Shown here piece by piece: positions 1-50,051 of a DNA stretch of 50,051 bases. The notes beneath the pieces were generated by a model that saw only the letters and a program-made list of their open reading frames with translations, was not told the origin of the DNA and did not search any database. The DNA is from a virus: positions 1-50,051 of IMG/VR virus record IMGVR_UViG_3300022670_000458; one strand, 5' to 3'. Within the stretch, counting starts at the first letter, position 1. Each line of letters opens with the position of its first letter. Made by a program: the position numbers and the translations under genes.

Positions 1-144
1 CAGCTTTGAGAGTACGCCCGTTTTCCAAGTCTATTTTCTGTGTCCCAGTCTTATCTACGTTGAATTGCTTGGCAACGATGGCGGCTCGTAGCGCACGCTC
101 TTGGTTCTGCCAAGCCGTGGCATTATGTTTAGCCTCTTGCTGGG
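1..144. repeat. Terminal direct repeat identical to 49908-50051 (contig-end overlap of a circular or circularly permuted genome, unit 49907 bp)
   Basis: Read base by base: 1-144 (cagctttgagagtacgcc...agcctcttgctggg) recurs exactly at 49908-50051. Confidence 0.95.
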
Positions 145-193
145 CGGTAACTGCTTCTTCTAAAGTCATTGACTCGGGGGATGTTTTCGACAT
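1..193 (-). CDS. 5' part of the wrap-around gene (144 aa when joined to 49666-49907); coiled-coil N-terminus, possibly Gp157-like by position
   Basis: ATG at 193 with AAGGAG 7 nt upstream (rc of 201-206). The frame runs in phase through the repeat into ORF 49666-49935. 193+242 nt = 435 nt = 144 codons plus stop. Confidence 0.6.
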   Translation of the reverse strand, partial: MSKTSPESMTLEEAVTAQQEAKHNATAWQNQERALRAAIVAKQFNVDKTGTQKIDLENGRTLKA

Positions 194-247
194 AATGGTG
201 CTCCTTCATAGTTGGGGCTAGATCACAACTTCTAACCAGTTGCATGA

Positions 248-275
248 ACTATAACCAGGTCGGTTTATTATTCAA
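248..275 (-). promoter_or_regulatory. Leftward sigma70-like promoter for the replication/recombination operon
   Basis: Minus strand TTGAAT (275-270), 16-nt spacer, TATAGT (253-248), about 55 nt upstream of the ATG at 193. Confidence 0.45.
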
Positions 276-311
276 GCTAAATAATTTATTTTTATCAATT
301 ATTTTTTACGA

Positions 312-340
312 TTGTAAACGAGTGTTTATAATAGTATACT
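312..340 (+). promoter_or_regulatory. Rightward sigma70-like promoter for the HTH/primase operon
   Basis: TTGTAA (312-317), 17-nt spacer, TATACT (335-340), in the AT-rich divergent intergenic region. Confidence 0.5.
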
Positions 341-378
341 CCACGCGGTAAATGTACCCAATAAACGAAAGGCTGTCA

Positions 379-594
379 ATGGTTGCTAAGAAGAAAAGAC
401 AAGGTACCCTCCTAAAGAGAACGATCGAGCTATGGTATAACAGGCCCATACATATAAGGATTGCAACGATCTCCAAAAAGACCAAGCTTTCCGAAGCATG
501 GTTAAAAGCACTTCCGTATCGCAAAGACCCGTCAGTAAATAAGGTGGAGAAGCTCTACAATTATTTATCCGACACGCCTTTGACATTCAAGTAA
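379..594 (+). CDS. Small basic putative helix-turn-helix DNA-binding protein (71 aa)
   Basis: ORF 352-594. ATG 379 is preferred because the 312-340 promoter would start transcription near 347. HTH-like segment IATISKKTKLSEAWLKAL. First gene of the primase operon. Confidence 0.5.
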   Translation: MVAKKKRQGTLLKRTIELWYNRPIHIRIATISKKTKLSEAWLKALPYRKDPSVNKVEKLYNYLSDTPLTFK

Positions 595-631
595 GAGAAA
601 GCCACCGGCATCGCCGGAGATACGGGAAAGC

Positions 632-2914
632 ATGATCGATTTTATACCCAAGGAAATGCACGCCTATCATCAGTGGGTGTGTTGGAGATATGAGGACCGG
701 CAAGGTACGAAGCCCACAAAGGTTCCGTACTGTCCGCACACAGGGCAGATGGCCAGCGTCACAGACCCTACAAGCTGGTCCTCATTCGAGCAGGCCGTGG
801 CTGGTGTTAATCAAGGGCACTACAGCGGCATTGGTTTCGTTCTTACAGATGATGACCCCTACGGCTTTATCGATCTCGATGATGCGGACGGTGATCAGGA
901 ACGCATTGCACAGCAGAACCTGATTTATCAAACGTTCAATTCATATACAGAGCGTAGCCCAAGCAAGCGCGGATTGCATATCATTATAAAGGGTAAGCTT
1001 CCTAACGGGCGCAAGCGCTCCAAGGTTGAGGTGTACTCCAACCGGCGTTACATGACCATGACCGGCGACATGTACGGTCCTGTTGGAGAGATCAACGATC
1101 GTCAAGACTTTTTCATGCGCTTGTGGGAAGAGATGACCGGCGGAGAAACACCGATCGTCAATGGTAAGAACCAACCGCAGAAAGATTCCGATCAAGTTAT
1201 CCTGACCCGTGGTACACAGGCCACCAACGGCCAGAAGTTCTACGACCTATGGCAGGGCCACTACCAAAACTACTACCCATCACAATCCGAAGCCGACTTC
1301 GCCATGGTGGACATGATCGCGTACTACACCAAGAATCGTGAGCAGATCACACGCATGTTCAGGTTGTGCGGCCTAGGCCAACGTGCTAAAGCACAGCGCC
1401 AAGACTATATGGAACACATGGTAAACAAGAGTTTCGATAGGCAGCTCCCCGAGATTGATTTTGTGGGATTGATGCAGCAAGGTGAAGAGCTCGCAGAGAA
1501 GCCGGCAGTGGCCACACTACCAGAGCCTGTATCGATCGCTAAGGCCCCGTCCAGTCCAACAGATATGCCGATCACATTTCCACCCGGTCTTATGGGTGAC
1601 ATGGCGAGTTTCATTTATCACAGTAGCCCAAGACCTGTTGCCGAAGTGGCCCTTATGGGCGCCATAGGCATGATGGCAGGTATCGCAGGTCGCGCCTACA
1701 ATATAGGAGGCACAGGCCTCAACATGTACCTGCTACTGCTGGCCCCGACCGGGACCGGTAAAGAGGCCTTATCTTCAGGGATAGATAAGCTCTTCGCCTC
1801 GATCAAAACAAACGTCCCTGCTTCCGCCGACTTCAGAGGCCCCGCCGATATCGCGAGTGGCCAGGCACTACAGAAATACTTAGCCAAAAAGAGTGCGTGC
1901 TTTGTTGCTGTGGTTGGAGAATTCGGTCTGACCATGGCGCGTTTGAGTGGTGTACGTGCAAGCGTATCCGACCTGGCTCTAAAGCGTGTGCTACTAGACG
2001 TGTTCAACAAATCAGGTAAAGGGCAAACCATGCAGGCTCTTATCTATTCAGATAAGGACAAGAACACGGAGCCGATAACAGCGCCGGCGTTTACACTGCT
2101 AGGTGAGTCAACACCAGAAAGTTTCTACAACAACTTAGATGAGAGCATGATCCATGACGGCCTACTACCACGCTTCATGATCACAGCATACAAAGGCCCC
2201 CGGCCGGCATTATGCGAGGGTCACAAGAACGTGGTGCCCGCTCCTGAGTTGGTGCACCAGCTCGAAACATTGGCCGCCAACTGCTTACGTTTGGATCAAC
2301 ACGAGATTGTTGTGGACGTGCCGGCCGACGAAGAAGCCGCCGTCCTACTCCGTCAAATAGATACAGACGTAACGGCCAGAATGAACGCATCAGATCAAGA
2401 GACATTGAAACAGGTGTGGAACAGAGTACATCTAAAAACCATGAGGCTCTCGGCGCTCGTTGCTGTGGGCATCAACCCAAACAATCCAGTCATAACCAAG
2501 CCCACAGTAAAATGGGCATATGATGTGGTCATGCGTAATGTAAGTGACATGATCTATCGTTTTGCCAAAGGCCTTATTGGTGGTGAGCAGGACGAGGCGC
2601 ACCAGGCCGAAGACTTAGTGCAAACGGTACGCATGTACCTAAAAACAACACCCCTGCACCTTGCCAAATACGGCGTCAATAGCACGATGCATAAAGAGCG
2701 TGTGGTTGGGTACTCATACCTATACAAACGGTTGGCCGTTATGGCGAGCTTTAGAAAAGATAGGTATGGTGCCGCCAATGCACTCAAGAAACACGTACAG
2801 ATTTTGCTTGACTCTGGTGACATTGTAGAGTTGACAGCCAACCAGGTGGGCGAACGATATGGTAAGCGTGGACGATGCTTCGCCATTGTGAATCTTCAAA
2901 GGTTTACGGAGTAA
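632..2914 (+). CDS. Bifunctional primase-polymerase (AEP) / P4-D5-type helicase
   Basis: 760-aa ORF. N-terminal prim-pol signatures GFIDLDD and KRGLHIIIKG. Central Walker A LLAPTGTGKE. GGAGA upstream of the ATG. Confidence 0.85.
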   Translation: MIDFIPKEMHAYHQWVCWRYEDRQGTKPTKVPYCPHTGQMASVTDPTSWSSFEQAVAGVNQGHYSGIGFVLTDDDPYGFIDLDDADGDQERIAQQNLIYQTFNSYTERSPSKRGLHIIIKGKLPNGRKRSKVEVYSNRRYMTMTGDMYGPVGEINDRQDFFMRLWEEMTGGETPIVNGKNQPQKDSDQVILTRGTQATNGQKFYDLWQGHYQNYYPSQSEADFAMVDMIAYYTKNREQITRMFRLCGLGQRAKAQRQDYMEHMVNKSFDRQLPEIDFVGLMQQGEELAEKPAVATLPEPVSIAKAPSSPTDMPITFPPGLMGDMASFIYHSSPRPVAEVALMGAIGMMAGIAGRAYNIGGTGLNMYLLLLAPTGTGKEALSSGIDKLFASIKTNVPASADFRGPADIASGQALQKYLAKKSACFVAVVGEFGLTMARLSGVRASVSDLALKRVLLDVFNKSGKGQTMQALIYSDKDKNTEPITAPAFTLLGESTPESFYNNLDESMIHDGLLPRFMITAYKGPRPALCEGHKNVVPAPELVHQLETLAANCLRLDQHEIVVDVPADEEAAVLLRQIDTDVTARMNASDQETLKQVWNRVHLKTMRLSALVAVGINPNNPVITKPTVKWAYDVVMRNVSDMIYRFAKGLIGGEQDEAHQAEDLVQTVRMYLKTTPLHLAKYGVNSTMHKERVVGYSYLYKRLAVMASFRKDRYGAANALKKHVQILLDSGDIVELTANQVGERYGKRGRCFAIVNLQRFTE

Positions 2915-3231
2915 TGACGTTTTGGGATCGAGTAGATAAAACAAGCACGTGCTGGGTATGGTCCGGGTGGAAAAATGATAAAGGCTATGGGCTCCTAACC
3001 ATACGAGGCGTGCGACGCCGTGCCCACAGATATGTCTTTGAGCTGTTTGGTTTTGTGGTCCCCAAAGACAAAGTGATCCTCCATAAATGCGACAACCGCG
3101 CATGCGTTAGACCATCGCACCTTACCATAGGTACTCAAAAAGAAAACATGCATGATTGCATAAAGAAAGGCCGTCATGTTTGTGTTAAAAGAAAAAAGCG
3201 ATCCGAAGACCGCCTTTTCCCGAGACACTGA
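2914..3231 (+). CDS. HNH endonuclease (HNH_3 type, 105 aa)
   Basis: ATG 2914 overlaps the primase stop (TAATG). Core HKCDNRACVRPSHLTIGTQKENMHD. Confidence 0.8.
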   Translation: MTFWDRVDKTSTCWVWSGWKNDKGYGLLTIRGVRRRAHRYVFELFGFVVPKDKVILHKCDNRACVRPSHLTIGTQKENMHDCIKKGRHVCVKRKKRSEDRLFPRH

Positions 3232-3278
3232 CGAAAGAGAAAACCTTCACAAAGGAAAGTAGCTCTTACTTTACTACG

Positions 3279-3605
3279 TTATTTGTCGTTGTCAACATTA
3301 TTCTTTTGGTGCTCATGCCAGGCATCCATAAGCGTAATCGATCGACGCCAGAATTTGACGTTTGAGATGCGTATCTTCGTAAACCCGCAAAGTTTATCGC
3401 GCTCTTCTCGGTATAGCTCTGCCGCAGCCATCCCAGGCATCTCATCGCCTCGGGCCTCAAACCATTTTAGCATCTCGTCTGCTGCCTTCACAACAGAAGA
3501 AAGACGCCTCTTTGTAAGATCGTGGTACATCATTTCCTCTATGTAATTACACAGCAGGCATTTCGCGTCCGGCGTGGCGTGCTTTTCACATTTGATGGTA
3601 CTCAT
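3279..3605 (-). CDS. Hypothetical early protein (108 aa)
   Basis: ORF 3279-3632. The internal ATG at 3605 (MSTIKCEKH) is preferred over the GTG at 3632. Last gene of the leftward operon, tail-to-tail with HNH. Confidence 0.55.
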   Translation of the reverse strand: MSTIKCEKHATPDAKCLLCNYIEEMMYHDLTKRRLSSVVKAADEMLKWFEARGDEMPGMAAAELYREERDKLCGFTKIRISNVKFWRRSITLMDAWHEHQKNNVDNDK

Positions 3606-3693
3606 GATTTGTCTCGGGACTCGTCGTACCACCCGAGGAGTATATAAAGCGCGATCATGTCTAAGGCTGGAATAAAGAAGTCCAAGAAATCCA

Positions 3694-3993
3694 TCAGCTT
3701 ATCCCAATCTCGGTCAACTCAATACCGTTGTGCTTTGCTGTGGCTTTCAAGAAAGCAATAGCGTTTTCTTTTGGGCCTTCGATTGTGCAGCCAAAGCGGA
3801 ATTCACGCCCTTCGATGTAGACATGGCAGTATTCATTACGCTCTACACTGTCTAAAATATACTCCACACCCGCTTTATAAGGGGCACCCTCGCGGTTCAT
3901 TTTAGCTGAACGCCCGAAGCCGGTATAGTTGGTGCCTCCCATGAAAATTGGTTTGTCATTGCCCACAGGATGGTCCTCTGGTGTTTCAATCAT
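3694..3993 (-). CDS. Hypothetical early protein (99 aa)
   Basis: ATG at 3993 overlaps the upstream stop (ATGA). AGGAG 9 nt upstream. Confidence 0.6.
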   Translation of the reverse strand: MIETPEDHPVGNDKPIFMGGTNYTGFGRSAKMNREGAPYKAGVEYILDSVERNEYCHVYIEGREFRFGCTIEGPKENAIAFLKATAKHNGIELTEIGIS

Positions 3994-4265
3994 GCTGGTT
4001 GCTCCTGTCTGGACGTCCAATTGTCCCATTCGTCCTTGGTTATTTTATACTTGTTGTAAATGGAGTTGGGTATGCGCGACTCATCAATGTATTCAGGATC
4101 TCCATTATATGGTTGACCGATAAACTCAGTTGCCATAGGGATTCTATTACCGATTTGCACACATCCCATACACGCGCAAGCACCGTTTTCCCCGCCGCAC
4201 CATCTAGCGCGCCAGTTGAGCGGGATCATCTCCATCAAGGCGTCAATCTCTGCCTCGGTTCTCAT
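3990..4265 (-). CDS. Hypothetical Cys-rich early protein (91 aa, CGGENGACACMGC)
   Basis: ATGA overlap with the upstream gene at 4262-4265. Confidence 0.65.
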   Translation of the reverse strand: MRTEAEIDALMEMIPLNWRARWCGGENGACACMGCVQIGNRIPMATEFIGQPYNGDPEYIDESRIPNSIYNKYKITKDEWDNWTSRQEQPA

Positions 4266-4576
4266 GCGTCCTCCATAATTTTTAGGGCACGGGATACCAA
4301 ACTCTGGGCAGCGCTGCCGGACTCGTAAGGTGTGTAAGGCATTCTGGACAGATCCCCTATGAGATCATGCGCCTCTGCCAACTTCTCAGCGTCTGTCTTT
4401 ATCTTACCTGCCTGATCTTCTTCCAACTTTACCCAATCCAGCAGGTCTTTTGCAAACTGATCATTTTCGCCAGCCAACGCTAAGGCATAAGTCTGCATCG
4501 CCTTCCTACTGGCCACCGCATAGGCATCAGTCCCGCTTGGTTTCAACACCAAATACTTCGCGCGTAATCCGTCCAT
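4262..4576 (-). CDS. Hypothetical early protein (104 aa)
   Basis: ATG 4576 overlaps the upstream TGA by 1 nt (TGATG). GTG 4579 is an alternative start. Confidence 0.65.
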   Translation of the reverse strand: MDGLRAKYLVLKPSGTDAYAVASRKAMQTYALALAGENDQFAKDLLDWVKLEEDQAGKIKTDAEKLAEAHDLIGDLSRMPYTPYESGSAAQSLVSRALKIMEDA

Positions 4577-4770
4577 CACTCACCTTCTTTCAATGGTAGA
4601 GGACTGACAAAGGTGCGCGTGATCTCCGTCTCTACGTCGAAACCATGCCTACATCTAGGGCAGTACACGTCGTGAGTCCCTTCGTCGTGTACCTCGAAAA
4701 CATAATACCCATCTACAGAATGCGCTGCTACTTTACATTTGGGACAGCGGATATGTGTGGTGCTCCTCAC
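4576..4770 (-). CDS. Zinc-ribbon mini-protein (64 aa)
   Basis: GTG start in a GTGA overlap with the upstream stop. CPKC...CPRC pair. Confidence 0.65.
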   Translation of the reverse strand: MRSTTHIRCPKCKVAAHSVDGYYVFEVHDEGTHDVYCPRCRHGFDVETEITRTFVSPLPLKEGE

Positions 4771-5096
4771 GCTGCCTCCACTTCCACAAACAGGTTGTAC
4801 TCATATGAGTTTTCGCCTTTGTCAAAGCTCATAAGGTTAATGTCGTAGTTAGACGTACGCCCTTCAAGATCCGAAGCCTCGAAGTTGGCTACAGGATCAC
4901 CGCCCTGAAGCACTGCAAACAACATAGAAAGCGTTATGTCGATTGTGGTTGATGACAGCTCGCCAAGGTCCAGGTAAAACTCAGCCTCAAGAGGTCCGTC
5001 GTCTGTACCACGTTCGGCAAGGTCAAGGCGTATATCGTCAAACTCTTTCGCAATCTCTCTTTCGATGACTTCCATAATAAGTTTCTTGTTGAACAT
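4767..5096 (-). CDS. Strongly acidic early protein (109 aa, about 25 D/E versus 8 K/R)
   Basis: ATG 5096 with CTAAAGGAAAG RBS. First gene downstream of the promoter at 5129-5156. Confidence 0.7.
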   Translation of the reverse strand: MFNKKLIMEVIEREIAKEFDDIRLDLAERGTDDGPLEAEFYLDLGELSSTTIDITLSMLFAVLQGGDPVANFEASDLEGRTSNYDINLMSFDKGENSYEYNLFVEVEAA

Positions 5097-5128
5097 GTTT
5101 CTTTCCTTTAGTTATTTGATCTACATAC

Positions 5129-5156
5129 AGTATACGGTGAGGTATACGATAGTCAA
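5129..5156 (-). promoter_or_regulatory. Leftward near-consensus sigma70 promoter (internal early promoter)
   Basis: Minus strand TTGACT (5156-5151), 16-nt spacer, TATACT (5134-5129). Shares the core TTGAC-ATCGTA-AC with the promoter at 8484. Confidence 0.6.
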
Positions 5157-5169
5157 CTATAATCTACGA

Positions 5170-5373
5170 TTATTTATCAATAAATTTTACCCTAGACATA
5201 TCGCAATATACCATCACACCTTCTTCCGTCTCAACTAAAGCCTTGACGGTACAATCCTCCATAGTCACCCAGAGATGGAACCAGCCGTCAAGACCGACAG
5301 GGTTGTTCTTTGTGACGAGTGTGGGCTTGCTGTAAATCTCCACCCTACGTAATTGTTCTCTTTTATGAAACAT
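5170..5373 (-). CDS. Hypothetical early protein (67 aa)
   Basis: ORF 5170-5400. ATG 5373 is preferred (AAGAGG 6 nt upstream). ATG 5400 is an alternative start. Confidence 0.55.
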   Translation of the reverse strand: MFHKREQLRRVEIYSKPTLVTKNNPVGLDGWFHLWVTMEDCTVKALVETEEGVMVYCDMSRVKFIDK

Positions 5374-5866
5374 TGTTGCCTCTTTTTCTGTTATGCGCAT
5401 CCATCGTATCCATACGTTGGTTCAGTTCTTTCAAAGCTTTGATTATGAATTCATTAGAGCTGGATGAGGCGGACAAAGACACGGTGTGACGTGCGAGCCA
5501 TTCTTGGTGGGCCACGACTTCTCTGGTAACTTTTTCCAAACGATCCCCCATGAGCAGCGCCTTTTCCTCCAGTCCATAGCAACTCTGGACGAGGTCGGAG
5601 ACGATATTTCTGATTTCTTCCATAGGTAAGGCGTGGTCTTTTTTGATCGCTTCCTTGGCCCACGACTCTGCTGGGCTTTTTGGTGGCGTCTCCATAACAA
5701 CCGTAGGCATGTGGGCCACATCCTCTTCGCGCATTTCATGGCGCAGCACATTTAGGCACCACTTGATCCCTTCCTGACGAAAAGTCTGATAGGGGTTGTG
5801 CTCATCTTTACCTAAATCAGCCGCGTCTTGAAATGTCTCAATTATCTTATTCAAATCAATCATCAT
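5363..5866 (-). CDS. Hypothetical early protein (167 aa)
   Basis: Tandem ATGATG start preceded by CTAAAGGAG. Confidence 0.7.
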   Translation of the reverse strand: MMIDLNKIIETFQDAADLGKDEHNPYQTFRQEGIKWCLNVLRHEMREEDVAHMPTVVMETPPKSPAESWAKEAIKKDHALPMEEIRNIVSDLVQSCYGLEEKALLMGDRLEKVTREVVAHQEWLARHTVSLSASSSSNEFIIKALKELNQRMDTMDAHNRKRGNNVS

Positions 5867-5887
5867 TTTCTCCTTTAGAGTAAGTTT

Positions 5888-6697
5888 TTATTTACCGACA
5901 ACTCTGTAGTCTTTTTTACACATGACGGCATCTTCCGGGCCTTTATAGTGCGGCGCAATACGTATCATCCTGTACTGGGTACGCCCCTTACCGTAAGGCT
6001 GGCGTCGCCAGTGACCTCTAACAATGAAGCGTTTATTTATCGCTGAACCTTTACTACGCATGGATGCGTGATGCTGTACGCCGCGCCCTACAAGGATGTC
6101 GCCAGTAGGTTCGTCTATTCTACGCCTTTTACGCCCTTTACCCGTAACCACTTTCCGTGTGATCTCCGTTTGCTCATTATTTTTAGAATTTAGGTACAGT
6201 AGTGTGTGCTGCAGTACCAGAACCATCGCTACAAGCATATGCCCGTCATCGACTCCGTCAAAAAGTTTGAGAGCCAGCCCCTCATCTATTTGATGTAGCT
6301 CGCCACCAGCGTAGTTAATGTCGTCGCCCAATCCCATAAAAAATATACCATCACTTTCTTTCATAACCAACAACCAGAAGTCGTGTATGTCGTCTGGAGT
6401 GTTTACGTACGATGCGCGATAGTTAAGCATAAATACGTCGAACGGGAAGCACATGTCATCGATACATAGCCCACTCGGTAGATCTGTGTCTTCAAAAGAA
6501 GAAAGAAGCCCGCTTGATATAAAAAACGTGCGCGGATCGACATCATTCACCTTATCGCACAAAAAACCCAACTGCCCATGTATCGGTAAGAGAGCTTGAT
6601 CTGCGGTCACTGGGAGGGGTTTACGAACACCCTCCGATAACCGCCGACCTACAGGGTCTTTATGTAAGAATTCGTGTAATGTTCGTCGTTTCATCAT
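5888..6697 (-). CDS. Hypothetical early protein (269 aa) with a highly basic C-terminal third
   Basis: ORF 5888-6715. ATG 6697/6694 follows AAGGAG, which overlaps the upstream stop. C-terminus GKGRKRRRI...RFIVRGHWRRQPYGKGRTQYRMIRIAPHYKGP. Confidence 0.7.
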   Translation of the reverse strand: MMKRRTLHEFLHKDPVGRRLSEGVRKPLPVTADQALLPIHGQLGFLCDKVNDVDPRTFFISSGLLSSFEDTDLPSGLCIDDMCFPFDVFMLNYRASYVNTPDDIHDFWLLVMKESDGIFFMGLGDDINYAGGELHQIDEGLALKLFDGVDDGHMLVAMVLVLQHTLLYLNSKNNEQTEITRKVVTGKGRKRRRIDEPTGDILVGRGVQHHASMRSKGSAINKRFIVRGHWRRQPYGKGRTQYRMIRIAPHYKGPEDAVMCKKDYRVVGK

Positions 6698-6705
6698 TGT
6701 CTCCT

Positions 6706-7134
6706 TTATGCCCACTCGGCTTTTGTATATTCATCCGTGCTTATAATGATCATGTGGCCGATGTAGTCTAGCACCGCGTGCCAGGCCATGTACAGCTTCG
6801 AATCAAGGACCCCACCTTCAACATATTGATAAAGGAAGCCCCTCAGATATTTGTAGGCCTGCATGGTATCGACCAGACCTAATGACACATACTGGTACGC
6901 TACAGGCCTATAGCGGACCTTCACGGCTCTTTCATTCATAGCAGCCATGATATGCCCACAATTCTCCAAACCCTCACAGGCCATGTCGTTGGTCGTCTCA
7001 AGGCTTATGGCCAAACCACAAGACACAGCCAATCGAGCGAGATGTGTACCACCTGGTCTGTCGTACGAAATGGTTGAGTGTATCCATCCCAAAATGCTGT
7101 TGATGACCTTATCCTCTACGATGTGTGGGCTCAT
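6706..7134 (-). CDS. Hypothetical early protein (142 aa)
   Basis: ATGA overlap with the upstream gene at 7131-7134. Confidence 0.7.
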   Translation of the reverse strand: MSPHIVEDKVINSILGWIHSTISYDRPGGTHLARLAVSCGLAISLETTNDMACEGLENCGHIMAAMNERAVKVRYRPVAYQYVSLGLVDTMQAYKYLRGFLYQYVEGGVLDSKLYMAWHAVLDYIGHMIIISTDEYTKAEWA

Positions 7135-7367
7135 GATTCTTCTTTCTTTATAGTTGTGGGTTTTACATCGTCAAAGCGTATTTTGTACAGGTCCATAAGC
7201 TGGACAGCACCATCAGCAAATTGAACAATGGCGCATGTGTGCGGTCCCACAATATTGTCGTCACCTTGCGCAATGGTGTGTACACCGAAGCCTATGAATG
7301 TGGCCGTGTATTCTTCTGGCGGTTGTCTAGTCTTTGTCCATGTAAATACTGTTATTGGTCTATCCAT
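7131..7367 (-). CDS. Hypothetical early protein (78 aa), first gene of the leftward early operon
   Basis: ATG 7367 preceded by AAGGAG, with the promoter 30 nt further upstream. Confidence 0.7.
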   Translation of the reverse strand: MDRPITVFTWTKTRQPPEEYTATFIGFGVHTIAQGDDNIVGPHTCAIVQFADGAVQLMDLYKIRFDDVKPTTIKKEES

Positions 7368-7395
7368 CGTTGTCTCCTTTGTTAGTTACGCCAGA

Positions 7396-7423
7396 AGTAT
7401 ACGGTATGTTTAGTGGGTGTCAA
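7396..7423 (-). promoter_or_regulatory. Leftward near-consensus sigma70 early promoter
   Basis: Minus strand TTGACA (7423-7418), 16-nt spacer, TATACT (7401-7396). Confidence 0.6.
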
Positions 7424-7846
7424 TATATGTTTTATAGTTTATTTATATTTTATTTATACGGTATGTTATCCTCTAATACGATCTCCTAATAAATGAAAAG
7501 TGTATACGAGATACGTTCTCCTGATAAATTTATACGTAGTTCTCGTACGATATTTCAAGTCATTGTGGTTATTAGACTTATGGCTATAATTGTCACGGAA
7601 TGGTGCTTGATGTACTAGCAACATACTGGTATCAAAGGCTTTAGATACTAATTTCGTTTTGACGGAATGTAACGGAATGTGTTTTTGGGCGATATAAGTC
7701 TTTACTACCAAAGGGATTAACCCTTCTATACATCTAATACATCAAAATCCGAGCTTACAAAGAGGAACCAAGGTACGGATGTATAGTAGTTATGCTGTTA
7801 TACGTGGTAATATACGCTATAATATACGTTACCTGTATACGTTATA

Positions 7847-7866
7847 ATATATATATATATATATAT
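7847..7866. repeat. (AT)10 dinucleotide tract
   Basis: Read directly: atatatatatatatatatat. Confidence 0.9.
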
Positions 7867-8032
7867 TAATATATTAATACATAAAGTACTGAAAACAAAG
7901 GACTTACGGGTACATCAACTACCTTTCACACAATTCTACGTAGTTTATGGCGTATTTTATACCGTATTTCGCTACTACATATAAAGACGTAGTCAAGCAT
8001 AATATTTATATTTTATTTATAACGTATACTAG

Positions 8033-8061
8033 TTGACAATTCACTTCAACTTTGGTAAAGT
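8033..8061 (+). promoter_or_regulatory. Rightward near-consensus sigma70 early promoter
   Basis: TTGACA (8033-8038), 17-nt spacer, TAAAGT (8056-8061), followed by AGGAGG and the ATG at 8086. Confidence 0.7.
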
Positions 8062-8085
8062 ACGGCTGTCCAAGGAGGGCTGCTA

Positions 8086-8310
8086 ATGGCATACAAACGC
8101 TCAACTAAACTTATCAAACGCTCTATGGTGGTACGTGACTATGGCTACTACGTCTATACGGTGCTGCGGCGCAGGCATGGGCTCACAGCCACACAGACGT
8201 ACACCATGATGCGTGGGCTTGACATGGTGACCATGTTGGCCATGGCTGAGATGGAGGGCTACAGGAGGCTGTACGTGGGCGTGAGTGGAGTACACCGTGA
8301 CTGTGCGTAG
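8086..8310 (+). CDS. Hypothetical immediate-early protein (74 aa)
   Basis: AGGAGG 8 nt upstream of the ATG, directly downstream of the promoter. Confidence 0.7.
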   Translation: MAYKRSTKLIKRSMVVRDYGYYVYTVLRRRHGLTATQTYTMMRGLDMVTMLAMAEMEGYRRLYVGVSGVHRDCA

Positions 8311-8458
8311 GCCCTTCAGCCCTGAGTGCTGGTCGCATGGTACTGTGGTGCATGGTGAGCAGTGCCTAGAGTGCGATAAAATATCTCCTGTTGACGTAGG
8401 CACTGGGCTGTGTGTTGATTGCCATGAGGCAAACAAACCCGGTAGACACCAAGAATAA
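8303..8458 (+). CDS. Possible Cys/His-rich mini-protein (51 aa, below the ORF-track cutoff)
   Basis: GTG 8303 overlaps the upstream stop. Own translation: VRRPFSPECWSHGTVVHGEQCLECDKISPVDVGTGLCVDCHEANKPGRHQE. Confidence 0.35.
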   Translation: MRRPFSPECWSHGTVVHGEQCLECDKISPVDVGTGLCVDCHEANKPGRHQE

Positions 8459-8483
8459 ATAATAAATAAATAATAAATTATAG

Positions 8484-8511
8484 TTGACAATCGTAGACTC
8501 CGATGTATAGT
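8484..8511 (+). promoter_or_regulatory. Rightward near-consensus sigma70 promoter with an A/T-rich upstream tract
   Basis: TTGACA (8484-8489), 16-nt spacer, TATAGT (8506-8511), preceded by (AATAAAT)n. Confidence 0.7.
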
Positions 8512-8536
8512 GTAGATAACTAAAGGAGTCAGCACC

Positions 8537-8677
8537 ATGCGCATCACAACTACAATCGTCCACCCTGACCTACTACGGCAACGGATGAAAGATAACTATA
8601 AGCCCAAGCCTAAGGACACTGCCGACTTTGCTCATGTACTGCGCAAGGCAATGAAGGCAAGAGGTCTACCTAAATAA
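8537..8677 (+). CDS. Small basic protein (46 aa, below the ORF-track cutoff)
   Basis: CTAAAGGAG RBS 8 nt upstream of ATG 8537. Own translation: MRITTTIVHPDLLRQRMKDNYKPKPKDTADFAHVLRKAMKARGLPK. Confidence 0.55.
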   Translation: MRITTTIVHPDLLRQRMKDNYKPKPKDTADFAHVLRKAMKARGLPK

Positions 8678-8821
8678 TATTATATTTATATTGTAATCCC
8701 ACAGTGACAGGGGTAGGCAGGGGTACCCCCACCCCCTATGTGTATACAATGTGGCCGCATGTGCCGCGCGTCTGATCGGATTGAGTTTTTGAAATGTTTT
8801 AGAAAATAGAGAGAGACACAA

Positions 8822-9004
8822 ATGAAAAAGTATTGCATAGACTGTAAACACCTGAAGTCGCCGTACTGGGACGAGGCGGAGTGCCACGCACCAGGAAATA
8901 CGACGACGTACGACAACTGGCTACATGAAGCGCATGCTCGTAAGAAACATCCAAAGAAGATAAACAAGCGTAACGATTGCACGATGTTTGAGGGGAGCGC
9001 GTAA
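8822..9004 (+). CDS. Hypothetical Cys-containing protein (60 aa)
   Basis: ORF with CIDC...C...C. Its stop overlaps the next start (TAATG). Confidence 0.5.
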   Translation: MKKYCIDCKHLKSPYWDEAECHAPGNTTTYDNWLHEAHARKKHPKKINKRNDCTMFEGSA

Positions 9005-9303
9005 TGGAACAGATAAAATTACAGGGACAGCCAGGCGATCGTAGCCAGGCACCAGACTTCGACCTTCTCGAATTTACTACGCATGGTATAAGAGTCGAAC
9101 TGATGGCGGCCGACCACTTCCTAATACGTTCCGACGCGACGGGGAAGTTGTTAGGTGACGTGTGGCCATGCACGAACACCCATTACGGGGACTGGGCCTA
9201 CGTTTTCGAACCTACGCCAGAACACACTGCCGATAAGAGTCGGCATCAGGCTGTGCACAGTGCTTTTAAAATTTTGACACGTATACTGCATGGTGCGGTA
9301 TGA
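9004..9303 (+). CDS. Hypothetical protein (99 aa)
   Basis: Start and stop are both coupled to neighbouring genes. Confidence 0.65.
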   Translation: MEQIKLQGQPGDRSQAPDFDLLEFTTHGIRVELMAADHFLIRSDATGKLLGDVWPCTNTHYGDWAYVFEPTPEHTADKSRHQAVHSAFKILTRILHGAV

Positions 9304-9806
9304 AAAAAGAGGAACGATTTACTAAGTGCGGTCGATGTAAAAAACACGGCCCGTGCTATGCTATCTCCGATGTGGTAGAGGTTGTGCATTGGAGATGCCG
9401 GCGTTGTTGGAAGATGGAAACGTTTGGTGATCACTACAGTACGGCGAGTATGCTCGTCAAAGCATTTGTAAACCCTTTTGAGAGCATAGAGAAAGAGACA
9501 AAGATGAACGATGAAATGGCTAAACAAGATGTTCTTCAGACGCTACGAGACCTTATCTACACCCAAGGTACGCTTACGTACAAAGAGGCGTATGAGGATC
9601 TGATACGGGCTTGTGAGAAGGAGAAGGTGGAGGTAGACGAAGCGCTACAGCTCAAGTATGATTTGTTGGAGTCTTCGATAAATAAAGATCGTAAGGCCCT
9701 CGGTACCCTTTACGACGATTTAATGACCAGGAACGCAGACCTAGTCCACGTAAACGAGGTACTGACGAATAAGCTCGCTGCTTATTGTGGGGTGACAAAT
9801 GGGTGA
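9300..9806 (+). CDS. Hypothetical protein (168 aa) with an N-terminal zinc ribbon and a C-terminal coiled coil
   Basis: ATGA overlap at 9300. CGRC...CRRC. Confidence 0.65.
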   Translation: MKKEERFTKCGRCKKHGPCYAISDVVEVVHWRCRRCWKMETFGDHYSTASMLVKAFVNPFESIEKETKMNDEMAKQDVLQTLRDLIYTQGTLTYKEAYEDLIRACEKEKVEVDEALQLKYDLLESSINKDRKALGTLYDDLMTRNADLVHVNEVLTNKLAAYCGVTNG

Positions 9807-9903
9807 GGAATCAGATGCCCTATCCTCCATGGGCGATGAGAGCGAGGACGGGTGTGTTTATTGTGGGTACGACGATCATAACTGCAGGTGTGATGAGTTA
9901 TGA
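9799..9903 (+). CDS. Possible acidic Cys-rich mini-protein (34 aa)
   Basis: Own translation MGEESDALSSMGDESEDGCVYCGYDDHNCRCDEL. Overlaps both neighbouring genes. Confidence 0.35.
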   Translation: MGEESDALSSMGDESEDGCVYCGYDDHNCRCDEL

Positions 9904-10055
9904 ATTATAACGTAATAGCAGTAGACGTAGGTGTAACAGAACCCTTAGACTACGTCGTACTCCGTAAAGACGGTACCGAAGTGTTCCGCACAAAGGATCG
10001 TATAGAGGCATACACGTTTGCAGAGAGAATGCATATCGAGAAAGAGAGAAAATAA
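9900..10055 (+). CDS. Possible small protein (51 aa)
   Basis: ATGA overlap at 9900. Own translation MNYNVIAVDVGVTEPLDYVVLRKDGTEVFRTKDRIEAYTFAERMHIEKERK. Confidence 0.45.
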   Translation: MNYNVIAVDVGVTEPLDYVVLRKDGTEVFRTKDRIEAYTFAERMHIEKERK

Positions 10056-10064
10056 AAATATACG

Positions 10065-10163
10065 GGCGGTGTGGTGAAATTGGTAAACACGCACGACAGT
10101 GTGCGGGGTAGCTGATCCGGAAAGCCCTCGCAATTGCAGGTTCGAATCCTGTCGCCGCCCCCA
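10065..10163 (+). tRNA. tRNA-like gene (99 nt including encoded CCA) with no canonical anticodon arm; anticodon undetermined
   Basis: Acceptor GGCGGTG/CGCCGCC (one G-U). D arm GTG-AAATTGGTAAA-CAC. T arm GCAGG-TTCGAAT-CCTGT. Discriminator C plus CCA. 45 nt between the D and T arms do not fold as a 5-7-5 anticodon arm in any register. Confidence 0.6.
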
Positions 10164-10170
10164 ATAACAA

Positions 10171-10226
10171 GGACCCCTGATGAACCGCTCCTAGATTAGC
10201 CTCTTCAAACGGTGAGTCAGGGGTCC
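10171..10226 (+). other. Extended RNA hairpin immediately 3' of the tRNA-like gene (possible processing site)
   Basis: GGACCCCTGA (10171-10180) pairs with TCAGGGGTCC (10217-10226). A 3x3 internal loop is followed by ACCG/CGGT and a 22-nt apical loop. No U-tract. Confidence 0.4.
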
Positions 10227-10249
10227 GACCTAACAGAGAGAGACAACTG

Positions 10250-10402
10250 ATGAACGATTACGGAGACGATCACGAACTGCACGCTATGGAATGTCTGTCG
10301 TGCACCCACGAATGGACGGCTGTAACACCGCTCGATATAGACGACGTGCTGCTCACCTGCCCAGAGTGTGGGCATGAGTCCGGCGTCGGTATTTATAACT
10401 AA
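10250..10402 (+). CDS. Zinc-ribbon mini-protein (50 aa, below the ORF-track cutoff)
   Basis: Own translation MNDYGDDHELHAMECLSCTHEWTAVTPLDIDDVLLTCPECGHESGVGIYN. Confidence 0.5.
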   Translation: MNDYGDDHELHAMECLSCTHEWTAVTPLDIDDVLLTCPECGHESGVGIYN

Positions 10403-10428
10403 AACTTAACCAACTAAAGGAGAAAACG

Positions 10429-10707
10429 ATGAATGAGTATTTAACCGAGGTAGAAAAGGTAGCCGATAAGTTGCAAGAGGTTTCACATGAGCTGGACGAG
10501 GCTAAGAAGGTGCTACCTTCAGAAGCGTTATTTATGTTTGCTGCCTGGCTGACTAGCCGACGGGTACCCCTTACTGTGGGCGCTTCATGTAACGCCGCAC
10601 CTATCTGTGAAATGGTCGCTGAGTTCATTGAGCATAACGATCTCAAGCCTCTGCGCGATGAGGTGTATCCCCACAACCTGAGCCACCCGCCCGAAGAAGG
10701 CGAGTAA
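10429..10707 (+). CDS. Hypothetical protein (92 aa)
   Basis: CTAAAGGAG RBS. Stop overlaps the next start. Confidence 0.7.
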   Translation: MNEYLTEVEKVADKLQEVSHELDEAKKVLPSEALFMFAAWLTSRRVPLTVGASCNAAPICEMVAEFIEHNDLKPLRDEVYPHNLSHPPEEGE

Positions 10708-10949
10708 TGAGCACTGAGCAAGCACAGCGGGAATACGATTGGTTCTACATCACCGAAGTCACCCTTGATACGCTCCGCAAGAAAAGACGTTTCGTCATTC
10801 GCGACAAAAAATTCAAACTGAAGCGGAGCCGCATACAGTGGGATGATGGTTTGGAGTGCTACGTCTTCGCCCCGGCCAACAAAGTAATCTGGAACGCCGA
10901 AGCCCTTGCCGATATTGTGGAATTCTTGGCGGAAGTGAATGACGTATAA
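10707..10949 (+). CDS. Hypothetical protein (80 aa)
   Basis: TAATG coupling at both ends. Confidence 0.7.
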   Translation: MSTEQAQREYDWFYITEVTLDTLRKKRRFVIRDKKFKLKRSRIQWDDGLECYVFAPANKVIWNAEALADIVEFLAEVNDV

Positions 10950-11197
10950 TGTCGGCACACAACGCATGCACGTGCCCCGATCGTAAATACGCAAAGAAAC
11001 ACCATTGGGTTGTTACGATGCGGAACTGTAATTATTCAGCGTTCAACGGCTACCACTATACGCCGAGCGACTACTCGCAGGTTCATTGTACGGGGAAGCA
11101 TTGTAATGGCACCTGGCGGTCGAAGTCAGCTTACGTTACCCACCTTCCAGATATGAAGCTTGAAGATGTAAACAACGAGAGATACCCTCAAGAATAA
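10949..11197 (+). CDS. Hypothetical Cys/His-rich protein (82 aa)
   Basis: Coupled start. CTC...C...C..C pattern. Confidence 0.7.
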   Translation: MSAHNACTCPDRKYAKKHHWVVTMRNCNYSAFNGYHYTPSDYSQVHCTGKHCNGTWRSKSAYVTHLPDMKLEDVNNERYPQE

Positions 11198-11201
11198 AAC
11201 T

Positions 11202-11229
11202 TTGACACGCAGAACAACGCGGCTATAAT
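11202..11229 (+). promoter_or_regulatory. Rightward consensus sigma70 promoter
   Basis: TTGACA (11202-11207), 16-nt spacer, TATAAT (11224-11229). Confidence 0.7.
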
Positions 11230-11252
11230 CATCAACTCTAAAGGAGATAAAA

Positions 11253-11405
11253 ATGGACGAATCATTTGAAGACGAACTAAAAGACTTGCTGGCTAAGTAC
11301 TGCAATAGCGGGATCAAGGTTTCCGAAGTCATCGGTATCATGGCTGTGGTTTCTCACGAGCTCATTGTTGCCCAAACCGCAGTACACGCGCAGGAGTCAG
11401 AATGA
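11253..11405 (+). CDS. Small acidic protein (50 aa, below the ORF-track cutoff)
   Basis: CTAAAGGAG RBS. ATGA overlap with the next gene. Own translation MDESFEDELKDLLAKYCNSGIKVSEVIGIMAVVSHELIVAQTAVHAQESE. Confidence 0.55.
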   Translation: MDESFEDELKDLLAKYCNSGIKVSEVIGIMAVVSHELIVAQTAVHAQESE

Positions 11406-11815
11406 AACAGAGCACATTCGAACAACTACATTGGGAGCCCACATTGACTGTGGGTTTCCTACCTGACAGCCGCAACAAAAAGAAAAAGTTGTGGTACGTC
11501 GACTGCGTCAAAGAAGACGTGCAGCACATTCCCGGGTACAACTGTATCCTGGCTGACAACATCAGTTCCGAAGAGGACGCCAAGTGGATCGCCGAGGCAA
11601 TCCTTATGCGTGTTCGTATGGAACGTATTGCCGAGCCCTTCCACCAGAAACGTATCGAAGAAAAAGAGCACTTGGTCAGCCCGTACCAGACTGGCGTGAC
11701 GAATGGCCTGATCGCCGCTATTGCTTTGACCAAAGGCGAGAAGCCTGTCATTCTGACTCGCAAAGATGTAGCCGATGCCCAGCCGAAAGTGATCATTCCT
11801 AATGGCGGCGTGTAA
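11402..11815 (+). CDS. Hypothetical protein (137 aa)
   Basis: ATGA-coupled ORF. Confidence 0.7.
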   Translation: MKQSTFEQLHWEPTLTVGFLPDSRNKKKKLWYVDCVKEDVQHIPGYNCILADNISSEEDAKWIAEAILMRVRMERIAEPFHQKRIEEKEHLVSPYQTGVTNGLIAAIALTKGEKPVILTRKDVADAQPKVIIPNGGV

Positions 11816-12119
11816 GGCCGAGGTCTATCCCAAGCATTTCAAGGCCGGCGACAGCCCAACCAAGCGTTGTACACGCTCCGAGCACTGGGATGGGTACTGT
11901 ACGCAGCATTACCACATGAAAGCAGGCATACCGACCAACAAAGCGGCCCCTATTGTGGGCACGGACGACCGCGACAAGCTCATAGCGAGGCTTCAGGGGC
12001 AATTGAACTACGTGGTGGGCAAATTACACGTAGTAGCCGACAAAATCGAAGCAAGGCACTTCCATGTGGCCGCTACGGTGGTCTCAGAAACTTTAGAAGA
12101 GCTCGAAAGTAAGCATTGA
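11802..12119 (+). CDS. Hypothetical protein (105 aa)
   Basis: ORF overlapping the upstream gene by 14 nt. Confidence 0.6.
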   Translation: MAACKAEVYPKHFKAGDSPTKRCTRSEHWDGYCTQHYHMKAGIPTNKAAPIVGTDDRDKLIARLQGQLNYVVGKLHVVADKIEARHFHVAATVVSETLEELESKH

Positions 12120-12150
12120 CGGCGGTATTGACGGCATATAGACTTTTAGG

Positions 12151-12867
12151 ATGGCTACAGGCATCCCAAGGACACGTTCAGAGCTAGAACTAAGCTACCA
12201 ACCTAACGGTATTGGCGGTATTACAGCTCAGACCCAACTTGACCACGTCGCTTCGATATTCGTCAGCGGTGCGGAACTAAAAGTAGCCTACGAAGCCGAA
12301 GCAAACACCAACGCATACACTGATACAGAGAAAACTAAGCTTGCCGGTATAGAGGCAGGCGCCAAGGACGATCAATCCGACGCCGAGATCAAGACAGCCT
12401 ACGAAAACAACGCCGATACCAACGCTTTTACTAACGCCCTACTGACCAAGCTGGACGGTATTGAGTCCTTAGCAGAAGTAAACAACATTTCAGACCCGGA
12501 CGCGGCAACGCTTACGGGCGCTGGTGCCGCAGATGCGCTGCACTCGCATGTCAAAAAGGCCATGGCATCGTTTACCAGCGACACCGACACCAATACGCTT
12601 GGGATCAAGTCAATCTACCGTGTACCAAGTCATACGGGCGATGTGACGCTTACGATTTCAAGCGCAGACATTGCGACCGGCAGTGCAACATCAGTTTGGG
12701 AATTTACAGTCAAAGATACGAGCGGTAACCTCGTTTCCAACGGTAGAAAAATAAACATTGTCACAGAGGGCGCCGAAACTATAGACGGTGTAGCCACTGT
12801 AGCCATCACAGCCGATTATGGTGTTGTCAGATTGTTTTCTGACGGAAGCAATCTATTTAGCCAGTAG
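12151..12867 (+). CDS. Tail fibre protein with phage tail-fibre repeats
   Basis: Two tandem about 29-aa repeats (LKVAYEAEANTNAYTDTEKTKLAGIEAGA and IKTAYENNADTNAFTNALLTKLDGIESLA), typical of phage fibre shafts. Confidence 0.75.
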   Translation: MATGIPRTRSELELSYQPNGIGGITAQTQLDHVASIFVSGAELKVAYEAEANTNAYTDTEKTKLAGIEAGAKDDQSDAEIKTAYENNADTNAFTNALLTKLDGIESLAEVNNISDPDAATLTGAGAADALHSHVKKAMASFTSDTDTNTLGIKSIYRVPSHTGDVTLTISSADIATGSATSVWEFTVKDTSGNLVSNGRKINIVTEGAETIDGVATVAITADYGVVRLFSDGSNLFSQ

Positions 12868-12875
12868 GGGTAACG

Positions 12876-14555
12876 ATGAGCGGACCAAATTTCAATCTAA
12901 CGACGCAGCAGGCGGCAACAAAGAATCCATTGATCATAGATGTGTACAATGCTGCGCAACTACCTCTAACTTTAGCACCTGACGGTGTCATGCGGTTTAA
13001 AGCCGCGCTTGGGACAAAGTACATTATTCACCCCGGCGTTCTTTTACCGCGTATAGAGATCCCACCGTTTGTTGATCCGGCCGCTGTCGAGACCATCGAA
13101 TTTACGGCAGCCGTCCAGGCACAGTTTGTACCTATTATGGGCAGCACAATCCCACACTTCTGGGGTAGGAATATAAACTCGCTTCTTCTACGTAGCATCG
13201 GTTTTGTCGATACAACACCACACACAACGAAGCTTTTCGATCTTGTGGGCGGGACTAACCTAAGCGCTGTTATTTTGGATCTAGTAAACATATTCATGTT
13301 CAAAGAGGTCGGTAATGTTGTCGATCTAACTGTAGTTACCACTGGTGGGTTCTTTGTAGATGTCGAAAGAGGCCTTGTTTCGCGTAATAGCGGCCCCGGA
13401 TTTCTGTCGTCGTTTACGAATGGACGCATTACTAGCTTTTTTGCTACGGCCACTAAGTCTGCCGGACTTTGTTTCCTAGGAAACCAGAGTACCGCTAATG
13501 TAAGTATCAATAATTTTGAACTTGGTGCAGCAGATGCGATAATATGTGTTGACAGCGCTTTGATCGGAAATATCGATATCATTTCGAACTCGTTTGATGG
13601 TGTTGCAAGTTTTTTTGAACCACCTATTTCTAACGCAATTACGGCTTTCGCTTCTGCGGATGTAGCGATCACAAGCTTTAGTAATTCTGTAGCCAATCCT
13701 GGTACGCACACTGATATTAACTTTACGAACCCGACGTTGCTCATTAGAGGCCAAACGATTTTGATATCAGGCGAGGCCGCTTACGATGGTACGCATGTTG
13801 TTACAGGTGTTTCGACGAACCAGCTACGCGTAGAAATTGAAGTAATACATTCGACAAGTGGTGCGGGAGTTCTGGAACAAACAAAAGTAACATCGACTAA
13901 TCATAGACTTGTTAGAGACCAGACGAATACTATCTCTGGTACAACAAGTTACGACGGTACACGTAAGCTTCTAGACATTGTGGATGATAATAATTTTCTC
14001 ATTCCAGCAGCATTTATTGCAGATGATGCGACCGGTACAGTAGCGGCTACCAGCGGCGACGAAAAGACACCGGAAATAACTTCTGTCGTAAATGGTCAGG
14101 CCCCAAACAGCCGTACGATTGGTTTCGGTCAGATGAACGGGAATGCGACAGTGACTACTGTCGCCTTGTCAAACACGTACCAAGCGATGGACGTATCCAC
14201 TGTGACTAACAACACAGTCAGTCAGCGGTTTACCCTGATCGACGCTGTGGAAGGTGTTTATCGCTACGACGGTGTCAAACAAATTACGGCTACGATCATC
14301 GGGCTTGTTTCTGGCTTCAAGTCAGGCAGCACAGCTAACTATAGATTTGCGATATCCATCAACGGAGCAATTCCCGCATTCGGCAGCGTTCCGTATGCTC
14401 CGCTAGAAATAAAAACAACAAAAACAGCTATAACTGTTCTTAACGCTGTAATTCTTACTCCCAACGATACTATTCAAATAATGGTGGCTGGCGACAGCAC
14501 ATCAGACAACCTAACGATATCCGATTTCAATATTGAAGTACGAGGCGACCAATGA
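12876..14555 (+). CDS. Large structural protein (559 aa), putative fibre or receptor-binding component
   Basis: Long ORF directly after the fibre gene. Composition is rich in T/S/N/G/V, as in beta-rich proteins. No motif assigned. Confidence 0.7.
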   Translation: MSGPNFNLTTQQAATKNPLIIDVYNAAQLPLTLAPDGVMRFKAALGTKYIIHPGVLLPRIEIPPFVDPAAVETIEFTAAVQAQFVPIMGSTIPHFWGRNINSLLLRSIGFVDTTPHTTKLFDLVGGTNLSAVILDLVNIFMFKEVGNVVDLTVVTTGGFFVDVERGLVSRNSGPGFLSSFTNGRITSFFATATKSAGLCFLGNQSTANVSINNFELGAADAIICVDSALIGNIDIISNSFDGVASFFEPPISNAITAFASADVAITSFSNSVANPGTHTDINFTNPTLLIRGQTILISGEAAYDGTHVVTGVSTNQLRVEIEVIHSTSGAGVLEQTKVTSTNHRLVRDQTNTISGTTSYDGTRKLLDIVDDNNFLIPAAFIADDATGTVAATSGDEKTPEITSVVNGQAPNSRTIGFGQMNGNATVTTVALSNTYQAMDVSTVTNNTVSQRFTLIDAVEGVYRYDGVKQITATIIGLVSGFKSGSTANYRFAISINGAIPAFGSVPYAPLEIKTTKTAITVLNAVILTPNDTIQIMVAGDSTSDNLTISDFNIEVRGDQ

Positions 14556-14758
14556 TCACTTTAGACGAACACAATGCAGAAGCTTTGGCGACGTTCAAGG
14601 CCAGCCATGTGCCTGCTTTGAATGGTATCGCCTGTAACGCGTGCGGCGAAGAACTCAAAGATGAGATGCCCGGCTACCTGGTAATGCTGGACCCACCGCA
14701 AGAGCGCGTGAAGTGCTCTAATTGTGGGTTCGCTGGTTTCCGTGTGGTGAGTGCGTAA
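14552..14758 (+). CDS. Zinc-ribbon protein (68 aa)
   Basis: ATGA overlap. CNAC...CSNC. Confidence 0.6.
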   Translation: MITLDEHNAEALATFKASHVPALNGIACNACGEELKDEMPGYLVMLDPPQERVKCSNCGFAGFRVVSA

Positions 14759-14760
14759 CC

Positions 14761-14895
14761 ATGCCCACACGTCCCGGAAGCTTTAACAACGATCACAACA
14801 GTGATCATGATCTGTATATCCCTATCTCGTTTAGGCTTGCTACGGTCAGAAAGATTTCATTTACCTTAGAAGTTGTTGAAAGGATCGCCCTGTGA
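14761..14895 (+). CDS. Possible 44-aa protein bridging an apparent gap
   Basis: ATG 14761 lies 2 nt after the upstream stop. Its TGA overlaps the GTG start of the next gene (GTGA). Confidence 0.3.
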   Translation: MPTRPGSFNNDHNSDHDLYIPISFRLATVRKISFTLEVVERIAL

Positions 14896-15194
14896 ATATT
14901 CACGTTGATGACATCGGTACTATTTTTGAGGTGATTGTTGAGGCCGATGGGTTACCTATAGATATTTCGGCCGCCACGACCAAAGAGTTTTGCTTCAAAC
15001 TGCCAGACGGTGTTCTCAAGACTCGGGCGGCATCATTTGTGACGGACGGTACAGACGGTAAGCTGCAATACCTAAGTGTGGCTGGCGATCTATCTATCGC
15101 GGGCACGTACACGCTTCAGACACACGTTATAACGCCTGGGGAAGAGTTCCACACGGCCGTGGACACCTTTGTGGTTTTATCGAATATCTGCTAA
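14892..15194 (+). CDS. Small beta-rich structural protein (100 aa), Ig-like / BppU-N-like by pattern
   Basis: GTG start. Pattern DIGTIFEV...G.PIDISAAT...F.FKLPDG...G.Y.LQ. Confidence 0.6.
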   Translation: MNIHVDDIGTIFEVIVEADGLPIDISAATTKEFCFKLPDGVLKTRAASFVTDGTDGKLQYLSVAGDLSIAGTYTLQTHVITPGEEFHTAVDTFVVLSNIC

Positions 15195-15251
15195 AAGGGC
15201 TTCCATATAAAAAATAACAGAGTACCATTTTGATGAACAAAGGAGCGTACC

Positions 15252-15614
15252 ATGGTCACCGCTATTAGACAACCTAACAATGTGGAATCCTCGCAGGCTG
15301 TCGACATTCCAATCGACAACGAAGATGCGCATTACTTCCCGCTCGATCCGAACTTGGACACTATGCTTACTTTACCTAAAGGCGGTATCGTCGTAGAGGT
15401 GAGCGGTAGCGGTGATCTGAACGATGTCAATGGTGCTCCTCTTGTGAATGTTGACGATACACCTAACTGGTCTGTGATCGACGATAGCGCTTCGGATATG
15501 CTTCATGGCGATAATCGTGGGCTCACAGGCTTACGTATTACAGCTCAGTCAGCGCATGCTGCGGCTATCAAAGGTTCGATCATCCAGTACAAAGATCAAA
15601 TTAAAAAGGCTTAG
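15252..15614 (+). CDS. Hypothetical structural-cluster protein (120 aa)
   Basis: AAGGAG RBS. Confidence 0.7.
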   Translation: MVTAIRQPNNVESSQAVDIPIDNEDAHYFPLDPNLDTMLTLPKGGIVVEVSGSGDLNDVNGAPLVNVDDTPNWSVIDDSASDMLHGDNRGLTGLRITAQSAHAAAIKGSIIQYKDQIKKA

Positions 15615-15623
15615 GAGGCTCGT

Positions 15624-15923
15624 GTGGAGAAAAGATTGTGGTTCGGTGATCATGCCGAGTTAGACGCAAAAGTTGGTGAGGACGATTTCAATGAGTACGG
15701 TATTCACTCCTGCTGCTCGCAGTTCGATTCTGGAAATCCTTGTAGGCATGGGCCTGTAGAGTCCTTGGATCTCGGCCCGCCTTCTAAAGCTATCTTAGAG
15801 TGTGACGTCGGTGTAGATCTTTCGGCTATTTATCCTAGCTTTGTACAAAAATCAAAGGCACAGATCAGGGTCATACTGCAAGATTCGTCTTACGGCTTCT
15901 TTGATCCGACTCCCCTGACGTAA
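15624..15923 (+). CDS. Hypothetical protein (99 aa)
   Basis: GTG start with GGAGG 6 nt upstream. Stop overlaps the next ATG. Confidence 0.65.
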   Translation: MEKRLWFGDHAELDAKVGEDDFNEYGIHSCCSQFDSGNPCRHGPVESLDLGPPSKAILECDVGVDLSAIYPSFVQKSKAQIRVILQDSSYGFFDPTPLT

Positions 15924-18658
15924 TGGCCGTACCTACCGAAAGTTATATTTTTGACGGCGTAGATGGCTACATTGATTTCGAGGTACCTATCTGGCTCACT
16001 ACCGTAGGTACCGGCGCAGTCGGTATGGGCGGCTGGTTCAAGCCCATTGCCTCATCGACAAACTTTCAACGCCTCATAGGTTACGCCGGAACCTCTGGCG
16101 GTACCCCGGACAGTATGCAGATAGATATCGTTGAAAGCGATGATGGAAGTAATCCCAACAAGGTAAGAGCCTCGACTAATGGGCCTGATGGATTCACTCA
16201 AACATTCTCAGATTCCGCATTAACTTTTGGTACCTGGCTGCATCTATACACGCAGAGATTGGCTGGGTCGGGAGCTCTTGAATTATATGTAAATGGCGTT
16301 CTTGTGGCCACATTAGGTAGCGGGAACATACAGAACTTTAACGACTCCACTGGAAAACTAACGCTTGGTGCAGGGTTCATATCCGGCGCACCGCTTTTGT
16401 TTTCCAATACAAACGCATTACACCCCGTAGGATATGCTAAGGTCCTGACTTCAGCCGAGATCCTGAAAATATACAGTTGTGGGCTGTTCCTTGGTCCTCA
16501 AAACATCCCAGGCGTCCCCGTCCCAGACTTTTTTGCTCCATGTGATGAGCTAACAATATTCGATCAGGCCTATGAAGTCATTGGCGGTAATGCTGGCGAC
16601 TTTGATGGTGTGGACGATCGTGTTGAATTAGGTCCGCGCGCTGATGTATCTGCGATCGGTACTGGAGACTTCTTTATAGAAGCGACTATCGTATCGACAA
16701 AAGAATCTGTGACCGACCAGCATATCGTAGAAAGCAGCACCACAAGCGCTGCTACGTTAGACCGTTTTGGTATTAGTCTAGACAACAGCGGTAACACAAA
16801 TAAGGTGACTTTCTTTATAGGAGGTACCGGCGGCGCAACTGTTATCAAATCAAATATAGCCCACGCTGGATCTAACAAGAAAATTAAGATAAAGGCGCGT
16901 AGGACTTCTGGTACTATGTTCCTGGAAATAGACGACGTAGTCCAGACGGACAACGCAGCCAACACTGAGGATCTAACTTTACCGGCCAGCGGCGTTGTAG
17001 CGATCGGCGCCTCACCGTTCAATAGTTTTGTGGGTAGCTTCTTCGAAGGTAGAATCGGCGCTGTCAATCTAAACGATGTGTCTACGTATCTTCTAGGATT
17101 TGACGACACGCTCTACCCTAACGCCCTCGACGATCTCGGGATACCAGCAGTCGACCTTGACGGTATAGATGATCACGTTGTATTTTCTGACGCTCTCTTT
17201 GATGAGGGTAGCGCAAACTTTTATTATTCGTTCTGGTTCAAGACCCCTGATACAGCTACAACAGATTTACTTTTGGACAAACGTGGTGGAGCTGGGGCTG
17301 GATACCAGGTTGCAATCTTAGCCGATGGGCACCTTCAAGGTTTCTTCTCTGACGGGACAAACACTGTTTTGGTCGACGCGTCAACCACAGGTTTTGACGA
17401 TGACGTTCTGCATCATTGCATACTCCAACGGGCAGCCGGTGGTACCCTAAACCTCTACATAGATAATTCACTTGACGGTACCGGATCTAACGGTTCTCTG
17501 GGGAGCCTGGACGATGCTTCCGCTTTGACTATCGGAGCCCGAGCGAGCCTGGCTGACTTTGTCACCGGTAAGATGGCTATGGTCGAGAGGGGTAGTGGCG
17601 TGCTTTCTTCTGACGATCGTACAGCCCTATTCAACGGAGGCGTCCCCACTGCTGACGCCGTGATAACTGGCGCGACGGCGGTCAATCGTTACAGACTTGG
17701 TCTAGGCGACGCATTCCCTAACGTCCTTGACGACTTCGGAACACCGGCTGCTGAATTTGACGGTGTAGACGAACATGCGTGCATCCCGTCTAGCTCTGAT
17801 TTCACTGCAGGTTCTGCATTTACAGCCGGGTTTCAAATCAGAGTTCTAGGCCTTACTGGCGGAAACCAAGGAACATTTAGCCGAAATTTCAATAATGGTA
17901 CAGCCTCTGGAAATGCCGGCTGGCACATGTTCATGAAGAACACTAAGGTCCTGTCCTTTGAGGCACAAAACGGCGCCGCTTTTAGGAATGCTGCTACAGT
18001 GCTCAATATCGGCCAATTATACAATGTCATGTTTACCTACAACGGTACAGAGTGGCATTACTACTTAGATGGCGTGAATGATGATGGCAGTACCAGCGCG
18101 GTACCTGCGTCCATCACAGAGACCATCCCACAAGACATTGCTATCGCCAGTGCGCGTTTAGTATTTGGCCCACAGCCAGCGAACATACAGATGGGTAAAG
18201 TGTATTTCCTAAAAGGTAGGTTCGCTACGGTGGCCGAAGCTTTGGCAGTGAAGAACGCCAACGGGGAAATAAATAGTGTATTTAGTGACGTGTCTATAAA
18301 ACCGTTCTTACCGCTCGGACTTGGCGACGCATTCCCTGCAGCTAGAGAGATAAACCACGGTAATACTGCAGCGTACAACAATATGGAAGCCGACGACATG
18401 AAGCAATTCACAGCCGGCGCGTATAAAAACAATGTAGTCGGTGATCTCGTTCAGTTCACATCCGCTGAGTATAAAAACATGACGGAGGCTTCAGGGCGTA
18501 GCACGTTCTTCCGGGGGATCTTCAAAAATATGGTCATCGGTGATATCGAGGCCGTGGTCCCTAGTGGAGCAGAGCTGCCACGCTGCATCCTTGATGCGGC
18601 AAGAACCCTCGCAAAGAAACTCGTTCGATCACTAGTATCCGCACTGAAAACATCTTGA
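15923..18658 (+). CDS. 911-aa protein with four tandem LamG / concanavalin-A-like lectin modules
   Basis: Four about 190-aa modules, each opening with a hydrophobic-DG(V/I)D-(acidic or G)-(aromatic, H or R) motif (IFDGVDGY, DFDGVDDR, DLDGIDDH, EFDGVDEH). Recurring linker LGLGDAFP. Confidence 0.8.
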   Translation: MAVPTESYIFDGVDGYIDFEVPIWLTTVGTGAVGMGGWFKPIASSTNFQRLIGYAGTSGGTPDSMQIDIVESDDGSNPNKVRASTNGPDGFTQTFSDSALTFGTWLHLYTQRLAGSGALELYVNGVLVATLGSGNIQNFNDSTGKLTLGAGFISGAPLLFSNTNALHPVGYAKVLTSAEILKIYSCGLFLGPQNIPGVPVPDFFAPCDELTIFDQAYEVIGGNAGDFDGVDDRVELGPRADVSAIGTGDFFIEATIVSTKESVTDQHIVESSTTSAATLDRFGISLDNSGNTNKVTFFIGGTGGATVIKSNIAHAGSNKKIKIKARRTSGTMFLEIDDVVQTDNAANTEDLTLPASGVVAIGASPFNSFVGSFFEGRIGAVNLNDVSTYLLGFDDTLYPNALDDLGIPAVDLDGIDDHVVFSDALFDEGSANFYYSFWFKTPDTATTDLLLDKRGGAGAGYQVAILADGHLQGFFSDGTNTVLVDASTTGFDDDVLHHCILQRAAGGTLNLYIDNSLDGTGSNGSLGSLDDASALTIGARASLADFVTGKMAMVERGSGVLSSDDRTALFNGGVPTADAVITGATAVNRYRLGLGDAFPNVLDDFGTPAAEFDGVDEHACIPSSSDFTAGSAFTAGFQIRVLGLTGGNQGTFSRNFNNGTASGNAGWHMFMKNTKVLSFEAQNGAAFRNAATVLNIGQLYNVMFTYNGTEWHYYLDGVNDDGSTSAVPASITETIPQDIAIASARLVFGPQPANIQMGKVYFLKGRFATVAEALAVKNANGEINSVFSDVSIKPFLPLGLGDAFPAAREINHGNTAAYNNMEADDMKQFTAGAYKNNVVGDLVQFTSAEYKNMTEASGRSTFFRGIFKNMVIGDIEAVVPSGAELPRCILDAARTLAKKLVRSLVSALKTS

Positions 18659-18879
18659 GGATAATCGCACACCTATTTTTGTGGGCATCTTTAACCGGTT
18701 GTTATTGGCAGACGGTAGACATTGGTGGTAAGGTTTCACTCGGCGGACTCACCGCATACATAATTGATTTAGACGCGGGCTTCCATGTGAAGCTCAATAC
18801 AAAGGAAGGTGTAATACCAAATGAAACAGATCCAAAGAATGATCCTGCTGCTCATTCTCACTCTTGGGAGTGTCTTTAG
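18655..18879 (+). CDS. Putative small lipoprotein (74-aa precursor)
   Basis: TTG start overlapping the LamG gene stop (TTGA). Signal peptide MRIIAHLFLWASLTGC with lipobox LTGC. No clear RBS. Confidence 0.4.
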   Translation: MRIIAHLFLWASLTGCYWQTVDIGGKVSLGGLTAYIIDLDAGFHVKLNTKEGVIPNETDPKNDPAAHSHSWECL

Positions 18880-19321
18880 CGTAGGTTGTGGCCAGGTAGA
18901 TGAGCTCCGTCTCGCGCTCGGGCAAGTGTCAGAACATAAAGCGAAGATCGTCGAAGTTGAAAAGCAGCTCGAAGCTGTCATCGTCGCGTCGGAGAGCCAG
19001 AAGGCGGCTTTCAATGCGACATTTGATACCAACAAGGACGGCGTAGTTACAAAAGAAGAAGTGACCGGCAATAAGATCGGTATGATGACCTTAGTCATGG
19101 ATACGTTCAAGACGGGTGATTGGAAACAGATCGGTGGTATGATCCTGCTGTTTGTCTTTGTCTTCTTCGGCCTACACGGCGCGGATCCTAGAGCGAAATT
19201 AGCTCAATACGGTACAAAAGGTATGCTTGGTTGGGTCTTCAGACTCGCGGGTGCACTAGGCACAAAACCGAAACCGAAACCAGGCGTAATCAAGACCGAA
19301 GCAAAAGGTCCAGATACCTAA
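18821..19321 (+). CDS. Putative lipoprotein or signal-anchored protein with coiled coil and C-terminal TMD (166 aa); spanin-like topology
   Basis: N-terminus MKQIQRMILLLILTLGSVFSVGC (lipobox-like). Helical VDELRLALGQVSEHKAKIVEVEKQLEAV. C-terminal IGGMILLFVFVFFGL plus a basic tail. Confidence 0.7.
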   Translation: MKQIQRMILLLILTLGSVFSVGCGQVDELRLALGQVSEHKAKIVEVEKQLEAVIVASESQKAAFNATFDTNKDGVVTKEEVTGNKIGMMTLVMDTFKTGDWKQIGGMILLFVFVFFGLHGADPRAKLAQYGTKGMLGWVFRLAGALGTKPKPKPGVIKTEAKGPDT

Positions 19322-19797
19322 TGTTCACGCCCGAAGACTTATGTAAATCAGGAACAGAGGACGGCCATCAGGCCGCCCTCTTTTCTTGGGCTAATATGGC
19401 CCGGATCTACGGCTACGAGGCCGCCAGCGACGCTCTCTGTTACACTGAGAAGGGCTACGCGAAGAGCCGGTACCACAAGGCCGAGGGTATCACCGAAATG
19501 GAGATGCTGTTCGCTGTACCCAACGGTGGTAAGCGCGACAAACGCACGGCTGCCCGATTGCGTGCAACTGGTGTAAAGGCCGGATATCCTGACGTAGCCT
19601 TGGACGTATCCCGAGGAAACCACAACGGATTACGTATCGAACTGAAGCGCCCTAAATCACCAGGTAAACGTAAAGGCGCTACATCTCCAGAGCAGGAAGC
19701 GTGGCTCGATAAGCTCAACGCATACGGATACGCCGCTGTCATTTGTGTGGGCTGGGAGCAAGCGCGTAAAGTAATTATCGAATATCTTGCAGGATAA
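19321..19797 (+). CDS. VRR-NUC domain nuclease (158 aa)
   Basis: ATG 19321 overlaps the upstream stop (TAATG). Pattern FAVPNGG..R....A.L.A.GVKAGYPD...GLRIELK...G..S..Q..W...L...GY...C.G. Confidence 0.8.
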   Translation: MFTPEDLCKSGTEDGHQAALFSWANMARIYGYEAASDALCYTEKGYAKSRYHKAEGITEMEMLFAVPNGGKRDKRTAARLRATGVKAGYPDVALDVSRGNHNGLRIELKRPKSPGKRKGATSPEQEAWLDKLNAYGYAAVICVGWEQARKVIIEYLAG

Positions 19798-19812
19798 GCT
19801 GTACATTCACAG

Positions 19813-19839
19813 TTTACTATCGTATACTCTTCATAGTAT
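19813..19839 (+). promoter_or_regulatory. Possible rightward promoter of the same sequence family
   Basis: TTTACTATCGTATAC resembles TTGACTATCGTATAC at 5156-5142 (rc). TAGTAT follows a short 15-nt spacer. Confidence 0.35.
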
Positions 19840-19924
19840 TTTTATCTAAAGGAAAGTAGTCGTATTAGGCGTATCGCCAATGACTGCTAACAATCTAACG
19901 GTGCATAAGCACGAAGGAGCAGGC

Positions 19925-20674
19925 ATGGAACGGCCTACATTTGACGTATTGGACGCGGTATACGAAGCGACGCAGAATAGCGGATCGCACTACGTAGATC
20001 CTACGATTGGTAATGAACTACAGTTGAAGGGTCTCATTACTTTACACAACGACATTGTTGATGAGGATAGCGGCTGGATAGCTGCGCAAACAACCGACGC
20101 GGGTAATGCGTATGTGCCCACAAAAAGATTAGAGTTGGTACCAGTGATCGAGGAGCCTTTGGTTGCAGAACTACCACCGCCTCCCCCGATCGCATCACCC
20201 ATGGCCTTTGCTCCATGCGATGATGTCGAAGAGGTCGAAGAGAGCATTGTACCGACAGAGGTACCGACGGAAGTTGTCCCCGATGCTGCGGCCGAAGCTG
20301 CTCCCGATCTATTCGCTATCCATGAAGGCGGGGTTATACCTGATCGCACGCGTCGTACGGCTCGAAAAGAGACGTACCCGTTTGATCGTTTAGAAGAAGG
20401 TGACTTCTTTTTTGTCCCAGCAACCCCTGAGCGTCTGAACCCCGCTAAGTCTCTGGCCTCGACAGTATCGAGCGCAGCCAAACGCTATGCGATACAGAAC
20501 GGAACGCGCACCGTAAAAAGAAATGGTGCTGATAAAGAGGTACCGGCGTACACGTATTCACGGAAATTTAGTGCTATTACCATAAAACAAGGCGCTGAAG
20601 TCCAAAAGACATCAGGGGGGCCGTTTATCGCGCCCTGTGATGGTGCCGTGATCATGCGTGTAAAGGTAGAATAA
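19925..20674 (+). CDS. Hypothetical protein (249 aa) with a Pro/Glu-rich central linker
   Basis: ORF 19880-20674. ATG 19925 is preferred (GAAGGAG 6 nt upstream). ATG 19880 has no RBS. Confidence 0.7.
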   Translation: MERPTFDVLDAVYEATQNSGSHYVDPTIGNELQLKGLITLHNDIVDEDSGWIAAQTTDAGNAYVPTKRLELVPVIEEPLVAELPPPPPIASPMAFAPCDDVEEVEESIVPTEVPTEVVPDAAAEAAPDLFAIHEGGVIPDRTRRTARKETYPFDRLEEGDFFFVPATPERLNPAKSLASTVSSAAKRYAIQNGTRTVKRNGADKEVPAYTYSRKFSAITIKQGAEVQKTSGGPFIAPCDGAVIMRVKVE

Positions 20675-20789
20675 TTGTTGCATTACGGGGCTAGTCTGAA
20701 ATAATAAAGGCATGCTTTCCTTTAGAGCATAGGGGCGGCCGATCGAGTAAAGCCGGTTGGCTGCCCCACCTTATATAGAAAGACAAGCA

Positions 20790-20993
20790 ATGCCCGATGA
20801 CGAAGTAGTAGACATTGATAGACTTCTAGAGATCCATACGCTAATATCTAAAGTAGTGGCCTATAATGGTAGGCTTGATGAAAGGGTCAAATCATTGGAG
20901 ATGTGGAAATTTTGGATCATGGGACTTGTCGCTGCAACCGCCGTATGTTCTGTAGGCGTTGCTGTAAAACTTCTAATTAAAGGAGTCCTATAG
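20790..20993 (+). CDS. Small membrane protein (67 aa) with a C-terminal TMD
   Basis: ORF 20757-20993. ATG 20790 is preferred. TMD FWIMGLVAATAVCSVGVAVKLLI. Weak RBS. Confidence 0.5.
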   Translation: MPDDEVVDIDRLLEIHTLISKVVAYNGRLDERVKSLEMWKFWIMGLVAATAVCSVGVAVKLLIKGVL

Positions 20994-21407
20994 ATGTTCT
21001 TCCGCAAAAAACAAGAGGAGCTCCAATGCGCCGCCGGCACAGTAAAAGTACATGTTGAGAAACTAATCAAAGAACATGGGGTAGACGCGGTCATCGTCGA
21101 TAACGATCCCCAAGACGTCAAGTTCATGACGCGGTCCCTGCGCCGAAGCGGTATCAATTGTGTGGGCGTGTCGAATGAAGACGATGTTTATCGTGTCATA
21201 GAACTATGTAACCCAAAAATAATTATTCTGGACTTCAGAGGGAGTGAGCGTATCGCCGAACGCGTCGCCATCGACTACCCCGACCGTTCCGTCATTTGTA
21301 GTGGTATGGTTTTTTCAGCCCTAGACGATTTAGCGGCAAAAGTGAAGCGTGTATTTTCTAAGGACAATCTCGATCCGCTCGTTGCATACATCAAAACTGG
21401 AACGTAG
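20994..21407 (+). CDS. Stand-alone CheY-like receiver (REC) domain protein (137 aa)
   Basis: AAGGAG RBS. Pattern fits the REC fold: AVIVDNDP (acidic pocket), KIIILDF (phospho-acceptor position), VICSGM (T/S position), VFSKD (Lys position). Stop overlaps the terS start. Confidence 0.55.
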   Translation: MFFRKKQEELQCAAGTVKVHVEKLIKEHGVDAVIVDNDPQDVKFMTRSLRRSGINCVGVSNEDDVYRVIELCNPKIIILDFRGSERIAERVAIDYPDRSVICSGMVFSALDDLAAKVKRVFSKDNLDPLVAYIKTGT

Positions 21408-21859
21408 TGGACGAAGCAGAGAATAAAAAAGCTTTTGCCATTGCCTTGCTACACACCCCTGACGACTCGTTCGCAGCAGCTACCAAAGTTTTCCCAAACA
21501 ATCCCGCAAAAGCTCTAACTGTTCACGGTATATGGGTTAGCGATCTCGATGTAAAAGAATACCAGGTCGCCTACTTATCTTCGCACGGGGAAGCCGCAAC
21601 GCTACCGTCTAAAGAGAAAGTGTCTCGTGAGATTTACGCCATTGCAAGTGACAGACGTACGCCGATCGAAGATCGTCTAAAGGCGTATAAACTGTACGGC
21701 GATATGCGCGGCTACATCGAAAAGCCGGGTACTACGATCGACGCGCGTACCCAAAAAGTCACCCATAATGTTATGATCGTAAACAGTAGCGGCGACGATG
21801 ACGCCTGGGCTAAAAAAGTGAAGGCCCAGCAGGAACGACTTATTAGTGATAGCAACTGA
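21407..21859 (+). CDS. terS: Terminase small subunit (150 aa)
   Basis: Size and position immediately upstream of, and overlapping, terL. GTG start overlaps the upstream TAG. Confidence 0.6.
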   Translation: MDEAENKKAFAIALLHTPDDSFAAATKVFPNNPAKALTVHGIWVSDLDVKEYQVAYLSSHGEAATLPSKEKVSREIYAIASDRRTPIEDRLKAYKLYGDMRGYIEKPGTTIDARTQKVTHNVMIVNSSGDDDAWAKKVKAQQERLISDSN

Positions 21860-23387
21860 TGCCGCACCAAATGTTGTTTGGCAACCTATACCCGGAACAT
21901 CCCAAGAGATCGCGATCGACAGCCGCTGCCATCATACTTTATATGATGGTGCGCGTGGCCCAGGTAAGACCATCACGCAACTTATGTATTACCGGAAAGG
22001 CGTCGGACTTGGGTACGGCTCTTTTTGGAAAGGCATTATCCTCGACCGTGAGTTCAAGAACCTCTCGGACCTTGTCGCGCAATCGAAACGTTTCTTTTAC
22101 CAGTTCGGCGACGGCGCAAAATTCTTAACAGGCGGGGCTGATTACAAGTGGATATGGCCGACTGGTGAAGAGCTTCTTTTTAGGCACGCCAAAAAGATCT
22201 CGGACTACGACAACTTTCACGGGCACGAGTATGCCTTTATCGGCTGGAACGAGCTGACCAAATACCCGACGTCTGAACTTTACGACAAGATGATGTCGAC
22301 AAACAGATCATCATTCGACCCGGTCAGGGACACGCCGCGTGATCCAGACCATATGGATAAGTACGCCACACACGATGGCCTACCACTCCCCCGTATACCG
22401 CTACGAGTCTTCAGCACAACAAACCCACAAGGTCCGGGGCATCACTGGGTCAAGAGTCAGTTTATTACACCAGTCCCTAGAGGTGAGATCCTTCGAAGAG
22501 AGACGCCTGTCTTTAACCCACAAACACAGAAGGACGAGATTGTAGTAAAAACACAGGTGGCTATTTTTGGATCGTACCGTGAAAACATTTACTTACCGCC
22601 TGAGTACGTGGCCGAGCTTGAAAACATCAAGGACCCTAACCTACGCGCAGCCTGGCTGCACGGATCTTGGGACGTAAACGCCGGTGGCGCGTTTGATGAC
22701 CTGTGGCAAATCAACGTCCACATTGTACCTAGATTCCGGGTGCCTTATTCGTGGAAGATCGATCGTGCCTTTGACTGGGGCTCGACCCATCCTTTTAGTG
22801 TGGGCTGGTGGGCCGAAGCTGACGGTACTGAGGCTACGCTGCCGGACGGCACTAAGTTCTGTCCGACACGCGGATCTCTAATCCAGTTCGCAGAGTGGTA
22901 CGGCACCAGGGCTATTGGTACAAACAAAGGGCTCAAACTTTCGGCAACAGATATTGCCGACGGCATTATCACGCGCGAGACAGACTTTTTATCCAAGAGT
23001 TGGATAAAAATGAAGCCTAGTCCAGGACCCGCCGACAATCAGATAAGCAACGTCCGCGAGATAGATGTCGATACGATCGAGAAGAAAATGGCCGATCGGG
23101 GCATCCGCTGGACTAAATCAGACAAGTCGCCAGGATCCCGAGCGAACGGCTTTCAAATTTTGAGAGATCGTTTAGAATCTTCTGTAAGACAGGAAGGGCC
23201 TGGTATATACTTCATGAATAATTGCCAAGGGTCTATTATTACGATCCCAGCTTTACCGCGTGATGACGTGAAACTGGACGATGTGGATACCGATGCAGAG
23301 GACCACCCTTATGATATGGTGCGGTATCGTGCTATGAAAGGTAACAATAGAATGGCCACATCTCTTCCGGTAACTTTCCCGACCTAA
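21846..23387 (+). CDS. terL: Terminase large subunit (513 aa)
   Basis: Walker A-like YDGARGPGKTI near the N-terminus. Size and position before the portal gene. GTG start. Confidence 0.88.
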   Translation: MIATDAAPNVVWQPIPGTSQEIAIDSRCHHTLYDGARGPGKTITQLMYYRKGVGLGYGSFWKGIILDREFKNLSDLVAQSKRFFYQFGDGAKFLTGGADYKWIWPTGEELLFRHAKKISDYDNFHGHEYAFIGWNELTKYPTSELYDKMMSTNRSSFDPVRDTPRDPDHMDKYATHDGLPLPRIPLRVFSTTNPQGPGHHWVKSQFITPVPRGEILRRETPVFNPQTQKDEIVVKTQVAIFGSYRENIYLPPEYVAELENIKDPNLRAAWLHGSWDVNAGGAFDDLWQINVHIVPRFRVPYSWKIDRAFDWGSTHPFSVGWWAEADGTEATLPDGTKFCPTRGSLIQFAEWYGTRAIGTNKGLKLSATDIADGIITRETDFLSKSWIKMKPSPGPADNQISNVREIDVDTIEKKMADRGIRWTKSDKSPGSRANGFQILRDRLESSVRQEGPGIYFMNNCQGSIITIPALPRDDVKLDDVDTDAEDHPYDMVRYRAMKGNNRMATSLPVTFPT

Positions 23388-23397
23388 GGAACGCGCT

Positions 23398-24882
23398 ATG
23401 CCTAACGTAAATTTCAATCGCCTAGATTATGCCGAGATGCTGCCCATTTGGGAACTTATCCGTGTAGCCAATGAAGGTACCGCCGCCATAAAGGCCGAGC
23501 GGGATGTTCTCCTTCCCCGACCAAATCCGACTGATACGAGTCCTGCAAACGTGGCTCGGTACGAGGCGTACATTCTGCGCGCTGTTTTTTACAATGCAAC
23601 ACGACGTACCACCGATGGCCTCGTTGGTCAAGTATTTACACGCCCGGCTGTTATCAAGTTACCACCACGCCTGGAGATCTTAGAAACTGACGCAAACGGT
23701 AGCGGGGTAACACTCGCGCAACTTGGTAAAAGTACCGTCCGGGCCACCATAAACTACGGCCGCGCTGGACTCCTTACGGACTTCCCAGTAACCGACGGCC
23801 AAGCCTCTGTCGCCGACCTGGAGAACGGTAGTATCCAGCCCACAATAAACTTATACGATCCTCAGATGATCATAAACTGGCGTACGCGTAAGCGCGGCGC
23901 AAAACATGTACTGTCTCTTGTTGTTATCCGTGAGGATAAGCTCGACGACGACGATGTTTTCGAAACTGACCTTACACATCAGTGGCGTGTGCTCACGCTT
24001 GAGGATCAGGGCGACTTAGGTCCCGAAGTCTACACCGTCAGGATCTGGACGGACAGTGGGACAGCGGATGATCAGGGTAATAGTTTCGAGTCGGCAGAAC
24101 CTGTGATACCGCTTGACGCCAACGGCGACGTCCTCGACTACATTCCGTTTACATTTGTGGGCGCTGAAGACAACGACGTTGATATCGACCTGGCCCCCAT
24201 GTACGACATTGCCTCATTGAACATCGCACACTACCGTAACAGTGCGGACTACGAAGAAGCGGCCTACATTACTGGTCAACCTACCCCAGTCTTTGCAGGC
24301 CTAGACCGAGCTTGGGCCGAAGAGGTCATGGGTAACGTTGTCGAGCTTGGATCTCGTGCGGCTATTCTGCTACCTGTGGGCGGGACTGCCACGCTTTTAC
24401 AAGCTGAAGAACGTGGTATGACTTTTGAAGCCATGACGCACAAAGAAAAACAAATGCAAACTCTCGGCGCCAAATTGATTCAGCCCCAGGAAGTAGAGCG
24501 TACAGCAACTGATGCCCTTATTGATAAGTCGTCCGAAAACTCAGTGCTGGGGAGCGTGACCGTAAATGTAAACGACGCTATTACGCAGTCCCTAGAATGG
24601 GCTGCCGCGTTCATAGGCGATGATGCTGGTGCGATAGAGTTTGCGCTAAACACAGAGTTTACTACTGTCGGTATGACACCAGAAGAGCGCCGTCAGCTTG
24701 TTCTAGAATGGCAAAGCGGGTTACTGACCGACGACGAAGCGCGTAACGTTTTACGCAAAACAGGTGTGGCGACAGAAGAAAACGACGCAGCTATCCTAAA
24801 GATTGAACAACAACGGGTCAAGCGTCAGGAAGAAGAGGCGGCCCTCCAGGAGCAAAACACAATACCCGCGCCACAAGAATAG
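23398..24882 (+). CDS. Portal protein (494 aa)
   Basis: Size and position directly after terL, with an acidic/helical C-terminus. Confidence 0.75.
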   Translation: MPNVNFNRLDYAEMLPIWELIRVANEGTAAIKAERDVLLPRPNPTDTSPANVARYEAYILRAVFYNATRRTTDGLVGQVFTRPAVIKLPPRLEILETDANGSGVTLAQLGKSTVRATINYGRAGLLTDFPVTDGQASVADLENGSIQPTINLYDPQMIINWRTRKRGAKHVLSLVVIREDKLDDDDVFETDLTHQWRVLTLEDQGDLGPEVYTVRIWTDSGTADDQGNSFESAEPVIPLDANGDVLDYIPFTFVGAEDNDVDIDLAPMYDIASLNIAHYRNSADYEEAAYITGQPTPVFAGLDRAWAEEVMGNVVELGSRAAILLPVGGTATLLQAEERGMTFEAMTHKEKQMQTLGAKLIQPQEVERTATDALIDKSSENSVLGSVTVNVNDAITQSLEWAAAFIGDDAGAIEFALNTEFTTVGMTPEERRQLVLEWQSGLLTDDEARNVLRKTGVATEENDAAILKIEQQRVKRQEEEAALQEQNTIPAPQE

Positions 24883-24905
24883 TCTTGCGGCCATAACTGA
24901 GAGCG

Positions 24906-25667
24906 GTGCTCTCAGAAAAGAAAGGTAGTACCTTGAAGAATTTGACCAAAGAGCAGTACGATGGCTTACCCGAAGGCCTTAAAGAACTTTTTTTGGAAAC
25001 TGACGGCGAGTATGTCAGGATCCCAGCCAAGCCCCCAGAACTTTTACCCGAAAATGATCCGGCCGAGTTACGTCGGGCTAAGGATCGCGAAAAGCAGGCA
25101 CGTAAAGATGCAGAGGCGCAAACCAAAGAGCTCCAAGAAAAACTAGATGCCGTGTCGACTGACGACGCGCGTAAGCGTGGCGACATTGAGACCCTTGAGA
25201 AATCATGGCGCGATAAACTCGATACTCAAAAAGCAGAGTCTGACAGTAAAATGGACGTGGCCCAAAAAAGTATCAATAAGCATTTCAAAGACAAAGTGGC
25301 GTCCGATATAGCGAACGACCTTGCTGTAGATAAAGCTGCTCCGGCTCTCCTACCGCACGTCAAAGCTCGTCTGCGTGTTGAGCAGGACGGCGACGACTAC
25401 GTCACACGCGTGGTGGATGCTAAAGGCGAGCTGTCCGCAATGTCTATTGATGATTTAAAAGAAGAATTTCGTGCAAAAGAAGAATTTGCTACTATCATCA
25501 AAGGCAGTAAAGCTTCTGGCGGCGGTGCCGGCGGAGGTAAGAATAAAGGCGGCGGCGGTGCTGGAACGACCTTATCTGATTTGAAAAAAATGTCGGCAAC
25601 TCAAGAATCAATTTTCGGTAAAGAAAATCCTGAGTTGCACGAAAAACTGCGCTCGCAGATGGCATAA
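24906..25667 (+). CDS. Putative scaffolding protein (253 aa)
   Basis: Highly charged, helical K/E/D-rich sequence with a Gly-rich tract (ASGGGAGGGKNKGGGGAG), between portal and capsid. GTG start is uncertain. Confidence 0.55.
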   Translation: MLSEKKGSTLKNLTKEQYDGLPEGLKELFLETDGEYVRIPAKPPELLPENDPAELRRAKDREKQARKDAEAQTKELQEKLDAVSTDDARKRGDIETLEKSWRDKLDTQKAESDSKMDVAQKSINKHFKDKVASDIANDLAVDKAAPALLPHVKARLRVEQDGDDYVTRVVDAKGELSAMSIDDLKEEFRAKEEFATIIKGSKASGGGAGGGKNKGGGGAGTTLSDLKKMSATQESIFGKENPELHEKLRSQMA

Positions 25668-25701
25668 CATCGCAGCGCTCAATAGATAAGGAAAATCTAA
25701 A

Positions 25702-26709
25702 ATGGCTCAAGTACGTCTCGTAGATATTTACAATCCTCTTACCTTTTCGGCCCGGGCTCAGGAAGCTCAGATCGAATTGAACAAGTTCATCGCGTCTGGC
25801 GTTATGGTCTCTGACCCTGCGCTCGCTACGCAAATCTCCGCTGGTGGTAATCTTGGTGAGATCACCAATTACAATCCGCTCGGGACTGATGAACCCAACT
25901 ACAGTGATGACGTTGCCGGTAACCTGTCTACTCCTGATAAAGTAGATAGCGCCACGATGACGTTTCGCCTTACCAACCAAAACAACAGTTGGTCCACCAT
26001 GGATCTGGCTCGCGATTTGGCTTTGGAAGATCCTGTACAGGCGATCACCAACCGTATCGGTCAGTACTGGGCTACCCAGAACGAACGCCGGTTGATCAAT
26101 TCCGCAATGGGCCTCTTGGCTGATAACATTGCGAACGACGCTGGTGACATGGTTGTTACTGTGGGTACCGATGATGCAGCCGCTATCACCGACGCCGAGC
26201 GTATCAGCGCTGATGTGGTTATCGATGCCAAGCAAACTATGGGCGACCATAAAGACGCTTTGGCCGCGATCGCCATGCATTCCGCGATTTTCGCGCGTCT
26301 CGAAAAGCAGAACCTCATCTCGTTCATTCCTAATGCACGCGGTGAAATTGGTTTCCCTCGCTACCTCGGTATGGTTGTAGTGGTGGACGATTCCTTGCCC
26401 GCCGTTGCTGGTAGTAATCGTATCCTGTACACCTGTATCTTGTTTGGTCCTGGTACTTTCGGATCTGCTATGGGTCGTACGACCACGCCGTCCGAATTGG
26501 ACCGGACGCCAGCCGCTGGTAATGGTGGTGGTCAGGAAACCTTGTTCAGCCGTCGGTCTGACTTGATTCATCCTCTCGGGTTTAGTTTCTTGAGTGGGTC
26601 TATCGCTGGCCAATCCGCCACCCAAGCCGAATTGTTACTGGCTGCCAACTGGAACCGTGTGTGGGATCGTAAGCACGCTGACATCGCGTACTTGCAAGTC
26701 AACGAGTAA
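25702..26709 (+). CDS. Major capsid protein (335 aa)
   Basis: Position, size, a good RBS and a strong terminator immediately downstream. Confidence 0.75.
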   Translation: MAQVRLVDIYNPLTFSARAQEAQIELNKFIASGVMVSDPALATQISAGGNLGEITNYNPLGTDEPNYSDDVAGNLSTPDKVDSATMTFRLTNQNNSWSTMDLARDLALEDPVQAITNRIGQYWATQNERRLINSAMGLLADNIANDAGDMVVTVGTDDAAAITDAERISADVVIDAKQTMGDHKDALAAIAMHSAIFARLEKQNLISFIPNARGEIGFPRYLGMVVVVDDSLPAVAGSNRILYTCILFGPGTFGSAMGRTTTPSELDRTPAAGNGGGQETLFSRRSDLIHPLGFSFLSGSIAGQSATQAELLLAANWNRVWDRKHADIAYLQVNE

Positions 26710-26730
26710 GCCTCTTTTAGAGCAAATTAT

Positions 26731-26764
26731 AGGGACGGGGTTTGGAGCCTCGTCCCTCTTTTGG
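26731..26764 (+). terminator. Rho-independent terminator after the capsid gene
   Basis: AGGGACGGGGTT-TGG-AGCCTCGTCCCT hairpin (about 12 bp including G-U pairs) followed by CTTTTGG. Confidence 0.75.
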
Positions 26765-26798
26765 GTTAAACAAAGAACACTAAACGTAAAGGATAAGC

Positions 26799-27161
26799 AT
26801 GTCTGATCTACAAAAACCCGTCCAAGTCGAAGGCACAACCAACACACCTCTGGCCATTTGTAATATGGTTTCCAAAGGTATGAAGTTAAAAGATGCTCGC
26901 AAAAAATATGCTGAGTCACTTGAAAAACGTGCGATACCTGCTTCGAAGAACGAGGTGCAGCAGCAGCAGGCTTTTGAACTCGACCAACGTCGTTTAGAAC
27001 TTGAAGCTAAAGAAGCTGACCTTGCCGAACGCGAGAAAGCTTTAGGTGCTCCTGTAATCACTGCGGTTGTTGAGACTCCTAAAGTGGACGAGACTCCTAA
27101 GATCACAGAGATCACGCCACCTGCAACTCCACCTGTGCCCGAGAAACCTCCGGTAAAGTAA
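26799..27161 (+). CDS. Hypothetical head-associated protein (120 aa) with coiled coil and a Pro/Thr-rich tail
   Basis: ORF between the capsid and connector genes. Confidence 0.6.
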   Translation: MSDLQKPVQVEGTTNTPLAICNMVSKGMKLKDARKKYAESLEKRAIPASKNEVQQQQAFELDQRRLELEAKEADLAEREKALGAPVITAVVETPKVDETPKITEITPPATPPVPEKPPVK

Positions 27162-27173
27162 GAGTAGCACATA

Positions 27174-27686
27174 GTGGCGCTCATCATTGAAGACGGTACC
27201 GGTGTCGACGACGCTGACTCATACATCACGCTAACCGAGGCAAGATCATACGCCTTGGCACGTGGTGCTGAGTTGAGCGCCGACGATGCCGTCATTACCG
27301 TCCAGATCACCGAAGTTATGGACTACCTGGAGGCGCAACGCTTCCGGTATCAAGGTGTCAAAACACTTCCAGCCAATGCTTTACAATGGCCTCGATTGGG
27401 CGTGCTCATTGATTGCGTTGCAATCGACGACGATGTCATCCCACAGGAATTGAAAGATGTCGAGGCGCAACTTATTATAGATGTGTCGTCAGGTATCACG
27501 CTGAGTCCGAATGTAGCCCCTACGTCCGGCGATATAAAGAAAGAGGTCGTAGGCCCACTTACCACAGAATTCTTTGAGGGCGGGTCGTCTCGAACACAAC
27601 CTACCCTCACTAAAGCGCAAGACTTGCTTGATGTCCTCTTTGGCGCGTGCGGGCCTCCGGCTGCGGCGCGTTCGCTGCGTATCTAA
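27174..27686 (+). CDS. Head-tail connector (gp6-like adaptor) protein (170 aa)
   Basis: GTG start. N-terminus ALIIEDGTGVDDADSYITLTEARSYALARG is typical of gp6-type adaptors. Confidence 0.65.
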   Translation: MALIIEDGTGVDDADSYITLTEARSYALARGAELSADDAVITVQITEVMDYLEAQRFRYQGVKTLPANALQWPRLGVLIDCVAIDDDVIPQELKDVEAQLIIDVSSGITLSPNVAPTSGDIKKEVVGPLTTEFFEGGSSRTQPTLTKAQDLLDVLFGACGPPAAARSLRI

Positions 27687-28060
27687 TGAGCACCGTTTAC
27701 AGTAGCCAGATAACGCAGGCTACGCGGCTCATTGACGCGAAGGGTCAGACGGTTACGTGGCGGCAACTGGTTGATGGCGCAAGCGCTACGCCGTGGAAAC
27801 CGTCAGCAGCAGTGCCCACAGACACCGAAGTAACGATGGCGTTTTTCCCAGAAGATCTACAAGGGTTCCGAGTACAGCAGTATCGTAAAGATGACAGCGT
27901 ACCCACAGGTCTTGAAGTAGCGTACATGGCCCAGCAATCCTTCACCCCGAAAATAAAAGACACCGTCATCCGTGACGGTAAAGAGATGAACGTCTGGTAT
28001 GTCGATACGCTCGCGCCCGACGGTACCGACATTCTCTATACTGTGGGCTTAGAGACATGA
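27686..28060 (+). CDS. Head-tail joining protein (124 aa)
   Basis: ATG 27686 overlaps the upstream stop (TAATG). Call is by position. Confidence 0.6.
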   Translation: MSTVYSSQITQATRLIDAKGQTVTWRQLVDGASATPWKPSAAVPTDTEVTMAFFPEDLQGFRVQQYRKDDSVPTGLEVAYMAQQSFTPKIKDTVIRDGKEMNVWYVDTLAPDGTDILYTVGLET

Positions 28061-28503
28061 CAGCTACGTATCAGGCTGCTATTGACGAGCTTCTCGGCTT
28101 GTTCAACGACGGATGGACTGCTGGTGCCCCGACGATTGTACCGTACGTCCCTGACGTTGTATGGCCGGGTCTCGAACCTGTGGACAATCCGGACCCTAGC
28201 AGGTACTGGGTGCGGGTCACGCAACAAACTGTAAATGAAGAACAAAGTAACTTGAAAGGCGTAGGCGCAAGACGTTATACTATCAACGGAATATTGGTTT
28301 TCCAATTATTCGCGCCAATGTCAGATTCGGAAGGCGTAGAGACAGTACGATCTTTAGCTGTTCTCGCCCGAGATATCTATAGAGGAAAACAAACAACCTT
28401 GAGTACGTGGCTCAGAAATGCGCGCATACTAGAGGTCGGCCCGGATAATAAATGGTATCAAATAAACGTGCTTGTTGATTACGAGCACGACGACATAAGC
28501 TAA
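28057..28503 (+). CDS. Tail completion / neck protein (148 aa)
   Basis: ATGA overlap. Call is by position. Confidence 0.6.
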   Translation: MTATYQAAIDELLGLFNDGWTAGAPTIVPYVPDVVWPGLEPVDNPDPSRYWVRVTQQTVNEEQSNLKGVGARRYTINGILVFQLFAPMSDSEGVETVRSLAVLARDIYRGKQTTLSTWLRNARILEVGPDNKWYQINVLVDYEHDDIS

Positions 28504-28513
28504 GGAGCTACAA

Positions 28514-30073
28514 ATGGCTGGTGCATTGAATAAAATTGACAGTAACGTAAGTGGTCTACGCTACGCGGAAGAAGAGTGTATCGGAAAGCTACAGGAAGAA
28601 GCTCCCGCAGGACCCGGTGCCAGCGTGTGGAAAGCTCTTGAGCCGAACACCTATGCAGACTTCGGCGGCCAAAATGTGCTGAGTGCACGCCGGCCAATCA
28701 ACGACTCACGGCAAGCCTCTAAAGGTGTGGTTGTGGATCTTGATGCCTCTGGCGGGTTCAACCAAGACTTGACCCAGACCAACGCGCAAGACTTGCTCCA
28801 GGGATTCATGTTCGCGGACTTCCGCCCTAAAGATGAGTTCGGTGGAGCGGGTGAAATCACCGGTGTAACAACCGGCCCTGACACATACACCGCAGCCTCT
28901 GGTCTCGACGCCTTTGCTGTGGGCGACCTGATCAACACTTCCGGGTTCACCAACGCAGCCAACAACGGCCTACACGAAGTAACCGCCGTATCCGCCACTG
29001 TTCTTACCGTGGCTGAGACCCTTGTACCTGAAACGCCCGGTGCTGGTGCCAAAATTGTGACGGTCGGTTTTATCGGCGCTGCTGATGATATCGATGTTGA
29101 CGCGACCGGCTCACTGCCCATCCTGTCTTCAACGATCCTCGACTTTACGACCCTCGGACTCACCCCAGGCGAGACCATCTTTATTGGTGGCGACGCGGCC
29201 ATTGAAGCATACGACACTGCGGCCAACAACGGTTTCAAACGTATTCGCTCCATCACTGCAAATACACTGACGTTGGATAAGTCCGACGTGACCATGGTCA
29301 CCGAGGTCAGCGCCGGAAGTAAAACGATCCAACTCTTCTTTGGCCGTGTTTTGAAAAACGAACTTAGCGCTGACATCGTACGTCGGTCATACAATCTGGA
29401 ACGTACCTTAGGTGCACCCGATCCTGACCAACCGTCTGAAATTCAGGCCGAGTATCTCGAAGGCGCTGTAGGTAGTGAGTTCACTTTGAACGCGCCCACA
29501 GCAGAAAAGCTTACGGTCGACATGTCGTTTGTGGCGACCGATCACACGAACATCGACGGTCCGACTTCTTTGAAAGCCGGTACCCGGCCAGTGTTGCAGG
29601 GCACCGATGCATTCAATACCAGCTCCGACTTTGCTCGGGCTAAGTTGGCGATCGTTACGCCAGGCGTTGAGGCCCCCGCATCTCTTGTGGGCTTCCTGAC
29701 TGACCTGACCTTAACCATCAACAATAATCTGACGGCGAATAAGGCGATTGCTACGACCGGGGCCTTTGATATCACGGCCGGACTTTTCGGCGTCGCTGGA
29801 TCTGTTACAGCATACTTCTCAAGCGTTAGCGCTGTTGAAGCTGTCCGTGCTAATTCGGGTGTAACCCTGGACTTTGCTTTGGTCAAAGACAACAAAGGTA
29901 TCGTCATTGACGTTCCTTTGATCGCCTTGGGCGACGCGCGTTTGAGTGTTGAGATAGATCAACCTATCACAATGCCTCTGACGATCGAAGCTGCTCGTGG
30001 CGGGTCTATCGATACGGCCCTCGACCATACGCTTATGTTTGTATTTTTCGATTATCTTCCAGACGCTGCATAA
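28514..30073 (+). CDS. Major tail (tube) protein (519 aa)
   Basis: Lies immediately upstream of the chaperone pair and tape measure. A strong terminator overlaps its stop. Confidence 0.65.
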   Translation: MAGALNKIDSNVSGLRYAEEECIGKLQEEAPAGPGASVWKALEPNTYADFGGQNVLSARRPINDSRQASKGVVVDLDASGGFNQDLTQTNAQDLLQGFMFADFRPKDEFGGAGEITGVTTGPDTYTAASGLDAFAVGDLINTSGFTNAANNGLHEVTAVSATVLTVAETLVPETPGAGAKIVTVGFIGAADDIDVDATGSLPILSSTILDFTTLGLTPGETIFIGGDAAIEAYDTAANNGFKRIRSITANTLTLDKSDVTMVTEVSAGSKTIQLFFGRVLKNELSADIVRRSYNLERTLGAPDPDQPSEIQAEYLEGAVGSEFTLNAPTAEKLTVDMSFVATDHTNIDGPTSLKAGTRPVLQGTDAFNTSSDFARAKLAIVTPGVEAPASLVGFLTDLTLTINNNLTANKAIATTGAFDITAGLFGVAGSVTAYFSSVSAVEAVRANSGVTLDFALVKDNKGIVIDVPLIALGDARLSVEIDQPITMPLTIEAARGGSIDTALDHTLMFVFFDYLPDAA

Positions 30074-30086
30074 GCGTCTGGTTTTC
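30059..30086 (+). terminator. Rho-independent terminator after the major tail gene
   Basis: CCAGACGC-tgcataa-GCGTCTGG followed by TTTTC. The stop codon lies in the loop. Confidence 0.75.
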
Positions 30087-30109
30087 ACACTCTAAAGGAA
30101 GGCAGTAGT

Positions 30110-30541
30110 ATGAGCATGTTTAAAGCGTTCAAGACGAACGAGTCACGCGAGATGGAAGGTATCAAACTTGATTACGGAACATTTCGTGTCCACATCCGAC
30201 GCGCTGGTGGCGCCAATAAGAAGTTTGCTAAGACTCTCGAACGAAAAACCAAACCACTGCGCCGCGTTATCGAGAACGAACAACTCCCCGATAATGTAGC
30301 TGACCGTGTCATGATTGAGTCGTACGCCGAGTCTGTTGTTATCGGATGGGAGACGCAGGTTGACGGCGAGTTCCAGTCCAATGTCATTGAAGCCGAAGAC
30401 GGTTCGACCATGGAATACTCTACGGAAAATGTTATCAAGACGTTCGAAGCTCTTCCCGAGCTGTTTGCGGATGTCAGGTCTCAAGCCGACAAGTACGGGT
30501 TGTTCACTGATAAGGACCGTGAGGAAGACTCAAAAAACTAG
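30110..30541 (+). CDS. Tail assembly chaperone (gpG analogue, 143 aa)
   Basis: CTAAAGGAAGG RBS. Lies before the tape measure. Ends just after the slippery heptamer. Confidence 0.75.
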   Translation: MSMFKAFKTNESREMEGIKLDYGTFRVHIRRAGGANKKFAKTLERKTKPLRRVIENEQLPDNVADRVMIESYAESVVIGWETQVDGEFQSNVIEAEDGSTMEYSTENVIKTFEALPELFADVRSQADKYGLFTDKDREEDSKN

Positions 30542-30861
30542 TAGCGGTCTTGAATTACCATCAGGTTCAAGGCCTTGTTGAGAAGACGATCATCCATACC
30601 TGTATGAAATCAGGTATGCCCTTACCGGCGCGTATTGCTGAAGCGCCGGTCATGCTCATAGGTCTAGGCCTTTTTTGGGAAGCCTTTTGGGATCTCATGA
30701 ATAGCCGACCTGTGGGCATGGCTCTGGGCCATATCCCATGGACGGCTGTCAATGAATATGCCAACGTTATGGAAATAGTAGGTGACCAACGCCTAGACCT
30801 GTACTATCATGTAAGGAAGCTCGATGAGGCTTATTTAGTTCACGCCAACAAGGAAAAATAA
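30110..30861 (+). CDS. Tail assembly chaperone -1 frameshift fusion (gpGT analogue)
   Basis: The -1 frame is open from the slip site through ORF 30550-30861, which has no ATG of its own. Confidence 0.65.
30532..30538 (+). promoter_or_regulatory. -1 programmed ribosomal frameshift heptamer A_AAA_AAC
   Basis: Zero-frame codons TCA AAA AAC TAG, so the heptamer is in correct X_XXY_YYZ phase one codon before the G stop. Confidence 0.65.
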
Positions 30862-31316
30862 TGGCTACACTTACGACGTTTTCAACACGCATAAATACCA
30901 TCGTCGTAGGTATGAACCGGAACATTGATAAGACCGTCAAAGACGCGGCCTCAACTGTGCTACGATCGATGGTTGACCGGATCCCTATTGATACAGGTGC
31001 GGCTAAATCAAATACCCAGGTCAGCCTTGGTACCCCTATCCTCACGACTCGTGCAGCTCACGCCCCCGGTGTAAAACGAAGCACCGAGCAACAGAACATC
31101 TCGGCAGCCATCAATGCTGGACAACGGCGTATCAACTCTCGCCGTAAGGAAGCCATCTTTATCACCAACAATATTCCGTATATCGGTAAGCTCAATCGTG
31201 GTACGTCGACGCAGAGCCCAGGACTTTTTGCAGAAGTAGCGGTCGTTCTAGGGCTCTTGTCTGTGAAGCGTGCCCGCGTCTTGCGTCGTTCGACCATAGG
31301 AGCTTTACGTGGCTAG
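30861..31316 (+). CDS. HK97 gp10-like tail component (151 aa)
   Basis: Pattern TVKDAASTVLRSMVDRIPIDTGAAKSN resembles the gp10-family P.DTG.L..S motif. Confidence 0.55.
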   Translation: MATLTTFSTRINTIVVGMNRNIDKTVKDAASTVLRSMVDRIPIDTGAAKSNTQVSLGTPILTTRAAHAPGVKRSTEQQNISAAINAGQRRINSRRKEAIFITNNIPYIGKLNRGTSTQSPGLFAEVAVVLGLLSVKRARVLRRSTIGALRG

Positions 31317-33660
31317 AGAAGAAATTGTTATTGTCGTCCGAGAGATCGGAGCCGATCGTACAGGTAGGAAAATACGCGGTGTCGGTAGTTCAGCTACACG
31401 GGCGTCGAAGGGCGTACGTCTTCTAAAGAGAGAGCTTGCCGCTTTAGGGGGCCTATTGGCTGTCCGCGAACTTACGCGTCTGAGCGATGCCTTTACGAAC
31501 ATGCAGAACCGTTTACGTCTCGTAACGCGGGGCACAAAGAGTCTAAACGATGTAACCGAAGAGCTTTTCAATATCGCCAATAGAACGCGTAGCAGTTTCG
31601 AAGCGACCGCCGATCTTTATGCCCGTGTGGCTTTGGCGGCCCGTGAACTGGGTCGAAGCCAACAAGAGCTTTTAGAATTTACCGAAAGTGTGAACCAGGC
31701 CATCATCTTATCCGGTGCGAGCGCTCAAGAGGCCTCGGCCGGGTTGATTCAGCTGGCTCAGGGTCTGGCGTCGAACCGTTTGAGCGGTGACGAGCTGCGA
31801 TCGGTGCTGGAACAATTACCGTTGATCGCTGATGTGATCGCCAAGCAATTGGGTGTAACGCGTGGTGAGCTTCGTAAACTGGGTGAGCAAGGCCAATTGA
31901 CAGCCGACATTATCTTGGACTCATTCAAGAGCAGTCGCCTAGAGCTCGAACAAAGGTTCGGGAAAACAGTTGCTACGATTGCGCAGAACTTCCAAGTCTT
32001 TAGGAATAACCTAATCAAAGCCGTCCAAGAGGTCGATAATCTTACCGGCATATTCACATTACTGTCTATGACCATAAAATTCGTAGCCACAAACCTTGTA
32101 CTATTGACGCGTCTCATCGTCATCGGGACCGCAGCCTGGATTGCGTATAGGTTGTCTTTAATAAGGACAGCGGCTGTCATGGGTCCTTTAAGTAAACTTG
32201 CGCAAGCCTTGAGCTTTAGTTACGCTGTTTTGACGACGAGCACTGTGGCCGCCACAGCGTCGCAGCAGAAACTGAAGGTAGCCTTACTCGCCGTGCAGCG
32301 TGCTTTCCCGCTGCTCTTGTTGGTAGCCTTTATCGTATCGCTTGTAGCTTTTCGCAATGAAATCACGCTCACTGAAGATGGTGTCGTTTCGTTGAATGAT
32401 CTTATGACTGAGATCGGTATCACGATCGCAGACGTAGCCAACGACTTTAGAAACTTCCTAATAGTCCTGGCCGATCAATCAGGTTTTGATGCGCTTGTGG
32501 TGGTACTTAGTACGCTCAAGTTCAGCTTCTTTGATTTACTACTGACCGTCGCATCGTTCTTCGATGCTATTATTTTGGCAGGGCGTGGCGTCGGATCAAT
32601 TTTTGTTATCATATTCAAAAACATTGAGGACACCATAACGCTCGCATTTGCCGTATCTATAAATAAAGCTATCAAGGGCTTTGCCAAACTGGTTGAAGTA
32701 TCGATACGTGTCCAAAACAAAATACGCTCATTCACTGGGCAGGATCCTCTGGACTTCGGTATCGTGGAGACCATCAAACAGAATCAATTAGAAGTCCCCA
32801 AACGTATCGATGATCTCGGTACAGCGATCGCAGAGGCATGGACGCGCCAGACTAAAAAGATCGGCCCCACAGCACAAGCGGTAATCGATATCTTCCAGCG
32901 TATCCGAGATAAGATATCGCTTAGGAACGCTGAAGATCCCGGCGGCGCCAGTGCTGGCGACAGCATCAGTGAGTTTACTAAAGGTTTGAAGCAAGGTCTT
33001 GGCGAAGTTGAGAACAGCTTCATCGCGACCACCAAAAACGTTTCGAGCCTTGTTGTGGGATTGTTCAACGACATGTCCGATGCCCTATCCGATTTCGTGC
33101 TCAATGGTAAGTTCAATTTCAAAAGCTTTGCGGACTCTGTTGTAAAAGACATCACCCGCATCATCGTTCAACAGCAAATACTCGGCCCTCTGGCTAAAGG
33201 TTTTGGCGGATTGTTTGGCGGTGCTGGCGGCGGTACTGAAGCACCGTTATCTCTTGACGAGGTTGTACCACTAGCAGGCGGCGGTCTTGTCGGCGGTATA
33301 GGTACCGGCACCTCGGACAGTAACCTAGCGGCATTGAGCCGTGGTGAATTTGTTGTGAACGCTTCCGACACCAATAAAAACTTAGCCGTGCTGAAGGCCA
33401 TCAACGCCGGATCTACAGTAGCAAGTGCTGCACCGTCTCGGGCGGCTGCGCCTACACGATCTGCTGGCGGTACAAGTGGTCCTGCGATATTCGCGCCAGT
33501 CATCAACGTGTCTGTAGAAAGCAGTGGAGAAGACAGCAGCGAAGCACAAGGTGACGCGATCGGCCGCGCTATAAATATAGCTTTGAGAAAGCAGTACGTA
33601 CTCTTGACGCAAGAACAACAACGTAACGGCGGTATGTTGAATCCGCAAACGAGTTTCTAA
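31309..33660 (+). CDS. Tape measure protein (783 aa)
   Basis: Long helical ORF with central hydrophobic segments and a Gly-rich C-terminal part. Canonical position. Confidence 0.9.
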   Translation: MAREEIVIVVREIGADRTGRKIRGVGSSATRASKGVRLLKRELAALGGLLAVRELTRLSDAFTNMQNRLRLVTRGTKSLNDVTEELFNIANRTRSSFEATADLYARVALAARELGRSQQELLEFTESVNQAIILSGASAQEASAGLIQLAQGLASNRLSGDELRSVLEQLPLIADVIAKQLGVTRGELRKLGEQGQLTADIILDSFKSSRLELEQRFGKTVATIAQNFQVFRNNLIKAVQEVDNLTGIFTLLSMTIKFVATNLVLLTRLIVIGTAAWIAYRLSLIRTAAVMGPLSKLAQALSFSYAVLTTSTVAATASQQKLKVALLAVQRAFPLLLLVAFIVSLVAFRNEITLTEDGVVSLNDLMTEIGITIADVANDFRNFLIVLADQSGFDALVVVLSTLKFSFFDLLLTVASFFDAIILAGRGVGSIFVIIFKNIEDTITLAFAVSINKAIKGFAKLVEVSIRVQNKIRSFTGQDPLDFGIVETIKQNQLEVPKRIDDLGTAIAEAWTRQTKKIGPTAQAVIDIFQRIRDKISLRNAEDPGGASAGDSISEFTKGLKQGLGEVENSFIATTKNVSSLVVGLFNDMSDALSDFVLNGKFNFKSFADSVVKDITRIIVQQQILGPLAKGFGGLFGGAGGGTEAPLSLDEVVPLAGGGLVGGIGTGTSDSNLAALSRGEFVVNASDTNKNLAVLKAINAGSTVASAAPSRAAAPTRSAGGTSGPAIFAPVINVSVESSGEDSSEAQGDAIGRAINIALRKQYVLLTQEQQRNGGMLNPQTSF

Positions 33661-34019
33661 TGGCAGCAACCACACTACCAGATATAGAGCCGCACCAGTC
33701 ATCGCCTGGACGAAACGTAGAGTTTAGTTTGAACGAGGTTCAATTCGGTGACGGCTACGAGCAGGTTTCCCAAAAGGGTATCAACCATATTCGCGAGGCG
33801 TGGGACCTACAATGGCTTCTCGAACAGAAAACAGACGTCGATATCCTCGTCGCTTTCTTTGAGGGCTTAGGCGGATTCCTACCATTCTTCTGGCAAGCTC
33901 CCGGCGATGTCGCGCCCAAACTGTGGCGTGTCCGTGCGTTCAGAGTTCAGCCCACAAGTGGTCAGGCTTCGACGCTTGACGCCTCCTTCAAATTGTGGGT
34001 AGGCGAGGAGCCGGCATGA
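33660..34019 (+). CDS. Minor tail protein (lambda gpM-like, 119 aa)
   Basis: FGDGYEQ and F..GLGGF.PFFWQ.PG match the lambda M pattern. Confidence 0.8.
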   Translation: MAATTLPDIEPHQSSPGRNVEFSLNEVQFGDGYEQVSQKGINHIREAWDLQWLLEQKTDVDILVAFFEGLGGFLPFFWQAPGDVAPKLWRVRAFRVQPTSGQASTLDASFKLWVGEEPA

Positions 34020-34735
34020 CACTCGATGCACAAAAACAAGTCCTTACACCTGGAACTCGTGTGGAGCTTTTTGATTTCGACGCTCGCATACTTGGTGGGC
34101 CGTTTCTTAGATTTGTATCGTCGTTCGAGACAACTGGCCCGATCAAGTGGCAAGGCAACTTGTACGTAGCTTTTCCGATCACAGCTAAAGGTTTCGAGCT
34201 GTCAGGTAAGGGCGCCCTACCGTCACCTAGCCTGTCTCTGTCAAATGCTAATAACGTTCTGAGCGCTATCATAAACGACATTGGCGACCCGATCGGGGCT
34301 ACCGTTACACGATGGGTTACGTTCGCCGACTTCCTTGATGAGGGCGCGACACCAGACCCTAATGAGCATTTCCCACAACAGATATTCACCGTCCAACGTA
34401 AGACTCTGCAAAACAGTACTGTCGTAGAGTTCGCTCTATCGGCGAAGATGGATCAACAAGGGCGTCAGCTCCCCGGCCGGCAGATCAATAGGGATACCTG
34501 TGGGCACACATACCGTATCTTCATAGAAGAGGAACGGAACTTCAACTTTAGTAAAGCAACGTGCCCGTACGTCGGACAAAACGGAGAACAACAGCCGTAC
34601 TTTGCGGCCGACGGTACCCCCGAAACAGACCCGGCGAATGATGTATGCGGTAAAAAACTATCTGACTGTAAGATCAGGTTCCCAGGCGTTCCGCTACCCA
34701 CACGGGCGTTCCCCTCTGTGGCGAGGACCCGCTAA
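34016..34735 (+). CDS. Minor tail protein (lambda gpL-like, 239 aa)
   Basis: ATGA overlap. C-terminal Cys cluster C.HTYR...CPYVG...DVCGKKLSDCKIRF is typical of gpL. Confidence 0.85.
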   Translation: MTLDAQKQVLTPGTRVELFDFDARILGGPFLRFVSSFETTGPIKWQGNLYVAFPITAKGFELSGKGALPSPSLSLSNANNVLSAIINDIGDPIGATVTRWVTFADFLDEGATPDPNEHFPQQIFTVQRKTLQNSTVVEFALSAKMDQQGRQLPGRQINRDTCGHTYRIFIEEERNFNFSKATCPYVGQNGEQQPYFAADGTPETDPANDVCGKKLSDCKIRFPGVPLPTRAFPSVARTR

Positions 34736-35425
34736 GTGTTCGGCCCTGTTGTTGAGCATGCAGCCAAGGTGCACGCCCTGACTGCCTACCCCCGTGAGTC
34801 TTGCGGGGTTGTTGTGGGCGGGTCATACGTAATGTGTACAAACATCTCAGACACACCAGAAAAAGAATTCACGATCGGTGAGGGTCCTTTTGAGGACCTT
34901 CAAGGCGTTATCCATAGCCACACAGGCCCAGGAGCCGCAGCGGCCCCGTCTAAGGCCGATATGGTCTCGCAAGAGCATAGTGATGTACCGTGGGGCATCG
35001 TGGCCACAGACGGCGTCAATGTGTCTCCTATGACCTACTTTGGCGACAGTGTCCCGATCGTTGATCTGATCGGACGTAATTTTATCCACGGCGTGTACGA
35101 CTGCTGGGGCCTGGTCCGAGACTATTATAGGTTGCGCGGTAAAAGTATAATAAACTTCCCGCGTGACGACAGTTGGTGGACCAAAGGCGAAGACATGCTG
35201 TCCATAGATAACTTTACTGCTGCAGGGTTCACTGTGATCAGTAAAGAGGAACTACGTAAAGGTGACGTCGTAGCCGGTAACATCCGGCATAAAACCATCA
35301 ACCACGTAGGTATTTACATGGGTAGTGGACTCATCATGCATCACCTGTACAATCGCCTAAGCCGCAGTGAGCCAATGGGGCCTTGGATGAAGTACTGCCG
35401 GTATTTTTTGAGGTACACAGGATGA
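34736..35425 (+). CDS. Tail tip protein (lambda gpK-like; MPN/JAMM plus NlpC/P60)
   Basis: ESCGVV and HSH in the N-terminal half. NlpC/P60-type catalytic Cys context YDCWGLVRDYY. Confidence 0.85.
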   Translation: MFGPVVEHAAKVHALTAYPRESCGVVVGGSYVMCTNISDTPEKEFTIGEGPFEDLQGVIHSHTGPGAAAAPSKADMVSQEHSDVPWGIVATDGVNVSPMTYFGDSVPIVDLIGRNFIHGVYDCWGLVRDYYRLRGKSIINFPRDDSWWTKGEDMLSIDNFTAAGFTVISKEELRKGDVVAGNIRHKTINHVGIYMGSGLIMHHLYNRLSRSEPMGPWMKYCRYFLRYTG

Positions 35426-36081
35426 AGAAAATATTTCTATACGGTAAGCTGGCCCGAGAATTCGGACGTGAATTTAACTTTGATGTGAAAAGCATAGCCG
35501 AGGCTATACGCGCTTTGGAGGCTAACTTTCCCGGAAAGTTCTTGACCGCTTTGAAGGACGGCAGCTACCGTGTTTCAAAATCTGCTGACGGCGAAGGTGT
35601 CGTCGGCGAGACTGTACCTATGCATACGAAAGCTAAAGAGATACACATTGAGCCTGTCCTTTCGGGAGCTGGCGGCGGCGGTGGCGGACAGAGCAGTGGT
35701 AAGGGTATCGCCAAAATTATTATAGGTGTAGCCCTGATAGCCTTCTCCATTATTGCCGCACCCCTTACTGCGGGTGGCTCGCTTAATCTTGGAGCGACAG
35801 CTTTCTCAGCTTTAGGTTTCGGCGTATCTTACGGCACGATCGCGTTGATCGGTACAAGCCTGGCGCTGTCTGGCGTAAGCACGTTATTGGCCGCTGACCC
35901 GCGTATTGAACCAAAAACTCTTTCTGAAAGAGAACGCCCCGAAAACCGTCCAAGCTTTATCTTTCAAGGTGCTGTGAATATGACGGAGCAAGGTGGTCCC
36001 GTGCCGCTGCTCTACGGTAAGATGCAAATAGGTTCCGTGGTTGTGAGCTCATCTATATCTGTCGAGGATGTACCTGTATGA
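35422..36081 (+). CDS. Tail assembly protein (lambda gpI-like, 219 aa)
   Basis: ATGA overlap. Gly-rich and hydrophobic middle. C-terminus NMTEQGGPVPLLYGKMQIGSVVVS is typical of gpI. Confidence 0.8.
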   Translation: MKKIFLYGKLAREFGREFNFDVKSIAEAIRALEANFPGKFLTALKDGSYRVSKSADGEGVVGETVPMHTKAKEIHIEPVLSGAGGGGGGQSSGKGIAKIIIGVALIAFSIIAAPLTAGGSLNLGATAFSALGFGVSYGTIALIGTSLALSGVSTLLAADPRIEPKTLSERERPENRPSFIFQGAVNMTEQGGPVPLLYGKMQIGSVVVSSSISVEDVPV

Positions 36082-39000
36082 CAGATCGTATTCATGGATC
36101 TGGCGGCGGAGGAGAACCACCACCACCACCACCGGTCCATACCCCACAGGAAGCGCCAAACACTTTACGTTCGAAGGCGTCCGCCAAAATCATTGATATT
36201 ATTTCCGAAGGCTCGGTTAAAGGTCTTGTTGGTGGCGCTAAAGGTATTTTCCTTGACGGCGTCGCATTGCAGGATTCCGGCGGCGGATTCAACTTTCAAG
36301 GCGTCACATTTATTGAACGCTTAGGGTTCCCAGATCAGGATCCGATACCAGGGTTTGCTGAAACCGAATCGGAAAACAATGTAGGTATCGAGGTCAAAGA
36401 AGGCGCGCCCGTTGTCGTCACGATCGTTGATCAAGATATTGACGCTGTCCGTGTGAAAATAGCCGTACCCGCTTTGTTTGTGCAAACCGATCTCGGGGAC
36501 ATCAACGGGACAGACGTACAACTTCGGATAGAGGTACGCGGATCTGGCGAAAACTATGTGACAAAATTAACGCCCACAATATCAGGTAAGACTATGGGGC
36601 CTTACGAGCAGCAACATAGAATCGAGCTCGAAGGTACCGCCCCATGGGACATCCGTGTTTCTCGAATAACACCCGACGCCACAGACGCCAAGCTAAACAA
36701 CAAAACATCATTTGTGGGCTACACGGAAGTTATTGATGCGAACCTGATCTACCCCGACAGTGCTTTAACCGCGCTGGTTGTTGATAGTGAATTGTTTGGC
36801 GGGCGCGTGCCGGCCAGAGCGTACCTATGCGAAGGGCTTGAAATCGCAGTACCTACAAATTACGATCCCGAAACGAGGATCTATACGGGTATCTGGGACG
36901 GTACTTTCAAAATAGCCTTTACCGATAATCCTGCCTGGGTCCTGCATGACATCTTGACGAGTGTCCGCTATGGTCTTGGTGATTTCATCGAACAAACCAA
37001 CGTCGATAAGTTCGGTCTCTTTACGATCGCACAGTACTGCGACGAGCTGGTGCCCGATGGGTTTGGCGGCATGGAACCACGTTTCACATTGAATGCGTTG
37101 ATCAATACAAGAGTCGAAGCGTACACCCTGATCAATACGATAGCGTCTGCTTTCAGAGGCATGGTATTCTGGGCGGCCGGCGCTGTAACAGCCGCGCAAG
37201 ATTCCCCTGCTGAAGCATCCCGCCTGGTCACGCCTGCTAACGTCATTGGCGGTGACTTCACCTACGAAGGCTCGGCCTTGAATGCACGGCACACAGCCGC
37301 ACACGTAACGTGGAACGACCCTGCCGACCAGTACAAACCAGCGATCGAGGTCATCGAAGATCCTGATATGATCTTCACCCATGGTTTGCGTCCTATCGAT
37401 GTGAACGCTTTTGGCTGCACATCACGCGGCCAAGCTAATCGTGTCGGTCGATGGATCTTAGATAGCGAGCAGAACGAGACCGAAACCGTAAAGTATGCGG
37501 CAGGGTTCGACCACGCCGACACTGCGCCCGGAGCGATCGTTGCGATATCCGACCCCTCTCGTGTGGGCGCACGACTCGGTGGTAGGCTTGTTGATGTCAC
37601 CGGTGTAAATGTTACGCTCGACCAGGACTACACGGTGGTAGCTGGAGATAAAATATTAATCATGCTCGCCGACGATACCGTGGCCGAGAAAGATATTATT
37701 TCAAACGTTGCTGCAAACATAATTGAAATCGATAGCGTCTTAGCGACAGCCCCTGTTGTAAATGCTATGTACGTGGTGCAGCCTCTAACGGCAGCCCCAA
37801 CACTATGGCGTGTTATCTCAGTCGTTGAGGATGACGCCCATAATTTCGAAGTAACCGCCCTACGCCATGACGCCACGAAATATGATCGCATTGAAGCCGG
37901 TGTGAATATTGAAGAGCTACCTACAAGTCTCTTCCCCACAGGCCCAATGGTGGCTCCGACAAACCTAACTGTTATAGAAAACCTGTACAAATCTAATAAC
38001 TCGGTAAAGACGCGGCTCAATATTTCATTCACTCCGAGCAACGACCCCCGTGTGGGCCTGTACCGGGTTGAAGTTCGCCCGCCGCTTGGTAACTGGGAGA
38101 TCCTACAGATAAGTACATCCTCGGTCGCAGAATACACAGACGCACAGACCGGGTTTTGGGATTTCGCAGTAACAGCTATGAGCAGCGGCGGTGCCGAAGC
38201 CAAAGACTCAGCGCGCATAGAGATAAACAACTTAGAAATATTTGGTAAGACAGCGCCACCAGGTGATGTACAGAACTTCATTGCCGATCGGCGTCCCGAC
38301 GGTGTGTTTCTACGGTGGGACGAAGTGCCCGACCTAGACCTTGTTGGATACGACATACGGTTGGGCGACGACTTTGGTTCCGGCGAAGTGATTGCCGATC
38401 TATTTGTAGGCACCTCAATCTTTGTGCCCTTGAACACAGCGGCGGCCGTCACGTTCCTTATACGGGCTCGTGACGAGCTCGGGATACCCTCAAGCAACGT
38501 AACGTCCGTGGTAACGCAGTTGATCGCCCCGCCCCCTGTGACGGGCTTCCAAGGTTTCCCTCAAGGCGCGAGTATCAATTTCGAATGGAACCCGGTTATA
38601 GCTGATAATTTCGGGAACCCGTTGCTCGTAAGCTACGAGGTACGGGCCGGCGTTACATGGGAGTCGTCCCAGACGGTTATCCGAACTGGAGCGACAAGCA
38701 AGACTATCCTATTCCCACGTAAATTAGCGGAAGAAGTCACGTTCCACATCAAATCGATATCGCAGGCTGGTGTATTCTCAGACGATGCGGCCTTCTTCAC
38801 CGTAGGCCAGGCACCCGAAATAAATCGTAATGAGATCTTAGTAAAAGATATTCAGGCCGCAGGATGGATCGGTATAAAAAACAACATGGAAGTTGTATCC
38901 GATAATCTTCTTCTGGCCGAAGTAAGCCCCGGCGTCGCCGCCTTGTACGGTGAGTACGCGGAAAGCATTGATCTAGGTTTGAGCTGGCGTGCGCGTAACT

Positions 39001-39662
39001 GGCTTGAAACTCGAATGATTCTGTTCGAAGATAGCCCGTTGCAATGGCAGGACGCCAACTTTGCTTGGAACGATCCGCAGGCTATTACACCGTGGTTGCC
39101 AACAGCCGACACAGATAACGCCACTTTTGAAGCGTGGCTGGCTGAAGAGAACTTCGACAGCGAGCCCCCAGAATTGAACGAGGGTTGGACTTTAGATGAC
39201 ACACTTGTGGGTTATCGACTCTTCACGCCTGCGGTTGAATCATTGAACGTTACGTTTGAGGATGCGCGGTACCGTCAAGGTCTAAAAGTCAACCAAAATA
39301 CACGGGTAGCCTGGGACTTTTTATTCCCCAATACGATGACGTTTTTTATCACGTTGAAATATGCTGTCGTTCCCACAAATGATGTGGTGTACTGGCGCGC
39401 AGTCTCAGCGGTGCCTGGAGAGTTCCTAGAAATCGGGTTTGAGAATGCCACAGGCCTTACATACTGCCGCGATCATTTAGGTAATAAACTAACAATCGAC
39501 ACTCGAATTACGTTGAACAACTTTGCTATAATAGCGGTCGCACAGGATGCGGATAACCGCGCTTTTTATATTTATGAAACAGAAACGGATACGGTTCTCT
39601 CGGACACGGCCGCTTTCTCTGACATCACAGACTTAAACAACTTGGCGATGCACGCCTTATAG
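36078..39662 (+). CDS. Central tail fibre / host specificity protein (lambda gpJ-like, 1194 aa)
   Basis: Size, position after M-L-K-I, and conserved J-type N-terminal two thirds. Confidence 0.9.
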   Translation: MTDRIHGSGGGGEPPPPPPVHTPQEAPNTLRSKASAKIIDIISEGSVKGLVGGAKGIFLDGVALQDSGGGFNFQGVTFIERLGFPDQDPIPGFAETESENNVGIEVKEGAPVVVTIVDQDIDAVRVKIAVPALFVQTDLGDINGTDVQLRIEVRGSGENYVTKLTPTISGKTMGPYEQQHRIELEGTAPWDIRVSRITPDATDAKLNNKTSFVGYTEVIDANLIYPDSALTALVVDSELFGGRVPARAYLCEGLEIAVPTNYDPETRIYTGIWDGTFKIAFTDNPAWVLHDILTSVRYGLGDFIEQTNVDKFGLFTIAQYCDELVPDGFGGMEPRFTLNALINTRVEAYTLINTIASAFRGMVFWAAGAVTAAQDSPAEASRLVTPANVIGGDFTYEGSALNARHTAAHVTWNDPADQYKPAIEVIEDPDMIFTHGLRPIDVNAFGCTSRGQANRVGRWILDSEQNETETVKYAAGFDHADTAPGAIVAISDPSRVGARLGGRLVDVTGVNVTLDQDYTVVAGDKILIMLADDTVAEKDIISNVAANIIEIDSVLATAPVVNAMYVVQPLTAAPTLWRVISVVEDDAHNFEVTALRHDATKYDRIEAGVNIEELPTSLFPTGPMVAPTNLTVIENLYKSNNSVKTRLNISFTPSNDPRVGLYRVEVRPPLGNWEILQISTSSVAEYTDAQTGFWDFAVTAMSSGGAEAKDSARIEINNLEIFGKTAPPGDVQNFIADRRPDGVFLRWDEVPDLDLVGYDIRLGDDFGSGEVIADLFVGTSIFVPLNTAAAVTFLIRARDELGIPSSNVTSVVTQLIAPPPVTGFQGFPQGASINFEWNPVIADNFGNPLLVSYEVRAGVTWESSQTVIRTGATSKTILFPRKLAEEVTFHIKSISQAGVFSDDAAFFTVGQAPEINRNEILVKDIQAAGWIGIKNNMEVVSDNLLLAEVSPGVAALYGEYAESIDLGLSWRARNWLETRMILFEDSPLQWQDANFAWNDPQAITPWLPTADTDNATFEAWLAEENFDSEPPELNEGWTLDDTLVGYRLFTPAVESLNVTFEDARYRQGLKVNQNTRVAWDFLFPNTMTFFITLKYAVVPTNDVVYWRAVSAVPGEFLEIGFENATGLTYCRDHLGNKLTIDTRITLNNFAIIAVAQDADNRAFYIYETETDTVLSDTAAFSDITDLNNLAMHAL

Positions 39663-39673
39663 GAGATCGAGTA

Positions 39674-40111
39674 ATGAGAAACCTAAGTATTCACGGACAC
39701 GCGAATTTTCGTCAATTCAGAGATGGCCGTCTTGTTGATTCATGGGACGCCGATAATCTCATTACCGATGATGGTTTTGATTTCATTGCTGACGTTATTG
39801 GTAACGGTACACAACCTGCGGACATGGACAACATCGCTGTCGGTACAGGAACTACGGCCGCAGATGCTGCCGACTCTACGCTTGAAACTGAGTTGTTTAG
39901 AAAAGCGGCTGTCTTTGCGCATATCTCTGGTACAAAAACATTTACCTTCACAGTTACATTCGACCCGGGTGAAGCAACCGGAGCGATCACAGAGGCCGGT
40001 GTGTTGAACGCTGCATCGCTTGGTGTACTTTTAGACAGGCTCGTTTTTCCTGTGAAGAACATCGGAGCAGGCGATTCTTTGACCGTAGAATTTACGTTTA
40101 CTCTGAGCTAA
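39674..40111 (+). CDS. Hypothetical tail-associated protein (145 aa)
   Basis: GGAG RBS, directly after J. Confidence 0.7.
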   Translation: MRNLSIHGHANFRQFRDGRLVDSWDADNLITDDGFDFIADVIGNGTQPADMDNIAVGTGTTAADAADSTLETELFRKAAVFAHISGTKTFTFTVTFDPGEATGAITEAGVLNAASLGVLLDRLVFPVKNIGAGDSLTVEFTFTLS

Positions 40112-40112
40112 T

Positions 40113-40811
40113 ATGACAGCTTTTTCTATGGATCTTGCAGAGAGTATAGGCGTAGCTGACGCGGTGCCTGTACAAGATGTGACCGCCGTTTTCGGCGAGA
40201 CTGTTGGCGTGGCTGAAGTGATCGACGTCCAACCTCTTGTCGCGTTAGCAGAAAGTTTAGGCGTCGTGGACAGCAACATCGTTCAAGAAATCATACTCGG
40301 TTTGACCGAGAGCATAGACGTCGTAGAGTTCATGCCGTTCAACAGTGAGATGGTTATATCGAATATGAAAATGACCGATATGTTTACCGACCTGTTTGAG
40401 TTTACGGAGATCGCCAAGGCCGATCGCGTCCTAGGGTTTGATCCCTTCTCGCGGCTTGTTCCTGGTGATAAAGAATATCAGAACGCGATCTTGCGTTTGG
40501 TTGTTAGGGCGCCCACAAACTTAGGTGATGATCGCATCGGTATCGGTAAGACGGTGCTGAACGTTGACATTGCAGATGTGGACGATCGCGACGATGCCGT
40601 TGCGTTGGCAGCCTCTGTGACAACCATAAACTACGCTAAGGTTTTCCAACTTCAGGTATCTCTAAACATTACTATTGTGGGCGCGGCACAACCTGTGTTC
40701 TTCGAGTTGACAAATCAGACGCTTACGAGCTTCGACATTGTCTTGAGAGACATAGCCTCACCATTCAACCCGGTAACCGGTACGATCAACTGGTCAGCGA
40801 AAGGATTCTAA
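40113..40811 (+). CDS. Hypothetical tail-associated protein (232 aa)
   Basis: Tightly packed ORF. The N-terminus has short repeats (ESIGVADAVPV, ETVGVAEVIDV, ESLGVVDSNIV, ESIDVVEFMPF). Confidence 0.7.
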   Translation: MTAFSMDLAESIGVADAVPVQDVTAVFGETVGVAEVIDVQPLVALAESLGVVDSNIVQEIILGLTESIDVVEFMPFNSEMVISNMKMTDMFTDLFEFTEIAKADRVLGFDPFSRLVPGDKEYQNAILRLVVRAPTNLGDDRIGIGKTVLNVDIADVDDRDDAVALAASVTTINYAKVFQLQVSLNITIVGAAQPVFFELTNQTLTSFDIVLRDIASPFNPVTGTINWSAKGF

Positions 40812-40812
40812 A

Positions 40813-41760
40813 ATGTCACAACAATGGCCAAGCATCGATCCTCCAGATATTATCAGGGACAGTCGGCAAGATATTGTCGACCGCGACGAGACGTTAAAAA
40901 GTCAGTTCGAAGGACCATCGTTCCCCGTTACTAATCTTATTATCGGGATGCCGTGTTACCGCTCCGACTTACTTCAGGAGTTCTACTTAGAATCAACAGG
41001 ACCGTCTGTGTGGATCCCAAGACCTAATGGCGGTGTCGGTGGTATACTTCCTATTCTACAAGGTGGTACCGGCGCTGCAAATGCGACTGACGCGCGTACA
41101 AACCTAGGTCTCGGCGGCCTGGCTGTTCTCAGTAGCGTCGATACATCCGAACTCGTCGATAGTGCTGTGACCACTGCAAAGATTGAAGCCGATGCCATCG
41201 ACTCCACGAAGATTGCGGATAACGCGGTAGGTATCGAACACATGCAAGACGATAGTGTCGATACCGCTGAACTTGTGGACGGCGCGGTTACATTGGTCAA
41301 GTTGGACTCGGGAATTAATCTTGGCTTGCCCGCCGGGACACGTGCTTTCTTTAACCAAACGGCCGCCCCCACAGGTTGGACAAAAGATACCACCCACAAT
41401 AACAAGGCCATTCGTATTGTTTCAGGCTCTGTATCCTCTGGCGGATCTGTGGGCTTTACGACAGCCCTTGGTAGCCCGAGTGTGACAGGCGGTACGATAA
41501 GTGGTACTGTTGGTTCACATACGTTGACGCTGTCTGAGATCCCGTCTCATAGTCATGATCTAGACATACCACGTCGTTTGACGGCTGGAGGTGGTGGTGC
41601 AAACATTATCACAGATGTAGCCAATACTACTGCGACCATTGGGACAGCTTCCCAAGGTGGCGGTGGCGGGCATACCCATCCTGCCGGCGGTACTTTATCT
41701 GGCGCATCAACACCGATCAATGTACAATTCGTAGACACGATCATTGCTGTGAAGGACTGA
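40813..41760 (+). CDS. Tail fibre protein with a C-terminal phage tail-collar (MDP-like) domain (315 aa)
   Basis: Repeats of the D-S/N/G-A-V-T..K(I/L) type. C-terminus PTGW...GSHTLTLSEIPSHSHD...GGGGHTHP is typical of the tail-collar domain. Confidence 0.8.
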   Translation: MSQQWPSIDPPDIIRDSRQDIVDRDETLKSQFEGPSFPVTNLIIGMPCYRSDLLQEFYLESTGPSVWIPRPNGGVGGILPILQGGTGAANATDARTNLGLGGLAVLSSVDTSELVDSAVTTAKIEADAIDSTKIADNAVGIEHMQDDSVDTAELVDGAVTLVKLDSGINLGLPAGTRAFFNQTAAPTGWTKDTTHNNKAIRIVSGSVSSGGSVGFTTALGSPSVTGGTISGTVGSHTLTLSEIPSHSHDLDIPRRLTAGGGGANIITDVANTTATIGTASQGGGGGHTHPAGGTLSGASTPINVQFVDTIIAVKD

Positions 41761-41779
41761 TCTATCTAAAGGAGAGTAC

Positions 41780-42157
41780 ATGTCGGATTACGTTTGCCCT
41801 TTCATTCAGAATAAAAAACACGAGCCGCAACCATGCCTACAGGATAAGTGCATGCTCTATATGCGTCTCAACGGTGAAGACCCGAACACAGGTGAGAGGA
41901 TAAATAGCGGCTACTGCGCCATGGCGATCACACCTAAGTTGCTCATGGAGAACAACCAGGGTATTGCCGGGTTGCAAAAGGCCATGGAAGAGACGCGCAA
42001 TCGCACCGCCGAAACTGGCGCCGCTATCATAAAATCTAATCAACAAACAATGGATTTCGCACAGGGGGTTGGTCTGATGCTTCAGAATATTCAGGCAGGC
42101 GGGTTGATCCCCAAGTCGGTCCCCTCTCCCGTGATAGAAGCATCGGAACCTTCGTAG
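41780..42157 (+). CDS. Hypothetical protein (125 aa), last rightward gene
   Basis: CTAAAGGAG RBS. The 3' end overlaps the convergent polymerase gene by 122 nt. Confidence 0.55.
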   Translation: MSDYVCPFIQNKKHEPQPCLQDKCMLYMRLNGEDPNTGERINSGYCAMAITPKLLMENNQGIAGLQKAMEETRNRTAETGAAIIKSNQQTMDFAQGVGLMLQNIQAGGLIPKSVPSPVIEASEPS

Positions 42158-44075
42158 GTAACGCGTTTTCCATACGGTGTTTCATCTCCCGGTACGCTTC
42201 GTTCTGTACCGGCGAGTGATCAATAACGCTGAAATTTAGTTCATCGTGAACCTGTAGTTTAGGTACGCCGGTCACTTCAAAGATGCCCGCCTTCCAGCAA
42301 TCGAGCATAGCCTTTTTGAGGTAGTCGGCCGCCGACCCTTGTAAAATACTGTTGATCGCGATGTACGTCATGGCTCTACATATCTTAGATCCGTACTGTG
42401 CGATCGCAGCGTTATACAGTAATGGTGTAGCACGATCGTCTTTCTTTTTCATACCGTTTGTGGAAGGTTCCCACAGATCGAAGCGACGCCGGCGACCCAG
42501 AATCGTTTGCGTGTACCCAAACTTTTCGGCGATACCGCTGGCCCAATTCATGGTGGATTTAACATACGGGTTACCGGCGTGGTAACCGGAAAACAACCGA
42601 CCAGATTCTTCCTTAACAATACCGAGCTGCCGCGCCAGTTTGCCTTCCATCATACCGTACAGTAACCCAAAGTTTACGCTTTTGATCGGCTTACGGCCAA
42701 TCTTCATACCAGTGACTTCGTACACAAGATCCTGGGTCATGGTGTGGTAGTCTGTTGCGGGGTCGTTGCGGTATCGCTCTCGCACGGCATCCGATCCTCG
42801 ACCTACAGCAAAATGAGCCAGCATACGATACTCAATTTGAGAATAATCCGCCGACTCCCAACACACGTGCCCCTCGTCAGGTAGAAAAATATTACGCATT
42901 TGTTTACCAAGATCCGAGCGAACAGGGATGTTTTGGAGGTTGGGGGTTGATGAGCTCGCCCTACCGGTGCGTGCCCGCAATGGGTGGAACTGGCAATGCA
43001 CACGTCCGTTGACATGGCTTTTGAGGATGTACGATTCTAGAAATGTATTACAGATCTTTTCGGTGCGTCTGATCTCTAGAATAGATTCAGCGATCGGGCT
43101 TTCGTGAGCCTCCAACCAGTCGGCTTTGAAGCTCGGCATTTTTGTTTGTTTTGTAAGCGGATAGGATAGTCCGAATTTATCGAACACTTTACCGAGGTCG
43201 GTAGGTGCATCGACGCTGGCTTCAAAACCAACCTGCGTCCAGAACTTCTCTTTCATACGTTGCACGTCTACTGATAGTTCACCATGCAATTGCTCGGCCT
43301 TATCCAGATCAACACGTACACCGGTGCGACGCATGGCCACCAGCATAGGTATTAGATCGCATTCCATACGGTAGAGATCAAGTAGCCCTTCCTCTCGAAG
43401 GATAGGGAACTGCTTTTCAATGATGTCGATCGGCAGATCAACATCGCTTTCAGCATAGAAGCCCACAAGTTCAGGGGGAGCTCGATAGATGTTGGACCGC
43501 TGCTTTTGTCCCGGTGTACCGCCGTAAGCCTTGGCGCACCAGTCATACAGCACGGAGCTTTCTTTACCCTCGTCGCAATACTTCTGCCCAAGGTGCTCCA
43601 GATTTGTGGGCGAGTTCTCGGTAAGAAGAGCCTCTGCAAACTGCACGTCGTGGAGCTCGCCTTGCACTTCGATACCCTCTTCGGCAAGCCAGCCAATATC
43701 ATAGATGAGGTTGGCTCCGATCTTAGGGACAGTCGGCGTTTCTAAGACTTCCTTAAGCCACGAAAAGGCTGCTTCAGGTAGTATATTATGCTGCTGCCCA
43801 AGTTCATGGCGAACAGGAAAATACCAGCTACCGCGAGCGCCGTCAAAACCAACAACACCAACACTAAAACCAACAATATTGCCAACTCCCCGAGACCATC
43901 CCGGACCAAAGTCGAAATCTGGCTCCCTAGTTTCGACATCAAATGCCACCGCCCTTACATTGCCCACAAGATTAGGAAAAGATTTAGGACGTTCCCAACC
44001 GGTGTGGGGTACCGGGGGGAGTTCCTTTAGGACTGCACCTTTACGTGGCGCGAGTGATTCGTTATCGAAGAACAT
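42036..44075 (-). CDS. Family A DNA polymerase with 3'-5' exonuclease domain (679 aa)
   Basis: Exo I motif AFDVETRE. Motif B KSVNFGLLYGM. Motif C LQVHDEL. Confidence 0.9.
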   Translation of the reverse strand: MFFDNESLAPRKGAVLKELPPVPHTGWERPKSFPNLVGNVRAVAFDVETREPDFDFGPGWSRGVGNIVGFSVGVVGFDGARGSWYFPVRHELGQQHNILPEAAFSWLKEVLETPTVPKIGANLIYDIGWLAEEGIEVQGELHDVQFAEALLTENSPTNLEHLGQKYCDEGKESSVLYDWCAKAYGGTPGQKQRSNIYRAPPELVGFYAESDVDLPIDIIEKQFPILREEGLLDLYRMECDLIPMLVAMRRTGVRVDLDKAEQLHGELSVDVQRMKEKFWTQVGFEASVDAPTDLGKVFDKFGLSYPLTKQTKMPSFKADWLEAHESPIAESILEIRRTEKICNTFLESYILKSHVNGRVHCQFHPLRARTGRASSSTPNLQNIPVRSDLGKQMRNIFLPDEGHVCWESADYSQIEYRMLAHFAVGRGSDAVRERYRNDPATDYHTMTQDLVYEVTGMKIGRKPIKSVNFGLLYGMMEGKLARQLGIVKEESGRLFSGYHAGNPYVKSTMNWASGIAEKFGYTQTILGRRRRFDLWEPSTNGMKKKDDRATPLLYNAAIAQYGSKICRAMTYIAINSILQGSAADYLKKAMLDCWKAGIFEVTGVPKLQVHDELNFSVIDHSPVQNEAYREMKHRMENALPTKVPMLLSRERGPTWGSTRLPEYSEASDQPPVRNPLFVD

Positions 44076-45178
44076 CAGGCGTCTTTGATTGGGTAAATTG
44101 CTGCCCGCATACGTTCGCCGTAAAACAAAGATGGCCTGTCCTTGTCGATGATCATACGATCAATCTCACCGGACAGAAACATAACGCTCTTACCGTTCAG
44201 TGCAACGAATTCGTCTGGACCTTCTAGGCCTTTGACAGCGACGCGGGCGCCCTCATCTTTTGTGGGCTTAGATCCCATCCAACCAGGACCGAAGTACACC
44301 CTGGAGGTGTCGCAAAATGGTAGGTGTTTTTTGAGGCGGGCAAAGAAGTTGTCGGGAACGTCCTGCATATTTTCAGGAGCTTTAGGTGGGAATATGTCGG
44401 ACTCTTCAGGCCAACCGTCTTGCCAGAACTGCGAGCGTATCCATGCGCCATTCTCAAAGTGGATCGTGAAACTGTGCTGCCCAAGTCCGACACCTACGAT
44501 AGGTTGCTTGACCTTGGCCACTGCTGCGACGAACACCTTAGGTAAGATGACAGGCGGTACAACACACCCATGGTGGAATTGGATAAACATTTCCTTATCG
44601 CACACCGACATCACACCAGCGCCTAGCTTTAGACTGCTAACCATGATACTGTCGCCCGATGCTTTGATCAGCTTTTCAAGGATTTTGAAACCAGCTTTCA
44701 AATTATCATCAACAGCGCCGACGTTGGGATCCTCCGCTACGGGTTGGAAGCCTGACACCGCGAGACTCGGGATGTCTATAGCTAGGTCGCCCACAGTAAG
44801 TTGAAGCGTGTTGACATCAACCTGCGTGACCGTATCGCCGTCGGTAAAGTCTTTAAGCGCATTGGTCAGGGTATCGGCATGGGCGCAGATACTGAGCTCC
44901 GTTTCCAAGATTGGGTACCCGGCAGCCAAGGTGCGGTTGAAGCCTACGGCATAGCCGTTATGCAGTCTTACATACGTGTGCTCGTCCTCACCTTTCTTTA
45001 GCACCGCCGGTTTGATAAACTTCATTGCTGTGAGCAACTGCGCTTCCACCTTCTTCGGCTTCTTTGGTGCGGCGGGTTTATTTTCTGGCTCCGGCTTCTT
45101 CACAGGCGGGACGTCAATCATACCGTCGGTCAATTCTCCGCCGTATGTTTCTATCTCTTCTGGTGTCATTTTACTCAT
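44075..45178 (-). CDS. Replication-module protein (367 aa), possibly a beta-clamp-like processivity factor
   Basis: Stop overlaps the polymerase ATG (ATGA). Lys/Pro-rich N-terminal linker. The clamp assignment is only a pattern-and-position guess. Confidence 0.7.
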   Translation of the reverse strand: MSKMTPEEIETYGGELTDGMIDVPPVKKPEPENKPAAPKKPKKVEAQLLTAMKFIKPAVLKKGEDEHTYVRLHNGYAVGFNRTLAAGYPILETELSICAHADTLTNALKDFTDGDTVTQVDVNTLQLTVGDLAIDIPSLAVSGFQPVAEDPNVGAVDDNLKAGFKILEKLIKASGDSIMVSSLKLGAGVMSVCDKEMFIQFHHGCVVPPVILPKVFVAAVAKVKQPIVGVGLGQHSFTIHFENGAWIRSQFWQDGWPEESDIFPPKAPENMQDVPDNFFARLKKHLPFCDTSRVYFGPGWMGSKPTKDEGARVAVKGLEGPDEFVALNGKSVMFLSGEIDRMIIDKDRPSLFYGERMRAAIYPIKDA

Positions 45179-45186
45179 GGTATCTC

Positions 45187-46815
45187 CTAAAAGTCATGGC
45201 TAATAATCTCTGGATATTTTTTGTTTTCCCATACGCGCACCACTTTTGGTACACGTAGTTGGGCGGTTTGTTCAAGGGCATTTACAACCGTCGCCGGTAC
45301 AAGCACAGGCTGGCCGTTTTCTGGTACGAATCTTTCGCGCCACCACTCACGGGCTTTGTGTAACGGTAGGCGTTCGGATTCAAAGTGGATCCATTCGCGG
45401 AAAGAGTTCAAGCCGCCATCACAGTAGTACGTAACACGCATTGATAATGTGCTGCCGTTCTTTGGCGTGTGCGCGTGATAAACAACGCTACTTACAGTGT
45501 GCGGCGTGACCACGGGTGTCTCGGTCGCCATAACTGCTGTGACGCTGGCGGTGCTCTTTATCTTCTCAAGGACAGGGAACGGGTGTTCACATAGGATACA
45601 TTCGCGGGCGCTGATGTGGTTGTATGTCCCGCACTCATTGCACACCTTTACCGGAGCGTCGCCGCCGCCCTTACCCCTCTTCTTAGGTATACACGGATCG
45701 TCGATCGGGCCGAGGCGGGCAGTGTTACCGGCGTAGTCAAGCAGTAAACAGTTTTCTTTGCCCGGAGACATACGTGTACCACGCCCCGCCATTTGTACCC
45801 AAAGGCCTGGACTTATTGTGGGCCTGAGCATACCAATAAGATCAACCGGCGGGTGGTCAAACCCTGTGGTAAGAACATTGTTGTTGACCAGGCACCGCAG
45901 TTTTCCGGCTTTGAAATCCTTGATACGCATGGTGCGTTCCTGATTACCAAGCTTAGAGTGGACAGCAGCAGTAGGGATACCGAAGCTTTGAAGCATCTCT
46001 GCAATGTGTTCGGAATGCTTTACGCCGGTCGCAAAAATAAGCCATGATCGCCGATCGGTACCCGACGTGCACAGCTCTTGTAATGCTTTGAACGTTACGT
46101 CATTACGATCAACGGCGGCTTGTAACTCCCCCGCTTTGAAGTCACCGTTAGCTATACCAACGGAAGATAGATCAAGTTCGGTCGATGTCTTTTTAGGAAT
46201 GAGCGGGCATAGGTAACCTTCGGCGATGAGTCTGGCGAACCCTTCACGGTCGGTCTTGTTATATATAAGATCAGTAAACAGGTTAGACTCATCATCAAGG
46301 ATGGTACCTTCATTGAAAAGTTTACCATGCCCGAGGCGGTACGGTGTAGCAGTGAGCCCTATCACCTTCAAGTGTGGATTGATACCTTTGAGTGTGTCGA
46401 TTACTTTACGGTAGGCGGTCTCCCCTTCAGGGCTGACCAAGTGCGCTTCGTCTATAAAGATAATGTCACGGTGCCCGAAACGTTCTACTTTGTTTTTGAC
46501 ACTGGCAATCCCACCGAAGATAACAGCGTCCATGTAGTCCTTACGCTTGAGACCTGCGGAGTAGATGCCCACAGGTGCCGAGGGCCACGCCTGAAGGAGC
46601 TTGGATGCGTTCTGCTCGACCAACTCTTTTACATGAGCCATGCAAAGAAAGCGTTGTGATGGCCACTGTTGCAAAACGCCGTGTATAAATCCAGACTGGA
46701 CATGGCTTTTCCCCGTACCTGTGGGCAATGCGATGAGCGGGTTACCTGTTTTCCCGCTGCTAAAATAATCGTAGATGCTATGGATGGCTTCCTTTTGGAA
46801 GTAGTAATCCTTCAC
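45187..46815 (-). CDS. SF2 (DEAH) DNA helicase (542 aa)
   Basis: Walker A LPTGTGKS. Motif II FIDEAH. C-terminal Cys4 (CNECG...CILC). GTG start. Confidence 0.9.
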   Translation of the reverse strand: MKDYYFQKEAIHSIYDYFSSGKTGNPLIALPTGTGKSHVQSGFIHGVLQQWPSQRFLCMAHVKELVEQNASKLLQAWPSAPVGIYSAGLKRKDYMDAVIFGGIASVKNKVERFGHRDIIFIDEAHLVSPEGETAYRKVIDTLKGINPHLKVIGLTATPYRLGHGKLFNEGTILDDESNLFTDLIYNKTDREGFARLIAEGYLCPLIPKKTSTELDLSSVGIANGDFKAGELQAAVDRNDVTFKALQELCTSGTDRRSWLIFATGVKHSEHIAEMLQSFGIPTAAVHSKLGNQERTMRIKDFKAGKLRCLVNNNVLTTGFDHPPVDLIGMLRPTISPGLWVQMAGRGTRMSPGKENCLLLDYAGNTARLGPIDDPCIPKKRGKGGGDAPVKVCNECGTYNHISARECILCEHPFPVLEKIKSTASVTAVMATETPVVTPHTVSSVVYHAHTPKNGSTLSMRVTYYCDGGLNSFREWIHFESERLPLHKAREWWRERFVPENGQPVLVPATVVNALEQTAQLRVPKVVRVWENKKYPEIISHDF

Positions 46816-46985
46816 GGCCGCATACCAACCTTAGGTTGGCACTTGGGGCAGTAACCTCTTATAAGTGCCCCCTGTGGTTTTAGGTAAAGCCATCCGTGCG
46901 CGTAAGTCCTAGGGTGCTTAATCCTGCAAAGATGGCACAATGATTTACGCACAGTCGTGTAGCTTGGGTACCAATCGCCCTTCAC
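46812..46985 (-). CDS. Hidden zinc-ribbon mini-protein (57 aa, below the ORF-track cutoff)
   Basis: GTG 46985 overlaps the nuclease stop (GTGA). Its TGA overlaps the helicase GTG (GTGA). Own translation (M)KGDWYPSYTTVRKSLCHLCRIKHPRTYAHGWLYLKPQGALIRGYCPKCQPKVGMRP. Confidence 0.45.
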   Translation of the reverse strand: MKGDWYPSYTTVRKSLCHLCRIKHPRTYAHGWLYLKPQGALIRGYCPKCQPKVGMRP

Positions 46986-47842
46986 GCGATCGGCCTATAC
47001 TTGTCGCAGCTCTTCGGAAGAAAGTCTTTCTCTAAAATCTGTTGATGCTGGTCGCACCACCATTGCCCGTCGTGGCTGGGCTTACAGTCGGCGCATGACC
47101 TACAGTTACGCTCGACCGGCGCTTCCTCATGGCAAATGGAATGCATATCGCACCACTTGCATTTATAGAAGGTAGGGTCGGCTGATATTTTCATAGGTGC
47201 TGTTTCAGCTAAGATAATGTCTTCGGCTTTGCGGTGGCTGTCGGCCCCCAACTCCCAATCAAGCGCGCAAATCTCTACGTACAGTTCGTCGGTGTTCTTA
47301 TTGATGCAGATGTATATGGCGTACTTGACATGGTAGCCGACGCCGTAGGTGCTCATTTGCTGGAAGTGTTCCGGGCAGGCAGCAGCGACGCCACTTGAAG
47401 CCAGTACCTTGAACCGCTTGTCATTGCTAGTTTTGAACTCAGCCAGCAACATCTCAAAGCCACCTAAGTGTGGGGGTAACGTTATAAACCCGTCAAGTCC
47501 TCCGCCGAAGTGGCCGTTCACACCGCTTATCCTGTGTTGAGTTACCCCGTCTGCCTGAAATTCTGATACTCCGCAGCCAATGCCGCGCAGCCATTCAACG
47601 AAACGGATCTCTTCTAGGTGCCCACGATTGAACAAACGGAGCTGTTGACCTGTTAATTTAGGGGCTTTGCACCACCGAAATACATACCACAGGTAACGTG
47701 AGCACTCCTTACCTATCAGAGAGGCCCCTAGGTGGTTCCTATGCCCATCGCCATACTTCTCTTGACAGAATGTATCAATGGACGCTAAGAGGGCGTCAGC
47801 AAGCTTATTTCGTCCCTCACGGGTATCGATTGAGTGTGTCAT
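46982..47842 (-). CDS. Cas4-like / RecB-family PD-(D/E)XK nuclease with C-terminal Cys cluster (286 aa)
   Basis: ATG 47842 after CTAAAGGAAAG. LDGF...LAEFK (D...ExK). QQMSTYG (QxxxY). CKWCDMHSIC plus further Cys residues. Confidence 0.8.
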   Translation of the reverse strand: MTHSIDTREGRNKLADALLASIDTFCQEKYGDGHRNHLGASLIGKECSRYLWYVFRWCKAPKLTGQQLRLFNRGHLEEIRFVEWLRGIGCGVSEFQADGVTQHRISGVNGHFGGGLDGFITLPPHLGGFEMLLAEFKTSNDKRFKVLASSGVAAACPEHFQQMSTYGVGYHVKYAIYICINKNTDELYVEICALDWELGADSHRKAEDIILAETAPMKISADPTFYKCKWCDMHSICHEEAPVERNCRSCADCKPSHDGQWWCDQHQQILEKDFLPKSCDKYRPIA

Positions 47843-47943
47843 ACTTTCCTTTAGGTACAGGGGCCGTACCCGAATATAGAAGGCCGTGTTCACGCACGGA
47901 GGCTATACCCAGAGACGACCCCCTAGTTTTCTTCTCTCAGAGC

Positions 47944-48669
47944 CTAAGCATTCCAGTTTGCGACTGGGGCCGGCGGTACGGTTCCTGCAGGTTGTCCAGA
48001 CCACGGCGCGGCTACAGGCGGTACACCGGCTTCGGGGGCAGGTGCAGGTGCTGGCGCAGCGGCAGGAGGCGGCGGGGTTGGTGCTGCTGGTGCCGGTGCA
48101 GGTGCCGCAATGGGCGCGACGGGTGCCGGAGCAGGCGCAGGTGCCGCTAAAGCAGGAGGCGCAGCAATTGGAGCAGGTGCGGCCAATGGTGCAGCGACTT
48201 GAGCTACCGGAGCTGCTTGCCCAGCAGCAGCAGGAGCCGCGCCCTTAGCAACAGGGTTGCCTTGCATATCCAAGTAACCTTTTACCTGGCTACGAGTTTT
48301 ACCATCACCACCGATCTCTTCCTTGACATCAACCATAAGCTGTTGTTGCCACAGTTCAGGACATCCGTTGTCAACATTGACTTTGAACACGCCCACAGAA
48401 TGGCACAAGGCGGATAGCTCGCGTTGTGCGATGTCGGCCGTTTGGGCAGATTTGTGCCACAGGTTGAAACCGGGGTACAACTTACGTCCGGCCATATCAC
48501 CCGACTGGATGATAAGCTCAAAAGACAGGCGTTTGTTGCCGGTACCTTCGTTTGTTTTGACCTCACCTTTAGCGATAAGTACGGGGTACTTACCGGTAGG
48601 TACAGGTTTGGCGCTCGACGCCGGGTCGACTGTCGTCGCATCAAAAATATAGGGTTGGTTTGGGTCCAT
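47944..48669 (-). CDS. DUF669-type SSB-like protein with an about 100-aa Ala/Pro-rich C-terminal tail (241 aa)
   Basis: N-terminal 140 aa fit the DUF669 pattern (GKYPVLI...RLSFELII..G..AGRKLY..FNLWH...IAQRELSALC). The C-terminus is an AP-rich low-complexity tract. Confidence 0.75.
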   Translation of the reverse strand: MDPNQPYIFDATTVDPASSAKPVPTGKYPVLIAKGEVKTNEGTGNKRLSFELIIQSGDMAGRKLYPGFNLWHKSAQTADIAQRELSALCHSVGVFKVNVDNGCPELWQQQLMVDVKEEIGGDGKTRSQVKGYLDMQGNPVAKGAAPAAAGQAAPVAQVAAPLAAPAPIAAPPALAAPAPAPAPVAPIAAPAPAPAAPTPPPPAAAPAPAPAPEAGVPPVAAPWSGQPAGTVPPAPVANWNA

Positions 48670-48687
48670 GCTTTACTCTCCTTCGAG

Positions 48688-49407
48688 TTATGGTTGTAGG
48701 ATTTTCCCGAATAAATACGTTAGATCTGCGTGTGGTTCGATGGGGTCTAAGTATCCGCCTCGATCCTTAGCGGTGATGTTGGCATTACCAGACGTCCGTA
48801 GGGCGCGATACTCTACCCCTTTTGGGTCAGTTATGGTGTGCAGATAAAAGACCTCATCAAAAAAGAACGGTAGGTCGTTGAGCATAACTTTACCCGGTAC
48901 GTGTGGGCGCGTCGTTATCAACCCTGTGGTTTCGTCTTTGACGTGCACATCCTTAGCGGAAAAGTACACATGCCGACCTTGAAGACCACGGAACGCCCGT
49001 AGGATCTCAGCCAAGGCTGTGTTGTACTTACCGTAGGCCTGCTGACCGTGTGACGTTTTACCAAGCTCTTCCTTTAGAACAAGCTCGGCGATCTCAGAGA
49101 TAGAATCGAGACACACTGTTTGACAGAAGGCGACGTCTTGCGAGTTAGAGGCAAACATGTTATACGCGTCCATCAGATCCGCCACCGACGTGATCTCGTA
49201 GACAGGTATATCAAACGCCGGGTTGCCTGTCTGAATACGGATATCCGCGATGACCTTTTTCAAGGTCAACAGCCCGCTTTCAACGGACAGGATGACAGGG
49301 GCCGGGGCCGTAGCACAGAGTCGAGTCTTACCCGCCCCTGCTGCACCATAAATAAGTGCTTTGACACCCGCCGTGGCGGCCATTTGATAACATGATTGCA
49401 GTTGCAT
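48688..49407 (-). CDS. Sak4-like RecA-fold ATPase (AAA_24 type, 239 aa)
   Basis: Walker A ALIYGAAGAGKT. Walker B-like VCLDSISE. AAGGAG RBS. Confidence 0.8.
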   Translation of the reverse strand: MQLQSCYQMAATAGVKALIYGAAGAGKTRLCATAPAPVILSVESGLLTLKKVIADIRIQTGNPAFDIPVYEITSVADLMDAYNMFASNSQDVAFCQTVCLDSISEIAELVLKEELGKTSHGQQAYGKYNTALAEILRAFRGLQGRHVYFSAKDVHVKDETTGLITTRPHVPGKVMLNDLPFFFDEVFYLHTITDPKGVEYRALRTSGNANITAKDRGGYLDPIEPHADLTYLFGKILQP

Positions 49408-49417
49408 ATTTTCTCCT

Positions 49418-49666
49418 TTATTGTGGTGCTAGTGGGATACCGAATACGGTACCAACACCGTCTGGATGCTGCGCCCTCATCACGTTAGGCGCACGTTGTA
49501 TGTATCGGTATATAGCTGTCTCTTGCGCATAAGTGCAGCGTATGTAGACGATGTTCAAGTCATCGTCGAGAACATGTATAGCACTAATAGCGTCTGCGAT
49601 AGTCATTACCAAATTAGCGTTGTCAGTATGTTTGCGGATATCTATACAGCGTGATCTGTAATTCAT
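49418..49666 (-). CDS. Hypothetical protein (82 aa)
   Basis: ATGA overlap with the upstream gene. Confidence 0.65.
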   Translation of the reverse strand: MNYRSRCIDIRKHTDNANLVMTIADAISAIHVLDDDLNIVYIRCTYAQETAIYRYIQRAPNVMRAQHPDGVGTVFGIPLAPQ

Positions 49667-50051
49667 TATACGATCTCTGGTAAGACTTCGTCTACCTTAG
49701 GCTCAACAACCTCTAAAGTGTGCGACCCGGGCTTGGTAGTAATGATGGTGTTTACGATCTTGCGTTGTTTTTCGTCAAGCTTTTTGTATTCGGATACAGA
49801 TAGTTCGGCTTTCCATTTGAACAAGCGACCGGCTACGGCTTGATCCATCTTCTTTATACATGCGTCAATTTCGGGACGTTTGGGTAAAGACATATTGTGT
49901 ATGATGACAGCTTTGAGAGTACGCCCGTTTTCCAAGTCTATTTTCTGTGTCCCAGTCTTATCTACGTTGAATTGCTTGGCAACGATGGCGGCTCGTAGCG
50001 CACGCTCTTGGTTCTGCCAAGCCGTGGCATTATGTTTAGCCTCTTGCTGGG
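49666..50051 (-). CDS. 3' part of the wrap-around gene (5' end runs off the window; see 1-193)
   Basis: The frame is open to the window end. The track's TTG start at 49935 is internal to the reconstructed 144-aa ORF. Confidence 0.7.
   Translation of the reverse strand, partial: QQEAKHNATAWQNQERALRAAIVAKQFNVDKTGTQKIDLENGRTLKAVIIHNMSLPKRPEIDACIKKMDQAVAGRLFKWKAELSVSEYKKLDEKQRKIVNTIITTKPGSHTLEVVEPKVDEVLPEIV
49908..50051. repeat. Second copy of the 144-bp terminal repeat
   Basis: Exact match to positions 1-144. Confidence 0.95.

Follow-up and report, generated by a model that had tools for sequence, protein, structure and literature searches.

Can a phage gene with every outer part of a tRNA and no anticodon arm still be a tRNA, and if not, what is it? 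The question is raised by a 99-nt element at positions 10065-10163 (+ strand) of the IMG/VR record IMGVR_UViG_3300022670_000458, of which positions 1-50,051 were analysed (hereafter, the window). The source phage is a complete siphovirus of approximately 49.9 kb, without close relatives in the collections searched. An earlier note on this DNA had left several readings side by side: a tRNA with an insertion or intron, a decayed tRNA, and a non-decoding mimic that might serve as a decoy, a primer, or a processing handle. As set out below, the insertion or intron reading is unsupported, and the decayed tRNA and the mimic or handle both survive.

The exterior of the element is that of a regular tRNA; the perfect acceptor, D, and T arms and the encoded CCA described in the note are present in every detail. 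The 5' strand of the acceptor stem (GGCGGUG, 10065-10071) forms 7/7 pairs with 10153-10159, one of them G.U. The 3' segment (10153-10163) comprises the strand CGCCGCC, the discriminator C73 (C10160), and the encoded CCA (10161-10163). According to the sequence and the Rfam alignment, U8 (T10072), G9, and a D arm of the class II tRNA-Leu type occupy 10072-10090, and the T arm GCAGG-UUCGAAU-CCUGU occupies 10136-10152. The D arm itself (10074-10090) reads GTG-AAATTGGTAAA-CAC; its stem has 3 bp (GUG/CAC), and its 11-nt loop, AAAUUGGUAAA, includes A14 and G18G19. All canonical D/T features are there (U8, A14, G18G19, G53-C61, T54-Psi55-C56, and A58), with a posterior probability of '*' throughout the D- and T-arm regions of the Rfam alignment. 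Positions 10068-10091 (24 nt) are identical to tRNA-Leu(GAG) of Synechococcus phage S-CBWM1, and the T arm plus 3' acceptor strand share a 24-nt identity with tRNA-Leu(UAG) of a Dehalococcoidia. We regard it as established or strongly supported that this is a true tRNA-derived gene, belonging to a class II tRNA-Leu-type lineage circulating in uncultivated phages, and that its top half and elbow (acceptor, T arm, D arm, U8/A14/G18G19/T54-C56/A58, and CCA) are intact.

A73 is the major LeuRS identity element in bacteria, and it is absent, the discriminator being C10160. The nucleotide preceding the gene is G-1 (G10064, + strand), which pairs with C10160 in the minimum free energy (MFE) fold in context (RNAfold) and extends the acceptor helix to 8 bp, as in tRNA-His. 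The G-1:C73 pair is the main HisRS identity element. The G at -1 could be a matter of chance (1 in 4).

The anomaly lies in the centre. The D and T arms are separated by 45 nt (10091-10135), as claimed, and full enumeration of this centre bore out that no 5/7/5 anticodon register has five pairs. The two best registers, 10104-10120 (CGGGG/UAGCUGA/UCCGG) and 10116-10132, have four pairs and lack U33; an anticodon arm with a 5-bp stem, a 7-nt loop, U33, and a purine at 37 was not found. Both helices pointed out previously, a perfect 5-bp hairpin at 10090-10105 with the 6-nt loop GACAGU and a 7-bp stem 10102-10108/10126-10132, can be formed. The MFE fold contains a 12-nt mini-hairpin of 4 bp, GCAC-GACA-GUGU (10091-10102, +), which is best read as a collapsed anticodon arm, consisting of G26.U44 and the top 3 bp with a 4-nt loop cap. 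Its G26-CACGA-C32 segment is identical in four long-arm phage tRNA(GUU) variants. Directly after U10102, a single-sequence fold places a 29-nt variable arm (10103-10131, +) of 6 bp (GCGGGG/CCCUCGC), a UA bulge, and 3 bp (GCU/AGC), closed by a 9-nt loop with an internal 6-nt palindrome (GA-UCCGGA-A). The linker AAUU (10132-10135, +) ends with a U at the U48 position, where it would make the Levitt pair with A15; related elements as a rule have a U before the T stem. This cloverleaf-type five-way fold is the MFE structure in context (-38.1 kcal/mol, RNAfold). Taken by itself, the centre shows no significant gain in stability over its shuffled versions (-15.7 vs -11.8 +/- 2.6 kcal/mol, z = -1.5). 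The real anomaly is the shortening of the anticodon stem-loop to a 12-nt mini-hairpin, which is the opposite of an insertion. Since the anticodon stem-loop is reduced to a 4-bp/GACA hairpin, the element cannot act as a decoding tRNA. An antisense or guide function was rejected for the centre: no stretch of at least 10 nt in the rest of the window is its reverse complement, and its one direct 11-mer match is at chance level.

Several observations speak against an insertion or intron. The intron modes of ARAGORN (-i and -i0,60) return the same intron-less call as the default mode, and 29/45 central nucleotides fold as a variable arm of the size found in related phage class II tRNAs. Manual splits of the 17-19-nt loop never yield U33 together with a purine at 37. 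At E <= 10, Rfam reports the tRNA and noise over 9850-10450, with no intron or ribozyme family. A group I intron would need a much longer insert, and on inspection a hammerhead core is not there, in or after the element. A tmRNA was likewise rejected: ARAGORN -m calls none, Rfam has no tmRNA match, a D stem is present, and the element has only 99 nt.

The standard tools recognise the exterior and stumble at the centre. The Rfam tRNA model RF00005 matches with 39.9 bits (gathering score, 29) and E = 4.6e-5 over the whole window, where it is the sole Rfam match; in the alignment, 37 nt are inserted or unaligned in place of 15 anticodon-arm positions. ARAGORN calls a tRNA-Thr(tgt) exactly at 10065-10163. 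The earlier note had named a canonical cloverleaf from a standard finder as the outcome that would speak against its fold; a tRNA call was indeed returned, but its anticodon arm is mispaired. The stem ACGAC/GGGGU has 3/5 pairs and two non-pairs (G.G and A.G), the loop AGUGUGC has G at position 33, and the variable region of 26 nt is unpaired. The tRNA-Thr(UGU) call is a forced fit.

A working tRNA, whether this tRNA-Thr(UGU), a His-type tRNA with an irregular anticodon arm, or a molecule matured by editing or splicing, is accordingly very improbable in our estimate. Apart from the ARAGORN call, a His reading has some attraction, as the no-indel register of a covariance model puts GUG at 10099-10101 (positions 34-36), with G-1 and C73 in keeping with His identity. 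A phage tRNA array (L026) includes a long-arm tRNA-His that has a G-1:C73 pair, and 6-nt anticodon loops are frequent in phage loci (35/278 ARAGORN calls on the fetched loci, not dereplicated). Against this, the stem pairs at 2/5 positions in the His register and 3/5 in the Thr register, and position 33 is A or G, respectively, and not the near-universal U. Both registers also break the variable arm of 9 bp, the fold favoured on thermodynamic grounds; ARAGORN offers no intron solution; and in IMG/VR, a scan for the same scaffold in intact His form gave 0 matches. Automatic annotation would nevertheless label the element a phage tRNA-Thr, to be counted as codon-usage adaptation, and this label is wrong because the element cannot decode. 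Phage tRNA censuses, in which each ARAGORN or tRNAscan match is treated as a decoding tRNA, would be affected in the same way.

If the element does not decode, it may be the remnant of a gene that did. The closest candidates are long-arm phage tRNAs(GUU) (loci L001, L002, L043, L125, and others), which were found in viral contigs only. They share with the element the D-arm sequence, G26-CACGA-C32, the encoded CCA, and a variable arm directly after U44. They differ from it in having an intact 5/7/5 anticodon arm with covariation, a GUU anticodon, G73, and an adjacent class II synthetase-core gene (PF00152); tblastn of this partner against the window found no homologue. In related phage class II tRNAs that share this D arm, the corresponding position is taken by a variable arm of 28-30 nt, with compensatory changes in support. 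Scored with a covariance model of long-arm phage class II tRNAs, the element reached 49.5 bits (E about 1e-11), vs 87-108 bits for near members left out of the model (L006 and L084), and ordinary tRNA-Leu genes score as high as the element. Membership of the element in the tRNA(GUU) group was rejected, as the model ranks it no closer than those tRNA-Leu genes.

A young pseudogene, created by a small deletion of the anticodon loop (about U33 to C40) from a once-functional long-arm class II phage tRNA and functionless since then, is a possibility that we consider real but somewhat doubtful. G26-CACGA-C32 and GUG-U44 flank the mini-hairpin loop just as the anticodon-stem halves do in the intact genes of L125, L084, and L043, so that one deletion and one substitution account for the centre. 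The shell would still be perfect because too little time has passed since the deletion. The element is also a singleton with no orthologues found, it lacks the class II synthetase-like partner gene of its intact relatives, and the stability of its centre is unremarkable. However, the acceptor, T, and variable-arm stems differ from those of the intact relatives and yet pair at 7/7, 5/5, and 9 bp, respectively; being diverged and still perfectly paired, the structure was selected in the lineage of the element until at least recently. C73 with a matching G-1 requires a second, independent change. Phage genomes lose useless DNA fast, and purifying selection maintains anticodon-less shells in other phage lineages and within otherwise intact tRNA arrays, as described below.

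The element is known from a single sequence, in one contig of one sample. Megablast and blastn against 50,697 phage records gave no match near the element, and in plasmids, the T-arm end of the query alone was matched, weakly and over short stretches that carry no annotation. The neighbouring ORF at 9300-9806 is an ORFan among 5.8 billion proteins, and protein-seeded scans of viral contigs returned nothing or just a tail-fibre domain. Comparison of 7001-15000 with loci L001-L035 by tblastx likewise gave a tail-fibre match alone. The primase-polymerase of the phage has relatives with 47-51% identity (Pseudomonas phage 73 type). On the long contigs of the three closest phages by this protein (48-49% identity), the matching region contains no tRNA or tRNA-like gene, which indicates that the element is dispensable for this phage type. 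A pattern scan of metagenome contigs with the D and T arms found five other odd tRNA-like genes and no homologue of the centre of the element, and a pattern scan for further truncated-arm variants of its lineage gave 0 matches. A single ~7-nt anticodon-loop deletion in a recently dead gene would give precisely the picture observed, and one sequence gives no sign of selection on the centre or the gene.

The tRNA-Leu resemblance could also reflect a DNA-level feature, that is, an attP site or an integration scar from a host tRNA-Leu gene. Phages often integrate in tRNA-Leu genes, T7-like cyanophages carry tRNA-Leu-like stretches, and the 24-nt match of the T arm and 3' acceptor strand is to a bacterial tRNA-Leu. 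We hold this explanation to be extremely improbable: attP sites carry one part of the tRNA, whereas here both halves are present and mutually paired; no integrase was found among the ORFs tested or scanned; and none of 185,579 cellular species genomes contains the exact D-arm and T-loop sequences of the element with a long centre.

The surroundings of the element are those of an operon, as the earlier note had read them. An upstream 51-aa ORF (9900-10055, +) has its stop 9 nt before the element, and a 50-aa zinc-ribbon ORF (10250-10402, +) lies downstream. The + strand just upstream has no promoter-like site. The nearest strong sigma-70-like promoter, identified by its consensus match only, is TTGACA-16-TATAGT at 8484-8511 (+), and a second sigma-70-like site, also a consensus match, is at 8033-8061 (+). 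From these sites to the element, the + strand has no terminator-like site and no U-tract terminator. After the CCA, an A/U-rich single-stranded linker, AAUAACA (10164-10170, +), is a candidate 3' endonuclease entry site, a role proposed from its sequence and position. It is followed by a strong 56-nt hairpin (10171-10226, +) with 17-nt arms that are 82% complementary and no U tract. The fold of 10040-10240 has z = -3.3, and the hairpin is the strongest G+C-rich inverted repeat within 7000-13000; it received no terminator call and matched no Rfam family. At the start of the downstream mRNA, this hairpin is a candidate for a processing site or a stabilising element.

On this basis we favour, with about even confidence, the reading that the RNA of the element is excised from the early transcript and persists as a stable non-decoding tRNA-shaped RNA, serving as a processing handle or a decoy. 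The element would be co-transcribed within the early + strand operon, and host RNase P would cleave its 5' end. Both established RNase P determinants, the acceptor/T minihelix and the 3' RCCA, are present in the element. The G-1:C73 pair may move the RNase P cut by one nucleotide, as in tRNA-His. RNase E or exonucleases would trim within the A/U-rich linker after the CCA. Such processing would split the transcript between the 51-aa ORF and the message downstream, which would then start with the hairpin at 10171-10226, and would release a stable tRNA-shaped RNA of ~100 nt. This RNA would act via its top half, as processing punctuation, with no part in translation; it might also be a non-cleavable, non-decoding ligand of tRNA-binding enzymes. 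Expression, RNase P cleavage, and stability of the RNA are inferred here from the sequence and its setting. Provided that it is produced and maintained, the RNA would represent a phage use of the tRNA shape outside translation, for example as transcript punctuation or as a host-factor ligand.

A more specific proposal is that the RNA is a decoy or sponge, which binds a host factor that reads the top half of tRNA and, being neither cleavable nor usable, protects host tRNAs or titrates the factor. The factor could be a nuclease or transferase of a tRNA-targeting defence, or HisRS via G-1:C73. The intact top half and elbow with a missing anticodon loop would suit such a ligand, as would the G-1:C73 pair, and the early accessory region of the phage also encodes an AcrVA2-like protein (5888-6715, -) and a weak Lar-like match. 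We nevertheless consider this proposal unlikely, as there is no specific defence system or partner to point to, a G at -1 is expected by chance in one case out of four, and conservation offers no evidence for this element. The phage counter-defence tRNAs known to us are full decoding tRNAs with altered anticodon loops.

The stable-RNA reading has precedents. Among characterised RNAs, the closest is T4 species 1 RNA (rnaC), an annotated small stable RNA that is not called a tRNA by Rfam. It resembles the element in being phage-encoded, with a canonical T arm (CCGGGTTCGAATCCCGG), an acceptor-like terminal helix, and no anticodon arm. It differs in its length of 139 nt, a 5' extension, and a weak D region, whereas the D arm of the element is a textbook class II arm and its CCA is encoded; the two share no sequence similarity. 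Moreover, the T4 species 1 and 2 RNAs (rnaC and rnaD) adjoin tRNA genes, whereas the element stands alone in an early operon. To our knowledge, the function of the T4 RNAs is still unexplained, and a wider family of anticodon-less shells, as suggested by the scans described below, would offer a handle on it. For the processing role, mitochondrial tRNA punctuation and the C4 RNA of phages P1 and P7 are tRNA-shaped RNase P-type cleavage signals in longer transcripts. In plant mitochondria, t-elements likewise give a longer transcript a tRNA shape that acts as an RNase P/RNase Z cleavage signal and sets mRNA or sRNA ends (PMC1920247). These three systems belong to other organisms and have no homology to the element. 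The pseudo-tRNA tRNA-Other of Bacillus cereus and irregular allo-tRNA-like genes are non-translational yet regulatory or retained (PMC3399842; PMC7609411). Unlike the element, these genes are chromosomal and bacterial, have recognisable anticodon arms, and differ in shell and setting.

The scans suggest that the element is no one-off. At least 77 distinct Leu-type shells without a canonical anticodon arm were found by a pattern scan, on at least 106 viral contigs. Their centres are non-canonical and of 39-62 nt, and their neighbours are small same-strand ORFs. These shells (e.g., AGUCAGG...CCUGACU-A; L005, L030, L036, and L115) share the Leu-type acceptor, D, and T exterior of the element. Most of them have A73 (65/77 among the matches listed) and no encoded CCA, whereas the element has C73 and an encoded CCA; the sequences of their centres are unrelated to that of the element, and any shared function or descent with it would be conjectural. 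No conserved protein partner was found over 35 distinct centres. We found no paper on such a family, in a literature search whose incomplete coverage allows for an earlier description.

Anticodon-less tRNA shells look maintained in these other phages. In a gut-phage lineage, the nucleotide diversity is lowest in the centre (0.021), higher in the shell (0.047), and highest in the flanks (0.19-0.28), and the acceptor stem shows two compensatory pair changes; in some viral copies, the centre is thus more constrained than the stems. Among the anticodon-less elements listed, 34% have their start no more than 30 nt from the stop of a same-strand ORF, vs 7% of random positions. One contig carries 16 normal tRNAs and at least 10 anticodon-less shells, the latter forming an array in which each abuts small same-strand ORFs. 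The locus L030 has the mini-hairpin and long-arm layout of the element within an otherwise canonical 20-tRNA array.

We tentatively suggest, as a wider hypothesis with less than even support, that phages carry a widespread, uncatalogued class of non-decoding tRNA-shaped RNAs. The Leu-type shell would be a scaffold for excision by RNase P/RNase Z and for stability, and a lineage-specific cargo of 40-95 nt would replace the anticodon arm. Such RNAs might serve as punctuation in operons made up of small accessory genes and might supply small functional RNAs, for instance decoys, antitoxin-like pseudoknots, or regulators; the element in the window would be a divergent member, and T4 species 1 and 2 would be long-known examples. 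In the L036 lineage, a pseudoknot, GAUAGAUU/AAUCUAUC, is predicted. One anticodon-less element of 93 nt is 100% identical across nine contigs; the upstream flanks of two of its copies (L010 and L022) are roughly 80% identical by eye, and the downstream flank of L010 is unrelated.

The element at window 10065-10163 (+) reads GGCGGUG-UG-GUG-AAAUUGGUAAA-CAC-[45 nt]-GCAGG-UUCGAAU-CCUGU-CGCCGCC-C-CCA. The sequence agrees with the earlier note, which had described a perfect outer tRNA: all 7/7 pairs of the acceptor stem, the D and T arms, the discriminator, and the encoded CCA are there. The nucleotides for tertiary interactions are also complete (U8, A14, G18G19, G53-C61, T54-Psi55-C56, and A58). 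The Rfam tRNA model RF00005 scored 39.9 bits on the element (gathering score, 29), the sole Rfam match in the 50-kb window, and its alignment inserted 37 nt in place of 15 anticodon-arm positions. No ribozyme or other known Rfam family was found in or beside the element. Every 5/7/5 anticodon-arm register in the centre (the 45 nt at 10091-10135 between the D and T arms) was scored. No register reached five pairs, and both registers with four lacked U33; thus, the claim that no anticodon arm can fold there holds, and the element is a real feature that was correctly observed.

A standard tRNA finder does make a call: ARAGORN returned "tRNA-Thr(tgt)" with the coordinates exactly 10065-10163, and its intron, tmRNA, and low-threshold modes each gave the identical drawing. 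The resulting cloverleaf is a forced fit: its stem ACGAC/GGGGU has two mismatches, G.G and A.G, its loop AGUGUGC carries G33, and 26 nt of variable region are left unpaired. The call speaks for a working tRNA, and the mismatched stem and G33 speak against it; we consider this reading very improbable. The missing anticodon arm argues against decoding. ARAGORN intron mode found no solution, so that the unusual insertion or intron suggested earlier is not supported. The element derives from a class II tRNA by truncation and is neither intron-bearing nor decoding.

The minimum free energy fold of the element in context is a five-way junction, and a run with the shell (acceptor stem, D arm, and T arm) constrained gave the same fold (-38.1 kcal/mol). 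On the + strand, it contains an 8-bp acceptor helix, including G10064 paired with C10160, a 3-bp D stem, a mini-hairpin GCAC-GACA-GUGU (10091-10102), a long hairpin GCGGGG-UA-GCU-[GAUCCGGAA]-AGC-CCCUCGC (10103-10131), a linker AAUU, and the T arm. This predicted fold has class II tRNA topology. Comparison was provided by a viral-contig pattern scan with the D arm and T loop of the window, which recovered tRNAs with an intact anticodon arm, G73, encoded CCA, and a variable arm of 28-30 nt. Their anticodon loop is CUGUUAA or CUGUUUA (anticodon GUU), and compensatory changes back the anticodon stem as well as the variable arm. Therefore, a variable arm of approximately 30 nt is normal for this phage tRNA lineage. 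A covariance model was built from this long-arm tRNA(GUU) group. The window element scored 49.5 bits, compared with 50-58 for ordinary tRNA-Leu genes and 87-108 for L006 and L084, two near members outside model building; hence, the element is a Leu-type derivative of class II, and the scores do not place it in the tRNA(GUU) group.

After the D stem, four tRNA(GUU) variants read G-CACGA-C...GUG-U and the window element reads G-CACGA-C-A-GUG-U. Because of these common segments, the mini-hairpin is most simply read as a shortened anticodon stem, in which G26.U44 and the top three anticodon-stem pairs would persist and the GACA loop would replace the lower stem and 7-nt loop, with a net loss of approximately 7 nt. 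The covariance-model alignment offers an alternative without an indel in the anticodon arm, placing GUG at positions 34-36. This register has A33, pairs only 2/5 of the stem, and destroys the variable arm; we tentatively prefer the deletion reading. The apical loop of the variable arm (10114-10122) is GA-UCCGGA-A, a 6-nt palindrome inside a 9-nt loop (about 6% by chance), and a likewise palindromic loop motif, GACGUCU(A/G)A, is common to the long arms of three other viral loci, L030, L077, and L057. Such loops could conceivably dimerise by kissing or serve as a protein site.

The shell is of tRNA-Leu type. Window 10068-10091 has a 24-nt identity with tRNA-Leu(GAG) of Synechococcus phage S-CBWM1, and the T arm plus 3' acceptor strand has a 24-nt identity with a Dehalococcoidia tRNA-Leu(UAG). 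The discriminator is C73, versus A73 in Leu or G73 in the tRNA(GUU) group, and C73 with G-1 mimics a tRNA-His acceptor end. A pattern scan of IMG/VR found no intact His version of the scaffold. A separate 89-nt tRNA-His(GUG) at L026 206-294 (-), within a phage tRNA array, has G-1:C73 and a long variable arm CUGC-GAAA-GCAG; it is a class II-style form of a normally class I tRNA. The phage-specific class II-type tRNA(GUU) occurs at L001, L002, L009, L014, L043, L045, and L062, and further at L072, L091, L104, L108, L109, L125, and L143. In 24 loci, this tRNA is preceded, at a median distance of 13 nt, by the gene of its partner, a class II synthetase catalytic core of 301 aa (PF00152); tblastn found no homologue in the window. 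The partner (about 300 aa, catalytic core only, PF00152 E = 6e-14) is shorter than full-length D/K/N synthetases, as at L125 426-1331 with the tRNA 13 nt downstream, and the two look like a dedicated synthetase-tRNA pair.

The exact 144-nt terminal direct repeat (window 1-144 and 49908-50051) marks the window as a complete assembly, closed into a circle of about 49.9 kb; the contig measures 49,937 bp in its Logan copy. By gene content, the phage is a siphovirus, with an NrS-1-type primase-polymerase, DNA polymerase A, terminase, portal, lambda-like tape measure protein, and GpJ-type tip attachment protein. A further reading is an attP site; no integrase was found among the window ORFs tested, and we give this reading almost no credence. 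The phage was found in one sample. Nothing similar to the element was found in 50,697 phage records, pattern scans for its centre or other truncated variants gave no match, and its flanking ORF is an ORFan. The nearest phages are of the Pseudomonas phage 73 type (primase-polymerase 47-51% identical); in the three long contigs compared, the matching region holds no tRNA-like gene. The element appears to have been acquired in this lineage alone. A young pseudogene is possible but less likely than a functional RNA: the lost anticodon arm would fit decay, and the stems of the shell pair perfectly.

The canonical shell, the missing anticodon arm, and the embedding of the gene between ORFs were observed directly. 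The operon setting proposed earlier is borne out: the element sits within a row of small + strand ORFs, and consensus matching found promoter-like sites at 8033-8061 and 8484-8511 (+), no + strand terminator-like site between these and the element, and no + strand promoter-like site just upstream of it. A 51-aa ORF (9900-10055, +) stops 9 nt upstream. AAUAACA directly follows the CCA (+), and a strong 56-nt hairpin (10171-10226, +; 17-nt arms, internal loop, no U tract) begins 7 nt after it, ahead of a 50-aa zinc-ribbon ORF (10250-10402, +). The hairpin matches no Rfam family; possible roles are an RNase III-type site and stabilisation of the 5' end of the next mRNA. Established RNase P and tRNA-maturation biology predicts that the acceptor/T minihelix and RCCA would make the element an RNase P substrate and that the A/U-rich linker after the CCA would allow 3' cleavage and trimming. 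Excision would split the early mRNA, leaving the downstream message with a 5' hairpin, and the excised RNA would be stable because it is tRNA-shaped. Beyond processing, it may occupy tRNA-binding factors, with HisRS as one candidate because of the G-1:C73 pair. We give this non-decoding function, processing with possible binding of tRNA factors, about an even chance; a dedicated decoy, to which the His-like end would lend itself, is unlikely.

Among characterised RNAs, the nearest parallel is T4 species 1 RNA, which lies next to the T4 tRNA genes and is annotated as a small stable RNA. It combines a T arm with an acceptor-like helix, lacks an anticodon arm, and receives no tRNA call from Rfam. 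In function, the element would resemble the t-elements of plant mitochondria (PMC1920247); it can also be likened to tRNA-Other of B. cereus, a non-translating pseudo-tRNA (PMC3399842), and to irregular allo-tRNA-like genes (PMC7609411).

Around the element, a perfect sigma-70 consensus TTGACA-16 nt-TATAAT (12/12) lies at 11202-11229, in the small-gene block about 1 kb downstream. Very A+T-rich nested palindromes (TATATA runs) at 7800-7890, between divergent - and + small-gene blocks, are a candidate origin or divergent promoter region. The ORF at 5888-6715 (-) (275 aa; 268 aa in the Logan record) has a precomputed AcrVA2-like Pfam match (PF26125) and matches phrog_15934; a separate Pfam scan gave no family. 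Together with a weak Lar-like match of the zinc-ribbon ORF, this suggests an anti-defence flavour of the early region.

Taken alone, the element is a singleton and only moderately interesting; what gives it weight is the large population of anticodon-less tRNA-shaped phage genes to which it points. A relaxed pattern (AATTGGTARACRC, 42-58 nt, GGTTCRARTCC) gave more than 119 viral contigs among the matches listed. These held at least 98 distinct elements whose acceptor stem is sound, of which 21 had a canonical-type anticodon arm and at least 77, on at least 106 contigs, did not. Among the same matches, A73 was present in 65/77 anticodon-less shells, most lacked an encoded CCA, and the centres (39-62 nt) differed in almost every lineage. 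The strict pattern, with only the exact D-arm variant of the window, was absent from 185,579 cellular species (one genome each). We found no paper describing a phage Leu-type anticodon-less family; our coverage of the literature was incomplete and an earlier description is possible.

Several results indicate that such centres can be functional. Firstly, a 93-nt anticodon-less element is identical in 9 contigs, and its upstream flanks in L010 and L022 have many differences (roughly 80% identical by eye), with an unrelated downstream flank in L010. Secondly, in a 19-locus gut-phage lineage, nucleotide diversity was lowest in the centre (0.021), higher in the shell (0.047), and highest in the flanks (0.19-0.28), with two compensatory pair changes in the acceptor stem. 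Thirdly, contig L115 carries 16 normal tRNAs and at least 10 copies of the shell AGUCAGG...CCUGACU-A (array 7183-12210), with centres unlike in sequence, total lengths of 89-145 nt, and one or two small same-strand ORFs between successive shells, abutting them. Fourthly, 34% of anticodon-less elements among the matches listed start no more than 30 nt from the stop of a same-strand ORF, versus 7% of random positions. Finally, L030 has the window-like layout of mini-hairpin and long arm inside an otherwise canonical 20-tRNA array.

The gut-phage lineage includes L036, L037 (4185-4285), L054, L058, L071, and others. Its 47-nt centre is the most conserved part, and a pseudoknot is predicted to be possible there, with the pairings GUAUG/CAUAC and GAUAGAUU/AAUCUAUC. 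This shell is preceded, at a distance of about 90 nt, by a tRNA-like gene of 72 nt whose anticodon loop (UUUCUA or UUUUUA) has 6 nt. The L115 array elements have one shell in common, AGUCAGG...ACAGGUUCGAAUCCUGUCCUGACUA, and the 20-tRNA array of L030 ends in a permuted tmRNA (4568-4789; RF04321, 56.9 bits). Non-standard anticodon-loop sizes seem common among the tRNA-like genes of these phages: ARAGORN calls on all fetched viral loci, not dereplicated and with many same-lineage copies, had 6-nt loops in 35/278 and 8-nt loops in 11/278.
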